A stretch of 64,000 nucleotides of DNA from positions 112,661 to 176,660 of the IMG/VR virus record IMGVR_UViG_3300028558_000001, one strand, 5' to 3'. Below are positions 1 to 64,000 of this stretch, piece by piece; within the stretch, counting starts at the first letter, position 1; the number at the start of each line of letters is the position of its first letter. Under the pieces are notes generated by a model, which saw nothing but the letters and a program-made list of their open reading frames with translations, was not told where the DNA came from and made no database searches. The stretch is from a virus. Made by a program: the position numbers and the translations under genes.

Positions 1-125
1 ACCATCTGTACATTAATGTCTCGTTCAAAGGGGAACCTGTTTTCCTGTTCCTCTATGTCCCATCCGTGATGTTGTTTCATTGAATATTCAGTAGTATAAT
101 AGTTGCTTAGACTATTATAGCTCAT
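1..125 (-). CDS. gp51: Baseplate hub assembly catalyst, gp51-like (runs off window edge)
   Basis: Not in ORF track; hand translation MSYNSLSNYYTTEYSMKQHHGWDIEEQENRFPFERDINVQM resembles the gp51 pattern (NYY...QHH...P.ERD); ATG overlaps the gp26 stop (ATGA). Confidence 0.8.
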   Translation of the reverse strand, partial: MSYNSLSNYYTTEYSMKQHHGWDIEEQENRFPFERDINVQM

Positions 126-838
126 AGAAAGTAAAAAAAATCCATAAATGTTGTTAATTCAATTTTACGATCAGTGTCTAGTGAATTCTTATACTTAATG
201 ACATGTTCAATGTTTGGAAGATTATTTAGGAAGGTCTGAATCTTTTCAAATGCCTTGGCATCTAGATTTTCTTCGATCCATGTAACTACTTCTTCCTTTG
301 GATATGAAGAAGGATCATAAACTGTATCGCCTTCATAAATTTTATCAATTGTATTGATAATTAATTCAAATAATGATTCATTAACATCAGTTAAGTTAAG
401 AAACTCTTTATCTTCATATAGAGAAGCGGCAGGATATTTTAGAGTTACAACAATGTCTTTTGTTACCTGAATCTTCTTATCGACGGTCTCAGGAAAATTG
501 ACGTGTAACTCGTCTAGAGGAATTTCAAAGTTATAAACTTTGTCGTCCATATTGTCCTTGAAGGCAGCTTTGATTTTATTGTTTACGGATGCGGCATATA
601 GCTTGAGATAGATATACTCAAGATCGAAAATAGCGATATTGTCAACGTTAAAGTCAGTATCAATAGCGCAGTTGTTGACGATCTGCTTTACAGCTAATAG
701 AACATCTGACACATTACCGGCAGTCTTGGCAATGAGAAGAATCTTCTCTTCCTTAACTAGGAATGGTCTGAACTTTGCTTTCTTTTTTGTTGAGGGAATA
801 TCAATATTAAAAATAGGATGTTTAATCTTAGGAAGCAT
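122..838 (-). CDS. gp26: Baseplate hub subunit/assembly protein, gp26-like
   Basis: N-terminal LPKI..P...IPST....FRPFLVKEEKILL and C-terminal DFF typical of T4-like gp26. Confidence 0.9.
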   Translation of the reverse strand: MLPKIKHPIFNIDIPSTKKKAKFRPFLVKEEKILLIAKTAGNVSDVLLAVKQIVNNCAIDTDFNVDNIAIFDLEYIYLKLYAASVNNKIKAAFKDNMDDKVYNFEIPLDELHVNFPETVDKKIQVTKDIVVTLKYPAASLYEDKEFLNLTDVNESLFELIINTIDKIYEGDTVYDPSSYPKEEVVTWIEENLDAKAFEKIQTFLNNLPNIEHVIKYKNSLDTDRKIELTTFMDFFYFL

Positions 839-856
839 TAAATAGAAACTCCAATA

Positions 857-1432
857 TTATGTTAATTGCAAACTCCAAGTAAAGTAGGAAATGCCTACAG
901 TTACTTTCATTAAATTAGAACCATTTTCCCAACTTAAAGGTATTTCTTCTAAGTATGTAGGAAACGCCTTATTTAATGTATGGGTCATGACTGGATTTCC
1001 CTCATTTTCAAAAGTCTTAATTGTTATACTAGTTGTATAATTGTCTTTATATGCTAATTGAAATGAAGGGATTCCTCCATTATTTATAGTAGAAAATTGA
1101 ATTATATAGTTTAACCACCCATAAAAGAAGTTGTATATTTCTCCATTGGCGTCTGAAATAAAGGATATTGTACTATCAGTATATGTTATATTATATGGCA
1201 TCTTCTGTGCTGGACCGATACCATAAATTAGGTTATCTCCAGTCTGTATTTTTAATCCCGGTAAAGCAGTATCACATGCCCTAAACGTCATTAGCTTAGC
1301 TAGATCAGATGATCCCATTGTAGAAATTTTACCTAACGCCGCATTAACAGGAATGGACACTTCAAATTTGTTATTTTGAAGTGTTCCATAATTTCCTATA
1401 TTTTGTTTAAATGCGTTAACGTCAAACGCCAT
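857..1432 (-). CDS. Baseplate tail-tube initiator (gp54/gp19-like)
   Basis: Start reassigned to MAFDVNAFKQ; tube-like motifs LPG, PY, AFP, L.W, V..SY..W. Confidence 0.7.
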   Translation of the reverse strand: MAFDVNAFKQNIGNYGTLQNNKFEVSIPVNAALGKISTMGSSDLAKLMTFRACDTALPGLKIQTGDNLIYGIGPAQKMPYNITYTDSTISFISDANGEIYNFFYGWLNYIIQFSTINNGGIPSFQLAYKDNYTTSITIKTFENEGNPVMTHTLNKAFPTYLEEIPLSWENGSNLMKVTVGISYFTWSLQLT

Positions 1433-1884
1433 TAAGGATGAACTTTCTGTACTAATGTTATAGCGGTATAACCATATTGACCGATCCACATTAATACAGC
1501 ACCGCCACCAACAGCTAACCAAATATATTTTGTTAGGGAATCAAGCTTGCTACCAAGAGAATCAATTTTAGTAGATAATACTTTAATGTCTTCATCTTTC
1601 TCGGTTAACTTCTTTTCTACGGTTGCGTAATGATCCTTGAGCTTATTATCTAGTTCTGTACGGCTTTTATCGAGTGAGTCTCTATAATTATTATTGTTCT
1701 GTTCGTGATATGCCAAACGCTGTTCGTGAACTGCTAATAGATTAGTTACATTAGATGAAACCTCAGTTAACTTATCTATCGTAATATCCATCTTTTCAAC
1801 TAGAATAGATATTTGTGCCATGTTTTTTTGAAGCTCCGATACGTCGTCTCGTATTTTTTCTACACGTTCTACTGACACGATCAT
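1432..1884 (-). CDS. Conserved T4-like coiled-coil protein with C-terminal transmembrane helix
   Basis: LLAVHEQRL motif, heptads, hydrophobic C-terminus. Confidence 0.6.
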   Translation of the reverse strand: MIVSVERVEKIRDDVSELQKNMAQISILVEKMDITIDKLTEVSSNVTNLLAVHEQRLAYHEQNNNNYRDSLDKSRTELDNKLKDHYATVEKKLTEKDEDIKVLSTKIDSLGSKLDSLTKYIWLAVGGGAVLMWIGQYGYTAITLVQKVHP

Positions 1885-2057
1885 GCCCCTTTTCTTTTTA
1901 TGATAGAGTAAAGAGGCTTCTTTTTCTTACGGGTGTCTTTTCCGGGTTCTGCTTGATTTGGAAGGTTAGGATTATTTACACCAATGCCAGCAACGTTTCC
2001 GCCGCCCGCACAATTTGTAGGAGTTCCATCCTCCGCTATTGTTTTTATTTTTGACAT
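1881..2057 (-). CDS. Small hypothetical late protein
   Basis: Hand translation MSKIKTIAEDGTPTNCAGGGNVAGIG...; fills the gap in the late operon. Confidence 0.55.
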   Translation of the reverse strand: MSKIKTIAEDGTPTNCAGGGNVAGIGVNNPNLPNQAEPGKDTRKKKKPLYSIIKRKGA

Positions 2058-2068
2058 TCCATTTCCCT

Positions 2069-2455
2069 TTATATTTTTCTTAATATGTCTATAATGCCAA
2101 CGTCCATAGGGACGGCGGCGGTTTCTATATGTACGCCCTTAATATTATAAACATATTCTGGTAAAATATTTAGAGTTAAGAGAAACGGTTTAATTAACTC
2201 TAAATATTTTTCCATTTTTAAAAATATAATTCTACACAACGCCTCTGGACCGAAAACATTATTTAGGATAATAAGGTGATTTAGAACTAGACGTTCATCT
2301 ATTAAACCACTTGTCTTATACTTAGTTAGTGTTTTCTTTATGTATTTAATGCGTTTTAAATCATCAAGAAATTCTTCTGTTGAATGACAATGAATATTAT
2401 CATATTTGTTTGCACAGTATAGAATGAAGTTATCGTCATTCAATTCAGGTATCAT
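2069..2455 (-). CDS. Conserved T4-like hypothetical protein
   Basis: EF.DDLKRIKYIK and RLVLNHLIIL.NVFG motifs recurrent in T4-like phages. Confidence 0.75.
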   Translation of the reverse strand: MIPELNDDNFILYCANKYDNIHCHSTEEFLDDLKRIKYIKKTLTKYKTSGLIDERLVLNHLIILNNVFGPEALCRIIFLKMEKYLELIKPFLLTLNILPEYVYNIKGVHIETAAVPMDVGIIDILRKI

Positions 2456-2459
2456 TTAC

Positions 2460-2747
2460 TTAAAATGCTCCTAGAGCTACTCTCTTTAATACATTGTTGG
2501 CTACTGCCACATAGAGATAATTTAAATCCATAAAAATAGACCCCTGTGAAACAGTGATTGAACTGTTCGCAGGGGTATTAGCAACATTAATTGAATTAGC
2601 AGTAGTATAGATATTACTAATTGATATTGTTTCTAACGCAGGGTTAGAAGGGTTAGCGAGTGAGACTAGAACTAGTCTGTCACTCGTCCCTGCTGTGTTA
2701 GCAATTGGTAATTGTGAAAATTTTATAGTATTAGTATTCGCGCTCAT
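2460..2747 (-). CDS. Hypothetical virion protein
   Basis: Asn/Thr/Ala-rich; C-terminal YLYVAVA.N..KRVAL. Confidence 0.55.
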   Translation of the reverse strand: MSANTNTIKFSQLPIANTAGTSDRLVLVSLANPSNPALETISISNIYTTANSINVANTPANSSITVSQGSIFMDLNYLYVAVANNVLKRVALGAF

Positions 2748-2760
2748 GCTACTTTATTCC

Positions 2761-3309
2761 TTATGGAACGTTAGCTGTAGCTTGAATTGTTCCTGCTGCA
2801 ACTAGTGTTTCATACTGTTTACGTCCTGCGCGACCACCAAATGTTAGTGAAAATGCTGCTAGAGTACCGTTTGCTGTACCGCCTGTTGAGTTGGCTACAA
2901 CTGCTGTTTCAGTACCAAGGAATCCAGAAGATGAACTTGTTAGTGTAACAGTATTAATAGTACCATTTGCATAGGTAGTAATAGCGCCTAGGGCAGGAGC
3001 ATTGTTTGTATCATATGATACAACCTTAGCAATGTCTAGATTTGAATAACCAGAACCACCATTAGTTACAGTAAACTTAGTGACTGGACCAGTGCCAGTA
3101 CGGACTAGAACCCAACCATCATGGGACATTTTAAATCCATTATTATTTGCTGTAGTTGAATTTGCTGGAAATACACCTACAACTTGGTTCTGTGTAAATG
3201 CATCTAGATTTGTATTAGAATACAAAGTATTACCACGCGCTTTGCTCGTAGCTAGAATGTGATACTTAGGTGCTGAGTTAGCGTTTGCTGTGTTTCCCCA
3301 AAGAGACAT
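2761..3309 (-). CDS. Hypothetical virion structural protein
   Basis: MSLWG...H.GWV...GTG...GRAGR..YETLVA pattern; late operon. Confidence 0.65.
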   Translation of the reverse strand: MSLWGNTANANSAPKYHILATSKARGNTLYSNTNLDAFTQNQVVGVFPANSTTANNNGFKMSHDGWVLVRTGTGPVTKFTVTNGGSGYSNLDIAKVVSYDTNNAPALGAITTYANGTINTVTLTSSSSGFLGTETAVVANSTGGTANGTLAAFSLTFGGRAGRKQYETLVAAGTIQATANVP

Positions 3310-3659
3310 TATTGATTTCCTTCTGTGTTGTTGATTATTTTGTCGAAATGAGCAATTTCTGAATCAGAAAAAGTCACATCAATATTTTCACGTACAGAAG
3401 ATTTCTTCTTTGGCTTTACGGACTTTTCTTTCTTTTCTTTGTCCTGTAAATTATCATCGTCTTTTTCTTCATTTCCGTCCCCATCGACACCATTAATTTT
3501 TGGGTCGGTTTCGACTTCTGTTTTTTCCGTTGGCTTCGTCTTAACGTCGCCTTCGTCTTTTTCTTCTTTATCAGTATCTTTAGCTTCTACTATCTTAGCG
3601 ATAGTATTTAGAAAATCTTTTGATACCAATTCTCTAATATCTGTAATAAAAATAGACAT
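3309..3659 (-). CDS. Highly charged hypothetical protein (possible head-internal protein)
   Basis: E/K/D-rich ORF downstream of ATAAATA motifs. Confidence 0.5.
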   Translation of the reverse strand: MSIFITDIRELVSKDFLNTIAKIVEAKDTDKEEKDEGDVKTKPTEKTEVETDPKINGVDGDGNEEKDDDNLQDKEKKEKSVKPKKKSSVRENIDVTFSDSEIAHFDKIINNTEGNQ

Positions 3660-3684
3660 TTGTTTCCCTATATAATAAAAACTA

Positions 3685-3700
3685 TATTTATTATATTTAT
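3685..3700 (-). promoter_or_regulatory. Tandem late promoter motifs (ATAAATA)
   Basis: Two TATTTAT on + strand just upstream of the late operon. Confidence 0.65.
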
Positions 3701-3721
3701 TGGAATCAAATGCCTATTAAA

Positions 3722-3919
3722 TTAAATAGCAATCTGTTTGAGGATTTTTCTTGCAGTACCGGGAGCTAGGTTTCCTTCATGTCTTGGGAGGGCGACAATT
3801 ATACAAAACTCAGGATGAGAGTAGATTTCATGCGGGCCACTGTTTCGTTTCAGGGACCATCCCTTTTTATAGAGAAGGGTTTTCATTTCTGATCGGGAGA
3901 ATTGAATATTAGTTTTCAT
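3722..3919 (-). CDS. hicA: HicA-family mRNA interferase-like protein
   Basis: 65 aa; L...GW...R..G.H..Y.HP.....V.LP.H...L..GT.R.ILKQ signature; start reassigned to MKTNIQ. Confidence 0.8.
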   Translation of the reverse strand: MKTNIQFSRSEMKTLLYKKGWSLKRNSGPHEIYSHPEFCIIVALPRHEGNLAPGTARKILKQIAI

Positions 3920-3920
3920 A

Positions 3921-4133
3921 TCAATTCTCCGTGGAAGGTAAGCCTTCGACGGTAAAGAACTTTGGAATCCAACCTTCAAATGCCTTACCATCCTTTAGGT
4001 TAGAAAGAACTTTGTTTGCGGCAGAATATGTAGGGAAGTTACCAAACATGATTTCAGAAGTCTTTTCATAGATAGCGAACTTGTTCTGATTAGTAGTTCT
4101 TAACTCATATACGTTTGTTAGGTTGTCCATCAT
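3921..4133 (-). CDS. Hypothetical protein
   Basis: Tightly packed ORF. Confidence 0.55.
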   Translation of the reverse strand: MMDNLTNVYELRTTNQNKFAIYEKTSEIMFGNFPTYSAANKVLSNLKDGKAFEGWIPKFFTVEGLPSTEN

Positions 4134-4441
4134 TCGTCTTCCCCTGAACGAAAATAAGTATCGGATTCTTTAATCTTATTATAAAGATTTACGATTTCTG
4201 TTTGAGTAGAATCATGTATATCTGATAACCAATTAATAAGTTTATTTCTCTTCTCTACTAAAAGCTGTATTCTCTGATACTCTGCTTCCCTTCGTGTAGC
4301 AAAGGTATTAGCGAAAGGGATATAATAACGATTTTCTAATTCATCGCCAACTAGGTATTCCTTAGCTTCATATTCTGTTCTAAGCACTTCGTATTTATAT
4401 AAATCGTAAGTAACATCTGCTATAAACCATACTGTAGACAT
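4130..4441 (-). CDS. Hypothetical protein
   Basis: ORF with AGGAG SD. Confidence 0.6.
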   Translation of the reverse strand: MSTVWFIADVTYDLYKYEVLRTEYEAKEYLVGDELENRYYIPFANTFATRREAEYQRIQLLVEKRNKLINWLSDIHDSTQTEIVNLYNKIKESDTYFRSGEDE

Positions 4442-4450
4442 GCTATTCTC

Positions 4451-4903
4451 CTAGTTTAAGTGGATTGTGGGTGGATCGTAGAGAAGTATTCCGGTTTCAT
4501 TTTCGAACTTTTCTTTATTATCTTCTGGAAGATAGATTGATGCTTGTACATACGACCTTTTAAAGTTTCTATTGAAACAATATAGATCGTTCAACCTTCC
4601 TCCATTTGTCATCAAAGAAAAACAGAATTCACCAAGAACTTTCTTTGATAACGATAATTTCTTACCGTCCTGACCAGCATCAGGAGTTACGTAATTCTTA
4701 CCATTACAAATATGAATTTTTTCAAACATATTGTACTGTTCACGAAATAACTGAAAAATTCTGGTAATCTTATCAGAGGTAGCTTTCTTTTTATTAAGAT
4801 AGTCTTTAACCATCATGGTAATATCCATATCATTCAAGTCTGGTTCAAGAATATCGAATAACGCATCCCACATATTAAAATATTCCTTAAATCTATTTAC
4901 CAA
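4451..4903 (-). CDS. Hypothetical protein
   Basis: 150-aa ORF ending in TAG. Confidence 0.55.
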   Translation of the reverse strand: MVNRFKEYFNMWDALFDILEPDLNDMDITMMVKDYLNKKKATSDKITRIFQLFREQYNMFEKIHICNGKNYVTPDAGQDGKKLSLSKKVLGEFCFSLMTNGGRLNDLYCFNRNFKRSYVQASIYLPEDNKEKFENETGILLYDPPTIHLN

Positions 4904-5061
4904 TGATGCACCACGTTTACTATTAGTATCAAATTAGTGACAATGTATACCAATACAATTCCACTTCTTATTAAAGCAACTTTATCGGATTCTGAATGGG
5001 AATGAGGCAAAGCCTTGTCTCCAAGGGCTTTGCTCCAATAATACCATATATTATCAATCAT
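4897..5061 (-). CDS. Small membrane protein
   Basis: Hand translation MIDNIWYYWSKALGDKA...DKVALIR...TN...HHW, a pattern recalled from T4-like phages. Confidence 0.55.
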   Translation of the reverse strand: MIDNIWYYWSKALGDKALPHSHSESDKVALIRSGIVLVYIVTNLILIVNVVHHW

Positions 5062-5070
5062 ACGTTATTC

Positions 5071-6501
5071 CTATGAGAAATTATCAAATAGACTTTTGTT
5101 GAATTTACCTTTCTTCCTAGAACGGTCATTATCCTGTTCTCCAAAGAAAGTAGAATCCATAACAGGTCTATCGTCCTGAATTACTCCATCCCCATCAACG
5201 AGCAAGTTCTGGGCTGAGTCGTCTACATTGTAGAGACGCATCTTAGACTTGTCAACTCCGACTACGAACTTATTATGTAGATCAAGAGAACCAAATCTAT
5301 TTTTCAATTGCTTGAATACTAATTGTCCGAGTTTTCTAAGTTCTTCATTCTCGATAATGCCAAGCATGAAGTCTACCGTAAATGGAAGACCAGCAGATTC
5401 GGAAGTATCGGCAAGTGTAGGATCGGAGGATGACATGCCCTGTCTATTATACTGAGTACCAGAAATAATAGGAACATTTGCTTCTACTGCAAGACCACGT
5501 AATTCTTCTGCAATAGCTTTAATGTAGGAATATGAGTTAACCGTTCCGCCCATCTTAATTCTAGATGAACAACAAATATTGATATAGTCAATATAGATAA
5601 CATCTGGAATGAACTTCTTTTTAATCTTTAGTTCGTTTAGAAGATAACGGAAATGGGAAGCCCCGGCTGATCCAGTTGGATATTCTTTGATAATAAGTTT
5701 GCCGGTTGTTTTCTTCTTAACTCTGGCGATCTTCTTGTTATACATTTCCTCTGGAATAGTTCCCATTTCGTCAAGAGGAATGTCGAGAAGGTTCGCGTCA
5801 ATACGTTCTGCAATTCTTTCTTCTGCCATTTCAAGTGTGATGTATAGGACGTTCCTACCATCCATTAGATTTGTAGCGGCCATGTGACACATAGCGCCGG
5901 TTTTAAACACGCCAGTACCGCCTAGAAGTACTGAGAGGGACTTGCGAGGCAATCCGCCCTTTGTGATCTTGTTTAGATAATCAATATCGAATGGAATACG
6001 TTCTTCGATCTTATGATAGAATTCATATCTCTGATTAAAATCTTCTAAGAAGTCATGTCCGATATTGGTATCAAAAGAAACTGCTAGGGCGTCTTGGAGA
6101 ATGCCGGGAATGGCATCCTTAGTTAATGTTGACTTCTCCTTTTCATTTAAAATTTTAATTGATGAATGAATAGCATTATAGATAGATTTGTCCTGACAGA
6201 ATGTTTCTGTTTGATCAAATAGCCAGTCTGTTGACGTTTTCTCGTCAAGCGAGAAGTTGGCGATCTTATCTTTGATTTCTTCAAATTGATCATCTGAAAT
6301 CTTACTTGAATTTGATAGGTCAATGGCTAGTGATTCCTGTGATGGGAATGAGCCGTACTTGTTAACGTATGTATCAATTAGTTCAAATAAAACTTTGTCT
6401 TGATAGTCTGAGAAGTATTCTGTTTTGAGGAAGGGGAAAATCTTTCTAGAATATGTTTCATTTAGTATTAGATTAGAAAAAATGATATTCTCGAAACTCA
6501 A
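5071..6501 (-). CDS. gp41: Replicative DNA helicase (DnaB-like)
   Basis: Walker A GGTGVFKT, ITLEMAEE, IDYINI, QLKNR. Confidence 0.95.
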   Translation of the reverse strand: MSFENIIFSNLILNETYSRKIFPFLKTEYFSDYQDKVLFELIDTYVNKYGSFPSQESLAIDLSNSSKISDDQFEEIKDKIANFSLDEKTSTDWLFDQTETFCQDKSIYNAIHSSIKILNEKEKSTLTKDAIPGILQDALAVSFDTNIGHDFLEDFNQRYEFYHKIEERIPFDIDYLNKITKGGLPRKSLSVLLGGTGVFKTGAMCHMAATNLMDGRNVLYITLEMAEERIAERIDANLLDIPLDEMGTIPEEMYNKKIARVKKKTTGKLIIKEYPTGSAGASHFRYLLNELKIKKKFIPDVIYIDYINICCSSRIKMGGTVNSYSYIKAIAEELRGLAVEANVPIISGTQYNRQGMSSSDPTLADTSESAGLPFTVDFMLGIIENEELRKLGQLVFKQLKNRFGSLDLHNKFVVGVDKSKMRLYNVDDSAQNLLVDGDGVIQDDRPVMDSTFFGEQDNDRSRKKGKFNKSLFDNFS

Positions 6502-6504
6502 TTA

Positions 6505-6747
6505 TTATCCTTCGTATGGTTGTTGTGGGATTGACTTAATTACCAGATTGATTGTTTTTACTTGATGTTCAATCGTAGAATTAATATAAGCTACCGCTTC
6601 TTCCTTTGAAGAAAACTGGTGATATGTGGCGTTGTTTGTCACAACGCCACTATCTGGATGCTCGGAGATAATTCTAAAATTAGTCTTAAAGTCATATAGA
6701 ACGTAGTCGAAAACAACGTACCACGTTAAGGCTAATTCATTACTCAT
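6505..6747 (-). CDS. Hypothetical protein
   Basis: ORF with AAGGAG SD between uvsX and gp41. Confidence 0.55.
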   Translation of the reverse strand: MSNELALTWYVVFDYVLYDFKTNFRIISEHPDSGVVTNNATYHQFSSKEEAVAYINSTIEHQVKTINLVIKSIPQQPYEG

Positions 6748-6776
6748 AATATATCACTCCTTCAAGTAATTGTCAA
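6748..6776 (-). promoter_or_regulatory. Sigma70-type promoter
   Basis: TTGACA-17 nt-TATATT. Confidence 0.6.
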
Positions 6777-7876
6777 TGCAACATTTGCTTTCCTGTAGAC
6801 CAATCTGGATCGGAGTCAGTATCAATTTCGTAGTCGGTTGGTTCAGACTCATAAGTATCATTATGAGAATTAACTAACTTGAACTTGTCAGATACGAACT
6901 TCGTAAACTTTGGATTGGCTAGAATATCATCCCAAAACTCGGCTGTATTTGTCGCACTTTCGCGAAGACTTGGTTCTGAGACAACCCCATCTTCATCTAC
7001 CTTGGCGTACCAACCAACTTTAGGTTTAACAACAATTCCGCAGTCAAGAGCTAGATCAAGTAGACCAGAATACTTCTGAATTCCCTTGTCATAAAGAACT
7101 TGGAATGGTAACTTGGAACGTTCCTTGACGAAACGGGACTTCTCTACATTGAGAGTAAAGTTCCAACCGACAATATCAGTTCCTACTTTTTCTTGTGCCT
7201 TAGAGATAATGAAAGCCTGATTGGCAGAATACATTAGTCCAGTACCACCAGAAATAATGGTTTTGCCATACATCTTCATTTCTTCATAAGTGTGACAGAT
7301 AGCAATACAAGGAACGTCCTTGGCTACGAGAGAGGGTGTTACCATACGGAACAGTCCCTTCATAACCTTTGCTCTTTGCATTTCTGCCTTGCTCTCACCA
7401 TCTAGAGCATCTTCTAGTTCCTTAAGAGAAGCAGTATTGCCTACTGAGTCAATTAGGAAGATTACCTTATCTCCACGATTGATTTCCTTTAACTGCTTAA
7501 CAATATCGTACTTAAGCATTTCAAGATGTTCAATCGGAACGTGCATAACACGTTTCGGATCAATGCCCTGAGATTCTAGATATTTTGGAGTAATTCCACC
7601 TTCTGAGTCATAGAAGATACAGACAGCATCTTCATACTTGCTTAAATAAGCTCTGACACATACTAGTGAGATATTTGTTTTGAATGTCTTACTTGGACCG
7701 GCAATGAGGGTTAGACCAGAAGATAGTCCACCATCAACTTCACCTGAGAACGCAATATTAACGATTGGAATATCGGTAGCAATTACGTCTTTATCATTAA
7801 AAAATTCGGATTCATCTAAGACAGAAGCAAATTTTGTTGGAGAGTTTTTTAATAGCCTCTGCATAAGTTTATTCAT
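6773..7876 (-). CDS. uvsX: RecA-like recombinase
   Basis: GPSKTFKT Walker A, YDSE, IDSVGN, SGGTG, EKSRFVKE. Confidence 0.95.
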   Translation of the reverse strand: MNKLMQRLLKNSPTKFASVLDESEFFNDKDVIATDIPIVNIAFSGEVDGGLSSGLTLIAGPSKTFKTNISLVCVRAYLSKYEDAVCIFYDSEGGITPKYLESQGIDPKRVMHVPIEHLEMLKYDIVKQLKEINRGDKVIFLIDSVGNTASLKELEDALDGESKAEMQRAKVMKGLFRMVTPSLVAKDVPCIAICHTYEEMKMYGKTIISGGTGLMYSANQAFIISKAQEKVGTDIVGWNFTLNVEKSRFVKERSKLPFQVLYDKGIQKYSGLLDLALDCGIVVKPKVGWYAKVDEDGVVSEPSLRESATNTAEFWDDILANPKFTKFVSDKFKLVNSHNDTYESEPTDYEIDTDSDPDWSTGKQMLH

Positions 7877-7940
7877 TTAGTTTCCTTTTGTTATGAGTTT
7901 ATTGTAGTTAATGTCCGTTCTCACGCGGACATACTATTTA

Positions 7941-8375
7941 TCAAACATCATAACCAAAACTCATCTTTGTCCTTTCTTTTAATGGCATACCTAACCATGT
8001 AAATTCATCAGAATCGTTACCCTCTAGAATATCTAGAAATCTAGCTGGCAACTTGACATTATCTAAGTCCATAGTTTCTTTGAATAGTGGAGCAATTTCT
8101 TCTGGAGTATAACCAGCAAGACCGCATCCAATTTCTGTAACCATAAAAGTAAAGACTCCATGAATTTTGGCGTCTTTGATAAATTCGTTTACATAGACTT
8201 TGATCTTATCTAGGTCTAGTGTTTTTAGTTTTCTATCTTTAGTTGGAATTGCATAGGAATAGCCTTGAATTCCTACGCCCTGACCAATGATAGCGCCATG
8301 ATTTTTATAGGCGAACAGAGCGGCACCCGCGCCATGTCTACCAGCTTCGTTAGAACCGAATACGAAAATGTTCAT
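7941..8375 (-). CDS. A1S_2505-family phage protein
   Basis: IFVFGSN.AGRHGAGAA...G.G..G.SYAIPT...VT.IGCGLAG. Confidence 0.75.
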   Translation of the reverse strand: MNIFVFGSNEAGRHGAGAALFAYKNHGAIIGQGVGIQGYSYAIPTKDRKLKTLDLDKIKVYVNEFIKDAKIHGVFTFMVTEIGCGLAGYTPEEIAPLFKETMDLDNVKLPARFLDILEGNDSDEFTWLGMPLKERTKMSFGYDV

Positions 8376-8377
8376 GA

Positions 8378-8707
8378 TTAATCCGTTGTGGTTGGAGTTG
8401 CCAAAGGTACTGCTTGATAGTGATCAAATAAACTACTCATATCATATTCAATATATTGTACTCCATGAGTTTCTTGGGGGATTTCAACAGTATATTCAGA
8501 ACTTAAATTCCTAGCTCCTTCCTGTACTGTAGTACGAACATATTCAATTGGTGGGGAATATTCATACTGGAGAGTAGCGCCACCACAGGGATTCTGCCCT
8601 GTTGGAAAAGGTTCACTAGTTTCCGTTACTTCGTCTACCCAAGCTATATTATATTTCTTTATTGGTGGCTCTATTACAGAATATTCAACTAATGGGTGTT
8701 TAAACAT
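8378..8707 (-). CDS. Hypothetical protein
   Basis: ORF with AAGGAG SD. Confidence 0.5.
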   Translation of the reverse strand: MFKHPLVEYSVIEPPIKKYNIAWVDEVTETSEPFPTGQNPCGGATLQYEYSPPIEYVRTTVQEGARNLSSEYTVEIPQETHGVQYIEYDMSSLFDHYQAVPLATPTTTD

Positions 8708-8722
8708 AATATTCTCCTTTTG

Positions 8723-11233
8723 TTACCAACCTAGATCAAATATGTCGTCTAAAGTAGCTGACTTATTTGGTTCCCATCCTACTGCTTTAAGAATAGTTGT
8801 GATTGGTGTTAGATAGTTCTTCTCAAACTGACGTTGATAATCAATATATTGATCTAACCCTAATTCTTCTGGAAGCTCATCCACTACAGAAATAACTTCA
8901 CTAAATGTAGGATTAGGCATTTTAAGATAAGTAATTCTGATCTTATCTTCACTCTTAACCAAAGGTAGTTTTTTATCAAGTTTTTTCTTGACTAGAAAAT
9001 CATTATAGACTAATGCCCCTTTGACATGATAAGGAGAACCTTTAAGATAGATGTTAGAAGAAGACTGATAACCTTTTAGATTATTAGCTGTGCCGGGAGT
9101 TGAAATATCTTTAAATGATTTGGTAAAGAAGTCTTTCTTTACTTCCTCAATATATTTGACAACAGTATCCTCATCTGTTGTCATAATAAGTTTAATAGAC
9201 TTCTTCAAATAATCTTTACAAATCATAGGTGTAGAAGACCTATTTGTTTCTAGTCCAACAGTTTTTAACTTAGGCTCGTCATAAGTAATTCCTTTGGAAT
9301 TCATTACACTAAGAGCGTAGTGCTTCTTACCTGTCCAGATTGCACGATCAGCAATATTCTCTCGCGCCATCCGAATCTTGTTTTTATAAGAATTCATGTA
9401 GACATGAAGTTCTTCAAAGGCGTCCTTAATGACCTTATCAAGATGGTTATTATAGAACTTCTCAAGGGCTTTGACAATCTCTTTTTTGTCAGTAATGCCA
9501 AGTTTTTTGACTAGAGCCTCAAGTGTAAAGTAGCAAGAATCGGTATCTCCACCGACTAGATAATCTACGTCTACCGTCTTGAGAACTTTGTTTAGATACT
9601 TGTTGATCCTGTCTGCTACCCACCGTACTGCTAACTGACCAGAGAGCGTTACAGCTTCCGCCAGATCGACAGAATACCAACGACAATACTTGTTTGACAA
9701 CATTCCATAGAAAGCGTTAATAGCGATCTTTAGTGCCATCTGCATAGCATCTAGGGAAGCCATCTTGTTCTTTGTCTCTAAGTCAATCTCTTTCCCGTTT
9801 GTTTCTTTCTCTAGTTTCTCTAACTGATCCTGATAGAAAGCTCTCTTATCGAAGAATGATTCCATGATTTCTGCCATAAATCCTTTGTTACCTTTAGAGA
9901 AGCAACAAAGATTTCCAGCAACAGACATATCATTAGCATCAATCTGACCGCGATGAACTTCTAGCGCACCATCAAGTAACTGATCAATAGTTAGTCTACC
10001 AATTTTTCCTAAGAATGATTCAGGAGAAATATTATAACTCATAATCTGATGTGGATAACTTGATTTAATATCAACTGACAAAAGCCAGTGATACATTCCC
10101 GGTTCAGTTTCCTTAACGAAACCTCCTTCAAATGGGCGCATGATTTCGGGCATGTCAAACTTGGGAATGACTTGATTCTTATCACCAAGAATATGATGAA
10201 TACCAACATCCCAAGGCTTCACGGTTCCAAAAGCGTCTTTATAATTACATTTATAAAGATAAGCTAGAGAGAATGCAACATTAAGAAATCCTAGCTTGGC
10301 GTCAAGCATATCGACTAGAACAACGTCATGAATATTATAATCAATAAACAATTCAAAATTCTTTTCATATAGATCATTTAGATTTTTATAACCCAATGTT
10401 CTATAATCAATCTTGTTCTCGTTTAATTCAACTGATACGATATAATCTAGAGAATATGATTCTTGGTTCTTAAATGAGAACTTCTTATATAGAGCCATAT
10501 AATCTAGGACAGCTACACCAGCAATATCCCATACCTGATTTTCATCACCGAACTTGCCAGCTACCTCGTGTGACTCAAGAAGACCCCAAGGAGACATGCG
10601 CTTGGCAGCTTCTTCTGATAATACAAGACTGATACGATTGATTAGAAATGGAATATCGTATGTTTCAATATTCCATCCGGTAACTACATCTGGATCAAGC
10701 ATTTGCCAGATTTCAAGGAATTTATATAGTAATTCCTTTTCATCTTTACAAAGGTAGTAGAAGATATTATCTTCCTTTACTTTGTAATACTTTGTTCCAA
10801 TGATATATGTCTTGCCATCTTTTCTTAATGTGATAGCCGTGATAGGTACTGGAGTGTTACGAACATCAATTGGACCATCAATCCAATTTTCAATATCCAA
10901 TGAAACAACAGAAATAAGGGAACGGTCAAAATGAACCTCTCCCTTAAATTCATCATTAATATAAAGATATTCGAAATTTGTTAAACCAAAGTAATCAAAA
11001 CCAGAAGTATCTTTATTTTCCCATAGATACTTTTTGGCAGAAGAAATAGAATCAAACTCTTTCTTATAGACGTGCTTTCCTTCTACGGTAGTATAACCAG
11101 TAGGCTTATTTGATGGAAGAAAGATATATGGTTCATAATTGAACTTCTCTTGAATTCTTTTACCATTCTGAATACCACGATATAAAATCTTACCCTTATG
11201 TACTCGACAGTTTGTATAAAATGTATTATTCAT
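8723..11233 (-). CDS. gp43: Family B DNA polymerase
   Basis: Exonuclease DIE, GWN...YD, YN..DV; polymerase D..SSYP, K...N..YG, GDTDS. Confidence 0.97.
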   Translation of the reverse strand: MNNTFYTNCRVHKGKILYRGIQNGKRIQEKFNYEPYIFLPSNKPTGYTTVEGKHVYKKEFDSISSAKKYLWENKDTSGFDYFGLTNFEYLYINDEFKGEVHFDRSLISVVSLDIENWIDGPIDVRNTPVPITAITLRKDGKTYIIGTKYYKVKEDNIFYYLCKDEKELLYKFLEIWQMLDPDVVTGWNIETYDIPFLINRISLVLSEEAAKRMSPWGLLESHEVAGKFGDENQVWDIAGVAVLDYMALYKKFSFKNQESYSLDYIVSVELNENKIDYRTLGYKNLNDLYEKNFELFIDYNIHDVVLVDMLDAKLGFLNVAFSLAYLYKCNYKDAFGTVKPWDVGIHHILGDKNQVIPKFDMPEIMRPFEGGFVKETEPGMYHWLLSVDIKSSYPHQIMSYNISPESFLGKIGRLTIDQLLDGALEVHRGQIDANDMSVAGNLCCFSKGNKGFMAEIMESFFDKRAFYQDQLEKLEKETNGKEIDLETKNKMASLDAMQMALKIAINAFYGMLSNKYCRWYSVDLAEAVTLSGQLAVRWVADRINKYLNKVLKTVDVDYLVGGDTDSCYFTLEALVKKLGITDKKEIVKALEKFYNNHLDKVIKDAFEELHVYMNSYKNKIRMARENIADRAIWTGKKHYALSVMNSKGITYDEPKLKTVGLETNRSSTPMICKDYLKKSIKLIMTTDEDTVVKYIEEVKKDFFTKSFKDISTPGTANNLKGYQSSSNIYLKGSPYHVKGALVYNDFLVKKKLDKKLPLVKSEDKIRITYLKMPNPTFSEVISVVDELPEELGLDQYIDYQRQFEKNYLTPITTILKAVGWEPNKSATLDDIFDLGW

Positions 11234-11240
11234 GATTTCC

Positions 11241-11465
11241 TTAGTGTAGTGTTACGGTTTTGTCAATATATTCTTGTGGCATAACGTATAGTGAACTTTC
11301 TACACTATCATAAAGATAGACTGGAGTCAACCCTGCATTTTCATAAATCAGTCCCTTGGCAAACGCTCGCCCGTAACCAGTGTCAAGACCAGCTTTATAC
11401 ATAGCCGTGATGATCGAATACGTTGGAATTACCTGTACATCATCAAGGTTAAATTCTTTTGCCAT
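11241..11465 (-). CDS. Hypothetical protein
   Basis: Short ORF with AAGGA SD. Confidence 0.5.
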   Translation of the reverse strand: MAKEFNLDDVQVIPTYSIITAMYKAGLDTGYGRAFAKGLIYENAGLTPVYLYDSVESSLYVMPQEYIDKTVTLH

Positions 11466-11479
11466 TTTAGTTCCTTTCA

Positions 11480-11486
11480 ATAAATA
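11480..11486 (+). promoter_or_regulatory. Late promoter for spanin pair
   Basis: ATAAATA about 25 nt upstream of the ATG at 11511. Confidence 0.6.
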
Positions 11487-11510
11487 GTATTATATAACCA
11501 AGGAGTATTT

Positions 11511-11879
11511 ATGTTAGCGTTTTTATTAAGTCCACTAGGAAAAATTGCTATGTATGTTGTGGCAGGACTTACAGCAATTACCATTGTTTGGGGAGCCGTG
11601 GCCTACCACGATAGCCAAGTCAAACAAATGGCTACATACGAATATAACCAGAAGCAGCTTGAACAGACTGTTAAAGATCAGGCCGACCAGATCAGTAAGC
11701 TTCGACAAACAGATGTTGACCAGCAAGCAATTGTTGATGCTGTTTCCCAAAAGAACAATGATCTAAATCAAAAAACTGATGCTATTAATAATTACATTTC
11801 AAATCAACCAGCAGATAAGAATGCTGTTTCTCCAATTATTATTGATACTCTAAACAAGTTAAAGGTATTACAACAATGA
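11511..11879 (+). CDS. Inner-membrane spanin (Rz-like)
   Basis: N-terminal TM helix plus coiled coil; overlaps a downstream lipoprotein. Confidence 0.75.
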   Translation: MLAFLLSPLGKIAMYVVAGLTAITIVWGAVAYHDSQVKQMATYEYNQKQLEQTVKDQADQISKLRQTDVDQQAIVDAVSQKNNDLNQKTDAINNYISNQPADKNAVSPIIIDTLNKLKVLQQ

Positions 11880-12151
11880 AGAAACTTTTTATTCTACCAA
11901 TCCTTTTAATGCTAGGTGCATGTGATCCTACTGGTGGTCAAGTAATAAGAGCTAATAGCTATATTGTTATCTCACCGCCAGCAGAATTATATAACTGTCC
12001 TGTTGTGCGCGTTCCTGATACCAAAGGATTGACAAATCAAGATGTTGCTAGATTTATTCTACAACAATATAAGGCAAATGTCACATGCTATAATAGCTTA
12101 ATGGCTATCAAGAAATACGCAGATCAGGTTAAGAAAATCTATACAAATTAA
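11876..12151 (+). CDS. Outer-membrane spanin lipoprotein (Rz1-like)
   Basis: Signal peptide with lipobox LGAC; PP.EL..CP; second Cys. Confidence 0.8.
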   Translation: MKKLFILPILLMLGACDPTGGQVIRANSYIVISPPAELYNCPVVRVPDTKGLTNQDVARFILQQYKANVTCYNSLMAIKKYADQVKKIYTN

Positions 12152-12306
12152 CCAGCCTCACTCAATGGTTCATATCGAATAATATAAAAAGAAGTCCCTA
12201 CATAATAGCCGACTTCCCACATATTCAATTCAATATTATAACGTTTTGTTAATTTCTGTTCCATTAGTCTACCCCTATTAATGGTTTTCCAACTAAAGTA
12301 AAATTC

Positions 12307-12334
12307 TTGTAGAGAGACGAAAGCCTCTCTACAA
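12307..12334. terminator. Hairpin between convergent units
   Basis: TTGTAGAGAG...CTCTCTACAA inverted repeat. Confidence 0.5.
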
Positions 12335-12458
12335 ATCGTTTGGCGTCTATAAACGAATCAAATCTAATTCTCTTTTCGATTAGAAAGTTTCTATTGACAG
12401 CCGACTTAATGTTATATGAAACTGTTACTGACATTATCGGCTCCTTTTCTTTTTAAAA

Positions 12459-12764
12459 CTAATCCACCAAATCATGAAGTTTAGCAGAAGTTAAAATAGA
12501 TGTTAGGCATCTTGGTAGAATGGCTGGCTTGAAACGAGAAATATCGAATCCTTGTGGGTCTCTTTTTCTATTAATTTCATCTACCACAACTATAAAACCA
12601 GAAATAGACCTTTCCCATATCTCAATTGACCTAACAGTATAAAGACTTCCTTTTTTCAATCCATCTAAATCATCATCATATTTAATATGCTTTAATTGAC
12701 ATGATGTAGGATTATCATCAATACAAATGATAAAAGCTCCGGGTTGAGTCATTGCTGAAATCAT
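12459..12764 (-). CDS. Hypothetical protein
   Basis: CIDD...L..G..YTV...RF pattern seen in phage early genes. Confidence 0.55.
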   Translation of the reverse strand: MISAMTQPGAFIICIDDNPTSCQLKHIKYDDDLDGLKKGSLYTVRSIEIWERSISGFIVVVDEINRKRDPQGFDISRFKPAILPRCLTSILTSAKLHDLVD

Positions 12765-13365
12765 TATTAAAGCCCTTTCTCTCCTAGCTCAGTTTTACAA
12801 TACAAGTCTAGAGCAGTTAACACGTCTATATAGGATGAATATGGACCAATCTTATTTCCCCACGTTTCATCCCAAAAGTAGAAATCTTCTCCATCCTGCA
12901 AAACAACTTTATCTAAAAAGTCTTGCTCGTAATGTCGCATCCAAAGCTTATTGGTAATATTTGACACCATACATACTCCTGAGCACGTCAATTGTAATAT
13001 CCTGCTTGTAGTACGAATCTACGAACATTTTGATTTCATCATCTAGGAAATCATAATGGTCATAGTTGGTCAGACCTTCCGTAAAATCTTCAAAGTCCTC
13101 TTCGCTCAGCATTTCCCTCATTATGTCTTTGTAAGTGTCCTGATAGCTTCTTCTGCCATTACGGAAATGGTCTAGATAAATTAATACGCACATTCTAATT
13201 CCAACTCCTTATTTCACCAAAATAACTGCGAATCAATCGCTTAGTTATTTGATATGCCACATTATGGACTAATTCAAGCAACCTGCGCCATCGAAATTAC
13301 ACAATTATCCACAGTGTCTTTTATGTCACTGTAAAATGGTTTAATACCAATTTGTGGAGGATTGC

Positions 13366-13539
13366 TTAAATTACGAGCATGTCAACGACTTGACCAGATG
13401 CATTAACAGCCCGTATCCTGCAACCGGGATGGGACCGGGAAGCCGATTGCATTGCCTGTAGGATTCGCTGAGAATTATTCAGGGTAGACGACGATGTTCG
13501 CCAAACTCCTGACTTATCTTGATATTGAATTTGAATCAT
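13366..13539 (-). CDS. Hypothetical protein
   Basis: MIQIQYQD... with AGGAG SD. Confidence 0.55.
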   Translation of the reverse strand: MIQIQYQDKSGVWRTSSSTLNNSQRILQAMQSASRSHPGCRIRAVNASGQVVDMLVI

Positions 13540-13540
13540 A

Positions 13541-13813
13541 TTAGTCTCCTTTCTCAAATACCCAATATTCAGAACATAGGTCACAAAGATCAAAGAAGGG
13601 AAGACGACGAATCTCTTTACAGTCTGGTAGATCAAACCAAAGGGAATGAAGGCGCTGGTATAGAGAACGATGGTCTTGATAAACTAACTCTTCGTTAGCA
13701 GCATTATCATCAAAATTAATATCAAAGCTTTTTGCATAGCCCTTTAGATGCGGCAAAATCGCCCTAGCGGCGATCCACCAATCTTCTTTGTTCTTTATGT
13801 CCATTTTCCTCAC
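13541..13813 (-). CDS. Hypothetical protein
   Basis: Tightly packed ORF. Confidence 0.5.
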   Translation of the reverse strand: MRKMDIKNKEDWWIAARAILPHLKGYAKSFDINFDDNAANEELVYQDHRSLYQRLHSLWFDLPDCKEIRRLPFFDLCDLCSEYWVFEKGD

Positions 13814-14301
13814 CCTTTGCGGTTAAATCGAATTACTTCGATTTCATTAATTCCCTCTGATTCTTGGGGATATTCATAACTATACCGCATCCGCTTCTGA
13901 ACGTCAAGTGGAATATTTTTTCCGGGGCGGGAATTTAAGTTGATTTCTAAATCTTCGCCAGAGATTTCAAAAACAACTGCCTTAATATAGTGAGTATTCC
14001 GTAACTTGTCAATTGTCTTTTTTCTAGACTTTGGGGAAAGATTCGTCCGATCTACAACAACGTTAACGCGCAAATCTACGGCGTAGTCGATACAGCTATT
14101 GAAATGACCTTCTGCGTCCTTAATGAAATCTTTAAACACGTCAGAATACGTTAGGCCATTCCGAAGGGCGATATAGTCAATATAATCATCAGAGGAAGCC
14201 TGAACATAAAAATCAGGGAGGGAAGCCCTATATGTTGACTTTCCAGAACCCGGCATTCCAATCAATAATAAAGCTACTGGTTTAACAGTTAAATCTGCCA
14301 C
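13810..14301 (-). CDS. P-loop kinase (AAA_33 / polynucleotide-kinase-like)
   Basis: GMPGSGKST, SSDD, VVDRTN. Confidence 0.8.
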   Translation of the reverse strand: MADLTVKPVALLLIGMPGSGKSTYRASLPDFYVQASSDDYIDYIALRNGLTYSDVFKDFIKDAEGHFNSCIDYAVDLRVNVVVDRTNLSPKSRKKTIDKLRNTHYIKAVVFEISGEDLEINLNSRPGKNIPLDVQKRMRYSYEYPQESEGINEIEVIRFNRKG

Positions 14302-14513
14302 TTAAAAATCCTTTCAAAGATATTTGCTTTCTCAAATAGTTTTCTTTCTGATCCACATTTACTGAATTGAAAAATAGGATTAGTCTCAACATCACAATAT
14401 CCTACAATGACATGTGATTGAGAAGTAACAATAGTATTACCACATTTATCAAATCTACCAGAGAATGGAGAAATCACTGATTTAAAACAAAACTTACATT
14501 CACGACACGTCAT
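14289..14513 (-). CDS. Cys-rich hypothetical protein
   Basis: CxxCxxC...C...C...C. Confidence 0.5.
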   Translation of the reverse strand: MTCRECKFCFKSVISPFSGRFDKCGNTIVTSQSHVIVGYCDVETNPIFQFSKCGSERKLFEKANIFERIFKWQI

Positions 14514-15055
14514 TAAACTTCTCCCAATACTTCATCAAGAATATCATCATATGTGAAAAGGCTTTGATAATTAGCCAGATTATAAACTTTAATTCCCCTC
14601 AGAGAGGCAATAGAAATAGCCATACCAGTTCCCCCGGTATCTCTAGTTCTTTGGGAATCATGCTCACAACCATCTTTCGTATAACATATAACAAATCGCG
14701 AGGGGGAAGTCAAGTCAAATCCCAATACTTGATAGACATTCCGAGCCATTAATTTCTTAGCGGCTCCTGATAATCTATCCCATACAGGATGATGTTTAGA
14801 TGCAATCTCCATAGCGCCCATAGACACTACTTGAAACTGTGATTTGTTTCCATTAAAATTCTTCCAAGGTAGAAAAATTTCCTTATTGCTACTTCCTCTT
14901 TCAAAGGCGGTATCCGCACCATCTGCGCCACCAGAACGAAGGGTAAACCCATGATGGTTTAATTCCTTGGCAATTTTAGTCATTTGTCTTAGGATACGAT
15001 CAGGAGTTTCCCTTGACCCAATACCAGTATAAGGAAGATACATATTACTCTCCAA
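14513..15055 (-). CDS. DprA/Smf-like SLOG-domain protein
   Basis: YTGIGSRETP, SGGADGAD, RN, GGT. Confidence 0.8.
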   Translation of the reverse strand: MESNMYLPYTGIGSRETPDRILRQMTKIAKELNHHGFTLRSGGADGADTAFERGSSNKEIFLPWKNFNGNKSQFQVVSMGAMEIASKHHPVWDRLSGAAKKLMARNVYQVLGFDLTSPSRFVICYTKDGCEHDSQRTRDTGGTGMAISIASLRGIKVYNLANYQSLFTYDDILDEVLGEV

Positions 15056-15187
15056 TTAAATTAGTAATAATAACTTTCCAATCATAGCCACTTGCGATTC
15101 CTTCATTAGTTACATATCCATCATAACCAATGCGTTTGGCGATAGTTAGCGCCTTCATAGCTGTTTTAAAATTACCAAATATGTACA

Positions 15188-15448
15188 TTACTTCTTTTCC
15201 TTGTATTTGATAATCATAATCAACCAAATTAGGTTAGTCCCGAACATAACAATTGCGGCGGAAGCCGACCAGTATTGGTGTAGAGTTGGATAATAGAAGC
15301 AATTCCAAAGTCCCCATATTGTAAAGAAGATTGGACTAATCCAATGAACTCCAACAATAAGCTTCTTTGAGAATGCTTCAAGTAATGTAGGAACAAGGAA
15401 TACTGCTCCAAGTAATTCTAGGGCAGCATTGATTTGATCGGAAGTCAT
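15188..15448 (-). CDS. Three-TM membrane protein (PQ-loop/SemiSWEET-like)
   Basis: Three hydrophobic helices, K...GV.W. Confidence 0.5.
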   Translation of the reverse strand: MTSDQINAALELLGAVFLVPTLLEAFSKKLIVGVHWISPIFFTIWGLWNCFYYPTLHQYWSASAAIVMFGTNLIWLIMIIKYKEKK

Positions 15449-15596
15449 TTAAGCTTCTCTATTAGAGTGAGATAATTACCATATGCCATAACGCCCATTA
15501 AAATAGTGAAAAACAGATTTAGTAGTGAATTAGCTAATAGGCAAGCAGCTAGATTAGCTCCAGCTAAAAACATATCAACCATAATCCAAAATAGTT

Positions 15597-16007
15597 CTAT
15601 AGGCATTCCACGGTTCCTTCCTCAGTTGTGTAGTAAATAGTTTTGATATTAAAAGCTGCGAGAGCGCGAGTGCATCCCTCACAAGGTTTGACCATCCCAT
15701 AACCGAATGGAGAATGCTTATTCAGTTTCTTGGCTCTGGCTATATAGATAGTGGATTTAGACAAATCAGAAACACTAATACGCTTAAGAGCCTTCACGAT
15801 AGCATCGTTCTCGGCATGAAGAATGATGGAATCAGGGTGTTTGCAAAACCTTTTCTGAAAGGGATGAGTCTTATTTTTATTACGACCAATCGAAATGATT
15901 TTGTTTTTAAAAACAATTGCAGCCGTGATACGAGCGCCGCAAACAGGCACCATTTCAGATGCCTCATCAAAAAGAAGGTCCATAACGGATTGATTATAGG
16001 AAGCCAT
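15597..16007 (-). CDS. Zinc-dependent cytidine/deoxycytidylate deaminase-family protein
   Basis: HAE and PCxxC motifs. Confidence 0.85.
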   Translation of the reverse strand: MASYNQSVMDLLFDEASEMVPVCGARITAAIVFKNKIISIGRNKNKTHPFQKRFCKHPDSIILHAENDAIVKALKRISVSDLSKSTIYIARAKKLNKHSPFGYGMVKPCEGCTRALAAFNIKTIYYTTEEGTVECL

Positions 16008-16157
16008 TTTGCGCCTCCTATCAATACATTACTTTTTGGGAATCCTTTGTTGGAGGGTCATTATCTTTGATAACGATTTCGGAAAACGGCGACAAGTAGG
16101 ATTTATTGAATACCAATTCATTCCAAGAAAACATTCCAAAAACTCTCCATATATGTG

Positions 16158-16187
16158 AAGGGGTACGCCTTTCGATGTACCCCTTCT
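16158..16187. terminator. GC-rich hairpin
   Basis: GAAGGGGTAC...GTACCCCTTC. Confidence 0.5.
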
Positions 16188-16240
16188 AGGTGATTCTACT
16201 CAGACCGTCAACCAGACAGTCACGGTCTTGTGAACATTAT

Positions 16241-16507
16241 TTAGAGAAAGAAGTGCCAGACTGCTAGAACTAGAACTACTACGACACCAACACCAGCAGC
16301 CAAGACTTCTAAATTAGTGAGCTTAACTCCCTTAGCAGAAGCAGCGGCGATAACCGTATCCTCTACCTTAGTTGCAACTGTAGAAACCGCTTCTCCAACG
16401 GCTGGAGCTTTGGAGACTACATTTGCTGCTACTGTCTTGACAGTATCCTCTACTGAGGTTGTGACTGCGATAACTGTATTTGCTAACTTTGACTTTGACT
16501 TTGCCAT
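16241..16507 (-). CDS. Hypothetical membrane-anchored protein
   Basis: VEDTV repeat, C-terminal TM helix. Confidence 0.55.
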   Translation of the reverse strand: MAKSKSKLANTVIAVTTSVEDTVKTVAANVVSKAPAVGEAVSTVATKVEDTVIAAASAKGVKLTNLEVLAAGVGVVVVLVLAVWHFFL

Positions 16508-16522
16508 TTAATTTTCCTTTAA

Positions 16523-16657
16523 TTATGGACGGCCTTGGCCGCGATATGGTTTGAAACTTCTCTTCTTGCTCTTATTCTTAGGGCGAGAATTAGGTGAATC
16601 TCCATCAGAAGTCTTACGATGACTCTGTGAATTTAACTTCTTTGTCTGTGCTGCCAT
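16523..16657 (-). CDS. Small basic protein ending YRGQGRP
   Basis: Hand translation; YRGQG-type small proteins recur in T4-like phages. Confidence 0.6.
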   Translation of the reverse strand: MAAQTKKLNSQSHRKTSDGDSPNSRPKNKSKKRSFKPYRGQGRP

Positions 16658-16998
16658 TATTTAGTTTCCTTTCGATCTTTATTAGAATACTTGATTGATT
16701 CATATCTTGGACGCATACATTGATTTCTTACATCATCATAAAAATCTTGTAATGGACCCTTTACTTTATATGCAAGTCGTCCACCAAAATAAACATATGC
16801 ATATTCATAATCATTAATTACTACTACATATGACGTAGTAATTGCTTGTCCACCAATGCCGCCAAATCCTAAAGTAGTGTCAGAAAAAGCTTGAGGGAAC
16901 ATAGTTACCGTTACATCATAATATGTCATGTTTCGGTTTTCAGGTTGTTCAAAATAATGTAGTAATGCATTTTCTAAACATACTTTAGGATCAATCAT
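16657..16998 (-). CDS. Hypothetical protein
   Basis: FPQ....T.LGFGGIGGQA.T...VYFGGR.AY motif. Confidence 0.6.
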   Translation of the reverse strand: MIDPKVCLENALLHYFEQPENRNMTYYDVTVTMFPQAFSDTTLGFGGIGGQAITTSYVVVINDYEYAYVYFGGRLAYKVKGPLQDFYDDVRNQCMRPRYESIKYSNKDRKETK

Positions 16999-17007
16999 AA
17001 TCTAACC

Positions 17008-17688
17008 TTACTTAAATGTGACTAGTGGATACTGCTTTAGTTCTTCTCTCTTGTACCAAGGAACAGGATTGATTGCAGATGCAATAATCTTATTACCAAT
17101 ATCTGGTTCAACGAAATGATGAAATTCAAACTTATTATGAAATGTTTCTAAATCTTTAGCTGAAACCAAGGAAGGACGATGGACGACCTGAAAATAGATT
17201 TCGTGTGGATTAAGGTTAGCAGCCATGTTCTTCCCGGCTACCATTGCAGCATGAGTTGCTTGAACCATTGCATATTCTGGTGAAACTGTTTCAGTATCGA
17301 CAAAAATATAGCAATAGTGGCGGTCTAACTTGTTTACATCGTAGTTATAGAGAGCTATAACTAGCTCTCTATATTTTTCAAATTCTTCTGGTGTATCGAA
17401 GAAATCTTGTGCCGGAACACCAAAGATAACATGCTTTTCTCCGTCCTTCCAAGTAACATACTTATTAAGTATATATAAAGCATGTTCAAGAGCCTGATAT
17501 GGCTTTGCACCGCTGTTTAACTTATTTGGATTACGGATTGGCGTAAATGCCTTTGATAAGAAGATTTTAGTTAGTTCAAACTTATCTTCTGTCTTAGCGG
17601 AGAGAGCCTTGACGATGCAGTAATTAACAACATCAATAGCAACCATGTTATTGTTTAGGGTCTTCCAGATTGTCTTATAGTTTTTCAT
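17008..17688 (-). CDS. Two-domain protein with C-terminal peptidyl-tRNA hydrolase 2 (Pth2)-like domain
   Basis: YIFV...VQATHAA...F.EPDIGN...A.A..P resembles phage Pth2-like proteins; N-terminal AFTPI.N.NKL..G..PY domain. Confidence 0.6.
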   Translation of the reverse strand: MKNYKTIWKTLNNNMVAIDVVNYCIVKALSAKTEDKFELTKIFLSKAFTPIRNPNKLNSGAKPYQALEHALYILNKYVTWKDGEKHVIFGVPAQDFFDTPEEFEKYRELVIALYNYDVNKLDRHYCYIFVDTETVSPEYAMVQATHAAMVAGKNMAANLNPHEIYFQVVHRPSLVSAKDLETFHNKFEFHHFVEPDIGNKIIASAINPVPWYKREELKQYPLVTFK

Positions 17689-17742
17689 TTTAATTTTCCT
17701 TTTGATCGTTTTACATTGAGTTTATAAATTTATTCCACTTGA

Positions 17743-17796
17743 TCAGAAGGGAGGGCCGGTACTAAGCTAGAATAAGATAATTTCCTTATAATTCAT
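17743..17796 (-). promoter_or_regulatory. Putative leader peptide MNYKEIILF-(TAG)-LSTGPPF-TGA with anti-SD
   Basis: AAAGGA SD; in-frame TAG at 17767-17769; CCTTCTGATC pairs 9/10 with GATCAAAAGG over the downstream SD. Confidence 0.55.
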
Positions 17797-17801
17797 TTGC
17801 T

Positions 17802-17993
17802 TTATCCTTTCTTTACTTCGAAGGGTTTATAGGTTGTTTCGATAGTTTTTACTAACCTACCTGAACCATTACATGCTTTACATGGTTCAGTATGTGTTTC
17901 ATAGTCATTCTTATGGTAATCAACAAGCTCATCCCATTGAATGACTCCTTCACCAGAACATTTTACACATAGAATTAATTCTACTTTCTTCAT
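17802..17993 (-). CDS. DnaJ-like zinc-finger protein
   Basis: Two CxxCxGxG motifs. Confidence 0.7.
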   Translation of the reverse strand: MKKVELILCVKCSGEGVIQWDELVDYHKNDYETHTEPCKACNGSGRLVKTIETTYKPFEVKKG

Positions 17994-18102
17994 TACATCA
18001 TCACCTATTATTTATAGTAAATGAAGGTTCTTTTACGGGTGAAACCTACAATATCCCTAAAGGTTCTTTCTGTAAGAAGGTGAATCCTATAATATCCTCG
18101 TT

Positions 18103-18211
18103 TAGTTCGGAACTTGACTAAATGCAACCTATGGTTAGGATTTATCGAGTCTCTCAGCACTTTATTGTCATTCACAGGAAGTAACCATTTAATTTTCCTG
18201 TTAGTTCCGAA
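18103..18211 (-). ncRNA. Candidate structured RNA directly 3' of the suppressor tRNA
   Basis: Closing stem TTCGGAACT/AGTTCCGAA, internal ACAGGAA/TTCCTGT hairpin, no track ORF. Confidence 0.45.
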
Positions 18212-18214
18212 TTC

Positions 18215-18290
18215 TGGCGGCGGCGAGGGGGATCGAACCCCTGACCAAGAATTTTAGAGATTCCTGCTCTACCATCTGAGCTACGCCGCC
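18215..18290 (-). tRNA. Amber suppressor tRNA (anticodon CTA)
   Basis: 76-nt cloverleaf; GGCGGCG/CGCCGCC acceptor; loop CT-CTA-AA; GGTTCGATCC; G73; encoded CCA. Confidence 0.9.
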
Positions 18291-18296
18291 TAAACT

Positions 18297-18608
18297 TTAA
18301 TTATTACAGATATAAACTCTGGACTTATGAGCATGACTAGTTTTAATAGCTGATGCCCTGAATTCATTTGTTGGAGTTAATGTACCAAAACGAATTAGTG
18401 AATTAATTGCAGCACCCCATGAATTATAATGCTTTGGTGGAGCATAGCCAGCACCTAGATATAAGATACGAATATCTTCTCCAGTAATAGATGCTCCAGA
18501 AGATACATTATTCTCAATATACTCTCTTAGAGTAACTACCCATGACTTATTGTTTTCATTGATAGTATTTAAAATCTGTTCCTTTAAAATCTGACCTTCA
18601 CTTTGCAT
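18297..18608 (-). CDS. Hypothetical protein
   Basis: TGEDIR...P.H.N.WGA...SH motif. Confidence 0.55.
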   Translation of the reverse strand: MQSEGQILKEQILNTINENNKSWVVTLREYIENNVSSGASITGEDIRILYLGAGYAPPKHYNSWGAAINSLIRFGTLTPTNEFRASAIKTSHAHKSRVYICNN

Positions 18609-18619
18609 TATATTACCTT

Positions 18620-19132
18620 TCACTTAAAGAATGAGTCTGAGATTGACTGTAGACGCTTTGAAGACCAAGCATATACTGTATCAAAGATAATTCGAATTGG
18701 ATCGTTTAGGAGGGTCCATGCGGCTGAGAAAGGCCATAGGGAGAACCATGTGAGAAGTTCTGACTTCCACTCAGACACCTTAAATGGGATACTCTTTGAG
18801 CTTCCATTATAGTAATAGCGATTTCCTACATCTTTACCATTCCAAAGAGCTTTATCATTTGATGCACGATGAGCAACGAAAGCCCACTTGACATACATGT
18901 AAACAAAACCAACTAGGAAATAAGCACCAGTAATCCAGATAGCCTTGAGTGGATCATTTACGATAAATGATAGTGGCTGGTAGCTTGAGAACAACTGGAA
19001 ACCAGTTAGTAAACCACCAATAATAAAACCAGCAAGAACACCATGATTGTTCTCAGCTAGGGCGGCGAACAGACCGAAGGCAAGTAAAGCTAAAGGCCAG
19101 AGTAGCCATGAAGCAAAAATAAAATCTAACAT
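18620..19132 (-). CDS. Multi-TM membrane protein
   Basis: Several hydrophobic helices; W...WPFS..WTL.NDP. Confidence 0.65.
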   Translation of the reverse strand: MLDFIFASWLLWPLALLAFGLFAALAENNHGVLAGFIIGGLLTGFQLFSSYQPLSFIVNDPLKAIWITGAYFLVGFVYMYVKWAFVAHRASNDKALWNGKDVGNRYYYNGSSKSIPFKVSEWKSELLTWFSLWPFSAAWTLLNDPIRIIFDTVYAWSSKRLQSISDSFFK

Positions 19133-19144
19133 AATTTAATCTCC

Positions 19145-19357
19145 TTATGAGTTTTGAGAATCAAGTTCTTTCCTAATCCATCGCATGAATAGCATTGCTT
19201 TATCTTCAATAAAGATAAAGAATGTCGCATCGCCAGTATCAGAAACAGGTACGCGGAAAACAAGGCCATTCTGGCACTGGTAATATAGTTCTTCCTTACG
19301 ATAATAAAGGAAGAATACGTTACCCTTTACACAGTCTTTAAGATCATACTTAGTCAT
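19145..19357 (-). CDS. Hypothetical protein
   Basis: YR...L.Y...F.VP..D.GDA.F...DKA...MRWIRK motif. Confidence 0.6.
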   Translation of the reverse strand: MTKYDLKDCVKGNVFFLYYRKEELYYQCQNGLVFRVPVSDTGDATFFIFIEDKAMLFMRWIRKELDSQNS

Positions 19358-19893
19358 TATTAACTCCTAAAATATTTGTTATCAACAACAGGAGTAAAAT
19401 AATTAAGTGCTGTTGGATGATTGTTGGCCGCTGCTTGGAGCGAAGCAATTTCTTTAAGTAAGACTGCTTCAATAGTTTGAAGATGAGAGATAATCCTTTG
19501 AAACCTATTATAGGTATCAATGTCAGTTACCGTAGTTGTGGCAATCTGCTCTCTTTCCGATCTAACCCAAGTAATAACTTCATTTAAGTCTTCTGTCATA
19601 ACAATCCTTTAACATCATAGAAGTAAAACCCAAGATGAATAGTAACACGCCGATACTATCCAAGTCAAGCATTTTTAATCCTCTTACATAAAGTTTTAGC
19701 ATACTCAGTTGTGAAATTTGGTTTAATAGCTAGTTTTGCAATCCACGGTTGGGGATTGTTACATTCTAGAGAATTAGAGAACTCTGGACTTTCATACATC
19801 ATTAAATTTGCTGATTCTGTACAATCATTTGGAGAAGTACCTAAAGAACAAATTAATACAATCACTTTAAACATTATCTAGTCCTTTCATAAG

Positions 19894-20025
19894 TTATCAT
19901 AGTAGGATTCCCGATTCTCCACCTACTCTAATATGTTTCTATACTTCACAGTATAGAAACTCTCAGGGAGAGCTAGTACCGCATATTGTGCTTTTTGTTG
20001 ATCGTCTACTTACACTATATGATAA
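19894..20025 (-). ncRNA. Candidate structured RNA 3' of tRNA-Trp
   Basis: Closing stem TTATCATA/TATGATAA; 11-bp hairpin with GTGA loop; GTAGG/CCTAC hairpin. Confidence 0.5.
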
Positions 20026-20026
20026 T

Positions 20027-20104
20027 TGGCAGGGGAATACGGATTCGAACCGTAGATCGGAGTTTTGGAGACTCCTGCTTTAGGCCAGACTAAGCTATAC
20101 CCCA
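20027..20104 (-). tRNA. tRNA-Trp(CCA)
   Basis: Loop CT-CCA-AA; T-arm; CCA; two acceptor mismatches. Confidence 0.8.
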
Positions 20105-20112
20105 TCAATAAC

Positions 20113-20604
20113 TTATTTAACTAACTGTGCGTACTTAAACTTACTTGTTACGTTTTCAATTTCCATTGGAATGAAGTAAACTTCATAACTATCAAATACA
20201 CGACAGAAATTAAATATATCAAGATAATACTGATCTTCGGGCCATCCTAAAACAGTATCACAAAGCCAATCATATAAAATTGAATATTCATCATAATCAT
20301 CTTCATTGACTTCATCAAAAGCACTAATAGATTCAGTTAGGTATTCATTCTTTACAAAAGGTGAAAGAACATCTTTATATTTATCATAAAGTTCTTTTAC
20401 AGTAGTATCTAATAAATGGGAATTAACTCCATTATTACCTAGGCCGGGATCATCCCAATTATTCTTTGATTTAAACTTTGATGCTAATTCAATAAGAAAA
20501 ATAACATCAGCTTCCTCTAATCCAGAAATAACTTGTGTTTTACATGCATCTAAATCATTTTCCCAAGTCTTGATATGTAACTGATAACCAGCAGGAATAT
20601 TCAT
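20113..20604 (-). CDS. Hypothetical protein
   Basis: IPAGYQL.I.TWEND.D motif. Confidence 0.6.
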   Translation of the reverse strand: MNIPAGYQLHIKTWENDLDACKTQVISGLEEADVIFLIELASKFKSKNNWDDPGLGNNGVNSHLLDTTVKELYDKYKDVLSPFVKNEYLTESISAFDEVNEDDYDEYSILYDWLCDTVLGWPEDQYYLDIFNFCRVFDSYEVYFIPMEIENVTSKFKYAQLVK

Positions 20605-20626
20605 GTCACTTCCTTTCATAATAAAA

Positions 20627-20703
20627 TGGTTGTTCTAACTGGATTTGAACCAATATCTAACGATTATCAATCGCTTGCTCTAACCAGATTGAGCTATAGA
20701 ACA
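20627..20703 (-). tRNA. tRNA-Ile(GAT)
   Basis: Cloverleaf, loop TT-GAT-AA, CCA. Confidence 0.88.
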
Positions 20704-20976
20704 TTAACCGTACATCTTTTTTAAACGTTCATACACTGGATCAAGTATATATTCTGGAAAATCTTTAAGAAATCGTTCCATACAGGAGGGGATGGAAGTA
20801 AAGTTTAAACATAATCCTACATCAGAAGTAACAGCAAAATTAAAGTTTTCTAAACTAATATTAACTGCACCATAATAATATAAACTAACTATTAGATTAC
20901 CTAGTTTATCTCTACTTTCAGCATCATTCTTAATTCCAGTATAAATTTTATATGTTTGAAAATCAAATAAACTCAT
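20704..20976 (-). CDS. Hypothetical protein
   Basis: ORF with AAGGA SD between tRNAs. Confidence 0.5.
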   Translation of the reverse strand: MSLFDFQTYKIYTGIKNDAESRDKLGNLIVSLYYYGAVNISLENFNFAVTSDVGLCLNFTSIPSCMERFLKDFPEYILDPVYERLKKMYG

Positions 20977-20991
20977 ATCATATCCTTAAAA

Positions 20992-21067
20992 TGGTAGAGA
21001 ATGACGGAATCGAACCGCCTCAATAGAAGGGTGTAAACCTACTGCCGTCCCATCTGGCTCATTCTCC
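20992..21067 (-). tRNA. tRNA-Val(TAC)
   Basis: Loop TT-TAC-AC, T-arm, A73, CCA. Confidence 0.8.
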
Positions 21068-21242
21068 TTATTCTTTACTGCCATACATGAAAAGTCCCAT
21101 CTGGATATTTTATCGCAAATGATGCTTGTCCTGCATGGTCTTCGACAAATTTAAGAGCTTCTTCTAAAGAATCAAATACACATTCTTTAGAACCGCCTTG
21201 ACCCTGTGATACCCATAACTCATACATAATTTATCCTTAATA

Positions 21243-21330
21243 TGGCGGAAGATATAGGATTCGAACCTATGGAACCAGAAGGTTCGCTTCTTTAGCAAAG
21301 AAGTGGTTTAAACCGCTCACCCAATCTCCC
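21243..21330 (-). tRNA. tRNA-Ser(GCT)
   Basis: Long variable arm, loop TT-GCT-AA, G73, CCA. Confidence 0.9.
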
Positions 21331-21335
21331 ATAAC

Positions 21336-21410
21336 TGGAACTAATGTCAGGATTTGAACCTAACCTAACTGATCCACAATCAGTTGTGCTGACCACTACA
21401 CTACACTAGC
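21336..21410 (-). tRNA. tRNA-His(GTG), no G-1
   Basis: Loop TT-GTG-GA; G1.U72; CCA. Confidence 0.85.
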
Positions 21411-21423
21411 AAATATTGGCCAA

Positions 21424-21512
21424 CCAAATTAACGTCTAGCTTACTTATTCAGTTCTCTTTCAAACCTACTACAAGAGCGGCTTGCGGCCTTTGTCTCGTT
21501 AATCTAGTAGAC
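21424..21512 (-). ncRNA. Candidate pseudoknotted RNA between tRNA-Ser(TGA) and tRNA-His
   Basis: AGATTAACG/CGTTAATTT, GGC-CGCAA-GCC, CTCTT/AAGAG and GTCTACT/AGTAGGT pairings. Confidence 0.5.
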
Positions 21513-21604
21513 TGGCGGATAGGGTAGGATTCGAACCCACGGAACCCTTTCAGGTTCGACGGTTTTCAAGACCGTTGCAATAATCCAGACTCTGCCACCT
21601 ATCC
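21513..21604 (-). tRNA. tRNA-Ser(TGA)
   Basis: Long variable arm, loop CT-TGA-AA, G73, CCA. Confidence 0.92.
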
Positions 21605-21775
21605 AATTCTTTTAACTCTTACTTAAAATACAACCTTAACAAAACTAATTACAATCACCATAAAGATAACACCAGAAAGAAATCCTGCCGGTGCCGCCCC
21701 AAGAGGACTAGATGGACCAAGAAAATGCTCAATACTAACAATAGTTTCCATCACATAATTCCTTTCATAACAAAA

Positions 21776-21851
21776 TGGTGCTGCGAAACGGATTCGAACC
21801 GATATTCTCCTGAGTGAAAGTCAGGTTTCCTAGCCATTAGAAGACCGCAGC
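21776..21851 (-). tRNA. tRNA-Glu(TTC)
   Basis: Loop CT-TTC-AC, CCA. Confidence 0.88.
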
Positions 21852-21857
21852 AATTCT

Positions 21858-22208
21858 TTAATTCAAAACTTCAATCTTTAGATTACCAACTCCATCAAAA
21901 CCAAGAGCCTTTCGGCCACCATAGGTTAGATCAAGTTCAACGCCTTTTCGAAACGGACCACGATCTAGAACCGTTACTTGGAGTGTACGGCCATTCCGCA
22001 CATTTGTCAACAGCAACTTGGTCCCAAACGGGAAGTGTTTATGGGCTGCAATATGTGGATCATAAGCATTAAATGCTTTACCCGAAGCAGTACGATGAGA
22101 GCAACCATCCCCGATACCGTACCACGTTGCCTTACCATAATAAACTCTATTGGCATATGCCGGTGAAGTTAAAAGAAGCGATAAAGCAATTATTAGAATG
22201 TTCTTCAT
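21858..22208 (-). CDS. RlpA-like lytic transglycosylase (double-psi beta barrel) with signal peptide
   Basis: G.ATWYG, TASG, AAHK..PFGT, V.DRGPF, DLT. Confidence 0.85.
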   Translation of the reverse strand: MKNILIIALSLLLTSPAYANRVYYGKATWYGIGDGCSHRTASGKAFNAYDPHIAAHKHFPFGTKLLLTNVRNGRTLQVTVLDRGPFRKGVELDLTYGGRKALGFDGVGNLKIEVLN

Positions 22209-22277
22209 TTGAAAAACTCCTTGTTAAAGGGAGTTGACTGTTCCTCTTACCATCGAGTCACAGACAATCCTGTTAAA

Positions 22278-22417
22278 TGGTCAAGTGTGATAGGGATCGA
22301 ACCTATATTTCCTCTAGTTAAACGTTGTCATATATTCCGGTTTCAAACAACGATGTTACTAACCATTGGAACTCCCGTTCTTTCGGCGGGGGTGTTTTCC
22401 ATTTCACCACACACTTA
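22278..22417 (-). ncRNA. 140-nt tRNA-like RNA with expanded anticodon region
   Basis: 8-bp acceptor TAAGTGTG/CACACTTG plus ACCA; D-arm; canonical T-arm; about 80 nt of hairpins in place of the anticodon arm. Confidence 0.7.
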
Positions 22418-22422
22418 TTTGT

Positions 22423-22493
22423 ATCGGCATCCTATCAATTAGACGACTCGGGGGATTGTCCCCCAAGACTGGATTTGAACCAGTATCTCCGAT
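22423..22493 (-). ncRNA. Circularly permuted tRNA mimic (YrlA Y-RNA-like topology)
   Basis: Order: ATCGG - T-arm - closed 9-bp acceptor hairpin - D-arm - CCGAT. Confidence 0.7.
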
Positions 22494-22523
22494 TCTTTTG
22501 ATACCAAGTTTCCTTGGTATAAA

Positions 22524-22599
22524 TGGTGGACCTGACAGGAATCGAACCCGCGACCTAGTGCTTGCAAAGCACCCGCTCTCCCTACTGAGCTACAAGCCC
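22524..22599 (-). tRNA. tRNA-Ala(TGC)
   Basis: G3.U70, loop TT-TGC-AA, CCA. Confidence 0.92.
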
Positions 22600-22817
22600 T
22601 TAATCTTCGTAACGTATATCTTTAGAAGTAAATGTTAGATTAAAACTCTTATCTCCATTACCAACAAAAGATAACATTCTGTAACCTTGTAAGTGCATTT
22701 CAGCAATCATCTTGTTTGCCTCAAATTCACTCTTTACTTTTTTACTAATTATACCCAACTTACGGAGATAATCATATATCATTTGTTCATGTTTCATAAT
22801 ATATCTCCGTAATAAAT

Positions 22818-22895
22818 TGGTCGGGAAAGCAGGATTCGAACCTGCGACCTCACCGTTCCAAACGGCACACGCTGACCTGACTGCGCTATTTCCCG
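22818..22895 (-). tRNA. tRNA-Pro(TGG)
   Basis: C1-G72, A73, loop TT-TGG-AA, CCA. Confidence 0.9.
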
Positions 22896-22901
22896 TATTC
22901 T

Positions 22902-23138
22902 TTAATAGTACTTATAACTCTCAGAAGGATTTTCTGATTTCAGAATTCTACCTTCCTCAATCTTTTTTCTTGCATCATTAATACAACTTTCTGTAAAAGA
23001 AAAAAGATAATCACATGGTCTAGTCATTTCCTCAGAAGTTTTTGGCAATGCTTCTAAAAATAACTTTAGATTAGCAATAGCAACTTCAATATCTTCCTCG
23101 GCAGAATTAGAACCGATATTCATTGCGAAATAACCCAT
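22902..23138 (-). CDS. Hypothetical protein
   Basis: Start reassigned to MGYFAM (GGAGG SD). Confidence 0.45.
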   Translation of the reverse strand: MGYFAMNIGSNSAEEDIEVAIANLKLFLEALPKTSEEMTRPCDYLFSFTESCINDARKKIEEGRILKSENPSESYKYY

Positions 23139-23221
23139 ATCATCCTCCAAATATAACATGAAGGTTTCCAATCTGTCTGAGCATACAGTCCACCTACAAA
23201 CCTCTATCCTCTTTAAACTGC

Positions 23222-23333
23222 GCCCCGTCCTCTTACCCTTAGACAACCCTATTAGAAGCATTTATAAACCTTGCTGCTTCTAACATCATCGGACCTTGAT
23301 AGATGTACTTACCAAGGCGTGGGGCTTATAAAC
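23222..23333 (-). ncRNA. Candidate structured RNA 3' of tRNA-Thr
   Basis: GCCCC/GGGGC closing stem; CCTTG/CAAGG and TTAGAAGCA/TGCTTCTAA hairpins. Confidence 0.5.
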
Positions 23334-23409
23334 TGGTGCTGGTTGTCGGAATTGAACTGACGACCTACTGCTTACAAGGCAGTTGCTCTACCTACTGAGC
23401 TAAACCAGC
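23334..23409 (-). tRNA. tRNA-Thr(TGT)
   Basis: Loop CT-TGT-AA, CCA. Confidence 0.92.
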
Positions 23410-23616
23410 TAAACCATTCATAAATTCATTTAACATACCAGAATGTTCAAATGGCATTCTAATAACCTTTCCATCTGGAAATATTCTAGAATGACTATTT
23501 TCTTTTTTAATATGAACACATGGACCATTTGACATATCAGGAAATGTACTCTCTACCTGATACCATCCATCATCAATATATTCAGCTAAAACTTTTAATT
23601 GAATAGCATTAAACAT
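23392..23616 (-). CDS. Hypothetical protein (stop lies inside tRNA-Thr)
   Basis: AGGT SD; 74 aa. Confidence 0.45.
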   Translation of the reverse strand: MFNAIQLKVLAEYIDDGWYQVESTFPDMSNGPCVHIKKENSHSRIFPDGKVIRMPFEHSGMLNEFMNGLAGLAQ

Positions 23617-23860
23617 AAAATTACCTATTAATCTATTTATGGTTCAAATTAGCACATATCTTACCATTGACAATTTAAATGCATCAATTCTTCTTAATTT
23701 ATCTTGATCATAATCATAAACTACAATATCGCCACAATCTGCATATAAATCTACATCAACTACAAGTAAAGTATTTTTCGATCCATCAGCGGGAACATAC
23801 TTCTGTTCCACCTTGATATTATATTTTTCATAATCATACATAACAAAATACTTTCAAAAT

Positions 23861-23934
23861 TGGTTCTCCCCCAAGGATTCGAACCTCGATTGTCTGAGTC
23901 AAAGTCAGAAGTCCTACCATTGAACGAAGGGAGA
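23861..23934 (-). tRNA. tRNA-Gln(TTG)
   Basis: Loop CT-TTG-AC, CCA. Confidence 0.9.
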
Positions 23935-23935
23935 A

Positions 23936-24018
23936 TGGTGCGAGTAGAGGGACTTGAACCCCCACGGTTGCCCGCCAGATTCTAAGTCTGGTGCGTCTGC
24001 CAATTTCGCCATACTCGC
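23936..24018 (-). tRNA. tRNA-Leu(TAG)
   Basis: Long variable arm, loop CT-TAG-AA, A73, CCA. Confidence 0.92.
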
Positions 24019-24027
24019 ATATTCTAT

Positions 24028-24285
24028 TTATTCTAAAATAACTAGGACTTCCTTTTCACGACATACAGTATATGTAATATCGGCTTCCTTAAAAGTGTAA
24101 TACGTTAGTGGAGATAGAAGAACCTTATCTGATACCTTAACAATCTCTACAGTATTACCTACTTCTACAACAGTACCAGTAATCTTATTTGTCTTAACAG
24201 TACCAGTGTAAATACCAGAAGCCGTAGTATCCTTAACTTCATCTACTACAACTAAGACAACATCATTTAAAGCTTTTAGTGACAA
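24028..24285 (-). CDS. groES: GroES-like co-chaperonin
   Basis: LK.L.D.V.V...TASGI...GTVV.VG...VKV.DKVL...E.EVL.I. Confidence 0.8.
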   Translation of the reverse strand: MSLKALNDVVLVVVDEVKDTTASGIYTGTVKTNKITGTVVEVGNTVEIVKVSDKVLLSPLTYYTFKEADITYTVCREKEVLVILE

Positions 24286-24726
24286 TTTATTTTCCTTTTT
24301 ATTAAAGTAATTTCCCGGCGATAAAAGCCAGAAACACGGCGACGGGAGTTAGAGCGACAAGAGTGAAAGCAGCCTTGTCCTTATTTAAAATGTCTCCACG
24401 TTGAAGGAATTCTTGGAATACTGCACCCTGCACCCCAATCCAGAATGTAATAAGTAATGATGCAATTAGAAAGATAACAGCTAAAAATACGATCAAAATT
24501 TAATAACTCCCTACAGAAAAGATATGAATAACAAAAGATGCAAAACCCATTACTGCACCCCACATAATTGTTATAAGACTAACTAACGTAATATCTTCAT
24601 CCTGATCAAATTTACTAAATGAAGTAACTACCATAGAACCAAAGAACATAAGCATACCAATTAAAATAATTATAAGAGAAATCTTTAATACAATATAGTC
24701 CACGACATTTCCTTTTCATAACAAAA

Positions 24727-24801
24727 TGGCACTCCATATCGGACTCGAACCGATGTTTTTTCCCTGAGAAGGAAGTGTACTTGCCGCTATACGAATGGAG
24801 T
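24727..24801 (-). tRNA. tRNA-Glu(CTC), copy 1
   Basis: Loop TT-CTC-AG, G73, CCA. Confidence 0.75.
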
Positions 24802-24806
24802 TAAAC

Positions 24807-24883
24807 TGGCACATCATGTTGGATTCGCACCAACGTCTGCTTCCTGAGAGGGAAACTGTACTTGACTGCTATACGAATGATGT
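24807..24883 (-). tRNA. tRNA-Glu(CTC)-like, copy 2, with 8-nt anticodon loop and TGCG T-loop
   Basis: Paralogous body; GTTTC-CCTCTCAG-GAAGC; CCA. Confidence 0.6.
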
Positions 24884-25118
24884 AATTCTTTAATTCTTGT
24901 TTCTAAGATCAGCTTTAGACCAATCAAATGGATAAGGCTCACTATATAACAGTGAAACAATCTGATATGTTTGTATTGAGGATAATGGTTTCAAATCTTT
25001 TAGAAACTTCTCATCCGCACCATTTTCCTTGGCCCAATTAACGGCTATAGATTTCATTCCTTTTTCTACAATATCTAAAAGCCTTAAATCTACCATAACA
25101 ATTCCTTTTAAACCAAAT

Positions 25119-25203
25119 TGGTGCGGGTAGAGGGACTTGAACCCACACTCCTTGCGGAACTCGATTTTGAGTCGAGCGCGTCTACCAATTCCACCATACC
25201 CGC
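25119..25203 (-). tRNA. tRNA-Leu(CAA)
   Basis: Long variable arm, loop CT-CAA-AA, CCA. Confidence 0.92.
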
Positions 25204-25391
25204 TTTTTACTGTGCCGTCAAGGCGAATTCTTAAATCGTTCTTCTAATTTGGATACATACCTAAGCAACACAAGAACGACTAGATTGATTGCAGTTAAGT
25301 ATAGCACAATCGTTGTAAGCTGTCCACACGCATAAGTGAATAAAATGAAGGACAGTGCAACTAAAACCCATGAAGTATATTTCATAACTAA

Positions 25392-25421
25392 CCTCTGGAT
25401 GAATGGGGAAGGTAATCACAC
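25392..25421 (-). terminator. Hairpin after secreted-protein gene
   Basis: AATGGGGAAGGT/ACCTTCCCCATT. Confidence 0.55.
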
Positions 25422-25437
25422 CTTCCCCATTATTATA

Positions 25438-25890
25438 TTAGCGGAGGAAGGTAACTAGAGTGGCGTCGGTAAACGAACCGTTGGTATCGTTTAGCTGACC
25501 ACGAATGACGTTGCCGAACTGAGGATGACCGACAACACCATCCTTACAATAACCATCAAACTCATTGGTCTTAATGATGGTAATTGAGAAAGGCTTTAGA
25601 GCCGCTGGATTGCCTACAACTGACTTATAGACATTGGCACCAACAATGGTCCACTTGTCACAAGTTAGAGTTAGTTCCTCACTAGTTGCGTTCATAACTG
25701 CAACATATGGAGTGCCAACAAGAGTGCCTAGCTGGAGATAACGAGCTTCCATTGCCGCCCACTGAGCGGGCGGAAGACCAGTGACAGGATCATTTGGATT
25801 TGTAGTAAGATTTAGTTGCTGAGCGGTAGCGACCTCGGCAGAACCAAACATAGTTAGAAGAACAGCAGCAACCTTAAAAAACTTATTCAT
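25438..25890 (-). CDS. Secreted hypothetical protein
   Basis: Signal peptide; AGGAG SD; first ORF after the promoter at 26015-26043 and tRNA-Cys. Confidence 0.6.
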   Translation of the reverse strand: MNKFFKVAAVLLTMFGSAEVATAQQLNLTTNPNDPVTGLPPAQWAAMEARYLQLGTLVGTPYVAVMNATSEELTLTCDKWTIVGANVYKSVVGNPAALKPFSITIIKTNEFDGYCKDGVVGHPQFGNVIRGQLNDTNGSFTDATLVTFLR

Positions 25891-25928
25891 ATTATAACTC
25901 TCCTAGTTTTTGTTAAAAGATATTGGTT

Positions 25929-26002
25929 TGGAGTTGTGAGAGGGAATTGAACCCCCGTAGGTGGATTTGCAGTCCACCGCCTAACCGCTCGACCACCACA
26001 AC
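25929..26002 (-). tRNA. tRNA-Cys(GCA)
   Basis: Loop CT-GCA-AA, U73, CCA. Confidence 0.9.
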
Positions 26003-26014
26003 TTCGATTTTTGT

Positions 26015-26043
26015 ATTATACTCACTCGTTACTTTCGTGTCAA
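26015..26043 (-). promoter_or_regulatory. Consensus sigma70 promoter driving the tRNA array
   Basis: TTGACA-17 nt-TATAAT. Confidence 0.85.
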
Positions 26044-26061
26044 CCCACTATTTCAACTTTT

Positions 26062-26436
26062 TCACAGAACGGCCAAAGCAATTAGAAGGTAACACACTTG
26101 ATGTAAGAATTGGTCTACTCCTAGAAGATACCAAAACTCAGAATTTTTGTCGGGGCTATACTTGTAATGCTTGTTTATGTTCATCTTTGAATAATCAATC
26201 AGATAATGAGCAACAAACTCAGCAAAAGCAATTAGAAACACCAACGCGACATTGTGATTGAATATGATTAGAATTGCAATTGTTATTACTGCATGTTTAA
26301 GAGAATGGATAATCCCGCCGGGATGACCAAACGTTCCCTTATTTCTCCACTCATATTCAGGTTGCCATAGAAAGTCAATAACCAAATGTTTCAATTGTAG
26401 TAGAAACAGAACTAGAAAACACTGAATAACCATCAT
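26062..26436 (-). CDS. DUF3307-like membrane protein
   Basis: KH...DF..Q, H...H, HY.ID..K, LG.DQ.LH. Confidence 0.75.
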   Translation of the reverse strand: MMVIQCFLVLFLLQLKHLVIDFLWQPEYEWRNKGTFGHPGGIIHSLKHAVITIAILIIFNHNVALVFLIAFAEFVAHYLIDYSKMNINKHYKYSPDKNSEFWYLLGVDQFLHQVCYLLIALAVL

Positions 26437-26504
26437 AACTTCCATTATGTGGACGACCCTTCCGGTATATTCTAATACCGGAAGAATCATATGTTGTAGG
26501 TGAA

Positions 26505-27029
26505 TCACTTACCGAATGGAACCGGAATAAGTGTGATGGGGAAGGGAGAGACAATTACCTTTGGTTCTAGATAAACTGCCTTATCTTTCTTATCAGAAGG
26601 ATCGAGACACATTACCCAAGTACCATCAGATGATGCGGGCGAGAAAAGTCCATTTGGATCGGCTTGTGGAATTGCTAGATAAGCATAATTTCCCCCACGA
26701 GCAAAATCAGAAACCTTCTGAGGATTGGTATATTGAGTCGAAGCAGGGAAACCATAACCAATCGAATCACAGACCTTGAAAAGCTGACCAGTCTGTTCTG
26801 CTACAATATAAGTAGTAGTAGAAATACCTTGGTCACGAAGTTCAATGATTGCCTTGAGAGTACGCTTCTCAAAGAAGTTAGTAATGGCAGGAAGACCGAC
26901 TTGCTGTACAGCTTCGCGGGACATTTGTTCCTGCTGCCGATTCATAATCTGGTCGGAAGTAGCAGGTCTAGTATCATCACAACCAGCAAGAAGTGTAAGG
27001 ACAGGAAGTGCAAATAAAATCTTTTTCAT
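26505..27029 (-). CDS. Phage lipoprotein
   Basis: Lipobox LAGC; SIGYG.P..TQYTNP...QADPNGLF...GTWV.C. Confidence 0.7.
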   Translation of the reverse strand: MKKILFALPVLTLLAGCDDTRPATSDQIMNRQQEQMSREAVQQVGLPAITNFFEKRTLKAIIELRDQGISTTTYIVAEQTGQLFKVCDSIGYGFPASTQYTNPQKVSDFARGGNYAYLAIPQADPNGLFSPASSDGTWVMCLDPSDKKDKAVYLEPKVIVSPFPITLIPVPFGK

Positions 27030-27030
27030 A

Positions 27031-27354
27031 TCAATTCCCTGAAATGAGTTGTTCACGGAAGGAAAGAATATCAGCGGTCAGAGCGGACTCAGGTAGACCA
27101 TTGATCTGGTGAAGGGCAAAGGAGCGAATAGCGGCCTTCTTCTCAGGAGTAGCGCCAATATATTCCATGCGAAGTTCACCAATCTGGCGGCGCTGACCTT
27201 CAACATAACTCTGACTCTGTTCAGTAGTCTCACGGCGAAGCTGCTCATACTTTGGAGCAAAATAACGCTGCATGATAAGATCATAGTCAGTGATAACCCA
27301 ACCAATACCAAACACCAGCGCAATTGCTGAAACAGAACCTAGTACAACTTTCAT
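27031..27354 (-). CDS. Membrane-anchored hypothetical protein, probable partner of the lipoprotein
   Basis: N-terminal TM helix, RRET.EQSQSY.EG. Confidence 0.6.
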   Translation of the reverse strand: MKVVLGSVSAIALVFGIGWVITDYDLIMQRYFAPKYEQLRRETTEQSQSYVEGQRRQIGELRMEYIGATPEKKAAIRSFALHQINGLPESALTADILSFREQLISGN

Positions 27355-27449
27355 AAAATATTCTCCACTTTGTTTGAAACCTAATTTATGGGGCGGTGAA
27401 TGTTTCCGCCGCGCCAATGTTTGTCTTATAGCCTTCCTGATTTTTCCCG

Positions 27450-28292
27450 TCAATAACTTTTTACGGGATCAGGACAAAAATTTTCAAGACCGGGAAATGG
27501 ATTTGGCTTTAAAGGTGCGACTGGCTTTAAAGTGATTCCCCTCTGCCTGAGTCCTGTAGCATCGTCGTAATAGAATGTAAAGGACTCAGAATGAGCATCC
27601 ACGAATTCATTATCTACTGTTTTAGTTTTGAATGCAACATCAGAACCAAATTCAGTACCAAGAGAAGCAGTAGCAACTGGAATAGATGCGGTTGCACTAT
27701 TCATAGTCGCAGTTGCCATAGCAGAGGAATTACATCCTGTTAGATTACTGGCAATATTAGCAATTCCCTTAGTTCTAGGCATTGAAGAATCATAAGCTGT
27801 TGCGGAAGTTGTAAATGTAGCTAACTGTCCAGAAGGAATTCCACCAGTTAATTCCCAATTAGGATCGTTACCTAGAATACCATATGGATACCGTGGAACA
27901 TAATTATTGATCTTAACTACTTCATCAAATACAAGACAGCCGATAACCCCAATGTTCTGAATTTCTCCAGATACATTTTGCTGATTATATGATTCTTTAA
28001 TTGATGAGAAAGTAAATGCGGCGGCTGTACCTTGATCACGCTTAAAACCGGGAATAGCCATCTGTGAATATGGTTTAATAACATATCCCCGCTTCCAGTC
28101 ACGATTTCCTGTGATGACGTTTAAACCATCTACAGATACAACAATTTTCTTGGTGAGATAAGAATTGTTCTTGAAAACAATTTCATATTGTGAGCCTTTG
28201 CGGCCTTCAATAAACGTGTCGCCCTCATGGGAATATTCTGTAATTTTGCGACCGTTAATAGTTACGAAAAATTCGTATTGTGATTTTAACAT
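27450..28292 (-). CDS. Conserved hypothetical protein
   Basis: EGR.G..Y.I..SVDGL.V..G, GVIG, LGT.FG, NPFP motifs; late promoter upstream. Confidence 0.7.
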   Translation of the reverse strand: MLKSQYEFFVTINGRKITEYSHEGDTFIEGRKGSQYEIVFKNNSYLTKKIVVSVDGLNVITGNRDWKRGYVIKPYSQMAIPGFKRDQGTAAAFTFSSIKESYNQQNVSGEIQNIGVIGCLVFDEVVKINNYVPRYPYGILGNDPNWELTGGIPSGQLATFTTSATAYDSSMPRTKGIANIASNLTGCNSSAMATATMNSATASIPVATASLGTEFGSDVAFKTKTVDNEFVDAHSESFTFYYDDATGLRQRGITLKPVAPLKPNPFPGLENFCPDPVKSY

Positions 28293-28521
28293 TTTTGTTT
28301 CTCCTACTTGAGACTACGTTTTAATACTTGAGCCTACTTGCTCAACTTTTGTAACCACATGTTACAAAACTATTTATGTAGCTGTATTAGCTACCTTATT
28401 CTTTTCCTCATATTCTTTTCTGAGTTTAAATACTTCTGCGGATGGTGGAACCAATGGAGGCATACCGGGACCATCCCAAATAAAATTAGGCATAACTCTA
28501 CGAACTAACTCTATTCTTGTA

Positions 28522-28884
28522 TTAGATGATTCCGTCATTCTCGACTACTCCTAAATCAGCTAACTTATCATCATAATTATTTGAAATAGTATAATGATTA
28601 ATGTTTGCAGGAATAGCACGATGCTCGGCTAGAATATCTCTAATAAGATAAATCTGATCACAGACATAACGAATGGTGTTTCTTACAACCTCATCATTAT
28701 TACCTTCATATAGATCATATAGAGCACCTTCTAGATTTGAATCTACTGAATAATCAACATAATACTTATCTCCATTCTCATCATCCCTGATCTGTTCAGG
28801 AGGAAACAAGATAGAAGAAATCTTCTCTAACTTTAGCTGATCTTTTGTTTTTGGATTCTTCTTAAAGAAATTGAACATTCTCAC
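28522..28884 (-). CDS. Hypothetical protein
   Basis: 120-aa ORF. Confidence 0.5.
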   Translation of the reverse strand: MRMFNFFKKNPKTKDQLKLEKISSILFPPEQIRDDENGDKYYVDYSVDSNLEGALYDLYEGNNDEVVRNTIRYVCDQIYLIRDILAEHRAIPANINHYTISNNYDDKLADLGVVENDGII

Positions 28885-28929
28885 TCCATAATTATTGTTT
28901 CATCTTACGACCTTATTAAAGTGCTAACC

Positions 28930-28978
28930 TCCGAAACCATAAATAGACTTATTTTCATAGCTATTTATGGTTTCGGAG
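28930..28978. repeat. 18-bp perfect inverted repeat containing ATAAATA
   Basis: CTCCGAAACCATAAATAG / CTATTTATGGTTTCGGAG. Confidence 0.8.
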
Positions 28979-28986
28979 TGCTTATG

Positions 28987-29060
28987 TTGCGGGGGCGGGA
29001 TTTGAACCCGCGACCGTCTGCTTATGAGGCAGCTTAGCTACCGGGCTGCTACACCCCGCA
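28987..29060 (-). tRNA. tRNA-Met(CAT), initiator-like body, CCA not encoded
   Basis: TGCGGGG acceptor, loop CT-CAT-AA, GGTTCAAATCC. Confidence 0.8.
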
Positions 29061-29074
29061 AAACCTTTATAAAC

Positions 29075-29149
29075 TGGCTGGAGAGGAAGGATTCGAACCT
29101 CCGACCAAGAAGTTAACAGCTTCCTGCTCTACCACTGAGCTACACTCCA
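29075..29149 (-). tRNA. tRNA-Asn(GTT)
   Basis: Loop CT-GTT-AA, G73, CCA. Confidence 0.92.
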
Positions 29150-29158
29150 TTAAGCTCT

Positions 29159-29578
29159 TTACTTCTTATTAAACCACTTATTCCCAACAGTATATTTGGA
29201 AACAAGATTGTATTCATTCTTTTCCTCATGAGAGAGAACTTTTATTTTAGACATAGGAACCCTATCAGGGAATTTGTCTGGATTTACAATTTCTACCAGA
29301 TTCCACTCTTCGAGTAAAGAGGCAATCGTGTTAATTCTAGCGCGATCTTCCTCAGTAAAATTAGCTTCCTTCCCGTCAAGTATAAAAAATTCTAGGAAAG
29401 ATAGTATATAGTATTTTCCCTGCTTGTGCAAGATGTGTGCTGACTGATATAGCGTTTTATTTTTACGGGACGCGATACCAATTCTTGTAAGTGTTTCCTT
29501 GATAATTAGAAAATCAGATGGATCATTTAGCTTTACTTCAAGAAATGAGCTAATTAACTCCTGTTGATTATTTATCAT
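29159..29578 (-). CDS. regA: Translational repressor
   Basis: DFL...ETLTRIGIASRK...LYQS.HILHKQGKYYI; start reassigned to MINNQ. Confidence 0.92.
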   Translation of the reverse strand: MINNQQELISSFLEVKLNDPSDFLIIKETLTRIGIASRKNKTLYQSAHILHKQGKYYILSFLEFFILDGKEANFTEEDRARINTIASLLEEWNLVEIVNPDKFPDRVPMSKIKVLSHEEKNEYNLVSKYTVGNKWFNKK

Positions 29579-29615
29579 TATTTGTTCACCTTTCTTAATT
29601 ATTTCTATAATATAT

Positions 29616-29966
29616 TTATCCGCCCAAATTAGTGATCTTTTTAATCTCTTCAATATCAGTTTCGGATAAGACTTTCAAAGCTTCTAGGGCTTTGTTTTCA
29701 GACAACTCATAATATCTCATTATAAGTTCAAGATTATCATACTTCTCTTTCTTATGCCATTTAGTGAAACGCTTACGAGGGCGGATGGAATTAAAAAGGT
29801 AATTATAGTGACTTTGATTATCAACTCTATATTGATTTAATTCTGCCGCATAAAGTAAAGTATCAGGAAAGTATGATAAATGTCGGGTGACTACGAACTG
29901 AGAGTAATCTGAGGAAACTTCAATTTCCTCATGTTTGTTGATGCTTTCTATATATTGAAAGGTCAT
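29616..29966 (-). CDS. gp62: Clamp loader small subunit
   Basis: LSYFPDT..A.E.N, RKRF.KW, terminal GG; synteny. Confidence 0.88.
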   Translation of the reverse strand: MTFQYIESINKHEEIEVSSDYSQFVVTRHLSYFPDTLLYAAELNQYRVDNQSHYNYLFNSIRPRKRFTKWHKKEKYDNLELIMRYYELSENKALEALKVLSETDIEEIKKITNLGG

Positions 29967-30000
29967 GTCAAAACCACCAATCTTCTTTTCTGAGATTCAC

Positions 30001-30936
30001 TCATTTTTTGAATTCACTGTCTACCATAATCTCAATGAGACACGCCACTAGATTAATCTCTTGATCGACCACGAAAGCAGCCTGATATTCATACTTAGCT
30101 AATGTAAGAATAACAAGAGGAACGGCAGAAGGAGTGAATACGTCAGTTGCCGTATCGAAAATCTTTCTGAAAATTACTGATACGTCTGAATCAATATTTT
30201 CAGATACCCACTTCCTGACATTTGAGAAGGACTTATCAGACATGAAGCCATAAAGTTCATTAATTGAAATATCTTTGATAGCTGCTAAGATACCAGAGTC
30301 GATTGGACCTCTTTTAGAATATGCATGAAGTTCATTTACTGCCCTACGGAAATCAGGAAAAAACTTCGCTATTAATTTGGCCACAACCGCTTTATCATAA
30401 GTAACATTCTCAGTATCTAGAATGTGGATTGCTCTCTTATAGTATTGGGTTAGAATACTCTTTGCTTCATCCTTATTGATCTTGAATTCAATAGTAGCAC
30501 AACGAGAATGAATTGGGGCAATGATCTTCTTGGAATTATTTGAAGTTAAGATAAAGGTACAGTTGTCAGAATACTCTTCCATGAAGGCTTTAAGACCGTC
30601 CTGCATTTGTGGAGTCATTCTTTCAGCTTCGTCAATAATAACAGCTTTTCTTGCTCCTGTAAAGGATAAAGATGAGACGAACTGTTGTACATCGTAACGA
30701 AGTTTATCGACGCCGTTATCAAGTGAACCATTAATAAAGTAAATGTCATACTCTAGTTCATTTAATAGTGCGTAGGCTACAGAAGTCTTCCCAATCCCTG
30801 CGGAACCATTAAAGATGAGACTAGGAAGACTACCTGAATTAACCATACCTTCTAAAGTAGCCTTTAGATCAGATGTAAGAATACAGTCAGCAATAGTATG
30901 TGGACGGTACTTTTCTGTCCATAAAAACTTTTTCAT
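30001..30936 (-). CDS. gp44: Clamp loader large subunit
   Basis: W.EKYRP, G.AGIGKT, IDEAE, SRC. Confidence 0.95.
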   Translation of the reverse strand: MKKFLWTEKYRPHTIADCILTSDLKATLEGMVNSGSLPSLIFNGSAGIGKTSVAYALLNELEYDIYFINGSLDNGVDKLRYDVQQFVSSLSFTGARKAVIIDEAERMTPQMQDGLKAFMEEYSDNCTFILTSNNSKKIIAPIHSRCATIEFKINKDEAKSILTQYYKRAIHILDTENVTYDKAVVAKLIAKFFPDFRRAVNELHAYSKRGPIDSGILAAIKDISINELYGFMSDKSFSNVRKWVSENIDSDVSVIFRKIFDTATDVFTPSAVPLVILTLAKYEYQAAFVVDQEINLVACLIEIMVDSEFKK

Positions 30937-30954
30937 AATATATTACCCTTTCAA

Positions 30955-31635
30955 TTATAGAATAGAATTTGTTTCCGCAATATTATAGTAAATGATACTG
31001 TCACTAACAAACTTCACTAAAATAGCTCCCTTGCTTGTCTTATACAGACAAACATTATAGGTATCTGTCAATAGCTTAAGATTTTCTACTGTTAGAATGA
31101 TTCTAAACTTCTTATCAGTCTCATCGACAATTACCGAATAAGTATTATCGGAAGGGTTTTCTGAATTAATACCCTGAATTGAGACGTTCTTTCCATCACC
31201 AATGATAGCAATTTCTGGTGAGCGAAGGATTGAAGTTCCCTTAAGGATACCAACTAACTGCTTGTCAGTCAAGTTAAAACTTACAAGTGGCTCGCCAAAA
31301 TCATTCTTTTCGGACGCAGGAGGAACGCGAATATTTGACGGATCACAGAAAGTATAGTTTACGGAACGAGTACCTTCCGTGATTGTACAATAGTTATCTA
31401 GGATAGCGATTTCTGGTGTATCAAAGATTGATAGAATTGATAGAAACTTTGCTAGATCATAAATCGCAAAAGCTGAATCAAATTCTTCCTTAACAGTAGC
31501 ATATGCCATAACTGTCTTTGATGGGGAAATCGTCGCTACGGTAGAACCTTCACGAAAATAGATTGAAGGATTGATATGTGCAAAATTCTTAAGAACTGAA
31601 ATAGTCTTAGGATCAAATGTTAAAGTCTGAGTCAT
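30955..31635 (-). CDS. gp45: Sliding clamp
   Basis: LKNF..IN.S, F.IYDL..FL; synteny. Confidence 0.9.
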   Translation of the reverse strand: MTQTLTFDPKTISVLKNFAHINPSIYFREGSTVATISPSKTVMAYATVKEEFDSAFAIYDLAKFLSILSIFDTPEIAILDNYCTITEGTRSVNYTFCDPSNIRVPPASEKNDFGEPLVSFNLTDKQLVGILKGTSILRSPEIAIIGDGKNVSIQGINSENPSDNTYSVIVDETDKKFRIILTVENLKLLTDTYNVCLYKTSKGAILVKFVSDSIIYYNIAETNSIL

Positions 31636-31655
31636 TAATTACCTTTCATAGTTTA

Positions 31656-31681
31656 TAAAAGAAGGGGAGATTCCCCTTCTT
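31656..31681 (-). terminator. Intrinsic terminator
   Basis: AAGAAGGGGA/TCCCCTTCTT hairpin followed by T-run on minus strand. Confidence 0.55.
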
Positions 31682-32534
31682 ACTTTTTCTTCTTGTTCTT
31701 TGCGAGCATGGATGGATCGACTGTTGCTGAGACTCCTAGAGAAGCAATATCAGATAGTGTTCCACCAAAGGTCATTGAACCTGTATGGTTTAGACCGATC
31801 CAAGGACAGAACCAAGTCTTCAAACCAATTTCCCAACACTTCTGATTAAACCAATAATCTTCTGATAGGTAACGCTTGGTTTTAGGATCAATTTCAGCTT
31901 GGAAAAACTGAGTGATTTCGCGGGAACCATCAAAATGTTCTGTGCGAGCATGATCAGGAAGATACTTGTATTGAGGGAATGCGTCAGCAAACTTATCAAG
32001 AGTACTCTTACGAATCATCATGAAACCAGTACCAGCTTCTAGAACTTCGAATGGTTCTCCTAGGGAGAATGATCCACCACCATTCTTGGGATTGAAGACA
32101 TAATCACCAACGAACTTACTTAGTTCTTCTGGATTCTCGTCAGCTAGTCCCTTATCTACTGCTACCTTAATCTTTTCCCAAGAAATACACTTCTTAGGAT
32201 ATGGCGCAGCTAGAATATCATATTCAGACTCATCGGTCTGCAACGCAAGCATTGCAATTACGTCATTGGCATTAAAGCCAATATCTGAGTCGATGAATAG
32301 AGCATGAGTATAACCGGAACGAAGGAATTCGTCAATAGCATAATTCCTTGCGCGAGTGATTAATGACTCATTATATAGGAAGTATGGACGCATTTCAATC
32401 CCATACTGAGTACAGAGGATTGAGAGGTTCATCATTCCGGCAGTATAATTGCCGTGACAGACACCCCCATACATAGGGGTCAATACCATTAACTTACGCT
32501 TTTGTAACTCTTCTGCGGTAGTTTTAATTTCCAA
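31680..32534 (-). CDS. GT-A-fold glycosyltransferase-like protein
   Basis: TPMYGG, NESLITRARN, FIDSDI (DxD), GTGFM, YLSEDY; probable TTG start. Confidence 0.75.
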   Translation of the reverse strand: MEIKTTAEELQKRKLMVLTPMYGGVCHGNYTAGMMNLSILCTQYGIEMRPYFLYNESLITRARNYAIDEFLRSGYTHALFIDSDIGFNANDVIAMLALQTDESEYDILAAPYPKKCISWEKIKVAVDKGLADENPEELSKFVGDYVFNPKNGGGSFSLGEPFEVLEAGTGFMMIRKSTLDKFADAFPQYKYLPDHARTEHFDGSREITQFFQAEIDPKTKRYLSEDYWFNQKCWEIGLKTWFCPWIGLNHTGSMTFGGTLSDIASLGVSATVDPSMLAKNKKKK

Positions 32535-33153
32535 CGTTTCCTGCCTTTCTCTTTGTTCTTTTCTTTGCAACTGGTGCTGGTTCTGTGGTTTCTACTACTG
32601 GCTGTTCTGATGGAACTTCCAAGTATTGATCCCTGAAATCAGTTAGATTTACATAACTAGACCAATCAGTAGGTTCTTTTTCTAGAATTTCAAAGCTTGG
32701 TTCTGCTTCATGAATTTCTAGAGGATCAATATCAGGAACTTCTTCTACTCCTACTGGAGCATTAAGATCAATGTTCTTCATGATAGTAGAAATTAGTTCT
32801 TCTTCCGCCTTAATAGATTCATCATTAACATCAAAGAGGTTCTTGTAAATGTCTAGAATGTCTCTCTTTTCAGGAAGCTGTTTATTGGTAACTTTTTTTG
32901 AATTAACATTATTTTTAGATAGTCTGTTAATTTCTCTATTAGAGAACCAGATGATTTTCTCTAAGTCGTAGATTGCATCTACTCCGGGCTTTTCCCCAAT
33001 ACGATAGATTGCTTTCAAAATATTACCCTGTGCAAAATTCATATTACGATATTCAATTAAATCCTGAATATCGGTAGCATCTTCTGGAAGTTTATAATAT
33101 GCTGATGAACTTCCAGTTAAATCATCTTTACCAATAGTAAAATGTTTTGTCAT
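32524..33153 (-). CDS. DUF3310-like domain protein with acidic tail
   Basis: YY...MNF..GNI.KA.YR...K.....DL.K..W. Confidence 0.65.
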   Translation of the reverse strand: MTKHFTIGKDDLTGSSSAYYKLPEDATDIQDLIEYRNMNFAQGNILKAIYRIGEKPGVDAIYDLEKIIWFSNREINRLSKNNVNSKKVTNKQLPEKRDILDIYKNLFDVNDESIKAEEELISTIMKNIDLNAPVGVEEVPDIDPLEIHEAEPSFEILEKEPTDWSSYVNLTDFRDQYLEVPSEQPVVETTEPAPVAKKRTKRKAGNVGN

Positions 33154-33164
33154 TATTATCCTCT

Positions 33165-33761
33165 TCAAATCCAATCAAGTTGTGATGGGCCAGTATGGGC
33201 CCAATCCCAAATAAACCATGCAAAAGCAATCATTGATGTTTCTTTTTTGCCTTCATAATCAAATCTATGCATTCGTGGTAATCTAGATGAGAACACTAGG
33301 CATTTAGAAAATGGAAGGTCTTTAAATAAAGGACGGCGAGTAGACCCTTCAAGGAAGGTTAACTTTTGAAGGATTGCTACTTTACCATTCTGTGGTTTTG
33401 TTAGTTCTAATCCTCTTTCAACAAACTTTCCTGAGATACCTCTAGGAATATTGAATGGAGGATTTGTTATGACAGCATCTAAGTCTAAATTATTATAAAA
33501 ATTAGTTGTTAGAAAGTCATGGCCGGGAACTCCATATCCCCAATCATTTAAATCAGTTGAGTAAACGGTATAACAATATTCATCTAGGATAGATGAAATA
33601 GCACCATTACCACAAGCTGGTTCTGCTACAATTGGACCAAACTTTTCGTAATCTAGTAGTTTGGTGACTGCAATTCTTGGGGAAGGATAGAATTCACCCT
33701 TTGGTTTATCCGTACCATGACCGATATACGAATGGGCTGTCTTTGTATTATTTATAGCCAT
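33165..33761 (-). CDS. DNA amino-methyltransferase (N6-adenine or N4-cytosine)
   Basis: FYP.P, EPACG.G (motif I), TNPPF (motif IV). Confidence 0.8.
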   Translation of the reverse strand: MAINNTKTAHSYIGHGTDKPKGEFYPSPRIAVTKLLDYEKFGPIVAEPACGNGAISSILDEYCYTVYSTDLNDWGYGVPGHDFLTTNFYNNLDLDAVITNPPFNIPRGISGKFVERGLELTKPQNGKVAILQKLTFLEGSTRRPLFKDLPFSKCLVFSSRLPRMHRFDYEGKKETSMIAFAWFIWDWAHTGPSQLDWI

Positions 33762-34303
33762 TATACCTCACTCCAATGATTATTACAACGACTTTCGTAA
33801 ATATCTGACGATCCAAGTAAAATTCTTTCGTCATTCTTTACTTTCTTGAAAGTCTTTGATGCTGGAGCGCCGCAAATAGAACAGACTGCTTTTAGCTTAT
33901 GGATTTCATCTGCCATTGCTGATAATATCGCAGTATTATCAAACACAAATCCATTGGTATCCATATCCAATCCAACAGCAATAACATCATTATTGTTCTG
34001 TAATAATGAATATACCCAATCAACTACATCAACATCAAAAAATTGAACTTCATCAAGAACAATTAGATTTCCTTCTCCATCAATTTCAGGAAACTCAATT
34101 CCAACATTATGTGCCATGACAGATAGTCCATCATGACTCACAACCTCGTCTAATGAGTACCTAACATCTTTAGTTGGCTTGAAAACACATACTTTACGAC
34201 CAATATGCTTATTCCAGAGAACGTTCTTTAGAAGAGAAGTAGTCTTTCCAGAAAACATTGGTCCAATGAATAATTCTAACTTACCGTATTTTCTAAAATT
34301 CAT
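33761..34303 (-). CDS. tk: Thymidine kinase
   Basis: GPMFSGKTT, DEVQFF, GLD.D, CxxC, Y..RC..H. Confidence 0.92.
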   Translation of the reverse strand: MNFRKYGKLELFIGPMFSGKTTSLLKNVLWNKHIGRKVCVFKPTKDVRYSLDEVVSHDGLSVMAHNVGIEFPEIDGEGNLIVLDEVQFFDVDVVDWVYSLLQNNNDVIAVGLDMDTNGFVFDNTAILSAMADEIHKLKAVCSICGAPASKTFKKVKNDERILLGSSDIYESRCNNHWSEV

Positions 34304-34842
34304 TGTTCTCTTTTTCTTTTAAGTTCAAAATAACGCTCTAGAAAGGCAGTCTTGGCTTCTCTATGATTATAGAAATGAAGCTTAATATGTGGCTTCTCAA
34401 TACCAGTAAGAAAGTCAAAGTCATCAAAATTATTGATAACCAATTCCTTTTCCAAATAAAACATTTGCGTATCAGCGTACTTTACTGCTTTTGGTAATGG
34501 AAACTGTAATCCAAATCTCCTACACATATCCTTTTCAATATTAAGTTCAATTACTTTATATTCAGGAAGTAGCTGTTTAAGTGGAGTACTTACATCACCA
34601 ATAACAAACTCTGTAGCATCATGCATAAGACCATCCATAGCTAATTCTTCTGAAACTAGATATGATACATGGATTGCATGTTCGGCTACTGAGTAGAAAT
34701 TATCTCCCTGACCAGTAAAACGACAGATTTTAGATAATGCATTAGCTACGTCATAGACTGTAAAATCTGCGTTCTCTGGTTCTAGAAAATTAAAATATGA
34801 ACCATTATTCAACGAAATTGTTGGTTCTAGTGTTGTTAACAT
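34300..34842 (-). CDS. HD-domain phosphohydrolase (YfdR-like)
   Basis: CRF.G...FYSVAEH, LMHDA.E...GD...P.K, AD. Confidence 0.8.
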   Translation of the reverse strand: MLTTLEPTISLNNGSYFNFLEPENADFTVYDVANALSKICRFTGQGDNFYSVAEHAIHVSYLVSEELAMDGLMHDATEFVIGDVSTPLKQLLPEYKVIELNIEKDMCRRFGLQFPLPKAVKYADTQMFYLEKELVINNFDDFDFLTGIEKPHIKLHFYNHREAKTAFLERYFELKRKREQ

Positions 34843-34857
34843 TATATATCCTTTATG

Positions 34858-35235
34858 TTAAAACTTCTTCCCGCCTGTAGCCTCGCGGTTCTCTAGCTTA
34901 TGGTCGGCTCTCTGCTTGTTGTATTCATTCTTCTCAGAGATTGCACCAGCTAGATCAAAGCCTTCTCTACCAGCATAATCAAAGATACGAATCATTGCAT
35001 CTGCTAGTTCAACTTCAACACCATTACGATGAGGTAGATGATCATCATTGCCGCCCTTACGAGCATACTCTAGTGCTTCTGATAACTCAGAATGGATTAG
35101 GGCAATGATAGTACCGTCTTCGCGTGGCTTCTTGTGCCATCCTGCATTAAAGGCGGTCTGATATAACTTACGCTGTACAGATGCAATCGCATCAATCTCA
35201 TTTTGTGTAATAACTAAATCTTCGTTCAATTTCAC
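34858..35235 (-). CDS. MazG-like nucleotide pyrophosphohydrolase
   Basis: LIHSELSEALE..RK, ELAD..IRI.D, K..YN..R. Confidence 0.8.
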   Translation of the reverse strand: MKLNEDLVITQNEIDAIASVQRKLYQTAFNAGWHKKPREDGTIIALIHSELSEALEYARKGGNDDHLPHRNGVEVELADAMIRIFDYAGREGFDLAGAISEKNEYNKQRADHKLENREATGGKKF

Positions 35236-35696
35236 TTTCCTTTCTTTTTCAAAGCCTTTTCGCGATGATAGCGATTGGCGCGAGCATAAAATACAACACC
35301 ATCTAGATTATCCATTAATTGCTGGAAGATTCTAGAAGTCAAACCTGTGAATGTTTTAGAATAAGTTTGTCCATCTGGACCTTCAAAACGAACACGAATT
35401 TCATGGTATCGTCTAACCTTACATGTGATACCGGGATTAGAAGCACAAACCTCATCTAATACAACGGTATTATCGTCAGACATATGAACAATACGTGGAT
35501 TGAAACATACGAATGATTCTGGATATGATCTAAGAGCAATTACTCGGTATTCATTACCGCATTGATTGGCAGATACCCCATAATAATTGGTATCTTCAAT
35601 AGAAGCTAATAAATCCTTGGCAAATGCTTCTGATAAATCAAAATCAGTAAAAACCCACTTCCTTGTAGGAATGGTCAACTTATTCTCAATTTTCAT
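35232..35696 (-). CDS. Peptide deformylase-like protein with degenerate active site
   Basis: GVSANQ, NP.I, EVCAS (for EGCLS), QQLMDNLDG (for QHExDHLxG). Confidence 0.7.
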   Translation of the reverse strand: MKIENKLTIPTRKWVFTDFDLSEAFAKDLLASIEDTNYYGVSANQCGNEYRVIALRSYPESFVCFNPRIVHMSDDNTVVLDEVCASNPGITCKVRRYHEIRVRFEGPDGQTYSKTFTGLTSRIFQQLMDNLDGVVFYARANRYHREKALKKKGK

Positions 35697-35698
35697 TA

Positions 35699-35944
35699 TT
35701 AGTCCCTTGTCATTTTAATATAAGGATGATTAGAGTATCCAGAGTAATCCCAATTGGGCTGATATTCTATCACTCTTAATTCATTGATACCTTTAGAAGT
35801 ATCAAAATAAGGATTGCTCTTTATCAAAGCAATCATTTCTTCTATCTTTTCTTGAGAATCATATATACCGATTATTTTTTCACCATATGTTAGGAGAATA
35901 CCATTATGGTCTGTATTATTCTTCAATACTAATACATATAACAT
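35699..35944 (-). CDS. Hypothetical protein
   Basis: ORF with AAGGA SD. Confidence 0.5.
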   Translation of the reverse strand: MLYVLVLKNNTDHNGILLTYGEKIIGIYDSQEKIEEMIALIKSNPYFDTSKGINELRVIEYQPNWDYSGYSNHPYIKMTRD

Positions 35945-35953
35945 TATATTTCC

Positions 35954-37654
35954 TTATCTAAGGATAGAGAATCCCTTTACTTTTTCAAATTCAATTGCAG
36001 GGAAGATGTTTTCAAGCCCTCGCGCATTGTGAGTAATAATAAAGCAATTTGAGTTGTTTGTCAACCCCTTTATTATCTCTACGAAACTTTCTACTCCCTC
36101 ACCGTCAAGTGAACCATCCAATACTTCATCGAAGATCATGAGATTCGTGGATACTGAATTTCTCATCTTGGCTACTTCTCTAAAAGCAAATAGTATTGCC
36201 AAGTCGATACGCATCTTTTCTCCCTGAGAGAATGAAGCATATGAGAATGTATCTCTATATCGTGACTTGATTGTTTCATTAAAGTTTTCGTCAAGTTCAA
36301 ACTGACATAGGAAATTGAAGCTTAATAGATAGTCATTAATTAGTTTATTAAGAACAGGAATAAACTGCTTAATAATTCTAGCTTTAATACCAGTATCTTT
36401 TAGAAGGATAGAAGCATTCCCAAGCAAATTGCGATCATTAAAAACACTATCGTATCTATCGTTAAGGACCGAAAGTTCATCTTGATATTCCTTAATTAAT
36501 TCTTCTGCATTTCCAATATTGAGATTAGTTAATTTCTTAATATCATTTTGTAATGAAATTATGTAGTCATTGGCAGATGCTATTTTAGACTTTGTAGAAG
36601 CCAATGAAGTCTTTAATCCATTAGCTGCCTTTTCCATATCAGAACAACGATTATATTCTTCTGATAAAATATCATACTTTTCAATTAGAACAGCTAGACC
36701 ATCTTCTTTAGACTCGATAGCTGCCTTCTTTGTTGTAATTTCAGAAGTCTTAAATTCAATGTCAATATCTTGTTGACACGTTGGACAGGTATCGTTCTTC
36801 TCATAGAATGATATTTCTGTTCTATAGTTCTTAATTAATGTTTCTACTTGACTTTTAACAGCAGATAGCTTTTGAAGCTTGGCATTAATCTCTTTGAAAT
36901 TTGGGATACCTACATCTTCGATCTGCCTAGTTAGAAGCTTTACTTGAAGTTGTAACTCTTCAATCTTATTTTCTGTATCATTAATTAAAGCTGTTTTCTC
37001 TTTAATAAGAATTTCATTATTGATTTTGGCGTTAGCGATATGTGTATGCTGAGACTTGATATTTGCCTGAACAACCTTACGATCTGTCTCAATAGATTCT
37101 AGTGCCGTCTTATTATCTGAAATCTTTGTCTTTAATAGAGCATTCATTACTGAGAACACTTCTAGGTCAAGAATATCTTCAATGACCGATCTACGTGGAG
37201 CAGCCTTTAATTCCATGAAAGGAACATATGAAGCTGATCCAAGAATGACTACTTGGACGAAAGTCTCATAATCTACCTTGAGGATTTGGTTCTCTAGAAT
37301 CTTTTGATAGTCTTTTTTATCGGCAGGAGGATTCTTAAGGACTCCATTCTCATACACTTCAAACTTAATAGGGGCAATTCCTCTAATAACTTTGTATTGT
37401 ATAGAACCAATATCAAACTCAAGCTCAACGACACAATCTTTCTTATTGATTGAATTAACAATCTGAGCAAGATTAATGTTTCTGAAAGGCTTCTTAAATA
37501 GAGCAAAGGTAATTGGATCGAGAAGGCCGGATGACTTACCGGCACCGTTCTTACCAGAAATAGTTGTTACCTGAGAACGATCTAATTCAATTTCAGTCCA
37601 ATTATTACCAAAACCAATAAAGTTCTTATAACGTACTTTACGAAAAATTATCAT
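35954..37654 (-). CDS. gp46: Recombination endonuclease ATPase subunit (Rad50/SbcC-like)
   Basis: GKNGAGKS, CPTC zinc hook, FSQGE, FDE..D. Confidence 0.95.
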   Translation of the reverse strand: MIIFRKVRYKNFIGFGNNWTEIELDRSQVTTISGKNGAGKSSGLLDPITFALFKKPFRNINLAQIVNSINKKDCVVELEFDIGSIQYKVIRGIAPIKFEVYENGVLKNPPADKKDYQKILENQILKVDYETFVQVVILGSASYVPFMELKAAPRRSVIEDILDLEVFSVMNALLKTKISDNKTALESIETDRKVVQANIKSQHTHIANAKINNEILIKEKTALINDTENKIEELQLQVKLLTRQIEDVGIPNFKEINAKLQKLSAVKSQVETLIKNYRTEISFYEKNDTCPTCQQDIDIEFKTSEITTKKAAIESKEDGLAVLIEKYDILSEEYNRCSDMEKAANGLKTSLASTKSKIASANDYIISLQNDIKKLTNLNIGNAEELIKEYQDELSVLNDRYDSVFNDRNLLGNASILLKDTGIKARIIKQFIPVLNKLINDYLLSFNFLCQFELDENFNETIKSRYRDTFSYASFSQGEKMRIDLAILFAFREVAKMRNSVSTNLMIFDEVLDGSLDGEGVESFVEIIKGLTNNSNCFIITHNARGLENIFPAIEFEKVKGFSILR

Positions 37655-37880
37655 TGTTACCTTTACTTAGGATAAACATCATAGTTATCGGCCAAATATG
37701 TAGCCAACTGGTCATAGGTATGAAAGTCAGTAGCATGATGATTTTCAACGAGATAATTACAAATCAAATATGCACCAGTACCAACATTAAAATTCTTTTC
37801 TAGATAATCAACAAAGAAATCAATACAATTTAAATGTTCTTCATACTTATATTGTGCTTGATGCAAATAATGTAAATCTT

Positions 37881-38522
37881 TCATTTTATACCTCTTTTAA
37901 TTCTTCCACGGTTCCAAGTATCATCTGGTGCTGTTTTTGAAAACTTTTCTTCAAAACCATTATTCCACCACATTACCCCGTCTTTTCTTTCTCTCAATAT
38001 ATTTTTAACTTCTTCTGAATGTTTCTTACCATAACTAGATTCACTTATCTTCTGTCTGGTTTCTTCTGAACGACATTTACTAAATTGAGGGTGATTTTCA
38101 CCAGAATTTAATTTGCTTAGTTTTTGTTTAGTCTCATCTGAGCGTATTTTACCTTTATTGGCTTTACTGATATTAGCTGCTCTATTCGGAGCAGCCGATA
38201 TTTTCTGACCCACTGTCAATAACTTATTAGGATCAGAAGACCAATGACCAACAGTAACATGTAAATTAAAATATCTAATTCTAACTTCTTCTGGTTTAAT
38301 CATATTAAGATAACGCTGTTCTTCTAAAAATAATTCCTGTCGGTTAGTATACACTCGTTTTATGATACGTCTTTTAAAATCTTCTGGTCTTCTTCGATAG
38401 GTATTTCTCATCCAGTTAGAAGAACAAATATACCCGTCATCTTCTGTTCCCCAATGGCAACCTACATAATATCTTTTATCACGCTTATCAAACCAAATAT
38501 AGACAAAACCATATTTTTCCAT
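37881..38522 (-). mobile_element. Free-standing GIY-YIG (Seg-like) homing endonuclease with NUMOD3-type repeats
   Basis: GFVYIW...YYVGCH..G...DGY..SS; repeated (R/H)S.E.K.K.S motifs. Confidence 0.85.
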
Positions 38523-38552
38523 AAATACCTCCTGTTAAAGAAGTATTTATGG
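38519..38552 (-). promoter_or_regulatory. Late promoter inside an SD/start-sequestering hairpin
   Basis: CCATAAATAC...GGAG-GTATTTATGG; 3' arm carries SD and ATG. Confidence 0.75.
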
Positions 38553-38563
38553 TTTTGTATGTC

Positions 38564-39619
38564 TCAGAACTTTCCCATCTGATTCATGGCATTGGTGAAT
38601 AAGTCGCCCATCAAAGTTTTCATACCAATTTTGTCGATTGGATCATCTAGCTCGTCAATGTAATGAGTGATGATAGAAAGAGTGCTTTCCAGTTCGATAT
38701 TCTCGATGGAATCAAATAGCACGATCTTTGAGGCTTCTGGAATTATAGTATAGTCACATGTTCCGGCATTGTCAAGCTCGGCCACAAATTCATCAAATTT
38801 AGATTGACTCTGTTTATTCTTAGGATTTACCTTAAGAATCATTCCCTCATATGCTTTTAAATCAATTTCTTGATCTTCGTCATAATCAACGATAGCATAC
38901 ATCTTGAATGGATTTTCAATGAATTCCAATTCTCTCGATTCAGTATCGAAAATATGAAATCCCCTTGGATCATTATAATCAGCCCAAGTGAACTCATAAG
39001 GAGCGCCAAGATACTCAATATTGGAATTACGAGACTTAGTATGATAATGGCCTGAAAAAACCCTATCGAATTTCTTATAGACGTTGGCACTTTCGCCATG
39101 CTGTGATACAATTCCTTTGTAAAATTCAAAACCAGCTAACTCAAGATGGCCGTAGACTACTTGTGCATCTGTAGCTTTAATTAGATTATAGGTATCATTT
39201 CTATTTTCTTCACAAATCCAAGGAACAAGCAGCATTTTTAAATTATCGAATACTACTTCTGTTGCTGTTTCATATAAATTAAATGGGTACTTGACGTTCT
39301 CAGAATGAAAGAGAACGTCAAGTGAATTTGGCTTTATGGTGCGAGAATGAAACTGATCATGATTGCCCATAATAAAATGGGCGTCAATACCCATATTAAG
39401 AATTGGATCGAGAAACGTCTTATGGAGCGAATCCGCCGCAAGATAGTTGATGAATTTACGAGAGTCAACTAAATCTCCACCATGAATGAGGGTCGTTACC
39501 CCGCGCTCCTTGAGGGCAGGGAAGAACACCTTATCATAAAATTTACGAAAGTAATCAAGAAAAATTGGGGAGGCCGATTTGACTCCCCAATGTGTATCAT
39601 TTATTAAAGCAATTTTCAA
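38564..39619 (-). CDS. gp47: Recombination endonuclease nuclease subunit (Mre11/SbcD-like)
   Basis: DTHWG, GDL.D, GNHD, GHLE, SGHYH. Confidence 0.95.
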   Translation of the reverse strand: MKIALINDTHWGVKSASPIFLDYFRKFYDKVFFPALKERGVTTLIHGGDLVDSRKFINYLAADSLHKTFLDPILNMGIDAHFIMGNHDQFHSRTIKPNSLDVLFHSENVKYPFNLYETATEVVFDNLKMLLVPWICEENRNDTYNLIKATDAQVVYGHLELAGFEFYKGIVSQHGESANVYKKFDRVFSGHYHTKSRNSNIEYLGAPYEFTWADYNDPRGFHIFDTESRELEFIENPFKMYAIVDYDEDQEIDLKAYEGMILKVNPKNKQSQSKFDEFVAELDNAGTCDYTIIPEASKIVLFDSIENIELESTLSIITHYIDELDDPIDKIGMKTLMGDLFTNAMNQMGKF

Positions 39620-39777
39620 TTTGATTCCTTATTCAATAGGAGGGATAGCGATAGCTTCCTCTAATTTCTTTTTAAAATATTCAATATCATCCCAAATGAT
39701 TGCCTCTTCTGGCGTAGGAAGAGTTGTTACAAATGAACCTTTATCTTTTTCAGTAGGAAGCCATTCATTCACACACA

Positions 39778-39969
39778 TTATTTCTTCCTTGAAGGTGATT
39801 TTGTAAATATACTATTTTTCTCAGCCTGTGTCAAGGCGCTTTGGCAATATTCAATAATAGCCTCAAGACGAATCTGATAATTGTAGTATTCGTTCTGGTT
39901 GATGGGCTTGGCGTTAATCTTCTGTGCTAGATCAACTACGATCTGCGGAATTAAATGGTCGTTATTCAT
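39778..39969 (-). CDS. Hypothetical protein
   Basis: Y..RLEAI.EYC motif, downstream of gp55. Confidence 0.55.
   Translation of the reverse strand: MNNDHLIPQIVVDLAQKINAKPINQNEYYNYQIRLEAIIEYCQSALTQAEKNSIFTKSPSRKK
39806..39834 (-). promoter_or_regulatory. Sigma70-type promoter upstream of gp47
   Basis: TTGACA-17 nt-TATATT. Confidence 0.6.
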
Positions 39970-40522
39970 CTACTACTTCCTCTACTGTTAGTTTCTTATT
40001 TTTCTTGGCTTTGACTTGATCTTCTATTCTTTTTTCATAATCACTGATAACAGAATAGTGATAATCCTGATTGAATGTAACATTCTTATCATGGGATAAC
40101 ATATTTTCATTAATTAAATCAATCTGATGCATCATATCAAAATTCTTATGCTTAACATAATGCTGCTTCATTTCTTTCTCTGCTCGATTGACGAAAGCGT
40201 TCCAAGCAATCTGAGTAAAGTAAGCGAATGGGTTCTGTGTTTCATGACCAATATCGAAGTTACCGATCTTCTCAATACATTTTTCGATTGCATCTGAAAT
40301 CATTTCCTGCTTATAATCGTCAGTATAGGCGTAGAAGCGGGAATGTTTCGTTAGCTTATTGGAAATTTGTATGATACACTCTCCAATATAGTTCATGACC
40401 TTATATGGTACTTCCTCTCCTGCCCTAGTAGCCTTCTGATATTCCACTAGATTCTCGTAGAAAGTACGGCCATTGATGTAGTTCTTATTGGTTCTTGGCT
40501 TATTACTTCGTGTACGTTTCAT
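39962..40522 (-). CDS. gp55: Late-transcription sigma factor
   Basis: NYIN, YIGEC, EMISD.IE.C, NPFAYFTQI..NAF; start reassigned to MKRTR. Confidence 0.92.
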   Translation of the reverse strand: MKRTRSNKPRTNKNYINGRTFYENLVEYQKATRAGEEVPYKVMNYIGECIIQISNKLTKHSRFYAYTDDYKQEMISDAIEKCIEKIGNFDIGHETQNPFAYFTQIAWNAFVNRAEKEMKQHYVKHKNFDMMHQIDLINENMLSHDKNVTFNQDYHYSVISDYEKRIEDQVKAKKNKKLTVEEVVDE

Positions 40523-40560
40523 ATTACCTCTAAAAATGTTATAAAAATTGTAAAAAGGAC

Positions 40561-40589
40561 TTGACATGTCTTTAAAAACTTGTTATAAT
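40561..40589 (+). promoter_or_regulatory. Consensus sigma70 promoter on the non-coding strand
   Basis: TTGACA-17 nt-TATAAT. Confidence 0.75.
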
Positions 40590-40767
40590 CCATATGTCTT
40601 TAGGAAGATAGTAACTGTTTTTAGCCACTTAAAAGTCCTAACAGTTAACCCATAGAAAATAGTCAACGAAGTTCTTTCCGAATGAAATGAGGAAAGTCAC
40701 AAAAATAAGACTAGTGTTTTTATTACTAGTCTTAAGGAGAAAACCATATTGGTATAACTATTTATGG

Positions 40768-42198
40768 TTATTTCAACTCTTTTGTGAAAAGCTGGTATTC
40801 AAAGCCTTCTTCGTTATACATCTTGATACGTTCAATGAAATGTTGAAGCGTATAGTTTTTGTATTTCTTATAAGAAAAATCATCTGATAGATCAACTAAT
40901 AGACATGATAACTTTTCTTTGCTCATTCTGAGACCTCTACCAATTGATTGTAGAGTTTTAATTCTAGCTTTAGATGGCGATGTAAAGACCATATTATGGA
41001 TTTTCTTAATAGAAATACCAGTAGTAAAAACATCAGATGCAATAACAATAACATCATCTTCTGCTTCTAGGATAGCTTTAATAGCATCCCGTTCCTCGTC
41101 CTCAACGTCTCCTGATACATAATATACTTTACGATCAGGTGCATGTTCTTTAAGAAGTTCATAAAGTGGAATACCATGCTTTTCTTTATATCTAAAGAGA
41201 ACTAGAGTATTTCCTTTAAGGGAAAGGATAAGGTTCTTGATAAAAATGTTTCGTCTAGGATGCTGTAGGATAAAGTCTAATTCTTGAGGATAATCAAGTT
41301 TACGACAAGCTTTCCTATCGGCTTCTGGATAACGAAGGGTAATTGCTTTGATTTTAATATCGGCTGCAAATCCTTGGTCAATCAGTTCTCTTGTTGTAAT
41401 ACCCCTAGAGATAATACCAAATAGACCCTTTAACTGCATTTCAGAAGTTTTAGAATCCTTTAGCGTTCCCGTTAGTCCGAAACGATATTTTGCATATGGT
41501 AGATTAGAAATTATCTTTGATAGAACAACAGCGTCAGCAGAATGTACTTCATCTACAATTACTAGGTCAAATTGATCAAACCAATCTTGATCTTTAATAA
41601 ACTGAATTGTCTGCCAAGTTAGGGTAATGATCTGTGCTTTGGAATTCTTATCAGAAGAAACATATTTATTTGCTTCATATCCATAAGAATCAAAGTCTCC
41701 ATATACCTGAGTGATAAGGCCGGTTAGTGGAGTAATGATCAGTGTCTTTAGATTATAATATCTAATAAGATAATACATCAACATAGTTTTACCTGATGAC
41801 GTAGCAGATAAAGTAATGTTACGAGAACTGTTTACTGACTCTACGAAAGACTGTACTTGATATTCTCTAATATCGAATTCAGATGGAATATTAAGAGACT
41901 TGATAAATTCAATAGCTTCGTCTCTCGTTATCTTAGGTTCATCGTCTTTTTCGAAGGCATATGTATAATCTCGTTCTTCACAGAACTTAATTAAATCTTC
42001 TTTAAGACCGACTGGAATGGTGTGTTCTTTGAGGTTGACAAGTTTAATCTTACCATCCCACCATCCCTTTTTAAACTTAGGATTCCATTTATAATTCTCG
42101 GCAAAGAAAGAAAAGCAGTCATTAAGTTCCATAAGGACAGACCGCTCACAATTAATTCTATATATAGATTCGTTTAGTTTTATGAATTCAATATGCAT
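40768..42198 (-). CDS. uvsW: SF2 DNA helicase
   Basis: REYQ, TSSGKT, DEVH, GLTGT, QSIGRGLR. Confidence 0.95.
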   Translation of the reverse strand: MHIEFIKLNESIYRINCERSVLMELNDCFSFFAENYKWNPKFKKGWWDGKIKLVNLKEHTIPVGLKEDLIKFCEERDYTYAFEKDDEPKITRDEAIEFIKSLNIPSEFDIREYQVQSFVESVNSSRNITLSATSSGKTMLMYYLIRYYNLKTLIITPLTGLITQVYGDFDSYGYEANKYVSSDKNSKAQIITLTWQTIQFIKDQDWFDQFDLVIVDEVHSADAVVLSKIISNLPYAKYRFGLTGTLKDSKTSEMQLKGLFGIISRGITTRELIDQGFAADIKIKAITLRYPEADRKACRKLDYPQELDFILQHPRRNIFIKNLILSLKGNTLVLFRYKEKHGIPLYELLKEHAPDRKVYYVSGDVEDEERDAIKAILEAEDDVIVIASDVFTTGISIKKIHNMVFTSPSKARIKTLQSIGRGLRMSKEKLSCLLVDLSDDFSYKKYKNYTLQHFIERIKMYNEEGFEYQLFTKELK

Positions 42199-42629
42199 TA
42201 GCCGCCACTAGACCATTTTAAGAATTCCCTAGCATTAGTGATATGGAAGCTTCTATTGCTAATTTCTTTTAGAATTGATGATAGCAGATCAACTAATTCG
42301 TCTTGCGCTGAAACTTTCAATACCATCTTGATAACATCTTGGTCAGAATTAACATAGTCCATTCCCATTGTTTTAATGATAGTTCCTGTTAGGATAGGCC
42401 AACCGCGAGCAGTAGTCTCATTAGTTGAACCTTTGGTGTAATACTCATATTTTTCATTCTTGAGTTTCTTTAGATCAGTTTCCCATTTAAGAGATTTTAA
42501 CTTCTCAGCTACATAGAATCTCTTATACTTTGCATGGAGTGATACAGACTTACGGCTTTCTTCTGCTAGATCAGTAATATCTAACTCTGAATCGACGGTC
42601 CATAGGTCTAGAATTTCATCAAACGTCAT
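42198..42629 (-). CDS. uvsY: Recombination mediator
   Basis: W..DS.LD..L..ES...LHAKY, R.F.I.NA; synteny. Confidence 0.85.
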   Translation of the reverse strand: MTFDEILDLWTVDSELDITDLAEESRKSVSLHAKYKRFYVAEKLKSLKWETDLKKLKNEKYEYYTKGSTNETTARGWPILTGTIIKTMGMDYVNSDQDVIKMVLKVSAQDELVDLLSSILKEISNRSFHITNAREFLKWSSGG

Positions 42630-42638
42630 TTATAATCC

Positions 42639-43160
42639 TTAGCTTTTTGTAATAATGTAATCTGTATATTTGAAAACGGCGGTAGTACTTAGATAGTTAA
42701 TATCATTAACTGTTGTATCGAAGTCTAATTGTGATAGGCCAACTGGATATGCATCACGATATGTAATGTTATAACTTGGATTTTTATTGGAATCTACTAC
42801 AATTACTGTAATATCTGATTTAATACCAAGTCCAGAAAACATGCTTTGATGTTCAATGCCATAATATTCTGTAGGGCTTTCATGAGCGGCAATCGCTAGA
42901 ATCCAGTTAAATATTTCAAACCAAGAACTTAGGTCTTCTGATACCTTATAACGAATACGTAAATCTTCCCATTTCATGTGATCGCCAACTTCTGGCAATC
43001 CCATCATGGGAGTGGCATACTCCGTGGGGGTTAGGGCAATTCCCGGTAGGTTAATCTTCTGAATAAACCAATCTACGTTTGGACACCTTTTAATTGTCAT
43101 AGCGAAATTAACAGGAGAAAGCATAGATTGGGTAGATGGATTCTGATCCAAAGCAGTCAT
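42639..43160 (-). CDS. gp3: Tail tube terminator / tail completion protein
   Basis: LSP..F...P.V..F.Q..NLPGI, GD...EDL, DAYP..L. Confidence 0.85.
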   Translation of the reverse strand: MTALDQNPSTQSMLSPVNFAMTIKRCPNVDWFIQKINLPGIALTPTEYATPMMGLPEVGDHMKWEDLRIRYKVSEDLSSWFEIFNWILAIAAHESPTEYYGIEHQSMFSGLGIKSDITVIVVDSNKNPSYNITYRDAYPVGLSQLDFDTTVNDINYLSTTAVFKYTDYIITKS

Positions 43161-43181
43161 AGGAGTCCTTTTATTTTTATA

Positions 43182-43210
43182 AGTATATAGTATTTATTAA
43201 CGTTTGTCAA
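43182..43210 (-). promoter_or_regulatory. Sigma70 promoter with a nested late ATAAATA
   Basis: TTGACA-17 nt-TATACT; ATAAATA in the spacer. Confidence 0.6.
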
Positions 43211-43259
43211 CAGCTTAAATAGTAAATAAGCAGTATTTTCTCAATTTAAAGGTAAAGGA

Positions 43260-44009
43260 ATGTCAGATAAAAAGTTTTTTATCTATATCATAGGGTCAAC
43301 TCATCAACTTAGACAACCATATGATACTTGTTATATGTATTACGGCGACAATATGGAAGTCGAATGGAATAGATGTTCTAATGCAGATTCTAAAATTGGA
43401 CGTTATATTAGAATGAATAATTTGAGCTTTGATAAAAACTTCATGGTCATTCATTTTGGTAGTTTCGATCAATGCCGTGAAATATACAAACAGAATAGAC
43501 CAGTTCATGGATTGGGTTTAAATGATGAAGCTGATGAAGAACATTACAAAAAGAAAGTGTCTAACTGGAAAGCCCCAACTAAAAAGCCTTGGGAAATGAC
43601 CAGAGAGGAATATAAGGCATGGGAAAAGAGACAGTCTGGAGAAAATCTAGGTAAAGGAAAGGGATTTAACTTTAAAGGACAATTGAATCCCAATGCCGTT
43701 ATCTGGAAGATAACTGATCCAGAGGGAAATGAAACTATCATTGAAGGTGGAATCAGAAATTACTGTAATGAACATAATATATCTGAATTTACATTAAAGG
43801 ATCATCTAGGAGACGTTATTCAGGAACCAAACTATAGTTCTGATAACGGTCAATGTAATGGATATATCCCTAAGAGCGAAGAATTACATAAAAGAAGGCT
43901 TAATACGGTAGGATTTAAACTTGAACGCTTGACTCCGAAGAAGTTTAGGTATAGAAAGGACTGGCAAAGAGATTTGGGGATAAGGGTTTATAAGAACCTT
44001 CGTCCATAA
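43260..44009 (+). CDS. Homing-endonuclease-like protein (degenerate GIY-YIG plus NUMOD-like domain)
   Basis: FIYII...YMYYG N-terminus; G..NPNA..W.ITDP.G...C.EHNI. Confidence 0.5.
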   Translation: MSDKKFFIYIIGSTHQLRQPYDTCYMYYGDNMEVEWNRCSNADSKIGRYIRMNNLSFDKNFMVIHFGSFDQCREIYKQNRPVHGLGLNDEADEEHYKKKVSNWKAPTKKPWEMTREEYKAWEKRQSGENLGKGKGFNFKGQLNPNAVIWKITDPEGNETIIEGGIRNYCNEHNISEFTLKDHLGDVIQEPNYSSDNGQCNGYIPKSEELHKRRLNTVGFKLERLTPKKFRYRKDWQRDLGIRVYKNLRP

Positions 44010-44030
44010 ACGTTATGAAAGGAAGTAATA

Positions 44031-44561
44031 ATGGCAGACATATGGTTTATTTCAGATACCCATTTCGGGCATCGAAACATTCTAACATTTAAAGAAGAAG
44101 ACGGACGCCCTGTTCGCGGTCAATTTTCTACAGTTGAAGAAATGAACGAACATATGATTAATGAATGGAACAAGCTTGTTAAACCTCAAGACAAGGTTTA
44201 CCACCTTGGCGATGTTGGTTTTGGATCATTCATTAATGATGGTATTCTTTATCGTCTTACTGGAAAAAAGAGACTTGTTCTTGGAAATCATGATGATAGG
44301 TATCTCAAGAACAATGAGTTTACCAAGCATTTTGATAAGATTATGCTTTGGAGAGTATTCAAGGGATTTGATTTTATCTGTACTCACGTTCCCCTAAGAG
44401 AAGATCAGTTTAGGGATGGGTGTACATTTAATGTTCATGGTCATATCCATACACGCCCTCTTGCTTCTAAAAATCATGCGGCTGTCTGTGTAGAGTTGAC
44501 TGATTACCGTCCACTTCATCTAGACGAAGTTATGCAGAAGATCAAGGAAACTAGACAATAA
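44031..44561 (+). CDS. Calcineurin-like metallophosphoesterase
   Basis: SDTHFGH, LGD, GNHD, H.P, HGHIH. Confidence 0.9.
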   Translation: MADIWFISDTHFGHRNILTFKEEDGRPVRGQFSTVEEMNEHMINEWNKLVKPQDKVYHLGDVGFGSFINDGILYRLTGKKRLVLGNHDDRYLKNNEFTKHFDKIMLWRVFKGFDFICTHVPLREDQFRDGCTFNVHGHIHTRPLASKNHAAVCVELTDYRPLHLDEVMQKIKETRQ

Positions 44562-44590
44562 AAAAGGGAGGCTAAATGCCTCCCTAATTT
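44560..44590. terminator. Bidirectional intrinsic terminator
   Basis: AGGGAGGC/GCCTCCCT flanked by A- and T-rich runs between convergent genes. Confidence 0.75.
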
Positions 44591-44609
44591 GTTTCTTAAT
44601 GTGAATAGA

Positions 44610-45965
44610 TCACATAAGATGCTGCACCATAACTCTACGATAGTAGAGATTTGAGTCTTGTACTAGAGCGCCTGAACCAACGGTTAGACCCTGAGCGAAT
44701 GGGTTGGCTACCATGCCGTAACGAGTCTTGAAACCAATCTTTGGCTGATAGGTGTTTGGATCAACTGCACGGACCATCTGTAGTGGAACGTATGGGCAGT
44801 AGAATAGACCAGCATCATACTGATTGCCGCCCTTTAGACCTAGGGTTAGATAGTTGCCAGTTGTATATGGATCAATATAGACCTTAATACGACCGTTTAG
44901 AAGACCAGCAAAAGTATTACCAGTATCATCAACGCCTAGCTTGATAGCTAGTTCTGGAGTATAATCTAGTAGTTCGGCCATGTTTAGAGCAGAAGCCACG
45001 TCTGATGAACAGATCATGATGTTGCCCTTACCACGTCTGGTTGTCTTAGCGATCTGGTTAGCTTCACGCTCGATCTGATAGACTAGACCCTTGAACTTTT
45101 CAACTGACCAACGACCATTTGAGTCAACGTCTAGATCGAAGAAACCAGCAGTTGTGGTATCGGTCTGAGCGCCGGGAACGGCTGTGATGTTAATTGTACG
45201 AACTAGTTCGCGGTTAATTTCAGCTAGAAGTTCGCCCTGAATAATATTGGCTAGTTCTGTTTCAGCATCAAGACCGTGAATTGCCTTTAAGTCTTGTGCT
45301 AGTTCGATTGAATAAGAACCCTGTAGCCCGCGTGAACCGGCTGTTACAGTTGTCTTTTCAATGTCGAAAGCGACTTCTGGGAATACAGAGTTACCTGATC
45401 CTAGACCTTCGGCCTGTGCTGTTGAGATTGAACGACCATAGTTGTATAGTGCTGCACCAGAGTTGTTAGAAACTGATGGAGTAGTACCAACCTGACCACC
45501 ACCTAGAACGGAAGTATTTGCAGTACCAACGTTTGCACCAGCAAATGAAGTGAAAGCAGTATTAACTTCGTTATAGAAGTTTTCTGGACCAGTCTGTGAA
45601 GCATAGCGTGAACGCATTGCGAAGATGATACCAGTTGGGCCAGTCATTGGCTGGACGCCAGCAATATCATAAGCAATTAGGTTAGGCATTGCTCTACGAA
45701 CTAGAGAAATTAGAATTGGATCGAAGGTGTCGATAGCACCGGAACCGGCTGTTGATGAAGATGTACCCATTGAGTTGGTTGGTGCGCCTTCGAATAGTGT
45801 CTGGCGTGAACCAGCAGAAGAAGCGGAACCTAGCTCACGGACCATGTTCTCAAGAACAGTAGCCGTTACGAACTTGCGGTGATTATCCTTAATCTCGGGC
45901 ATTTCGTCGTGCTCTAGAATTGGATTCCACTTATTAAAAAGGTCTTCTTTTAGATACTGTTGCAT
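44610..45965 (-). CDS. gp23: Major capsid protein
   Basis: DPILISLVRRAMPNLIAYD..GVQPMTGPTG, AQDLKAIHGLDAE, YCPYVPL, KTRYG. Confidence 0.98.
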   Translation of the reverse strand: MQQYLKEDLFNKWNPILEHDEMPEIKDNHRKFVTATVLENMVRELGSASSAGSRQTLFEGAPTNSMGTSSSTAGSGAIDTFDPILISLVRRAMPNLIAYDIAGVQPMTGPTGIIFAMRSRYASQTGPENFYNEVNTAFTSFAGANVGTANTSVLGGGQVGTTPSVSNNSGAALYNYGRSISTAQAEGLGSGNSVFPEVAFDIEKTTVTAGSRGLQGSYSIELAQDLKAIHGLDAETELANIIQGELLAEINRELVRTINITAVPGAQTDTTTAGFFDLDVDSNGRWSVEKFKGLVYQIEREANQIAKTTRRGKGNIMICSSDVASALNMAELLDYTPELAIKLGVDDTGNTFAGLLNGRIKVYIDPYTTGNYLTLGLKGGNQYDAGLFYCPYVPLQMVRAVDPNTYQPKIGFKTRYGMVANPFAQGLTVGSGALVQDSNLYYRRVMVQHLM

Positions 45966-46000
45966 TTTTGTAAAAACTCCTAGTTGTAATTTCTTTTATA

Positions 46001-46007
46001 TATTTAT
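46001..46007 (-). promoter_or_regulatory. Late promoter of gp23
   Basis: ATAAATA about 36 nt upstream of start. Confidence 0.75.
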
Positions 46008-46025
46008 GGTTTTGTTATTTTTAAC

Positions 46026-47153
46026 TTATTTACTTCTCTTGATAGCTCTTGCTAACTGAGCAATTGTAGGATCAATGTACTTTGTTCCCTCAGTAATTGT
46101 CTGTTCCTCAACTGTATCAGATGTAAGTGCTGTATCGCTCTTAGTATTCTTGGAGAAATAATTCTCCTTAACTACTAATAGCTTTGCCTTATATGTATCA
46201 AGATCAGTAAATTCGATACCTTCGGCTAGGGTTCTGAACTTCTCAAGCTGAGTTAAAGTTAGACCTTCTTTAATGTCATCAAATACTTCATTCTTAGCAG
46301 CTTCTTCTAGAACCTTAGTTAGCTCAATATTTTCGTTAACAAGGTCATTATACTTAGCTTCTAGTTTTTCTTTTTCTGAAACTACAGAGGTAAGTACATC
46401 AATCTTGTCTTCTGGAATATCAATATAATGTTCTTCGAATAGACCTTTTAGACCATCAATAAATCCACTCATCATTTCATTACGTAAAGTAGATTCTACG
46501 GCAACTTGATTATCCTCAAGCCACTTCTCAGCAACGTAATCTAGATAATCATTTAGATTTTCTGTTAGTGCTGTTTCGATTTCTTCGACTGCTTCTGCTA
46601 GAGAAACTTCATAAGCTTCCTCTAGGCGAACTGTTTCTTCTGTAATTTTTAGAGAAACAGCAGCATCAAATAGGGTTGAAGCCTTTGACTTAAATTCTTC
46701 TGTGAATTCTGTACCAGCAAAGATTGTATCCATATCTTCCTTAACAGCGGCAGAAGGCTTAGCCTTAATTGAAGCTGCATTTGAAGAAGCATTAGCTGAA
46801 CCGGGAAGCTTCTCTGTCTCTTTACCAATCTGAGCAATCATTTCATTATAATGATTGATTACGTCTGTGGTTGATCTAGCAGCTAGATTATGCATAATAG
46901 CTTTCAAAGCATCTAGCTTTGACTTTGGATCGGAATTTGAAGAATCAGCGGACGCATGAGTCTTAAGGGTTTCAGCAGCAGTTGTTTCAGTTACTTCTGT
47001 CTTGTCTTCAAATGATTCAGTTAGTTCTTCTTTTGAAACTTCTTCCTTTGAACCATCTTCCCACTCTAGTACGATTGAGGACTCTTTAACTTCTACTACT
47101 GTGGCTTTCTTGCCTTCATCTTCAAGAATGTCGCCAATTTTAAAATTTAGCAT
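46026..47153 (-). CDS. gp22: Prohead core scaffolding protein
   Basis: EEFK.KA.T.F.AAV, YLDYV.E.W..DN..A, LF.EHYI..P, KENYF. Confidence 0.92.
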   Translation of the reverse strand: MLNFKIGDILEDEGKKATVVEVKESSIVLEWEDGSKEEVSKEELTESFEDKTEVTETTAAETLKTHASADSSNSDPKSKLDALKAIMHNLAARSTTDVINHYNEMIAQIGKETEKLPGSANASSNAASIKAKPSAAVKEDMDTIFAGTEFTEEFKSKASTLFDAAVSLKITEETVRLEEAYEVSLAEAVEEIETALTENLNDYLDYVAEKWLEDNQVAVESTLRNEMMSGFIDGLKGLFEEHYIDIPEDKIDVLTSVVSEKEKLEAKYNDLVNENIELTKVLEEAAKNEVFDDIKEGLTLTQLEKFRTLAEGIEFTDLDTYKAKLLVVKENYFSKNTKSDTALTSDTVEEQTITEGTKYIDPTIAQLARAIKRSK

Positions 47154-47230
47154 ATTTACCTACTCCAATATATTATGAGAAAATCTTTTAATTATTTATT
47201 GTTTTTATACGTTTATGTGCCTATCAGGTA

Positions 47231-48301
47231 TTACTGATAGAACCCATGAATAACACCAGCTTCAATAGTATTACCGGCACCAAAAGAAGGAACGTTTAGA
47301 GTAATAGCAGTATTGATAGCAGAAGCAGGAATTGGTGGCATAAACTTTACAATTACTGGATTGATACCTAATGTAACACCGGCAGGAATTGGAATAGCAT
47401 ATGAAAGAGTAGTTGCTGTTCCGGTAATTGTTGCAGTAATAACAGAAGCAGCAGTAGCACCGCCGCCTGTAATTTCAAAGCCAGCAATGTAATTAGTCTT
47501 ACCAGCCTGTGCTGCTAGGACTGGAGCAATAGCAGTTGCGGCAGCAGTAGCAGAGTTTGCAACTGGAGTTTGAACACCTGTATAAGGAAGGACACCTACG
47601 TTACCAAGAGTATTAGTACCGGCTGGTAGTGGAGAAGTAGGATCAAGACCTACAGTTACTAGTGATGTATCTGGAGCAGATGAAACGATTGATACGATGG
47701 TTGTAGAACCAGTACCAGTCATAGCAGTTGATAGTCTAACTCTAGCTTGTGGATAACCAGCTACAGGAACCTGCCATGAATGCTGGCCGGGGTTTCCTGA
47801 TAGGGTAAATGTAGCATCTGTTAGATATGAATCTGTTCTTGGAGCCTTAATCGTAACCCAATTAAATCCATCATATGCTTCGAATGTAACCGCACCGGCA
47901 GTTAAAGCAGATGTTGGAACTACTGTAAAGATAACAGTATCATAACCAGCAGTTGTGACTGTGACAGCGGTATTTAATGCTGTAGTATTAGCCCAAGATG
48001 TAGTAGTAGGAGCTTGGAATGCATCATAAATTGGTAATGGATTTCCTGCGGCAATCGCAGAACCACCTAGATCAAGGTTAACTGCACCAATTGTATTAGC
48101 GCCTGTTGGTAAACCAGCATTAATTGCAACGTTTGCAGTTGATGTAAATGCTACTGTATTATTAGAAAATGCAACGTTAACGGCTGATTGGTCGGAGGCA
48201 ATAACTACGCCAACGGAATTAACAGAAACTTGCTGACCGATTGGTGTAACCGGAACTGATATTGTATTATTACTTGCGTCTTTAACTGAAATATTTGACA
48301 T
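47231..48301 (-). CDS. Putative head fibre/decoration protein
   Basis: Ala/Thr/Val-rich with repeated LP.G.NT.G.V; own late promoter; within head operon. Confidence 0.55.
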   Translation of the reverse strand: MSNISVKDASNNTISVPVTPIGQQVSVNSVGVVIASDQSAVNVAFSNNTVAFTSTANVAINAGLPTGANTIGAVNLDLGGSAIAAGNPLPIYDAFQAPTTTSWANTTALNTAVTVTTAGYDTVIFTVVPTSALTAGAVTFEAYDGFNWVTIKAPRTDSYLTDATFTLSGNPGQHSWQVPVAGYPQARVRLSTAMTGTGSTTIVSIVSSAPDTSLVTVGLDPTSPLPAGTNTLGNVGVLPYTGVQTPVANSATAAATAIAPVLAAQAGKTNYIAGFEITGGGATAASVITATITGTATTLSYAIPIPAGVTLGINPVIVKFMPPIPASAINTAITLNVPSFGAGNTIEAGVIHGFYQ

Positions 48302-48337
48302 TTAAGAATCCTTTAAATTAATCTTTAATACTATTTA

Positions 48338-48496
48338 TTATAAACCAAATGGGAATAAAGCAACATATGAACTATGTGATGGAATAGTAAAACTAAACTG
48401 AACTCCAGTCTTATTATTAGTAATAGTAGCTTCTACCACTCCATGATGACCTACTACAGTAGTTAATGCCCATACGTTCAACCCATATGATAACAT
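48338..48496 (-). CDS. Small hypothetical protein
   Basis: Hand translation MLSYGLNVWAL... (52 aa), coupled to upstream stop. Confidence 0.45.
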   Translation of the reverse strand: MLSYGLNVWALTTVVGHHGVVEATITNNKTGVQFSFTIPSHSSYVALFPFGL

Positions 48497-48756
48497 TAGT
48501 ATAATGCCAAAATACTAGATGCAGTAGTTCCAGTAGCTAGAACGTAATTAGCACGTACAGGAAGGATAGTTCCTCCAAGAACATTCATGAAAGTAGTATT
48601 TGCAATTGGTGCTCCGTTCTGATAAACACCCCAAGAAATGGTAATATTTCCACCAGTACCAATATAAAGACCGCGAGTGACCTGTGGTAATACAGTTGAA
48701 TCTGATGGGGTTACAGTATTAGCTGCAATAATTGGACCGTCTAAGGCTCCTAACAT
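48496..48756 (-). CDS. Head-spike base protein, RcGTA Rcc01079-like
   Basis: A..VTPSD...L...TRGLYIG.GGN...G..LP.R...V.ATGTTA..I.AL. Confidence 0.75.
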   Translation of the reverse strand: MLGALDGPIIAANTVTPSDSTVLPQVTRGLYIGTGGNITISWGVYQNGAPIANTTFMNVLGGTILPVRANYVLATGTTASSILALY

Positions 48757-48798
48757 TTATAAAATCTCCTTAATATGTTAATTATAACTATTTATTCG

Positions 48799-49815
48799 TT
48801 AGAAATGTTCGATAATAAGACCATAACCAGCGCCCCCGGCACCACCGATACCGGCAGTTCCACCATTTTGAGCACAACCGCCGCCTCCACCGCCACCGCC
48901 ATAGTTAGTGCCAGTTCCACCATTTCCTGCGGTTGTTAATGATGAACCGCCACCACCAGAACCACCGGCAACTAAAATAGATGAACTTGGGAAAGATGAT
49001 AGACCAAGACCAACAGAACCAGTAACACCAGCAGAACCACCATTACCAGCATTTGAAGCAATCTGGTTAGTAACAGGTGATCCAGCGCCACCAGAAAATA
49101 CAGCATTACCAGTAGAAATACCGCCACCAGCACCGCCGCCACCAGCACCAGATGTTGAAATTGCACCGTTTCCCGGTCCTGCCGCTCCATTTAGACCTCC
49201 AGAGCCGCCCCCGCCGTAGTTTGTAGGTGAATTTGACGCGCCACCCCCATAACCACCAACTGCCACTGCATATGCAGAAAAACCACCAGATGATGAGCTT
49301 CCATTATTACCAGTTTGTGGCGGTCCACCGCCCCCGCCCCCGCCTGAGTTAGACGCAAGCTGTCCACCAGCACCGCCACCACCGCCACCGGCCATTGCAA
49401 TAGTACCTAAAGTTGTAGCACCACCAGCACCACCAGTTCCACCAGCTGTTGTTGAAGAAGTTGCTTTAGCTCCAGCAGTTCCGCCTGTTCCAATTGTAAC
49501 GGCCTGTGAAGAACCGATCTGCGCCGATGTGAATTGTCCTACAAAGTAGCCACCGCCGCCACCGCCGCCACCACCAGAACAAGCATTAGAAGCAGCCTGT
49601 AAAGGACCGCCACCACCACCGCCGCCAGCACCGACAAGATAAACATCAGCATATACTATACCATTAGTAGGAGTATATGTGCCTGACGAAGTAAAAACAA
49701 CTACGTTTGATTTTGGATTATTAACAAACATTCCATCAGCAAATAATGGAACATTAGAAATAGCTAATAATGAAACTGAAAGTACTAAAGTACGCAAAAT
49801 ATTTTTAAAATACAT
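48799..49815 (-). CDS. Glycine-rich fibre-like protein
   Basis: FTSSGTYTP...V..VGAGGGGGG...G.G..G...I.E pattern; poly-Gly runs. Confidence 0.75.
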   Translation of the reverse strand: MYFKNILRTLVLSVSLLAISNVPLFADGMFVNNPKSNVVVFTSSGTYTPTNGIVYADVYLVGAGGGGGGGPLQAASNACSGGGGGGGGGYFVGQFTSAQIGSSQAVTIGTGGTAGAKATSSTTAGGTGGAGGATTLGTIAMAGGGGGGAGGQLASNSGGGGGGGPPQTGNNGSSSSGGFSAYAVAVGGYGGGASNSPTNYGGGGSGGLNGAAGPGNGAISTSGAGGGGAGGGISTGNAVFSGGAGSPVTNQIASNAGNGGSAGVTGSVGLGLSSFPSSSILVAGGSGGGGSSLTTAGNGGTGTNYGGGGGGGGCAQNGGTAGIGGAGGAGYGLIIEHF

Positions 49816-50327
49816 TAGAATGACTCCAATACAGAAACCTTGGTAGTACCAGAAGTAGTAACTCCATAGATAGCAGCAGTTGTATTAAGTGTGAGTACCG
49901 CACCAAATGGAATTGGAACACCAGTCGTTGTAGTTACAGCACTGTTTCCAACATATACTGTATTGGCACTAAAGTTATATAGAGTAGCTGATACACGTCC
50001 TGTTCCGCTTGCACCAGTTCTGGCATTTGCAATTATTGTAGCGGAAGTTGTTACTGTAATCTGAGCGGTTGCTAGGGCGGCAGTTCCAACTGGATTTACC
50101 ATAGTTGAAATAGCAACGTTTCCAGAGAATGTTAGATTGGCTACTCCAATATCTACTGGCATTCTATTTGAAGCTGAAACAACAGCATTGTTTACTACTA
50201 ATGATACTTGAGCATTAGCAACACCAAAAGTATTAATAATTCCGCCTGTTGAATTGGCTACCACAATAACTTCTGTTACTGTGTTATTTGATACATAAGC
50301 ATTATTGGCCGTATTATATTGAGACAT
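49815..50327 (-). CDS. Hypothetical virion protein
   Basis: N...N.VYVG...VT...G...G motif; Asn/Thr-rich. Confidence 0.55.
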   Translation of the reverse strand: MSQYNTANNAYVSNNTVTEVIVVANSTGGIINTFGVANAQVSLVVNNAVVSASNRMPVDIGVANLTFSGNVAISTMVNPVGTAALATAQITVTTSATIIANARTGASGTGRVSATLYNFSANTVYVGNSAVTTTTGVPIPFGAVLTLNTTAAIYGVTTSGTTKVSVLESF

Positions 50328-50330
50328 TAA

Positions 50331-50582
50331 TTACCCCTGATTTTTATCTTTATTCGTTGAAATAATATCGTCTTTTTCTTTAGAGCCAACAGAAGACCCT
50401 AGCCAATAATCGACAACTGTGGAGAACTTTGCAGTAATAGCACCAGCTAAAAGCTTGGCAAAGTCAGCAATGTTTGGATCAATAGTTCCCTTTTGAATAA
50501 ACATGAGTGTAATTAGTGTTAATAGAATTAATAACACTATTACAGAAACTATAGTAGCAGCTATAGTTGAACCTTTACTCAT
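50331..50582 (-). CDS. Two-TM membrane protein (holin-like)
   Basis: Two hydrophobic helices; V.YW.GSS.GS..KD. Confidence 0.5.
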   Translation of the reverse strand: MSKGSTIAATIVSVIVLLILLTLITLMFIQKGTIDPNIADFAKLLAGAITAKFSTVVDYWLGSSVGSKEKDDIISTNKDKNQG

Positions 50583-50584
50583 GA

Positions 50585-51250
50585 TTACCCCTGTTTATTA
50601 ACCTCTAATAGATAATTCTCAAAAAGAGCTAGAGTTTGTTCTTCAAGCTGTCTCTTTGATAATTTCTTGATATAATATTTAGCCTTCATAGCTGCCTCTG
50701 GCATGTAAACGCCATGTTCTTCGTTATAGAACCACTCAACATTTTCCATGATACCAGCAACCCAACAATCAGGGCCGGAAGGATCAGAAACAATGTCGCC
50801 AGCAGTAACTAGACGGAAATCAGGCTGTACATAAACTGCTTCATTGGTAGTTTTTAGAGTACCCATTCCTCTTGAAGAAATGCCTAGTTTACCACCAGAC
50901 TCTTGAAGACCCTTTACAATTTCACCATTTGGAGTAGATGTGATAACAGCCTTGGAAATCCAGTTCTTACCTTCCTTAACAATCTCAACGAATCTATGTG
51001 AGACTTGTTTTAGATCGACAGTTGGGCCTTTCTCAGGGTGATTTAACTCACCCCAAGCGCAGTTGTTATCAACCTTTTCTTTAATGTAACGACGAACTTC
51101 ATTAGAAAGTACGTTCTCTGGATAAATTCTACCATTACGGTTCTTTACTTCTTCTTGTAGAGTAATACCTTTAATGTAATATTGCTTACCCTTTGAAGTA
51201 TTTTCTTCAATAAAGTCTACTTGATCGAATAGTTCCGTAATGATTTTCAT
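50585..51250 (-). CDS. gp21: Prohead protease
   Basis: NRNGR.YP, GELNHP, G.SSRG.G, D.V.DPS. Confidence 0.95.
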   Translation of the reverse strand: MKIITELFDQVDFIEENTSKGKQYYIKGITLQEEVKNRNGRIYPENVLSNEVRRYIKEKVDNNCAWGELNHPEKGPTVDLKQVSHRFVEIVKEGKNWISKAVITSTPNGEIVKGLQESGGKLGISSRGMGTLKTTNEAVYVQPDFRLVTAGDIVSDPSGPDCWVAGIMENVEWFYNEEHGVYMPEAAMKAKYYIKKLSKRQLEEQTLALFENYLLEVNKQG

Positions 51251-52540
51251 TTAAAATCCGCCTTTTAGTCCTTCGGTTAGTTCCGAAATTGATTTCTTCT
51301 TTGGTTTCTGAGTTACAACTGGTTCAATAACAGTTTCAGTAGAACCAGCTTCACCGGGAGTAACTGACTTGAAGTTATTAACTAATGAATCTGTACCAAC
51401 TTCTCTATCAGATGGATTAGGTGAAACCTTCTCTGCTACTGGTTCTAGAAGTAATGGCTTAGTATTGACAATATCTAGGAAAGCCTCAGATGCAGGAACC
51501 TTTGTCTTTGGCTTAGAGATAATACGCTTGGCATCATTACGCTTGTCAGTAGCTAGACCAATGCCGTTATCACGATTTTTTTCTTTACGACTGTCAAGTT
51601 CACCGCTGTCAAGTTCTTTAGTTGCTTTTCTTGAATAAGAGCGTAGGGTTTCGTCACCAATTTCTTCGATCTTTTCTTCTGCTACTTTGCTTCTGAATTT
51701 CTTAACAATATCAGATGCAGATAGTGAAGCTGCCTTGGGCTTTTCTTTTTCAACAGTTCTTGTATTGAGAGCCTTTTCGCCATCCCACTTCTTAAACTCT
51801 TTCTTTTCGCCTTTATTCATAATAGCTAGTTTAAGACGCTCAGATGAAATTTCTTCCTTAACTGATTTTTTAGATGCAGGAACTTTAATTGCTGGTCTTA
51901 TCTCATGACCATTGCGTGTAACAGCATCCCTCGCATGTGGATTTGGATTAGATTTGCGTTTAGCTACCCATTCGCCGGTTGTTCTATTATCTAATTTGCG
52001 TCTATCATCAGGATTTGCATTAATGCTAAAAGCATTATTGTCATGTTTATCAACAATATCCTTCTGCTCTTTTTTAGATTTTTTAATATAAGAACGTAAA
52101 ACCTTATGTGATAGTTCTTCTACCTGTTCAACTTCTTCTTTAGCAATTTTTTTTTCTGTAGGCTTGCCATAACGCTTTGATAGAATATATGATGCTAGAT
52201 CAGTCTTAGCTCTGTCATTGATCTTTTTATCAACTGGCTTTAGGCATTGTGCTTTATTAAGTTCTTCTGAAACTTCCTCAGTAGCAACCATCTTTACGTT
52301 CTTCTGTAGAGGATTCTTCTTATGCTTATTGCCATCCTCTACAGATGGTTCCTGACCAAAACGATTGGACTTGCGCTGGAAAGTCTTAATATTGGTTGCA
52401 TTGAAAACATCGTCGCCATTACCGTTACGGTCAGCAATCTTTTCAATCTTATTAGTGTCTGTAACTTCTCTTTCATCCTTTGCTTGTGGCTTAAAAGAGT
52501 CCTTGTTGACTGCTTCGATAATGTCTCTTAGATGTTTCAT
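51251..52540 (-). CDS. Charged prohead-internal protein with repeated E(L/I)S...L.SY..K units
   Basis: Between gp20 and gp21; EE-rich units resembling gp21 cleavage sites. Confidence 0.55.
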   Translation of the reverse strand: MKHLRDIIEAVNKDSFKPQAKDEREVTDTNKIEKIADRNGNGDDVFNATNIKTFQRKSNRFGQEPSVEDGNKHKKNPLQKNVKMVATEEVSEELNKAQCLKPVDKKINDRAKTDLASYILSKRYGKPTEKKIAKEEVEQVEELSHKVLRSYIKKSKKEQKDIVDKHDNNAFSINANPDDRRKLDNRTTGEWVAKRKSNPNPHARDAVTRNGHEIRPAIKVPASKKSVKEEISSERLKLAIMNKGEKKEFKKWDGEKALNTRTVEKEKPKAASLSASDIVKKFRSKVAEEKIEEIGDETLRSYSRKATKELDSGELDSRKEKNRDNGIGLATDKRNDAKRIISKPKTKVPASEAFLDIVNTKPLLLEPVAEKVSPNPSDREVGTDSLVNNFKSVTPGEAGSTETVIEPVVTQKPKKKSISELTEGLKGGF

Positions 52541-52549
52541 TTTAACCTC

Positions 52550-52903
52550 TTACTTAGTAATTCTTTTGAAGGTATTAACTTCTACTTCTTCATTAGACAT
52601 TGATTTATAGTCATCATTTTTCTTCTTTGGCTTCTTATCATCAGAAGAATATTCAGTTGTACCGTCTGCATTTAACTTTTTCTTTTTGCCAGCGGTATAC
52701 TTATCGTCACGAACACCTTCTTCACTAAGAATAGAGTGTGAAAGTACTTCTTTGTAATTTTCTACAATATCAGAAATCTTTGTTTCAATAAGAGTTTCGA
52801 AAACCTTACCAAACTCTAGAGCGTTTTCTTCAAGAGCAGAAACTAGTAATGGTTGAATATCTTCTTTAGCTAGTTTTTTTAATTCGTTAATTTCTTTTGA
52901 CAT
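52550..52903 (-). CDS. Prohead core protein (gp67-like position)
   Basis: Small charged ORF directly after portal, with a late promoter. Confidence 0.5.
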   Translation of the reverse strand: MSKEINELKKLAKEDIQPLLVSALEENALEFGKVFETLIETKISDIVENYKEVLSHSILSEEGVRDDKYTAGKKKKLNADGTTEYSSDDKKPKKKNDDYKSMSNEEVEVNTFKRITK

Positions 52904-52943
52904 AACTATTCCTTTTTCTAAATATAATTATTTTAACTATTTA

Positions 52944-54734
52944 TTATTTCTTGTCTCGCTTGATTTCAGCATGACTATCAGCTTTAGAATCAGTAGCTTT
53001 CTTAAACTTATGATTCTTGGCTAGAATTTGAGTTACCTTATGGAATTCCTCTTGATCAGATGGAGTTCTATTAGCTCTCTTCTTTAAAACATCATATCTA
53101 TTCTGTGCTTTTACGAACCTGTTAGCATCGTCTTCTTTACTTGATCCGACCTTATCTTCAACTGGAGGCGCCATTCCCTGCATATTAGGATCAACTGCAA
53201 TAGGTTGACCATCATCGCCCATGAATGTTGGTGGATTATATTGAGGCATAGTCTTTTCTAGTTCGATCTGTGCATTGATTTCTTCCTGTTCATCATCAGT
53301 CTGCTTAAGAATAGTCTTACGAACTTCTTCATGAGAATAGTATAGACCAATAAATGGCTGAATAGCAGATAGAGTATCTAGACGAGCAGCTAGAATTTCG
53401 AAATCTTTTAGTTCTGTAAAATGGTTATCCTTGGCAAAATCATACTTGATTTTACGTTCAATAGCTTCCCATTCCTCGATAGACATAATTTGTTTTAAAA
53501 CAACTTGCTTACCAAGAATACGAGTGAATAGCTGAGAGAACTTAGCTCTTAGTCTGGAAATAAACTTAGAAAACTTTACTTCGTCTCTAGAAATTTCAGT
53601 TGCACGACCAATTGAGAATAGAGCATCTGGATTTAGTCTTGTAACTGGAACGTTTAGGCATGAATATAGATACTTCTGGAAGTATACAACGTCATCCATC
53701 TGTGATAGATTTTGACCGCCAGCCAAGGTAGTAACTTCCGTACCTTTGGAATCTGCGCGGCGAGGTAGCCAATAGTCATCTAACATACTCATATACTTAC
53801 GAGTATCAGAAATGGCACCTGTATCTGAATCGTATACTAAACGATTCTTGTGCTTAGCCATAATATCGCGGATATATTGTTCCGCCTTTGGCCTTGGTAG
53901 ATTTCCTACGTCAATGTACCAAACACGTCTTTCTGGCGCTCTAGCAAGTCTGTAAACAATTAGAGAGTCTTCCATTGTTCTTAGCTGAGTGAGAGGACGA
54001 ATGGCCTTCTGTAGATATGATAGAATGAGTGTTCCATCAGTATTAGTTAGTCCAGATGTAACTTGAACGATAGCATCTGGTGAAATTTTTAGTCCAGTAG
54101 TGGCTTGCTGAGCGCCGGGAACTGAATTTCCCTTAACATTGAAACCCTTTTCGTTATAAATGTAATATTCATTCATAACCTTATCAATAACAGCATTATC
54201 GGCTGAGACGTTAATTTGTCCCTTAGCTGGCTTCTTTAGAACTTCTCTGATCTTACGAATCTTACGAGGATCAATATAACGGACTTCCTTTAGTCCATCT
54301 TCTGGCTTCTTTTCATCAATAATAGCATGATAATAAAGTCTACCATCAACATAATAGCGACGATAGATTTCATATGCTTGGTTATTGAAGTTAAGAAGAT
54401 CAAGAACTACATCGAAACTCTTTTCAATTTCTTTCTTAACTGCATCAGAATAAGGAATATCATCAAGAATTAGTTTAACAATATAGTCGTCATCTGTTGA
54501 AATAGAATCGTTAACGATTTCATCAATGGCGGAATCAACTTCTGGATGAAGCGCCATTTCTCTATATTTTGTGACTAATTCTGCTTCTGTACGGATAGTA
54601 CCATCAAGATCAACATATGTGCCATAGGAGCCACCGGCTACAACTAAAGCGCCGTCTTCATGTTCTTTTTGAACGAAAGAAACGGGTTGTTCTTCTTCTT
54701 GTCTTTTAAACTGCCATCCAAATAAACTTACCAA
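52944..54734 (-). CDS. gp20: Portal protein
   Basis: YR.MA.HPEVD.AI, YVDGR, IDPRKI, RAPERR..YIDVGNLP..KA.QY, WLPRR. Confidence 0.97.
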   Translation of the reverse strand: MVSLFGWQFKRQEEEQPVSFVQKEHEDGALVVAGGSYGTYVDLDGTIRTEAELVTKYREMALHPEVDSAIDEIVNDSISTDDDYIVKLILDDIPYSDAVKKEIEKSFDVVLDLLNFNNQAYEIYRRYYVDGRLYYHAIIDEKKPEDGLKEVRYIDPRKIRKIREVLKKPAKGQINVSADNAVIDKVMNEYYIYNEKGFNVKGNSVPGAQQATTGLKISPDAIVQVTSGLTNTDGTLILSYLQKAIRPLTQLRTMEDSLIVYRLARAPERRVWYIDVGNLPRPKAEQYIRDIMAKHKNRLVYDSDTGAISDTRKYMSMLDDYWLPRRADSKGTEVTTLAGGQNLSQMDDVVYFQKYLYSCLNVPVTRLNPDALFSIGRATEISRDEVKFSKFISRLRAKFSQLFTRILGKQVVLKQIMSIEEWEAIERKIKYDFAKDNHFTELKDFEILAARLDTLSAIQPFIGLYYSHEEVRKTILKQTDDEQEEINAQIELEKTMPQYNPPTFMGDDGQPIAVDPNMQGMAPPVEDKVGSSKEDDANRFVKAQNRYDVLKKRANRTPSDQEEFHKVTQILAKNHKFKKATDSKADSHAEIKRDKK

Positions 54735-54756
54735 ATCAAAAATCCTTTATGTAATA

Positions 54757-54787
54757 TAAAATGGTGGAAACCTAGGCTCCCACCATC
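54757..54787 (-). terminator. Intrinsic terminator after gp19
   Basis: ATGGTGG/CCACCAT hairpin plus T-run on minus strand. Confidence 0.55.
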
Positions 54788-54818
54788 TATTTATTTTAAA
54801 AAACTAAGTCAATAAAAC

Positions 54819-55466
54819 TTAGTTAGTTGGAGCGCCAGAGGTTGCTTGACCTAGATATGGGTTAGAACCACCGGCTGTCTTTGAAGATGATTCTGTAATT
54901 GGTAGCCAATAATCGTAAGCGAATGAAACATCAAACTCTTCAATTGAATTAGCAGCATCCCAATTTAGATTGATCTTGCCGATTGTCATAGGCCATGCAC
55001 CAATGATGTTATAAGAACGAATTACTTCGCCATCCTTAGAGAATTGCTGAACAACAAGATCAGTCTTATAAGCTTCATTATATACGGCTGAACCAGAAGC
55101 ATTTACAGAAGTTGCAGTTGAAAGACCGCTCTGCATGATGTTTGATTGCATTGAATTGATCGCATTTGACCAAGCTTCAAACAATGAACGAACACCAAAA
55201 TCTTCGTCGTTATACACAGAAACGTCCCAATCTGAGAATGTTCTGTCACCGGGTTTCTTGATCTTACGTCCGAAATAAGAAACTTCAATTTCACTTAAAG
55301 CTGATTCTGGTAGAGAAGCAGAGTGACAAGTAAAAGTGAACTTCTTTTGAGAAGCAGTATCAAGAGATACGCCGGGAGGCGCAGTTAGAATTACGTTGAA
55401 TTTAGATGGTCTAGCGCCTGAATAGACTAGACCATTTTGTTTAAATTCGTTAATGTCAAAAGCCAA
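54819..55466 (-). CDS. gp19: Tail tube protein
   Basis: GARP..F.V, LP.S, YFGR..K..GDRTF..W, EEF.V.F.YD.W. Confidence 0.93.
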   Translation of the reverse strand: MAFDINEFKQNGLVYSGARPSKFNVILTAPPGVSLDTASQKKFTFTCHSASLPESALSEIEVSYFGRKIKKPGDRTFSDWDVSVYNDEDFGVRSLFEAWSNAINSMQSNIMQSGLSTATSVNASGSAVYNEAYKTDLVVQQFSKDGEVIRSYNIIGAWPMTIGKINLNWDAANSIEEFDVSFAYDYWLPITESSSKTAGGSNPYLGQATSGAPTN

Positions 55467-55484
55467 TGTAGTTTCCTCCTAGAA

Positions 55485-57611
55485 TTAGTAAATTGATCCT
55501 TCAATTTCAGAGAAGGTGGCACCAGTACCAACTGCTACGAAATTGAGGTTAATGCCATTGATTGAACGTGCTGGCTTGATATAAATATCGCCAACGAACT
55601 GTTCGTTATCTACAACTGTTGGTGTATTATTTGTAGCGTCACAAACAACATCGAAGGAGTTAATGCCACGGCGTCCTTGGACAGTTCTTAGGTAAGGAAC
55701 AACTAGGTTCTTGAACTGATTCTGTGTGAATACGTCATTAAACTCGAATAGAAGTCCCTGAGTAGCAATCGCAATTGCTTTTTCAATTACGATGAATAGT
55801 CTGCGGACACCAATTCTTGAAAATGCTGAGTTTGTACCAAGACCAGTCTTATCACCATATAGAACAGTGCCTTGACCGGGGAATGTAACTACAGCGTTAA
55901 CATCGTTTGAATATAGAATATCGCGTTCTGACTGACGAGGATTCCATGCAAGACGGACAATGTTCTTTAGTTGTCCACGGTTGAAACCGGCTGGAGAATT
56001 CCAAGGATCAGCAACAGAGTCAGTATTAACACATAGACCAGCAATGTCACCGTTTAGAGGTACATAGCGATATACGTTATTGTACTTGTCATACTGGTAT
56101 TTATAGCCAGAGTCGAATACGTGATATGAACCATATCTAACGTTTGTACGCCATGCAGCACAATCTAGGGCTTCGTTGCCTGAGTTGTTTACTGTGATTG
56201 CCTTATCTGGTGAGATTAGAGCAATACAGTCTTTTCTACGTGAAGTAATGTTATCAATGATATAGTTAGCTAACTGGAAGTTATTGTATGCCTTACCATT
56301 GATGGTATTTGTTCCGCCGATTGGCTTGCCCTGCATTACTAGAGAAACGTCTGCGATTTCGGCTGAATTGAAGAAATCGTAACCACCAGCAATTACTGAT
56401 AGTGGAACGTTTGATTCAGTATAGCCATCTGTACCAAGAGTGAATGGAATATTCAATGGAGCAGCGTTTGTTGATGAAGTAATTGCAGATGATAGTGCAG
56501 ATGAAGAACCAGAACGATCCTGAACTACCCATAGATATTTTGAACCGTAGTTAATTACAGTCTGGTAATAGTTATTGTTACCATCATATGTGGTAGCATC
56601 AGTAGCGCGTGATAGATGCTGATAAACTTCTAGAACAGTGCCGGGAACGCCTGTGAATAATCCGTTATCGTCAACAACTACTGCGTGAACTTCGTCAACT
56701 ACAGTATTAGCAACGCCACCGAACTTACCAACGTACCATGACTGAGTTGGAGCGCCAGTAACAAGTCTTGAGAATTCCCAAGTTCTCTGTACTGTATTTG
56801 CAACTGAATCAACGGCTAGGCGTGATGGAGAATTGAAACCAATAGTTACAGCAGTTACAGTTGAGTTAGTGGTTGGAGCGCCGATTGAGGCAATGTTTAG
56901 ATATTGGATACCAGCAGCAGATGTTGTATTACCGATAAGAACATTATCGCCAACTGAGATAGAAGCCATTACCTGTGCTGCGAAAGTATTACCAGTTGTA
57001 ACAGTTGAGGTATTTGATGCAGTAAAGACAACAGTACCAGTATTTGATCCAATTGGAACAGTAAGAACGCCAACGAAGCTGTTACCAGCAGAAGCGCCGT
57101 TTGCAATTGCACCTGATAGAGTTACGTTTGAAGAGTATGCGCTTGCTGAATCACAGAATGAAATTCTTAGTGAGTTACCTAGAGAACCGGGATAACGAGC
57201 AATTGAGAATACGTTAGTATCTGTAAATGATTTATTCTGGAAATCAATGTCATTTAGAATGACAGAGTTTACAATGCTGTTAGCACCACCATTAAGACCG
57301 CCAGTATTAGCAACAGCGTTTACGGCTGAAACTGATCCGTTTGCAGTTGAAGTATTAGCAGCACGAACAACTAATAGTGAATCACCGTAAGCTAAGAAGT
57401 TAGCTGCCGTGAAGAATGTTTCGTAGTTGTTATTTGTAGGCTGACCGAAAGTATTCCATAGAAGGGTTTCTGAATCAATAAGCATACGCTTACCGACTGG
57501 TCCCCAAGGGAAAATACCAGCAATAGCGCCGGTTGTGCTAGAAGCAGTAGAGACTACATTAGTAAGATCATACTCAGTAATCTTGATGCCGGGTGAAACT
57601 TGAAATCCCAT
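55485..57611 (-). CDS. gp18: Tail sheath protein
   Basis: SPG...E.DLT, F.WGP, SPAG.NRG, L.GDKT, VRRLF, IKPARSIN. Confidence 0.97.
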   Translation of the reverse strand: MGFQVSPGIKITEYDLTNVVSTASSTTGAIAGIFPWGPVGKRMLIDSETLLWNTFGQPTNNNYETFFTAANFLAYGDSLLVVRAANTSTANGSVSAVNAVANTGGLNGGANSIVNSVILNDIDFQNKSFTDTNVFSIARYPGSLGNSLRISFCDSASAYSSNVTLSGAIANGASAGNSFVGVLTVPIGSNTGTVVFTASNTSTVTTGNTFAAQVMASISVGDNVLIGNTTSAAGIQYLNIASIGAPTTNSTVTAVTIGFNSPSRLAVDSVANTVQRTWEFSRLVTGAPTQSWYVGKFGGVANTVVDEVHAVVVDDNGLFTGVPGTVLEVYQHLSRATDATTYDGNNNYYQTVINYGSKYLWVVQDRSGSSSALSSAITSSTNAAPLNIPFTLGTDGYTESNVPLSVIAGGYDFFNSAEIADVSLVMQGKPIGGTNTINGKAYNNFQLANYIIDNITSRRKDCIALISPDKAITVNNSGNEALDCAAWRTNVRYGSYHVFDSGYKYQYDKYNNVYRYVPLNGDIAGLCVNTDSVADPWNSPAGFNRGQLKNIVRLAWNPRQSERDILYSNDVNAVVTFPGQGTVLYGDKTGLGTNSAFSRIGVRRLFIVIEKAIAIATQGLLFEFNDVFTQNQFKNLVVPYLRTVQGRRGINSFDVVCDATNNTPTVVDNEQFVGDIYIKPARSINGINLNFVAVGTGATFSEIEGSIY

Positions 57612-57658
57612 TAAACTAAATCCTCCTAAATGGAAATATTATATAAAAATCTTTTAGA

Positions 57659-57665
57659 TATTTAT
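57659..57665 (-). promoter_or_regulatory. Late promoter of gp18
   Basis: ATAAATA upstream of AGGAGG SD. Confidence 0.7.
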
Positions 57666-57698
57666 TGTTTTTTCTAGTTCAGGAGTATTAGAGTCAAT

Positions 57699-57725
57699 AA
57701 AAAAAGGGGAGCCGTGAAGCTCCCC
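57699..57725 (-). terminator. Intrinsic terminator ending the ligase cluster
   Basis: GGGGAGC/GCTCCCC hairpin plus 7-T run on minus strand. Confidence 0.8.
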
Positions 57726-57761
57726 CGTAAAGGTAGTGTTTTAATTTATTTATTGTTTGAG

Positions 57762-58760
57762 TTAAATTACCCCATCTTGATATAAATGACTTTCAAACTG
57801 TTCAACCACTTGTCTTCCATAGTAACAATAGATGAATTCATTACAGAAATCAGGATCAACAGCATCTACTAAGGATGAATGGGCTGACTTGGTATCAATG
57901 ATTTCCATATATTCTTCTAGACGTTCTGCTACTTGCTTGAAAGCAAAATATCCAGATTTGATGAGTTTAAGTTCCTCGGCATTAGGACGTGGGAAGGTAA
58001 TAAAACCAGTATCTAGAAGTTCAATTGCTTGCTGACATACGCGGACAGCATGGGCCGTTGACTTCCAATCGACGCCTTCATTGTTCTCAGCCTGTAAAGC
58101 CCTTTGACCATAGTTATCAAAGAGTTTTTGGAATATGTTAATTCCTTCTTTAACTGCAACAGTATATGGCATTTTCCTACCACATACCTCCACATGGAGC
58201 ATTGATTTACCAGATGGTTGAGGAATATCAATGATATTGATGAATTCATCAAACCTAGCTAGTATACGCCAATCTAGATCATAATCACCAATCTTGTCTG
58301 ATAATGTTTTATTATCTAGAAATTCTAGAACCTTACGTACAGCAGCTACCCGCGATCCCTTGACACCATACTTGGAAACTTGCTTTGAAACATATCCCTT
58401 GAAGCCACGAATCTCCTTGGAAATTAACTGCTTACGATTACAAATAACATCCTCCCAAATATCATTCCAAAAGATAGTCTTTTCCTTGGGAATGAATAGA
58501 AGTTCTGTTGCGATCATATCACCAGCAATTAACATCTGCATAAACTTATGAAGAGTAAAACATTCATCGTCAATGTCTTCGGCAGAGTTTTTAATGGTAT
58601 TATCAGTCTTGGTAGAGTTAGATAATACTCCCTTGGCCTTCTGGAGAATAATTTCTCTAGCAGAAGGGATATAGACTGACTTATAATCTGTATCTGATGT
58701 TGGAGTCGAAGTACCATATAACTGCGATCCAAAAATACTTCTCACAATAATATCGGTCAT
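57762..58760 (-). CDS. Pol-beta-superfamily nucleotidyltransferase (T4 NrdC.11/RlaP-like)
   Basis: GS.LYGT.TP.SD.D, DWK...HA.R, FPRP.A.EL..IK.G. Confidence 0.8.
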   Translation of the reverse strand: MTDIIVRSIFGSQLYGTSTPTSDTDYKSVYIPSAREIILQKAKGVLSNSTKTDNTIKNSAEDIDDECFTLHKFMQMLIAGDMIATELLFIPKEKTIFWNDIWEDVICNRKQLISKEIRGFKGYVSKQVSKYGVKGSRVAAVRKVLEFLDNKTLSDKIGDYDLDWRILARFDEFINIIDIPQPSGKSMLHVEVCGRKMPYTVAVKEGINIFQKLFDNYGQRALQAENNEGVDWKSTAHAVRVCQQAIELLDTGFITFPRPNAEELKLIKSGYFAFKQVAERLEEYMEIIDTKSAHSSLVDAVDPDFCNEFIYCYYGRQVVEQFESHLYQDGVI

Positions 58761-58761
58761 T

Positions 58762-59889
58762 TTAAATATCCCTTTTGTTTTCATAGAAAGCAACTGCAAT
58801 TGGAAAACGAGGAATTCCAAGTGGAGTTAGATTCTGGTAGCGAACTGTAACGGTTTTTGGAACAGGACCATTTAGAAGCGCCTTGGCAAAGTCCTGATTT
58901 CCCTTGATACCGGCCTTGGGGCGCTCGCCATTCTCTAGGCGCTGATCATTTGGTAGAATGAATTCAACGGCTTTAGCATATCCAGACCAGTTACCAATAC
59001 CTTCAATGATCTTAGAAACAGCGAATTCCCTATCTTCGAATTCCTTACGCTTCATAAGCGTCTTGGATCGAGTTTGTTCATAAGGATAATCTAGTCTAAC
59101 CATCTGACCCTCATAACCATCTTCAAGAAATAGTGCATAATATTGATCTAGTGTCGCCGCATCCTCTACTTTCCATGTAGTAACAGCTACAATCTTAGTA
59201 GAATTAATGCGATCAACAACCCTAGAAACAAAACCAGTCCGTTCAGAAAATGGTTCAGAAGAAACAATATCATAGATATGATATTGAACTAGTTCCTCTG
59301 ACTTCCTAAGATCATCAGGGGTTGGTTTCTTCTGCTTGATAAGCGACATGATCGTATTGAAATCGTCCTTTAGATCATGATTATATAGTTCACCATCAAG
59401 AATAACATCTGGATTGTCAATAAAGAAATCCTCTAGCTCCTTGGAAATATGTGGAGCCGAAATGAATTCCTTGCCTTCACGCGAGAACATACCTTGTTTC
59501 GTCACCAGACAACGAGCGCCGTCTAGCTTTGGTTGAGTGAAAACATTGAACCAATCAAGCTTTCCATTTTCCCAAACTTCATATTTAGAAGCAAGCATTG
59601 GTTGAATAAACTTGGCACCTTCACTAATCGTATCTTCTGTTTCATGATACTTTCGTGACATTTTATGTTTATATTGAGCAATTACTTCCAAGTTTGCTTG
59701 TTCTTCCCCGGAAGTCTCATTCTTCTTGCCAATATTTTTACCAATGGCAGTAGTCCACGACGAAATGACTAGGTTTCCATCTTTAATTCCAGATATTGTT
59801 CGGAACTTCGCACCTTCTGTTTCCATGTACCAAATACGAACATTATCATTCTTATCTTGCTGGTATAGTGTGCGATAAATCATAGCCAA
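58762..59889 (-). CDS. gp30: ATP-dependent DNA ligase
   Basis: PMLA, QPKLDG.R, LDGELY, YD, YEG.M.R, K.K, G.PRFP. Confidence 0.92.
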   Translation of the reverse strand: MAMIYRTLYQQDKNDNVRIWYMETEGAKFRTISGIKDGNLVISSWTTAIGKNIGKKNETSGEEQANLEVIAQYKHKMSRKYHETEDTISEGAKFIQPMLASKYEVWENGKLDWFNVFTQPKLDGARCLVTKQGMFSREGKEFISAPHISKELEDFFIDNPDVILDGELYNHDLKDDFNTIMSLIKQKKPTPDDLRKSEELVQYHIYDIVSSEPFSERTGFVSRVVDRINSTKIVAVTTWKVEDAATLDQYYALFLEDGYEGQMVRLDYPYEQTRSKTLMKRKEFEDREFAVSKIIEGIGNWSGYAKAVEFILPNDQRLENGERPKAGIKGNQDFAKALLNGPVPKTVTVRYQNLTPLGIPRFPIAVAFYENKRDI

Positions 59890-60137
59890 TCCTCTTTCTT
59901 AAACTTTTCCTTAGAGCCGTCGATATAGGGCCACTTTTCGATTTGTTCAAAATAGGCCGCATCTGGTTTTTGAGTCCCACGACCATATTCAGGCGAATCG
60001 AAGATCATGGGATTGTTGTTTCCCATGATCTTCTTAAGACGCATATATACAGTCATAAACTCACCAGTATCAGCATCATAGGTTTTACCATGTTCCCAAA
60101 GATCATCCTCGAAAGTGGTTTCATTTCTACTTGCCAT
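59880..60137 (-). CDS. Hypothetical protein
   Basis: 85-aa ORF. Confidence 0.5.
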   Translation of the reverse strand: MASRNETTFEDDLWEHGKTYDADTGEFMTVYMRLKKIMGNNNPMIFDSPEYGRGTQKPDAAYFEQIEKWPYIDGSKEKFKKEDWL

Positions 60138-60212
60138 AAATATTTTTCCCTAGAAATATACCAACAATATAACAAAATAACCCATATAATATATATGTTA
60201 AAGTATCTAATA

Positions 60213-61334
60213 TCAATTCATAAACCTTTCCTTATATTCTTTCCAGTCAGAGTCCTTAGAAGTGGCCCGTCGAATAGTTTCGATAGCTAATTCACGACCT
60301 GTCTTATGACCATCCATTAAGGAGAACATAGCTGACTTCTGTTCGGAAGTCAACGTCTTGGAGAACTCCGATAAGGCAAATGTCTTCTTTGAATTGAACT
60401 TCTTCTCAACATATAGATATAAATCAATAATATTAAGGTTAGTTTGTTCAATCCTTTGCTCAACGAACTTCTCTAATTCATGAACTTTCTTAATGTCGTC
60501 CTCTAATAGCATTGGAATTAGATCATCAATCTCTTCATTGAGAATCATTTGAACAACACGATATTCCTGCGTGATTAGGTCGCGTGAATGGTGGCGAAGG
60601 CAATACCAATCTGACTTGGCTTTGACCATATCACCATCTGGAAACTGGACAACAAATCCTTCCTCTCCTTCAAGAGCCTTAGCTACTTTCATAAGTTCAT
60701 GAATAGAAGAAAAAGCATTATATCTCTTAACTACTGGAATATCAAAGATCACTCCAATATCTACTAAGGTTTGATGAGAAGAATATGCTCCTGTATGCAT
60801 ATCACGGATAGCCAACAGAACCAGATCATCTTGAGGATAATCAAGAACAATGCGATTCTTATTAGAAGTCCATTCAAAACATGGCGTAAATCCCCATTTA
60901 ACAGTAGTTGCCATAAGATTTTGGTAATCACGTTTACCAAAAATGAATTCTTCGGCCTGTAATGAAGTATCTGTGATACCCATTTTGGTGCATAAACGGA
61001 TTTGTTCATTGATCATTACTGGATGAATCATAGACCCATCCAGTTTAGGCATGATCGTATGCGGTTCATCAAACTTATGTGCAATTACATTAGGTTGAGT
61101 TTCCGCAGTCTGTCCGATATTGAACCATTTATGGAAAGGACGAGCAATGATGTTTCCGTTTTTATCAAACTTAATACCACGACATTCCCTAGCATATATG
61201 TTATCAAAGGTATTTTCAGTCGAAATCACGTAGTTAAGGACAGTGTAATCACCCTTATCCACGACAATGATTTCTGGTTTATCTTTGATATGAGGAAGAA
61301 CATCATCAATATGTCTGATTAACGGAAACATCAC
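60213..61334 (-). CDS. rnlA: RNA ligase 1 (Rnl1/gp63-like)
   Basis: ECRG..F, RPFHKWFN, KLDGS, FE....NRIV..Y, EGFV, K.K..WY. Confidence 0.9.
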   Translation of the reverse strand: MMFPLIRHIDDVLPHIKDKPEIIVVDKGDYTVLNYVISTENTFDNIYARECRGIKFDKNGNIIARPFHKWFNIGQTAETQPNVIAHKFDEPHTIMPKLDGSMIHPVMINEQIRLCTKMGITDTSLQAEEFIFGKRDYQNLMATTVKWGFTPCFEWTSNKNRIVLDYPQDDLVLLAIRDMHTGAYSSHQTLVDIGVIFDIPVVKRYNAFSSIHELMKVAKALEGEEGFVVQFPDGDMVKAKSDWYCLRHHSRDLITQEYRVVQMILNEEIDDLIPMLLEDDIKKVHELEKFVEQRIEQTNLNIIDLYLYVEKKFNSKKTFALSEFSKTLTSEQKSAMFSLMDGHKTGRELAIETIRRATSKDSDWKEYKERFMN

Positions 61335-61346
61335 TTAATCCTTTAT

Positions 61347-62372
61347 TTAAAATCCATGATGTAAACTATGAACATCATAATTAGTTAGATGACTTTCAGA
61401 GAAGTTCATTCCACCATGATGATAAACATGATCAGTAACATTAGTTGTTACAGGTGGGGTAGGAGCAATAGGTGTTACTGGAGTAACGGGAGTCGTTGGA
61501 GTTACTGGAGTAACAGGTGGAGTAGGGTTAGTCAACACTGGAGTTGGAGTTGTTGGCAGAATTAATTGCAATGAATCATTCACCGGAGTATCTAAAGTAG
61601 CCTGTAAATTTGCTCCGTCTAGTACATTTCCACTAACTGTTGGGTTAGTTCCATTGAAATCATACGATCCATAATAACCGCCACCAATATGATTACCAGA
61701 AATAGTGACACCATTAATTGGATTGGAATTAAACTGTGCATCATCATAGATTGTATATCCGCCGCCAATAAGAAGATTGTTGGTGACAGAGATATTATTA
61801 ATTGCACCAAAATAGTTATCAATCATAACAGCAGATGTTTGACCTTGATCATTGATAACAGTATTATGATTGATAGTGATATTAGAAAGCCCACCATCCA
61901 TCTGGATACCGTCATAATGAGGAGAACCAGATGCAAGTAGATTATGAATGTAATTATTTTGAATTAAAGAATTACTACCGGGACCAATACCGTTCTCTAC
62001 ATTGGTAATGTTATTTCCAATGAAAGTACCGGAACCTTCAATACCAAAGCTTCCATCATTACCAGTGCCGACTCCATTGATAGTATTATTCTGTACAATT
62101 GCGCCAGTGATACCATCAGCAATTTTAACAACCGCAGTATCAGTAGCAGAAGTAACTGAGCAATTCTGGATTGTGACATTAGCAGCAGAAATAGTGACGT
62201 TTCCAGAAATATTATAACCAGAAAGAACCAGTCCAGCCTTAGTAATATTAAAATTGCCACCAGAATCAATTTGGACTCCAGTTGGTAGATTAGATGCAGT
62301 AAGATTTACTAATTTAGTACCAGAAGTGACACCAGTATTAGTGTCATCTGGAAATGCTGTTGTAAGTGCCAT
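61347..62372 (-). CDS. Right-handed beta-helix protein with Pro/Thr linker and His-rich tail
   Basis: Repeated I.NN.I units, HYDGIQ, (VTP)n. Confidence 0.7.
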   Translation of the reverse strand: MALTTAFPDDTNTGVTSGTKLVNLTASNLPTGVQIDSGGNFNITKAGLVLSGYNISGNVTISAANVTIQNCSVTSATDTAVVKIADGITGAIVQNNTINGVGTGNDGSFGIEGSGTFIGNNITNVENGIGPGSNSLIQNNYIHNLLASGSPHYDGIQMDGGLSNITINHNTVINDQGQTSAVMIDNYFGAINNISVTNNLLIGGGYTIYDDAQFNSNPINGVTISGNHIGGGYYGSYDFNGTNPTVSGNVLDGANLQATLDTPVNDSLQLILPTTPTPVLTNPTPPVTPVTPTTPVTPVTPIAPTPPVTTNVTDHVYHHGGMNFSESHLTNYDVHSLHHGF

Positions 62373-62386
62373 TTATTACTCCTTTG

Positions 62387-63169
62387 TTAAAATTCCATTT
62401 GTTCAATAGCATCAACTAACTTACCAATGTTTGCGGCATATAGACCGGCAGCATTGAATGTATTAGTTTCAACAATCTTCTTTTCACCATTTTCTAACAG
62501 AGCAATATCAATAACAAACGCTCTCTTTGGTTGCCATTCATTAACTCTGTCCTGTGCAAACTGAATAATATCATCATCTACATCAGATGAGTATTGTACC
62601 CTATTACCAATCTTATATAGAGAAGAAGTAATTACCTTTCCATCTACTACCCAATTGCGATACTCTCTAAGAATATTCTTAATTGGTGAAATCATAATTT
62701 CAGTAGAACCACGAAGATTAGAACCATCATCTTCCTCTAGAATGACTACCTGTTCCCACCATTCACTGAATTCATCATTATAAAATATTGCTCCAGCAAA
62801 ATTCTTAGAATCTATTACTGGACGGCAGAAAAATGGTTCTGGTTTAACCAATGCAGCAGATTCTTTAAAAGAACAGAAAATTGAACCATAATTCAACATA
62901 TGCTCTCCCCATTTCGCAATATGATCCTGATAAGTTAAATCACCAAGATCGAAAGAACCGGGAACCCACGCATAACGCTTAGCGATATGGCGAAGGGCAT
63001 ATGAACCCATGACGATAACATTATCATCTGGATTTACATCAGGAATAATATCACCAACAAATGGAACTACTTTATGAATTGAATGAGGAATATCCGCCCG
63101 TTCTAGGATTTCAATTAACTCATTCATTCCAGCTTCATTAAAAGTATTCTCTTGGATTACCCAATACAT
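62387..63169 (-). CDS. ATP-grasp protein (R2K/DUF4343-like)
   Basis: F.RP..D.K.F.G, EYR..VV.G..IT.S.Y, V.D.A, IVE.N..N.AG.Y. Confidence 0.8.
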   Translation of the reverse strand: MYWVIQENTFNEAGMNELIEILERADIPHSIHKVVPFVGDIIPDVNPDDNVIVMGSYALRHIAKRYAWVPGSFDLGDLTYQDHIAKWGEHMLNYGSIFCSFKESAALVKPEPFFCRPVIDSKNFAGAIFYNDEFSEWWEQVVILEEDDGSNLRGSTEIMISPIKNILREYRNWVVDGKVITSSLYKIGNRVQYSSDVDDDIIQFAQDRVNEWQPKRAFVIDIALLENGEKKIVETNTFNAAGLYAANIGKLVDAIEQMEF

Positions 63170-63567
63170 TATTCTTTTTCTTTCTTTGCCTTACGGAATG
63201 AGGCGCTCTCAGAATAATAACCATTTGAACTTCCATACCAACGAATCGTTACGGAACCTCGATTGCTTCTGATATTATAGAAAGTCCAAGTATATGACTC
63301 TTCATTTTCACATAATGGCTTCTCATCACAATTAGAATCCTCTGTTGCAGATAAAATTTCACAACCAACAAGATCATCTAAATCACCAATAATATCTTCG
63401 ATGTAAACGCTTTCACAACAATCTTGGACATGGAGCATGATATAGGTATCAGTTTCAGTTTTGAAAACTAATTGATCATCACCGATACCGCCCCTAATTG
63501 ATTGAATGACTTGTCCCTTTAATTCAGAGAAATCAACATGAATGGTATTCCAATAATCTAAAGACAT
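63169..63567 (-). CDS. Conserved phage hypothetical protein
   Basis: H.QDCCE.V..EDI.GDL..L, TWTFY, RW.G.SNGYYSE. Confidence 0.7.
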   Translation of the reverse strand: MSLDYWNTIHVDFSELKGQVIQSIRGGIGDDQLVFKTETDTYIMLHVQDCCESVYIEDIIGDLDDLVGCEILSATEDSNCDEKPLCENEESYTWTFYNIRSNRGSVTIRWYGSSNGYYSESASFRKAKKEKE

Positions 63568-63569
63568 TT

Positions 63570-63779
63570 TTATTTCCTTTTCGGTTTAGTTCTTAAAGAA
63601 AGTGTGCAGAAATCAGAAACGGCGTCAATGGCGTCTTCTGCCTCAATAACGAAACATTCCCACATGCAAGGGCGATTGTCAACCTCACAATGGGGGCAAA
63701 ATTCAGAATGACTCTTTGACGCCGACTTACAAATGGTTCTGGCAACATGTTCAACTAAATTAGGAGGCTTATTCTTCAT
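63570..63779 (-). CDS. Hypothetical Cys-containing protein
   Basis: CPHC...C; tightly packed. Confidence 0.45.
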   Translation of the reverse strand: MKNKPPNLVEHVARTICKSASKSHSEFCPHCEVDNRPCMWECFVIEAEDAIDAVSDFCTLSLRTKPKRK

Positions 63780-63972
63780 TTAAACGGTCTTTGTAAATGA
63801 TTCGTGGATCAAGATGTTCTGGAATATTTTCACCACAAATGACTGGTTCTACCCAAAAATCATTCTCACTTTCAACCATTAGGAACAGATGAAGATAATT
63901 TTTCCTTCGTTTCACTAGCGTCCAAATCAGTTTCCAAAACGGTAGTGGTTGTCGTCCATATCCTATTTTCAT
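63769..63972 (-). CDS. Hypothetical protein
   Basis: AAGGAG SD. Confidence 0.45.
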   Translation of the reverse strand: MKIGYGRQPLPFWKLIWTLVKRRKNYLHLFLMVESENDFWVEPVICGENIPEHLDPRIIYKDRLNEE

Positions 63973-64000
63973 AATTACTCCTTAAAATCAATATCAATGA

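What the first reader, a model, noticed from the sequence alone, without database searches (positions are those of the whole stretch)
17008..18290. Candidate amber-readthrough-gated translational switch: suppressor tRNA, UAG leader peptide and Pth2-like gene
Seen: on the minus strand a leader with an AAAGGA SD reads ATG AAT TAT AAG GAA ATT ATC TTA TTC TAG CTT AGT ACC GGC CCT CCC TTC TGA (MNYKEIILF*LSTGPPF, 17796-17743). The segment CCTTCTGATC (17750-17741), about 17 nt beyond the UAG, pairs 9/10 with GATCAAAAGG, which contains the AAGG of the SD of the downstream 226-aa gene. A complete tRNA with anticodon CTA lies about 420 nt upstream on the same strand. Established: Pro-Pro-containing motifs slow elongation and occur in arrest peptides, and Pth enzymes recycle peptidyl-tRNA. 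Inference: a ribosome terminating at UAG leaves the anti-SD closed, while one reading through (suppressor tRNA charged, or RF1 limiting) pauses at GPP, opens the SD and switches on the Pth2-like protein. This would be a sensor of stop-codon suppression in a phage that otherwise uses the standard code. I know of no described example.
Basis: partly seen in the sequence, partly recalled or inferred. Interest (0 to 1): 0.9.

Follow-up and report, generated by a model that had tools for sequence, protein, structure and literature searches.

The report
Suppressor-tRNA-gated phage translation switch
A T4-like phage that uses the normal genetic code carries a tRNA that reads the stop codon UAG and a short leader that appears to let the next gene (a tRNA-hydrolase-like protein) be translated only when that tRNA overrides the stop; the design recurs in dozens of distant phages and gives their 'orphan' suppressor tRNAs a target, but it has not been tested in the lab.

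Summary
Observation confirmed, interpretation largely supported by comparison. In 25 of 26 homologous two-domain genes with upstream sequence, a short ORF has an in-frame stop, then 2-11 codons, then an x-[G/A/D]-P-P motif (mostly RGPP; RAPP, RDPP, HGPP; TGPP here) with synonymous codon variation, then an anti-SD that covaries with its own SD (0 of 100,000 permutations). Stop and neighbouring suppressor anticodon always match: 47 TAG/CUA, 2 TAA/UUA, 2 TGA/UCA. About 40 single-domain relatives, including cultured mycobacteriophages Ghost and Myrna, instead carry a stop within the first ~10 codons of the gene. XacN1, whose suppressor-tRNA targets were not found in its paper, has such an unannotated start. 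Residues 121-223 have the Pth2 fold (Z 10.9), but the catalytic Lys and Thr are not kept, so hydrolase activity is unproven. Since all three stops occur, the signal is suppression itself, not RF1 specifically. Stalling, readthrough and purpose are untested. I found no paper describing it; this scan noted the same module earlier on other DNA (49 notes, at least 37 genomes).

The parts
18215..18290 (-). Amber suppressor tRNA (anticodon CUA, G1-C72, discriminator G73, encoded CCA); proposed input of the switch
   Evidence: ARAGORN; Rfam; closest phage tRNA is tRNA-Asn at 29075; anticodon matches the leader stop in 51 of 51 informative pairings
18106..18211 (-). Structured RNA right after the tRNA 3' end, closed by a 9-bp stem; membership in the module not shown
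   Evidence: z -2.6; a similar-sized closed stem follows the tRNA in L010 only
18009..18016 (-). T4-type late promoter-like TATAAATA that would transcribe zinc-finger gene, leader and main gene
   Evidence: consensus match only
17802..17993 (-). 63-aa CxxCxGxG zinc-finger gene; its last codons supply the leader's SD; not a conserved part (also present only in L004)
   Evidence: PF00684 E 3e-5, phrog_20107
17805..17810 (-). Shine-Dalgarno of the leader ORF
   Evidence: sequence; an SD-led ATG precedes the stop in all close homologues with enough sequence
17743..17796 (-). Leader ORF: 9 codons, TAG (17769-17767), then 7 codons on readthrough, ending TGA
17749..17760 (-). TGPP codons, putative RAPP/RxPP-type ribosome arrest motif, reached only after readthrough
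   Evidence: four synonymous codons seen at Gly and at both Pro positions across homologues; R or H usual at the first position
17741..17750 (-). Anti-SD, 5' arm of the sequestering stem
17698..17707 (-). 3' arm of the stem, overlapping the SD of the main gene
17329..17688 (-). Main gene, residues 1-120: helical domain of no recognised fold; a separate upstream gene in split operons L035, L037, L040
   Evidence: model pLDDT 88; best Z 5.7, no Foldseek match; HMM E 1e-12 to 1e-4 to split genes
17008..17328 (-). Main gene, residues 121-226: Pth2-fold domain with invariant Q143, H146 and near-invariant E194, D196
   Evidence: VIA-align Z 10.9, rmsd 2.7 A, 103 aligned to 1wn2; Foldseek probability 1.0 to five Pth2 structures; 13 of 130 family members hit PF01981

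Best explanation
A readthrough-gated translational attenuator. By default the main gene's SD is held in a stem. A ribosome that starts on the leader and terminates at UAG sits too far upstream to open the stem, so the gene is OFF. When the phage's own charged tRNA-CUA outcompetes the release factor, the ribosome reads on, arrests with the first Pro in the P site of TGPP, covers the anti-SD and frees the SD, so the Pth2-fold protein is made (ON). The gene thus reports how well the cognate suppressor tRNA is working. Shown by comparison: selection on the reading frame past the stop, stop/anticodon matching, stem covariation, fixed geometry, Pth2 fold. Inferred: charging of the tRNA, readthrough, arrest, switching. 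Most likely purpose (about 45% within this explanation): a ribosome-rescue module that adds peptidyl-tRNA recycling when termination falters and suppression rises; next (about 30%), negative feedback in which the product deacylates or otherwise limits the suppressor tRNA.
For: 25 of 26 two-domain loci carry the leader, including a held-out metagenome set. First upstream stop in the motif frame is TAG in 38 of 42 and the other four match UUA or UCA tRNAs; in the other two frames TAG is first in 17 of 83. Stop/anticodon pairs 47+2+2, none mismatched; the two TGA loci lie in different supported subclades beside TAG loci. Cognate anti-SD/SD duplex -12.8 against -7.3 kcal/mol non-cognate, 0 of 100,000 permutations. 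Stop to first Pro 12-42 nt, always whole codons; first Pro to ATG 54-73 nt; SD opening cost falls from a median 11.8 (terminating footprint) to 3.3 kcal/mol (stalled), in 32-34 of 38 loci at three footprint sizes; window 3.8 to 0.7. Many leaders have two in-frame stops. A second architecture, a stop in the first codons of the single-domain gene, gives the same logic in about 40 loci against a 3.7% background. tmRNA genes lie near 14 loci. RxPP and R/HxPP are established arrest motifs with the first Pro in the P site (PMC10951233).
Against: The window's stem is among the weakest and its motif lacks the Arg that RAPP arrest normally needs; most RAPP-like motifs in ordinary proteins did not stall (PMC10987492). 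One locus has a TAG leader without Pro-Pro (L097) and one ends RGP-stop (L114), so arrest may not be required everywhere. Ungated family members exist (L009, L026, L090, Aeromonas phages 65.2 and CC2), so the protein can be useful without the gate. The Pth2 catalytic Lys and Thr are replaced. The window's genome has no permuted tmRNA or release factor (ARAGORN found no tmRNA). Loci are related, so counts overstate independent events.
Confidence: 0.8

Rival explanations
1. Same gate without arrest: any ribosome that reads through melts the stem in passing or reinitiates (translational coupling); the Pro codons are kept mainly because CCN-CCN pairs with the G-rich SD.
For: In many loci the Pro codons form part of the stem. 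L097 lacks Pro-Pro; the window has T, not R.
Against: R/H and G/A/D before the prolines are conserved with synonymous codons and mostly lie outside the stem; in the window and close relatives the first Pro codon is unpaired yet conserved; the first-Pro to ATG distance is fixed at 54-73 nt while the leader's end varies.
Confidence: 0.1
2. Opposite sign or other output: a ribosome pausing at the stop (tRNA absent or destroyed) opens the gene, or the leader controls mRNA decay or transcription termination.
For: Arrest at stop codons relieved by readthrough is known (PepNL, PMC11890864); a counter-defence enzyme would be most useful when tRNAs are damaged.
Against: A footprint at the stop leaves the stem closed in the model (11.0-11.9 kcal/mol); the stop is never closer than 12 nt to the motif; the in-gene-stop architecture can only be ON with readthrough.
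Confidence: 0.04
3. Relic or early stage of TAG recoding: the tRNA serves general readthrough and the stops are tolerated mutations.
For: Suppressor acquisition by standard-code phages has been proposed as a step to recoding (10.1101/2021.08.26.457843).
Against: TAG ends real genes here, often overlapping the next SD; all loci keep TAG as a stop; the stop is held at one position across 25-40% identity homologues and switches type with the anticodon.
Confidence: 0.04
4. Chance: a small ORF and weak hairpin in an AT-rich intergenic region near a tRNA cluster.
For: 70 SD-led short TAG ORFs in the genome; hairpin not significant alone.
Against: 25 of 26 against at most 7 of 1,326; covariation; stop/anticodon matching.
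Confidence: 0.02

Closest known systems
RAPP-type arrest peptides (ApdA, ApdP, SecM, RQH family; PMC10951233, PMC10987492)
   Same: uORF with RAPP/RGPP/HGPP/TGPP motif upstream of an SD-sequestering stem; arrest unmasks the downstream SD
   Different: Those have a signal or membrane segment and sense pulling force at Sec/YidC; here the peptide is 9-20 residues, has no such segment, and the motif lies behind a stop codon
prfB (RF2) autoregulation
   Same: An early in-frame stop makes expression depend on losing the race to the release factor (own knowledge; PMC12421855 abstract)
   Different: Bypass is a +1 frameshift, with no dedicated tRNA and no attenuator; the product is the release factor itself
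PepNL of E. coli (PMC11890864)
   Same: Leader whose arrest depends on stop-codon readthrough
   Different: Arrest is at the stop and is relieved by near-cognate host Trp-tRNA; here readthrough by a dedicated cognate tRNA leads into the arrest
Stop-codon-recoded phages with suppressor tRNAs (code 15/4; 10.1101/2021.08.26.457843)
   Same: Phage suppressor tRNA licenses expression of genes with in-frame stops
   Different: There the recoding covers late and lysis genes genome-wide; here the code is standard and one leader or gene is the only evident target
Pth2 (PF01981) and phage PTH2-like proteins (PMC7824862)
   Same: Fold, Q-x-x-H helix and the catalytic-position Asp
   Different: Catalytic Lys is Gln/Tyr/His and Thr is Glu/Gln/Lys; extra N-terminal helical domain; the review does not mention suppressor tRNAs or the early stop
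Streptomyces bldA tRNA gating of TTA genes (own knowledge)
   Same: A single tRNA gates translation of target genes
   Different: Rare sense codon, many targets, no competition with release factors, no arrest leader

Membership tests
RAPP-type arrest-peptide attenuator | RAPP-like motif conserved as protein in a uORF | tested here: met
   RGPP, RAPP, RDPP, HGPP, TGPP, CGPP with synonymous variation; TGPP and RGPP listed in PMC10987492
RAPP-type arrest-peptide attenuator | SD-sequestering stem that a stalled ribosome would open | tested here: met
   covariation and modelled opening energies; computational only
RAPP-type arrest-peptide attenuator | Ribosome arrest at the motif | not testable with these tools
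   needs toeprint or ribosome profiling
Sec/YidC monitoring substrates (SecM, ApdA, ApdP, RQH) | N-terminal localisation signal and downstream sec or yidC gene | tested here: not met
   leaders are 2-14 codons before the stop in most loci; downstream gene is Pth2-fold
Pth2 peptidyl-tRNA hydrolase | Pth2 fold | tested here: met
   Z 10.9, rmsd 2.7 A, 103 residues to 1wn2; Foldseek probability 1.0
Pth2 peptidyl-tRNA hydrolase | Catalytic Lys / Asp / Thr set (residue roles from own knowledge) | tested here: not met
   in the HMM alignment to 24bt_A the Lys column is Q/Y/H, Asp is D196, Thr column is E/Q/K; register is from sequence, not from a structural superposition
Pth2 peptidyl-tRNA hydrolase | Hydrolysis of peptidyl- or N-acyl-aminoacyl-tRNA | not testable with these tools
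   needs an enzyme assay
Stop-codon-recoded phage (code 15) | TAG used as sense across many genes | tested here: not met
   long-ORF coverage 0.416 (code 11) against 0.427 (TAG sense); 20 of 229 SD-led ORFs end in TAG
Pyrrolysine tRNA system | tRNA-Pyl structure with PylRS and biosynthesis genes | tested here: inconclusive
   ARAGORN's 'Pyl' label follows the anticodon only; the tRNA is a canonical cloverleaf closest to the phage tRNA-Asn; PylRS was not searched
Functional amber suppressor tRNA | Intact cloverleaf, U33, CUA, A37, CCA end | tested here: met
Functional amber suppressor tRNA | Aminoacylation and UAG decoding | not testable with these tools
   acceptor stems and discriminators vary across loci; amino acid unknown

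The most novel reading that the evidence does not exclude
The suppressor tRNA is a dedicated reporter molecule with no coding role: its success against the release factor is read by one leader, and the induced Pth2-fold protein is a new kind of tRNA 3'-end or ribosome-release enzyme that closes a feedback loop on that tRNA or counters a host defence aimed at termination or tRNA ends. This would be a new class of natural circuit and would explain suppressor tRNAs in standard-code phages generally.
Probability: 0.35. Interest if true: 0.95.

Novelty: new variant of a known kind. Interest (0 to 1): 0.86.

Why it matters
Suppressor tRNAs in standard-code phages have lacked targets; the XacN1 paper says so explicitly (PMC5852040). 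This module supplies one and predicts mis-annotated starts in cultured phages (Ghost gp157, Myrna gp84, XacN1 ORF364, RAS14). It adds a new input, cognate stop-codon suppression, to ribosome-arrest attenuation, with stop and anticodon evolving together across all three stops. It offers a route by which suppressor tRNAs are kept before genome-wide recoding arises. It is directly testable in M. smegmatis with cluster C phages or as a reporter in E. coli.

Tried and rejected
Pfam and PHROGs on the single protein: no match; PDB sequence search with 7 close homologues: none. N-domain fold searches were inconclusive (best Z 5.7; no viral match; atlas hits under 0.9). Leader-gene fusion by readthrough rejected: the leader's frame relative to the gene varies and in-frame stops intervene. 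Genome-wide TAG recoding rejected. Other amber-gated genes in this genome: none evident; two long in-frame extensions are ordinary junctions where the TAG overlaps the next SD. Release factor and permuted tmRNA in the genome: none. Whole-record pattern search for CUA tRNAs was ambiguous with tRNA-Arg(UCU); the Aeromonas 65.2 hit is annotated Arg and no suppressor anticodon was found in the 65.2 or CC2 tRNA regions examined. PTRHD1 likeness is a lead from memory and was not tested. Ten literature searches found no description of the module; subscription journals are mostly not covered. No complex prediction was run.

Full report
Observation. The window belongs to a complete 176,660-bp phage with direct terminal repeats and a Gp23-type capsid 62-65% identical to Stenotrophomonas phage DLP_6 and Sinorhizobium phages phiN3 and phiM12; the host is unknown. 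The code is standard: TAG ends 20 of 229 SD-led ORFs, often overlapping the next gene's SD, and reading TAG as sense barely raises coverage by long ORFs. By itself the locus is unremarkable: the stem is -7.6 kcal/mol, the leader folds no better than shuffles, and the genome has 70 SD-led short ORFs ending in TAG. Only this one is followed by an xxPP motif.

Close homologues. Six homologues at 59-79% identity all have a 6-14-codon ORF ending in TAG, followed in frame after 2, 3, 4 or 9 codons by TGPP, with different synonymous codons at all four positions (the start lies off the contig in L003). The leader's frame relative to the gene varies, so it is not a fusion. The anti-SD shows compensatory change (L002). 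In L001 a CUA tRNA lies directly upstream.

Distant homologues. A profile search gave 291 clusters. Loci came from assemblies, IMG/VR, metagenomes and GenBank, 94 after removing near-duplicates. Of 27 two-domain genes, 25 have the leader, one has no upstream sequence and one (L090) lacks both leader and nearby tRNA. The motif is usually RGPP, also RAPP, RDPP, HGPP, CGPP. The metagenome set was collected after the pattern was defined and it held. Among 1,326 other ORFs of the same loci 7 showed a TAG-led pattern, and 4 of them proved to be first genes of split operons of this module; in three split operons (L035, L037, L040) the first gene is homologous to the window protein's N-domain. Starting from the motif and walking upstream, the first stop is TAG in 38 of 42 cases, against 17 of 83 in the other frames. 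Many leaders hold two in-frame stops, which would sharpen a threshold (inference).

Stop and anticodon change together. Where both are seen, the pairs are TAG/CUA 47 times, TAA/UUA twice (L053, L057) and TGA/UCA twice (L085, L089), with no mismatch. The two TGA loci fall in different supported subclades, each beside TAG loci (124 columns, many deep forks unresolved). This is the strongest sign that the tRNA is the gate's key. It also shows the sensed quantity is not RF1-specific, because UGA is read by RF2 and UAA by both (established knowledge).

Geometry. Cognate anti-SD/SD duplexes average -12.8 kcal/mol against -7.3 for swapped pairs (0 of 100,000 permutations; loci are related, so this is not a strict probability). 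The stop lies 12-42 nt before the first Pro codon and the first Pro 54-73 nt before the start. With a ribosome modelled at the stop, opening the initiation region costs a median 11.0-11.9 kcal/mol; modelled at the first Pro, 3.3-4.2; the drop exceeds 1 kcal/mol in 32-34 of 38 loci at three footprint lengths; for the window 3.8 falls to 0.7. RAPP peptides arrest with the first Pro in the P site, and RxPP and R/HxPP were selected as strong stalling motifs (PMC10951233); TGPP is among the RAPP-like motifs used in PMC10987492, which also warns that most such motifs in ordinary proteins do not stall.

A second architecture. About 40 single-domain relatives in large phages have a stop within roughly ten codons of the ATG, typically at codon 3, usually with a CUA tRNA 0.3-2 kb downstream where sequence allows; background for such a TAG is 86 of 2,309 frames. 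Cultured examples: Ghost gp157 and Myrna gp84 are annotated from the codon just after a start-TAG, with a CUA tRNA 250 and 130 nt downstream; XacN1 ORF364 and its RAS14 homologue have an SD-led Met-Lys-TAG start upstream of the annotated one. The XacN1 paper reports two CUA tRNAs and no identifiable target (PMC5852040). The ungated homologues of Aeromonas phages 65.2 and CC2 have no early stop and no suppressor anticodon in the tRNA regions examined. This architecture can only be ON with readthrough, which fixes the sign of the logic.

The product. Residues 121-223 have the Pth2 fold (Z 10.9, rmsd 2.7 A over 103 residues). Q143 and H146 are invariant and E194 and D196 nearly so, but the columns matching the Pth2 catalytic Lys and Thr hold Q/Y/H and E/Q/K. 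It works like a tRNA-end enzyme by fold and context but fails strict Pth2 membership. The N-domain is well modelled and unassigned. tmRNA genes lie near 14 loci, though not in this genome, which points to ribosome rescue; a jumbo-phage review proposed that role for phage PTH2 without noting the gate (PMC7824862).

Mechanism and verdict. Most likely the gene is translated only when the cognate suppressor tRNA outcompetes termination at the leader stop and the ribosome arrests on TGPP, freeing the SD (0.8). Selection, matching and geometry are shown; charging, readthrough, arrest and purpose are inferred. The purpose is open between rescue when termination falters and feedback on the tRNA. Each part has a precedent (arrest attenuators, prfB, PepNL, recoded phages), so I class it as a new variant, but I found no paper on the module in ten searches of open literature. 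This scan noted the same module on other DNA before; those notes are unchecked and were not counted as evidence, though one prompted the stop/anticodon test. Interest 0.86.

Noticed in passing
window 18106-18211 (-): Structured RNA directly 3' of the suppressor tRNA with a 9-bp closing stem (z -2.6); L010 has a similar-sized closed stem after its tRNA, with no clear sequence likeness.
   Followed up: partly
window 18215-18290 and 29075-29149 (-): The suppressor tRNA is most like the phage's own tRNA-Asn (alignment score 54 of 76, next best 47), suggesting its origin.
   Followed up: partly
window 24807-24883 (-): ARAGORN tRNA with an undetermined two-base anticodon, not matched by Rfam at the gathering score; a similar call lies 430 nt upstream of the gene in L025.
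   Followed up: no
L075:2104 (Ghost, before gp156) and L082:3994: Further ATG-few codons-TAG starts before neighbouring genes; possible second amber-gated genes.
   Followed up: no
L077:1445-2300 (XacN1), L078:1445-2300 (RAS14), L054: About 280-aa fusions of a ~160-aa N-terminal domain to the Pth2-fold domain, with an unannotated early-TAG start; GenBank starts look misplaced.
   Followed up: partly
L010:9300-9599, L012, L013, L016, L025, L085: Permuted (two-piece) tmRNA genes within about 1 kb of the module.
   Followed up: partly
L053:10598-10688, L057:11501-11592, L058:10308-10399: Suppressor tRNAs with long variable arms (two ochre, one amber on the opposite strand).
   Followed up: no
L009, L026, L090, L097: Members nested in the gated clade that lack the leader or its Pro-Pro motif; probable secondary losses, on partial contigs.
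   Followed up: partly
window 13810-16007 (-): Downstream neighbours include a deaminase (PF00383), an AAA_33/polynucleotide-kinase-like P-loop protein and a DprA-like nucleotide-binding protein; the deaminase is also downstream in L005.
   Followed up: no
G000 36900-37445 (+) and 117111-117563 (-), genome coordinates: Two TAG-ending genes run in frame into the next gene (93 and 106 codons), so suppression would make fusions; they look like ordinary SD overlaps.
   Followed up: partly

Follow-up and report, generated by a model that had tools for sequence, protein, structure and literature searches.

Stable RNAs that are not tRNAs have been known from the tRNA cluster of phage T4 since the 1970s. 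In T4 the 119-nt rnaD and then the 139-nt rnaC lie directly after tRNA-Arg, and rnaC carries at its end a T arm (CCGGG-UUCGAAU-CCCGG) stacked on the closing stem. Within T4 rnaC (L004, 2906-3002) we also noted a possible 8-bp pairing between the internal sequence ACGGAACG and CGUUUCGU at the 3' end, which would offer a closing stem other than the one made with the annotated 5' end. Blastn relatives of T4 rnaC and rnaD were confined to enterobacterial T4-like phages. The T4 species 1 (rnaC) and species 2 (rnaD) RNAs are reported to be products of the tRNA precursor transcript (PMC2330249), and the roles of rnaC and rnaD are still listed as unknown (PMC3014915; PMC12685909). A second group of tRNA mimics, the YrlA-type Y RNAs, consists of non-decoding, Ro60-bound RNAs that imitate a T arm and a D arm and occur in some phages, and one YrlA-type member is cleaved by RNase P and has CCA added (PMC4201824).

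The locus described here lies in a 64,000-nt stretch (the window; positions 112,661 to 176,660) of IMG/VR record IMGVR_UViG_3300028558_000001, a complete virus genome of 176,660 bp with direct terminal repeats. The phage encodes a gp44-type clamp loader whose best cultured relatives, at less than 50% identity, are cyanophage-like T4-type phages, and from this affinity we consider it a divergent T4-like phage. ARAGORN called 24 tRNAs in the whole genome, 19 of them in the window, where all lie on the minus strand, from 18.2 to 29.1 kb. Every amino acid other than Asp, Phe and Tyr has a tRNA in this phage, and 23 of the 24 tRNAs have an encoded CCA end. The phage genome yielded no CCA-adding enzyme, so any CCA repair would fall to the host. 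Among the array genes is a tRNA with a two-base 'anticodon' (ct) in the ARAGORN output (24807-24883), adjoining tRNA-Glu(CUC); this odd gene is conserved, with two copies in the relative (L144, reverse complement, 13180-13256 and 14110-14186).

We observed a 140-nt element (22278-22417, minus) that has the shape of a tRNA-Leu; it shares the strand of the tRNAs and lies between tRNA-Ala and the gene that follows. The order on the minus strand, 5' to 3', is tRNA-Ala, a neighbouring RNA of 100 nt (22421-22520) and then the element, whose overlapping open reading frames had no PHROG or other protein-family match. When the element region was compared with cultured phages by blastn, the sole match was the neighbouring tRNA-Ala. 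The layout recalls T4, where two non-tRNA RNAs in tandem, the second of about 140 nt, likewise close a tRNA sub-cluster and share its strand; the earlier statement that the T4 tRNA cluster holds stable non-tRNA RNAs was borne out, rnaD and rnaC being arranged in the same way as the neighbour and the element.

The ends of the element form a closing, acceptor-like stem from the 5' strand UAAGUGUG (22410-22417) and the 3' strand CACACUUG (22282-22289), with 8 pairs in the minus-strand fold, namely a U.G pair first and then 7 bp. In tRNA-Leu numbering U22417 is position -1 and the following AAGUGUG, within 22410-22417, is positions 1-7, so that the acceptor stem reads AAGUGUG/CACACUU and is followed by U8, G9 and the 3-bp stem of a leucine-type D arm, GUG-AAAUGGAAAA-CAC, with G18 and G19 (22391-22409). 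The minimum free energy (MFE) fold pairs this D arm as GGUG-AAAUGGAAAA-CACC, one U after the closing stem. A hairpin at the anticodon position (22374-22390) has a CCCG/CGGG stem and the 9-nt loop CCGAAAGAA in the fold, and holds an internal C-GAAA-G that could form a tetraloop. At the variable-arm position is a 63-nt long arm (22309-22371) with three predicted helices: from the base outward, UUCC/GGAA, an AA/GA internal loop, UGGUUAG/UUAACUA, a UAACAU bulge, and a distal CGUUGUU/(G)ACAACG helix capped by a 16-nt apical loop. U48 (22307) precedes the T arm AUAGG-UUCGAUC-CCUAU (22290-22306), and the RNA ends in ACCA (22278-22281), which an 8-bp stem would make a discriminator A followed by CCA. 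Read in the 7-bp tRNA-Leu frame, the tail is G73-ACCA, one base longer than N73-CCA and out of register; pairing of U(-1) with the tail G gives the 8-bp stem, a discriminator A and a normal CCA. Since 23 of the 24 tRNAs of the genome encode CCA, the 8-bp reading is favoured.

The first-pass annotation had described a 140-nt tRNA-like unit with an 8-bp stem, a D arm, a perfect T arm and an ACCA end, and the minus-strand sequence and the MFE fold agree on all of these. The CCCG/CGGG and TGGTTA..CGTTGT/ACAACG..TAACTA helices that it placed between the D and T arms are likewise all present in the MFE fold. Its view that a large insert replaces the anticodon arm needs correction, because the anticodon position holds the CCCG/CGGG hairpin and it is the variable-arm position that carries the 63-nt arm. 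On the opposite strand, a hairpin followed by a U run (22371-22393, plus) was considered as a terminator and rejected, as such structures occur at chance level in the region; this hairpin is the reverse complement of the anticodon-position hairpin and D arm.

The MFE structure was identical to the centroid and contained every helix named beforehand. The fold energy of the whole 140-nt RNA was unremarkable (z -1.26; 25 of 200 shuffles were equal or better) and that of the long arm alone was marginal (z -1.68; 9 of 200 shuffles as good), and the modelled interior fold is only weakly supported. We scanned both strands of the whole 176,660-bp genome (353 kb) for five paired bases enclosing T[TG]CRANN, and found just four such motifs outside the ARAGORN tRNAs. 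Of the four, one belongs to the element and one to its upstream neighbour, and both have the orientation of the tRNAs and lie inside the array. From this rarity and placement we conclude that the element is real and not a chance resemblance.

The boundaries of the element were examined against the nearest fetched relative (L005), an 18.8-kb IMG/VR fragment with an RlpA-like protein 70% identical to that of our phage; a closer RlpA-like protein, P0002, has 84% identity. The array of the relative comprises 20 tRNAs, is rearranged, and shows neither an extra T arm nor the 140-nt element. In the relative, the slot before the leader of the RlpA-like gene, where the element sits in the window, is taken by tRNA-Asp(GUC). 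The upstream-neighbour RNA is kept in L005 and is followed by a small open reading frame and this tRNA-Asp. Homology ends exactly at 22417/22418 and at 22278/22277: the relative's homolog of the upstream RNA aligns to the last bases before 22417, and the RlpA-like gene's leader shows 82% identity in an alignment that begins just past 22278. These breakpoints coincide with the predicted ends, which supports a discrete gene, and the 140-nt unit acts like a cassette that can be exchanged for a tRNA gene. By alignment with L005, the element is not conserved at the evolutionary distance of this relative. The element had been proposed to form a tandem unit with the upstream RNA, a permuted mimic; the two directly adjoin in the window, but the pairing is not conserved, the small reading frame and tRNA-Asp standing in its place in the relative.

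Both flanking segments are of interest in themselves. The upstream neighbour (22418-22526, minus) has its homolog at 3525-3640 of L005, after tRNA-Glu(UUC), and the two differ by compensatory-looking hairpin changes, so that this RNA, unlike the 140-nt element, is conserved. The 5' leader of the RlpA-like (DPBB) gene (22209-22277, minus) is 82% identical to 3927-3997 of L005 even with a different gene upstream. It begins directly behind the CCA of that gene and includes an invariant block, GATGGTAAGAGGAA; either a structured leader or a processing signal may lie here.

The tRNA resemblance of the element is specifically to leucine tRNA. A covariance model built from the single 140-nt sequence (R1) aligns with class II tRNAs, and the 5' third is nearest to the phage's own tRNA-Leu(UAG) and tRNA-Leu(CAA); the identical D arm was observed in an ordinary tRNA-Leu(UAA) of another phage contig (L073, 4946-5029). 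Features common to the element and tRNA-Leu include the 7-bp acceptor, U8 and G9, the 3-bp D stem with an AAAUGG..A loop, U48, the T arm and the five-helix topology. It differs in having no anticodon loop, in its 63-nt variable arm (the phage's own tRNA-Leu and tRNA-Ser genes are 83-92 nt in total), and in its extra 3'-tail base or eighth acceptor pair. A class model (R2) was then built from 48 IMG/VR elements with the candidate left out. R2 matched the candidate over 22279-22416 with 50.4 bits (E about 1e-11), as against 57-64 bits for the true tRNA-Leu genes of the window, the relative and T4 and 33 bits or less for every other tRNA from these three sources. The candidate thus ranked directly under four true tRNA-Leu genes and 17 bits over any other tRNA, in a model whose members had been retrieved with a pattern taken from the candidate's own D arm. 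We take these scores to mean that the frame is specifically leucine-tRNA-like and fits a phage class.

The body of a decoding tRNA is present, with the acceptor stem, the D arm with G18 and G19, the T arm with its UUCRANY loop and the NCCA end. The part that would read a codon is not: we found no 5-bp anticodon stem with a 7-nt loop bearing U33 and a purine at 37. The best arrangements at the anticodon position are 4 bp with a 9-nt loop, or 4 bp plus a C.A mismatch (31-39) with the loop CGAAAGA, which puts a G at position 33. As judged from these arrangements, the hairpin cannot decode. The Rfam tRNA model (RF00005, Rfam 15; gathering threshold 29 bits) gave no match, even at E values up to 10 on 471 nt, and default ARAGORN did not call the element in either the window or the whole genome.

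We searched IMG/VR with a pattern consisting of U8-G9, the leucine-type D arm, a gap of 62-92 nt and a T loop, and observed at least 119 loci, compared with about one expected by chance, a figure estimated from the information content of the pattern and an assumed collection size. Several features to which the pattern was blind were strongly non-random. Pairing in the acceptor stem was complete (7/7) in 93 of the 125 matches listed, where 0.1% would be expected, and the T stem was fully paired in 119 of the 125. The 89 unique sequences among the matches listed had 71 different acceptor stems; U48 was found in 85 of them, A73 in 64, U at -1 in 60, and an encoded CCA in only 24. ARAGORN rejected 88 of these 89 sequences as tRNAs, and the generic tRNA model of Rfam, which has no dedicated family for them, gave some members 30-44 bits and missed others. 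About 45% of the class members listed had an ordinary tRNA of the same orientation no more than 300 nt away. The middles of the class members are unrelated and do not align with one another. Judged by these features, the candidate belongs to a large phage class that combines the same leucine-tRNA frame with unrelated middles, and shares with it the frame, the size range (104-141 nt) and the frequent siting in tRNA arrays. Its gap between D and T arms is 90 nt, compared with about 35 nt in the phage's tRNA-Leu, and U48 is present. Its middle is a singleton, and its G-A-C-C-A register, which fits only with an 8-bp stem, was found in no other member listed, none of which had N-ACCA after a 7-bp stem. 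A literature search found no published definition or catalogue entry for a class with a tRNA-Leu frame and variable middle, and one class member taken as a blastn query (L036) had no match in cultured phages.

Several sub-groups were visible among the matches. An AGUCAGG/CCUGACU acceptor, or one a single change from it, with the tail ACAA recurs with unrelated middles on different contigs (L031, L036, L076, L077, L079, L087, L097, L098). Two sub-groups have a normal anticodon stem and variable arm with a 25-45-nt hairpin inside the anticodon loop (L037 6617-6733, L051 11712-11827, L054 4159-4272 and L093 5454-5572; L072, L078, L082 and L100). These have GC-rich acceptor stems and encoded ACCA ends, and may be a different phenomenon, e.g. 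small intervening sequences. A further sub-group (L028, L063, L068, L071, L042, L122, L140) has an anticodon-like arm with the loop CUGUCUC or CUGUCUA, which places GUC at the anticodon with a pyrimidine at 37, together with G73 and an extra hairpin after the arm.

Searches for the insert itself, the putative cargo, were negative. Exact and degenerate D-arm patterns, a D-arm-plus-T-loop pattern and two cargo-loop DNA patterns gave only chance matches in coding DNA in IMG/VR, and insert patterns gave only chance matches in GTDB genomes. R1, run over relatives fetched via gp44, a 280-aa open reading frame and the RlpA-like gene, returned frame-level matches only. The phage's own genome contained no copy of the insert and no complementary target above chance, and the insert is single-copy. 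One class member (L096/L118/L125) was considered as a cargo homolog for its similar arm base (AG-UUCS-AR-UGG) but rejected, as 289 of 2000 shuffles reached the alignment score. With no cargo homolog in IMG/VR, the fetched relatives or GTDB, there is no covariation support for the cargo fold. The covariance-model search suggested by the first-pass annotation succeeded for the frame (50.4 bits with R2), and for the insert gave no relative in the collections searched.

The models also allowed the known systems to be compared. T4 rnaC scored 21 bits with R1 and 16.5 bits with R2, against 50.4 for the candidate, and in both cases through the T arm only; pairwise alignment of the candidate with rnaC gave no convincing blocks outside the T loop, and rnaC lacks the leucine-type D arm. 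With a shared layout and no homology, we regard T4 as an analogue and not as a family assignment. A Y RNA was rejected for several reasons. The ends of YrlA form the Ro60-binding stem with the tRNA-like part internal, whereas the ends of the candidate form an acceptor stem; the element had no Rfam match; and the partner gene, Ro60/TROVE (PF05731), was absent from the complete phage genome in a search that matched the control genomes, so that a Y-RNA-type role would have no partner here. The candidate resembles tRNA-Sec and the allo-tRNAs with long acceptors (PMC5389517) in its long extra arm and in possibly combining an 8-bp acceptor with a 5-bp T stem (13 bp). The tRNA-Sec assignment was rejected, as the candidate has no UCA loop or other anticodon, has a leucine-type D stem of 3-4 bp in contrast to the 6-bp/4-nt form, and has an arm of 63 nt. 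For tmRNA, ARAGORN -m found none; the sole Rfam tmRNA_permuted match (22399-22551) had 13.8 bits against a gathering threshold of 47, starts in the T arm and CCA end of tRNA-Ala and reaches only the first 19 nt of the candidate. A group I intron was also dismissed, and the earlier remark that the insert is too short for one holds, with 63-83 nt and no Rfam intron match. No Rfam match to a small ribozyme was found in the element.

In engineered tRNA scaffolds, a foreign RNA replaces the anticodon stem. The tRNA body has such an RNA processed and protected in bacteria (PMC3753655), a likeness to what is proposed below, although that scaffold is man-made and the candidate is natural with its extra arm at the variable position. 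On balance we somewhat favour a comparable reading of the element: a discrete gene for a non-decoding RNA derived from leucine tRNA, whose tRNA-processed scaffold carries a cargo. It has kept the parts of the tRNA upper body, i.e. the acceptor stem, U8, the leucine-type D arm with G18 and G19, U48, the T arm and a CCA-type end. We infer that the element would be transcribed together with the minus-strand tRNA array and excised by RNase P at the 5' end and by the tRNA 3'-end machinery at the other. The tRNA-like core would give stability, and the hairpin and long arm would be the working part, presumably one that binds or titrates a factor of the host or the phage. The existence of a large class with a common leucine frame and unrelated middles fits a scaffold that displays another domain. 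The idea of a scaffold with a displayed domain, already put forward in the first-pass annotation, gains from the non-decoding tRNA shape within the array, from the position directly behind another non-tRNA RNA as in T4 and from the frame shared by the class, and is weakened by an insert that has no relative in the collections searched and a weakly supported fold. The lack of the element in the nearest relative and a 3' end atypical of the class also count against the scaffold reading.

Next in order is the reading of the element as a decayed or insertion-bearing paralog of tRNA-Leu, i.e. a functionless pseudogene that is perhaps still transcribed and processed through its position in the array. 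We consider this unlikely, if deserving of serious weight. In its favour, no intact anticodon loop survives, the orphan cargo has weak thermodynamic support, the nearest relative lacks the element, and in the tRNA-Leu frame the 3' tail falls out of register. Decay strong enough to erase an anticodon would not, however, be expected to leave the frame intact, and here the frame helices are perfectly paired and U8, G18 and G19, U48, the T loop and CCA are all retained. The extra sequence, moreover, makes up one end-to-end arm, and this arm sits precisely where a variable arm belongs. The same frame persists, with covarying acceptor stems, in dozens of independent phage lineages, which shows selection on the architecture of the class.

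A narrower proposal is that the element is a chargeable leucine-tRNA shell, serving as an off-ribosome leucine donor, as a sponge for LeuRS or EF-Tu, or as a decoy for defence nucleases that attack tRNAs. This is a special case of the scaffold explanation and, in our estimation, an improbable one. LeuRS of the host would ignore the anticodon in any case; in E. coli the leucine identity elements are A73, A15-U48, G18 and G19, A20a and D/T-loop contacts, and tRNA-Leu variants stripped of the anticodon arm and variable arm remain substrates of LeuRS (PMC9976931). The candidate has A15, U48, G18 and G19, an A-rich 20 region and an intact T loop, and U48 (85/89) and A73 (64/89) are frequent among the class matches listed. 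The class retains exactly this E. coli identity set, and charging by LeuRS would account for the repeated use of a leucine frame rather than another. Its discriminator is A only in the 8-bp reading, whereas in the tRNA-Leu frame it is G, which in E. coli tRNA-Ser is a LeuRS antideterminant (PMC9976931). Also against charging, only 24 of the 89 class members listed encode CCA, and the identity positions are equally needed for plain folding of a tRNA core. The extension of this proposal to the wider class, as aminoacylated non-decoding 'leucyl-RNA shells' whose frame is kept because LeuRS ignores the anticodon, strikes us as similarly doubtful. If true, it would imply off-ribosome feeding or blocking of aminoacyl-tRNA-dependent enzymes, titration of LeuRS or EF-Tu, or decoys for defence systems that detect or cleave the acceptor ends of tRNAs, with the variable arm addressing each shell to a different partner. 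The kept set of LeuRS identity elements could also offer a fresh approach to the long-standing question of the T4 RNAs.

The weakest alternative, which we regard as very improbable, is an intron-containing suppressor, a tRNA-Stop(UUA) with a 63-nt intervening sequence after position 32 that would be spliced to a 77-nt ochre suppressor; ARAGORN -i called it on a 600-nt excerpt with the loop CUUUAAC, and the phage also has an amber suppressor tRNA(CUA) (18215-18290), but the proposed anticodon stem pairs at just 3 of 5 positions with two C.A mismatches, the insertion point 32/33 is no intron site known to us, 63 nt is far below the size of a group I intron, Rfam shows no intron or ribozyme, and ARAGORN with introns drops the call on the whole genome. 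The same 3/5 pairing and the loss of the call argue against the possibility, raised earlier, that the insert is spliced out to leave an ordinary tRNA.

With this element, a distant T4-like phage has an analogue of the T4 RNAs that is unrelated to them and is built on a leucine-tRNA frame. At least about a hundred uncultured phage contigs share that frame, their stems covarying and their middles unrelated, and annotation pipelines miss such RNAs or would label them broken tRNAs. If expressed, the class would represent a general modular route by which phages produce small RNAs through the host tRNA-processing machinery.

What the first reader, a model, noticed from the sequence alone, without database searches (positions are those of the whole stretch)
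22421..22520. Circularly permuted tRNA mimic (YrlA-like) inside the tRNA array
Seen (minus strand): ATCGG-AGAT-[ACTGG TTCAAAT CCAGT]-[CTTGGGGGA CAA TCCCCCGAG]-TC-[GTCT AATTGATA GGAT]-G-CCGAT. The T-arm comes first, the acceptor stem is closed by a triloop, the D-arm comes last and the anticodon-equivalent stem opens outward. An 8-bp GAAA-tetraloop hairpin precedes it. Established: this is the topology of the tRNA-like domain of bacterial YrlA Y RNAs, which normally accompany Ro60/Rsr, and of permuted tRNA genes. I see no Ro-binding bulged helix and no TROVE gene in this window. Inference: an anticodon-less elbow decoy or scaffold, or a permuted tRNA needing ligation by the phage RNA ligase.
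Basis: partly seen in the sequence, partly recalled or inferred. Interest (0 to 1): 0.8.

Follow-up and report, generated by a model that had tools for sequence, protein, structure and literature searches.

The report
Sealed, anticodon-less tRNA-Glu look-alike RNA
A soil T4-like phage carries, inside its tRNA gene cluster, a small RNA gene built like a tRNA turned inside out (acceptor end sealed, no anticodon); it is conserved in two other uncultured phages, keeps the body features by which cells recognise glutamate tRNA, and has no Ro60 partner, so it is probably a protein-binding tRNA decoy of a kind I did not find described.

Summary
Window 22493-22423 (minus strand, 71 nt) folds as a circularly permuted cloverleaf. 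An 8-bp GAAA hairpin precedes it, directly after tRNA-Ala.

The feature is real. Covariance models found two diverged copies in other IMG/VR phage contigs (L001:2558-2626 and L109:3845-3925), both directly behind a tRNA-Glu(UUC) gene. All four helices are kept: 96.8% of cells pair, against 35-53% in slid controls. The T-like stem has three unrelated sequences.

It is not a YrlA member:
- The complete 176.7-kb genome has no TROVE or DUF2828 gene.
- There is no Ro-binding helix.
- Rfam YrlA gives no hit.
- The T-loop/D-loop elbow is degenerate.
- The sealed hairpin is 7, 9 or 12 bp long.

What is conserved in sequence is the D-arm, the 4-nt variable loop and the top of the closing stem. This is the tRNA-Glu "augmented D helix" (U11-A24, U13.G22:A46, no nucleotide 47). 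A pattern of this block hits only four identical sites in E. coli K-12, one confirmed as tRNA-Glu gene gltU.

Best reading (inferred): a stable, non-chargeable, non-decoding mimic of the tRNA-Glu/Gln body that binds a protein recognising that body. No expression data exist.

This scan has noted permuted tRNA mimics before, in Felix O1-type phages beside Ro60-like genes. This one is Ro-less and differs in geometry.

The parts
22524..22599 (-). tRNA-Ala(UGC) with encoded CCA, immediately upstream (context; presumed co-transcribed)
   Evidence: ARAGORN; Rfam tRNA 64.4 bits
22501..22520 (-). 8-bp hairpin with GAAA loop, 3 nt after the tRNA-Ala CCA. It is kept as an 8-bp hairpin of different sequence in L001 and is absent in L109.
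   Evidence: covariation in 5 of 8 pairs; absent in L109
22494..22500 (-). single-stranded linker CAAAAGA
22489..22493 (-). closing stem, 5' strand (equivalent to tRNA positions 39-43); UCGG is invariant in the 3 copies
22485..22488 (-). 4-nt variable-loop equivalent AGAU (A44, A46, U48; no nucleotide 47)
   Evidence: identity set from PMC9976931
22468..22484 (-). T-like arm ACTGG-TTCAAAT-CCAGT. The stem covaries in 4 of 5 pairs across copies. The loop is canonical only in this copy. Arm plus variable loop are nearly identical to the phage's tRNA-Ile(GAT).
22447..22467 (-). sealed acceptor-like hairpin, 9 bp with loop CAA (7 bp in L001, about 12 bp in L109)
22428..22446 (-). U8 C9, D-arm GTCT-AATTGATA-GGAT and G26. 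This is a tRNA-Glu-type D-helix (U11-A24, U13.G22) and the most sequence-conserved block of the family.
22423..22427 (-). closing stem, 3' strand CCGAT (equivalent to tRNA positions 27-31; CCG as in E. coli tRNA-Glu)
22418..22422 (-). short 3' tail ACAAA, up to the start of the next tRNA-shaped RNA gene
22278..22417 (-). neighbouring 140-nt non-decoding tRNA-shaped RNA (context, not part of the element; absent next to the L001 and L109 copies)

Best explanation
This is a gene for a small, stable, non-coding tRNA mimic derived from a Glu/Gln-type tRNA. It is transcribed as part of the phage tRNA operon and is freed by the nucleases that mature the flanking tRNAs (inferred). It folds into a tRNA-like four-way junction whose acceptor end is sealed by a hairpin and whose anticodon stem simply ends. 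It therefore cannot be charged, cannot decode, and cannot be cut in an anticodon loop. Selection has kept the four helices, the tRNA core nucleotides and, in sequence, the tRNA-Glu 'augmented D helix' (D-stem, position 26, 4-nt variable loop, top of the anticodon stem). The most likely mechanism (inferred) is protein binding by mimicry. The RNA would present the tRNA-Glu/Gln body to a protein that recognises that body and titrate, shield or recruit it. Candidates are a GluRS/GlnRS-type synthetase or a regulator of one, or a host tRNA-Glu/Gln-directed defence nuclease. No Ro60 would be involved.
For: Structure. The four-way junction is the MFE for the core and for the processed unit and for both relatives with their flanks. 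RNAalifold predicts the same four helices on its own.

Conservation. L001 scores 31.1 bits, E 5e-7, with a single-sequence model. L109 scores 33 bits, E 1.5e-9. Across the three copies 96.8% of cells pair, against 35-53% in slid controls. Eight pairs change on both sides, and 0 of 500 shuffles reach this.

tRNA core. U8, A14, A15/U48, A21 and G26/A44 are present in the window and L001 copies and can be read in L109.

tRNA-Glu body. L109's D-stem is identical to that of E. coli gltU; the window copy differs only at position 25. The identity set U11-A24, U13.G22:A46 and no nucleotide 47 (PMC9976931) is complete in the window and L109 copies. The block conserved in the three copies, used as a pattern, hits only 4 identical sites in 4.6 Mb of E. 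coli K-12, one inside annotated gltU; the reversed-pattern control gives 1 hit. The pattern occurs once in the window, with 0.00 expected. Two of the three copies directly follow tRNA-Glu(UUC).

Context. There is no promoter or terminator between tRNA-Ala and the element, and no coding support for overlapping ORFs.

Precedents. YrlA is a sealed tRNA mimic (PMC4201824; 10.1101/312249). mascRNA is an anticodon-less tRNA-like RNA with tRNA-Glu determinants that acts through GlnRS (PMC9976931). The phage also carries tRNA-Glu(UUC), tRNA-Glu(CUC) and a Glu-like paralogue with an odd anticodon loop.
Against: Only three copies are known, all metagenomic, and the alignment was fitted by the model. There is no transcript, end-mapping, binding or phenotype datum. 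L001 departs from the Glu set (C13-G22, C46); its D-stem equals that of this phage's tRNA-Gln, so 'Glu' versus 'Gln' is not settled. GluRS and anticodon nucleases also read the anticodon, which is missing here, so affinity could be low. No partner protein was identified in the genome or among the ORFs of the tRNA array. The Glu-like block could be inherited from the parent tRNA and kept for folding only.
Confidence: 0.45

Rival explanations
1. It is a cis-acting processing or stability module of the tRNA operon. A compact tRNA-shaped fold placed right behind a tRNA would define the tRNA's 3' end or protect the downstream RNA or mRNA, with no trans-acting role.
For: It always lies 0-33 nt after a tRNA CCA end and has no promoter or terminator of its own. 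In L001 and L109 a small ORF starts 25-33 nt downstream. The 5' hairpin is optional.
Against: A stabiliser needs no tRNA core nucleotides and no sequence-conserved tRNA-Glu D-helix. In L109 a TATAAATA late-promoter-like motif lies between the element and the ORF. In the window the downstream neighbour is another RNA gene, not an mRNA.
Confidence: 0.15
2. It is a two-piece tRNA-like molecule. RNase P would open the sealed acceptor, the 3' strand would be trimmed and given CCA as in M. smegmatis YrlA, and the product might be charged or re-joined by the phage RNA ligases.
For: [quoted passage not shown] L001 has a 7-bp stem with a 6-nt loop. The phage encodes Rnl1- and Rnl2-type ligases.
Against: The stem is 9 bp in the window (positions -1 and -2 pair with 73 and 74) and about 12 bp with a bulge in L109, so no fixed ruler is kept. 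The loop sequences are unrelated. There is no anticodon-loop sequence in the flanks and the flanks are not conserved. The ligases are ordinary T4-like equipment. The phage has no CCA-adding enzyme.
Confidence: 0.08
3. It is a true Y RNA of the YrlA kind that works with a Ro60 protein, either the host's Rsr or a phage Ro-like protein too diverged for Pfam.
For: It has the same permuted, acceptor-sealed topology (PMC4201824; 10.1101/312249). Phage Ro60-like proteins recognisable only by structure exist next to tRNA arrays (Bas63 gp130, PMC11482910).
Against: TROVE and DUF2828 are absent from the complete genome, while PF11443 does detect the Felix O1 protein at 69 bits. There is no helix formed by the 5' and 3' ends beyond 4-6 bp and no GNCGAA motif. 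RF02553 gives no hit. YrlA's conserved T and D stems and GG elbow are not kept.
Confidence: 0.07
4. It is a decaying by-product of tRNA-Glu/Gln gene duplication and recombination in the array, with no function of its own.
For: It is tRNA-derived and sits next to tRNA-Glu. The window copy's T-arm looks copied from tRNA-Ile(GAT). The elbow nucleotides are degenerate. The family is rare, with 3 copies found.
Against: Three diverged lineages keep all four helices through compensatory changes and keep a 20-nt block nearly invariant, while the neighbouring intergenic DNA is unalignable. The flanking protein is only 70% identical between the window and L001.
Confidence: 0.08

Closest known systems
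YrlA Y RNAs (Rfam RF02553; Salmonella, M. smegmatis, mycobacteriophages; Chen et al. 2014 PMC4201824; Wang et al. 2018 10.1101/312249)
   Same: Both are circularly permuted tRNA mimics with the order variable region, T-arm, loop-closed acceptor stem of variable length, D-arm, and an anticodon-stem equivalent that opens outward. Both keep the tRNA core tertiary nucleotides, are tRNA-derived and can lie next to tRNA genes.
   Different: This element has no Ro60/TROVE or DUF2828 gene in the genome, no Ro-binding module and no hit to the Rfam model. YrlA's conserved T- and D-stem sequences and its two-guanine elbow are not kept. Instead a tRNA-Glu-type D-helix is conserved. It is only 71 nt and is embedded in a T4-like phage tRNA operon.
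mascRNA (the tRNA-like small RNA cut from MALAT1), as summarised in PMC9976931
   Same: Both are anticodon-less, non-chargeable tRNA-like RNAs that carry tRNA-Glu identity determinants and are produced by tRNA-processing enzymes. mascRNA acts by binding a Glx-family synthetase (GlnRS).
   Different: mascRNA is eukaryotic, has normal (not permuted) topology with a free CCA-tailed acceptor, and shows no sequence relationship to this element.
Permuted tRNA genes of Cyanidioschyzon merolae and other algae and archaea (from my own knowledge of Soma et al. 2007; not re-read here)
   Same: The 3' half of the tRNA is encoded upstream of the 5' half, and the acceptor strands are joined by a short intervening loop.
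   Different: Those genes mature into complete tRNAs with an anticodon loop through a circular intermediate made by the splicing endonuclease and ligase. Here no anticodon loop exists.
Felix O1-type phage 'Y-like' permuted tRNA mimics beside a DUF2828/Ro60-like gene
   Same: Both are phage-encoded, sit inside tRNA arrays and have an acceptor-sealed permuted tRNA design.
   Different: The Ro60-like gene is absent here. My models R2 and R3 and the descriptor scan find no element of this geometry in Felix O1; the only hits there are tRNA-junction artefacts. I did not see their shared 'handle' here.
Phage T4 species 1 and 2 stable RNAs, and long tRNA-shaped RNAs such as window 22417-22278 and Aeh1 96384-96505
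   Same: All are non-decoding, tRNA-derived RNAs encoded in T4-like tRNA clusters. The Aeh1 example also has a tRNA-Glu-type D-arm.
   Different: Those have normal topology with free acceptor ends and a large insert in place of the anticodon arm. R3 finds nothing in T4.

Membership tests
YrlA (RF02553) | Encoded next to, and bound by, Ro60/Rsr (TROVE protein) | tested here: not met
   There is no TROVE (PF05731) match at E<=1 and no DUF2828 (PF11443) match in the complete 176.7-kb genome. The positive controls work (D. radiodurans; Felix O1). Binding itself cannot be tested here.
YrlA (RF02553) | Ro60-binding helix formed by the 5' and 3' ends, with the conserved GNCGAA(N)G motif | tested here: not met
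   The closing stem is only 4-6 bp, the flanks do not pair, and no such motif is present.
YrlA (RF02553) | Scores above the Rfam gathering threshold (69 bits) | tested here: not met
   The element gets no hit at E<=10. The weak hits elsewhere in the genome are junctions of adjacent tRNAs.
YrlA (RF02553) | Permuted order V-T-AS-D with a loop-closed acceptor stem and no anticodon loop | tested here: met
YrlA (RF02553) | Strongly conserved T- and D-stem sequences, and a canonical T-loop plus two D-loop guanines forming the elbow | tested here: not met
   The T stem differs in 4 of 5 pairs among copies. The T-loops are TTCAAAT, GTCGTGC and ACTCATAG. GG occurs in the D-loop only in L109.
Permuted tRNA gene (matures to a decoding tRNA) | The mature product has a complete anticodon loop (U33, anticodon, R37) | tested here: not met
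   The flanks CAAAAGA and ACAAA give no U33 context and are not conserved in L109.
Permuted tRNA gene (matures to a decoding tRNA) | Circular or ligated processing intermediate | not testable with these tools
   No RNA reads cover the locus; the runs holding it are DNA contigs.
Two-piece (permuted) tmRNA | Match to RF04321 or ARAGORN tmRNA; tag reading frame; G3.U70 | tested here: not met
   RF04321 scores 13.8 bits (threshold 47), and only when tRNA-Ala is included; the hit is gone without it. ARAGORN calls no tmRNA. The acceptor has C3-G70.
tRNA-Glu (body identity set for GluRS, E. coli rules) | U11-A24, U13.G22:A46 triple, absence of nucleotide 47 | tested here: met
   The window and L109 copies have all of them. 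L001 has U11-A24 and no nucleotide 47, but C13-G22 and C46. The rules are from PMC9976931. The pattern hits only four identical sites in E. coli K-12, one of them the tRNA-Glu gene gltU.
tRNA-Glu (as a functional tRNA) | Anticodon U34 U35 C36 A37, G1-C72 and U2-A71, free CCA end | tested here: not met
   There is no anticodon loop, the acceptor is sealed and starts C1-G72, C2-G71. It mimics the body only and is not a tRNA-Glu.

The most novel reading that the evidence does not exclude
A Ro60-independent class of phage-encoded tRNA-Glu/Gln body mimics. These are sealed, anticodon-less RNAs that phages place behind their own tRNA-Glu genes. They would work as uncleavable, unchargeable decoys that blunt a host defence aimed at tRNA-Glu/Gln, or that reprogramme GluRS/GlnRS or their regulators. 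That would be an RNA-based counterpart of protein anti-defence factors.
Probability: 0.2. Interest if true: 0.8.

Novelty: new variant of a known kind. Interest (0 to 1): 0.58.

Why it matters
Phage tRNA arrays are now read mainly as a way to replace host tRNAs destroyed by defence nucleases. A conserved array member that cannot decode or be charged, yet keeps the recognition surface of one particular tRNA, would point to a second strategy: RNA mimicry aimed at a tRNA-binding protein. It also shows that the YrlA design (sealed acceptor, open anticodon end) exists without Ro60, so the design itself and not only the Ro60 partnership may be what is useful. The conserved D-helix block gives a concrete, mutable handle for pull-downs and for synthetase or nuclease assays.

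Tried and rejected
- Rfam at the gathering threshold and at E<=10 gave nothing but tRNAs. A weak permuted-tmRNA hit vanished once tRNA-Ala was excluded.
- The YrlA model on the whole genome hit only junctions of adjacent tRNAs.
- blastn (near and distant modes) of the element and of the L001 copy against 50,697 phage records found no match outside tRNAs.
- An exact 35-mer in IMG/VR found nothing.
- IMG/VR patterns, filtered with R2, gave only L001 plus a tandem-tRNA artefact in L032. The pattern gave L109.
- Metagenome contigs reached through the RlpA-like neighbour gave 9 distant loci with no tRNAs and no element.
- The genome contigs pattern gave 46 chance hits in GC-rich genomes, none passing R2.
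- The clamp-loader anchor and the 119-aa neighbour found only relatives of 49% identity or less, or none, and no element in their records.
- R3 on T4, Aeh1, Cr30, Melnitz, S-SSM7, HTVC008M, Moby and Felix O1 gave only two-gene junction artefacts.
- Four further rhizosphere runs hold identical fragments, so they give no variation.
- Pfam and PHROGs on array ORFs produced no RNA-partner candidate.
- MAFFT misaligned the full units, so the hairpin and the core were analysed separately.

Full report
**What is there.** On the minus strand, tRNA-Ala(UGC) (22599-22524, CCA encoded) is followed after 3 nt by an 8-bp GAAA hairpin (22520-22501). The module alone folds into the permuted cloverleaf as its minimum-energy structure (-27.6 kcal/mol). 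The presumed processed unit, from the end of tRNA-Ala to the start of the next RNA gene (106 nt), has hairpin plus four-way junction as its MFE (-38.5 kcal/mol), with pair probabilities of 0.76-1.0. The different MFE arose only because 13 nt of the downstream RNA gene were included. With the two halves swapped back and a dummy anticodon loop inserted, ARAGORN (run at a relaxed 90% threshold) accepts it as a tRNA. A descriptor scan finds this topology once in the genome, at a score (22.5) above all other hits (16.5-19); shuffled genomes give 1-3 hits each. There is no sigma-70-like promoter or intrinsic terminator between tRNA-Ala and the module on its strand. Overlapping ORFs have no family support.

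**The genome.** The window is part of a complete 176,660-bp IMG/VR virus record with terminal repeats. It is a deeply branching T4-like phage: UvsW is 44% identical to that of Caulobacter phage Cr30, and clamp loader and RegA show T4 synteny. It carries 24 tRNA genes. It was assembled from rhizosphere DNA, and identical fragments occur in four other rhizosphere runs.

**Is it real? Relatives.** A single-sequence covariance model (R1) found one relative at L001:2558-2626 (31.1 bits, E 5e-7). A pattern that fixed only the closing stem and the D-side found a second at L109:3845-3925 (33 bits with R2, E 1.5e-9). Both lie directly behind a tRNA-Glu(UUC) gene. L001 also has an 8-bp hairpin in front of the module, with a different sequence (5 of 8 pairs changed on both sides). 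L109 has none, and its module abuts the CCA. Both relatives fold into the same four-way junction as their MFE, flanks included.

On the three-sequence alignment, 96.8% of pair cells are standard pairs, against 35-53% when partners are slid. Eight pairs show changes on both sides, and 0 of 500 shuffles reach this. RNAalifold predicts the same four helices by itself. The T-like stem has three unrelated sequences (ACTGG, GTGTG, GTAGG). There are caveats: only three sequences, an alignment fitted by the model, and no expression data.

**What is and is not conserved.**
- The sealed acceptor-like hairpin is 9 bp with a 3-nt loop in the window, 7 bp with a 6-nt loop in L001, and about 12 bp with a bulge and a 4-nt loop in L109.
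- The T-loop is canonical only in the window copy. In L001 the arm can zip up to 7 bp with a 3-nt loop. In L109 the loop has 8 nt.
- A GG doublet in the D-loop occurs only in L109. No copy has both halves of the tRNA elbow lock, so the elbow is not the selected surface.
- The core nucleotides are kept in all three copies: U8, A14, A15/U48, A21, G26/A44 and G53-C61 (for the window and L001; L109 read).
- The block from U8 to position 29, together with UCGG-A and a 4-nt variable loop, is nearly invariant.

**The conserved block is a tRNA-Glu-type 'augmented D helix'.** L109's D-stem (GUCU/GGAC) is identical to that of E. coli gltU, and the window copy differs only at position 25 (locus L114). 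The top three pairs of the closing stem (CCG/CGG) also match gltU. The published major body determinants of E. coli tRNA-Glu are U11-A24, the U13.G22:A46 triple and the lack of nucleotide 47 (PMC9976931). The window and L109 copies have all of them. L001 has U11-A24 and no nucleotide 47, but C13-G22 and C46, and its D-stem equals that of this phage's tRNA-Gln.

As an independent test, I used the block shared by the three phage elements as a pattern. It hits exactly four sites in the 4.64-Mb E. coli K-12 chromosome, all with the same string. One lies inside annotated gltU. From my own knowledge, the other three are the remaining tRNA-Glu genes in rrn operons. The reversed-pattern control gives one hit. 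In the window the pattern occurs once, with 0.00 expected. Among the phages' own tRNAs, the best matches to the 5'-half side are tRNA-Glu(UUC) and tRNA-Gln(UUG). In the window copy, the variable loop plus T-arm is almost identical to that of the phage's tRNA-Ile(GAT), which suggests recombination within the array.

**Comparison with YrlA.** The topology is that of YrlA (PMC4201824; 10.1101/312249). Membership fails on every other defining feature tested:
- There is no TROVE and no DUF2828 gene in the complete genome. PF11443 does detect the Felix O1 Ro60-like protein, so this negative is meaningful.
- There is no terminal Ro-binding helix or motif.
- The Rfam model gives no hit.
- YrlA's conserved T and D stems and its elbow are not kept.

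The permuted-tmRNA reading was rejected. A decoding permuted tRNA is excluded by the absence of any anticodon-loop sequence. Cleavage by RNase P with CCA addition, shown for the 7-bp-stem YrlA of M. smegmatis, is conceivable for L001. It is not a conserved property, given the 9- and 12-bp stems elsewhere. The phage has Rnl1- and Rnl2-type ligases, as T4 does, and no CCA-adding enzyme.

**Mechanism.** Shown here:
- a conserved tRNA-derived four-way junction with a sealed acceptor and no anticodon;
- its position inside tRNA operons;
- conservation of the tRNA-Glu/Gln D-helix.

Inferred: it is co-transcribed with the tRNAs and released by their processing enzymes. Its 5' end would be protected by the hairpin where present, and its 3' end would lie next to the closing stem. 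It would accumulate as a stable RNA and bind a protein that recognises the tRNA-Glu/Gln body, while being unchargeable, non-decoding and not cleavable in an anticodon loop.

Candidate partners are GluRS/GlnRS-type enzymes or their regulators; mascRNA, which acts through GlnRS, is a precedent (PMC9976931). Host nucleases directed at tRNA-Glu/Gln are another candidate; Cas13a, for example, prefers tRNA Lys, Glu, Gln and Thr (PMC11042736). The phage's three Glu-type tRNA genes fit a conflict centred on tRNA-Glu, but that is circumstantial. No partner was found computationally.

**Distribution and novelty.** I found three copies, all in uncultured phages. None turned up in eight cultured phages, including T4 and Felix O1, nor by pattern search in one genome each of 185,579 prokaryote species. 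Searches of PubMed Central and bioRxiv found YrlA, phage Ro60 homologues and the Bas63 gp130 suggestion, but no description of a Ro-less, tRNA-Glu-type permuted mimic. Earlier notes of this scan describe permuted mimics beside Ro60-like genes in Felix O1-type phages. My models and descriptor do not find this geometry there. I therefore rate it a new variant of a known kind.

**Limits.** `look-up of encoding contigs` was closed, so likely further copies in Logan contigs (neighbour protein P0002, 84% identical) could not be read. No RNA data cover the locus.

Noticed in passing
L123:1380-1700 (Aeromonas phage Aeh1 NC_005260, about 96,384-96,760, minus strand): Two adjacent long tRNA-shaped RNAs that ARAGORN does not call. 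One is about 125 nt with an 11-bp acceptor stem and two T-arm-like hairpins. The other is 122 nt, annotated 'tRNA-Val CAC', with a 9-bp acceptor, a tRNA-Glu-type D-arm (TC-GTCT-AGTGGTA-GGAC-A) and a roughly 60-nt insert in place of the anticodon arm. They belong to the same class as window 22417-22278.
   Followed up: partly
window 22468-22488 and 20627-20703: The element's variable loop plus T-arm (AGAT-ACTGG-TTCAAAT-CCAGT) differs by one base from that of the phage's tRNA-Ile(GAT). This suggests gene conversion or recombination between array members.
   Followed up: partly
L109:3926-4075: Directly 3' of the L109 copy lies an AT-rich stretch containing TATAAATA (the T4 late-promoter consensus). 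A Shine-Dalgarno-like AGGA and a 37-aa, very basic ORF (MAKKKVSKS...) follow.
   Followed up: no
window 21858-22208 (minus) and L001:2995-3342: A secreted RlpA-like DPBB protein (PF03330, 116 aa, 70% identical between the two phages) is encoded inside the tRNA array, a few hundred bases downstream of the element in both phages.
   Followed up: partly
L109:4371-4934 and L001:about 2200-2437: ORFs ending in a PEP-CTERM-like sorting tail (VPELS.W...L.G...KRK) lie next to the tRNA-Glu genes in both relatives, which is unusual cargo for a phage tRNA region.
   Followed up: no
L001:1330-1700: The ORF that follows tRNA-Ala in the relative looks, by eye, like a GIY-YIG-type homing endonuclease. It occupies the place where the window has the element.
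   Followed up: no
L060:1538-1632 (Felix O1 NC_005282, about 27,805-27,900): The 96-nt gap after tRNA-Thr starts with a D-arm-like hairpin (GGTC-AAGTGAAA-GACC) that makes R2 and R3 score the junction. It may be one of the Felix O1-type non-tRNA RNAs.
   Followed up: no
window 22150-22850: Identical fragments of this phage occur in at least four other rhizosphere metagenome runs of 2019 (five coded studies, possibly one campaign). The phage therefore recurs in that habitat.
   Followed up: partly
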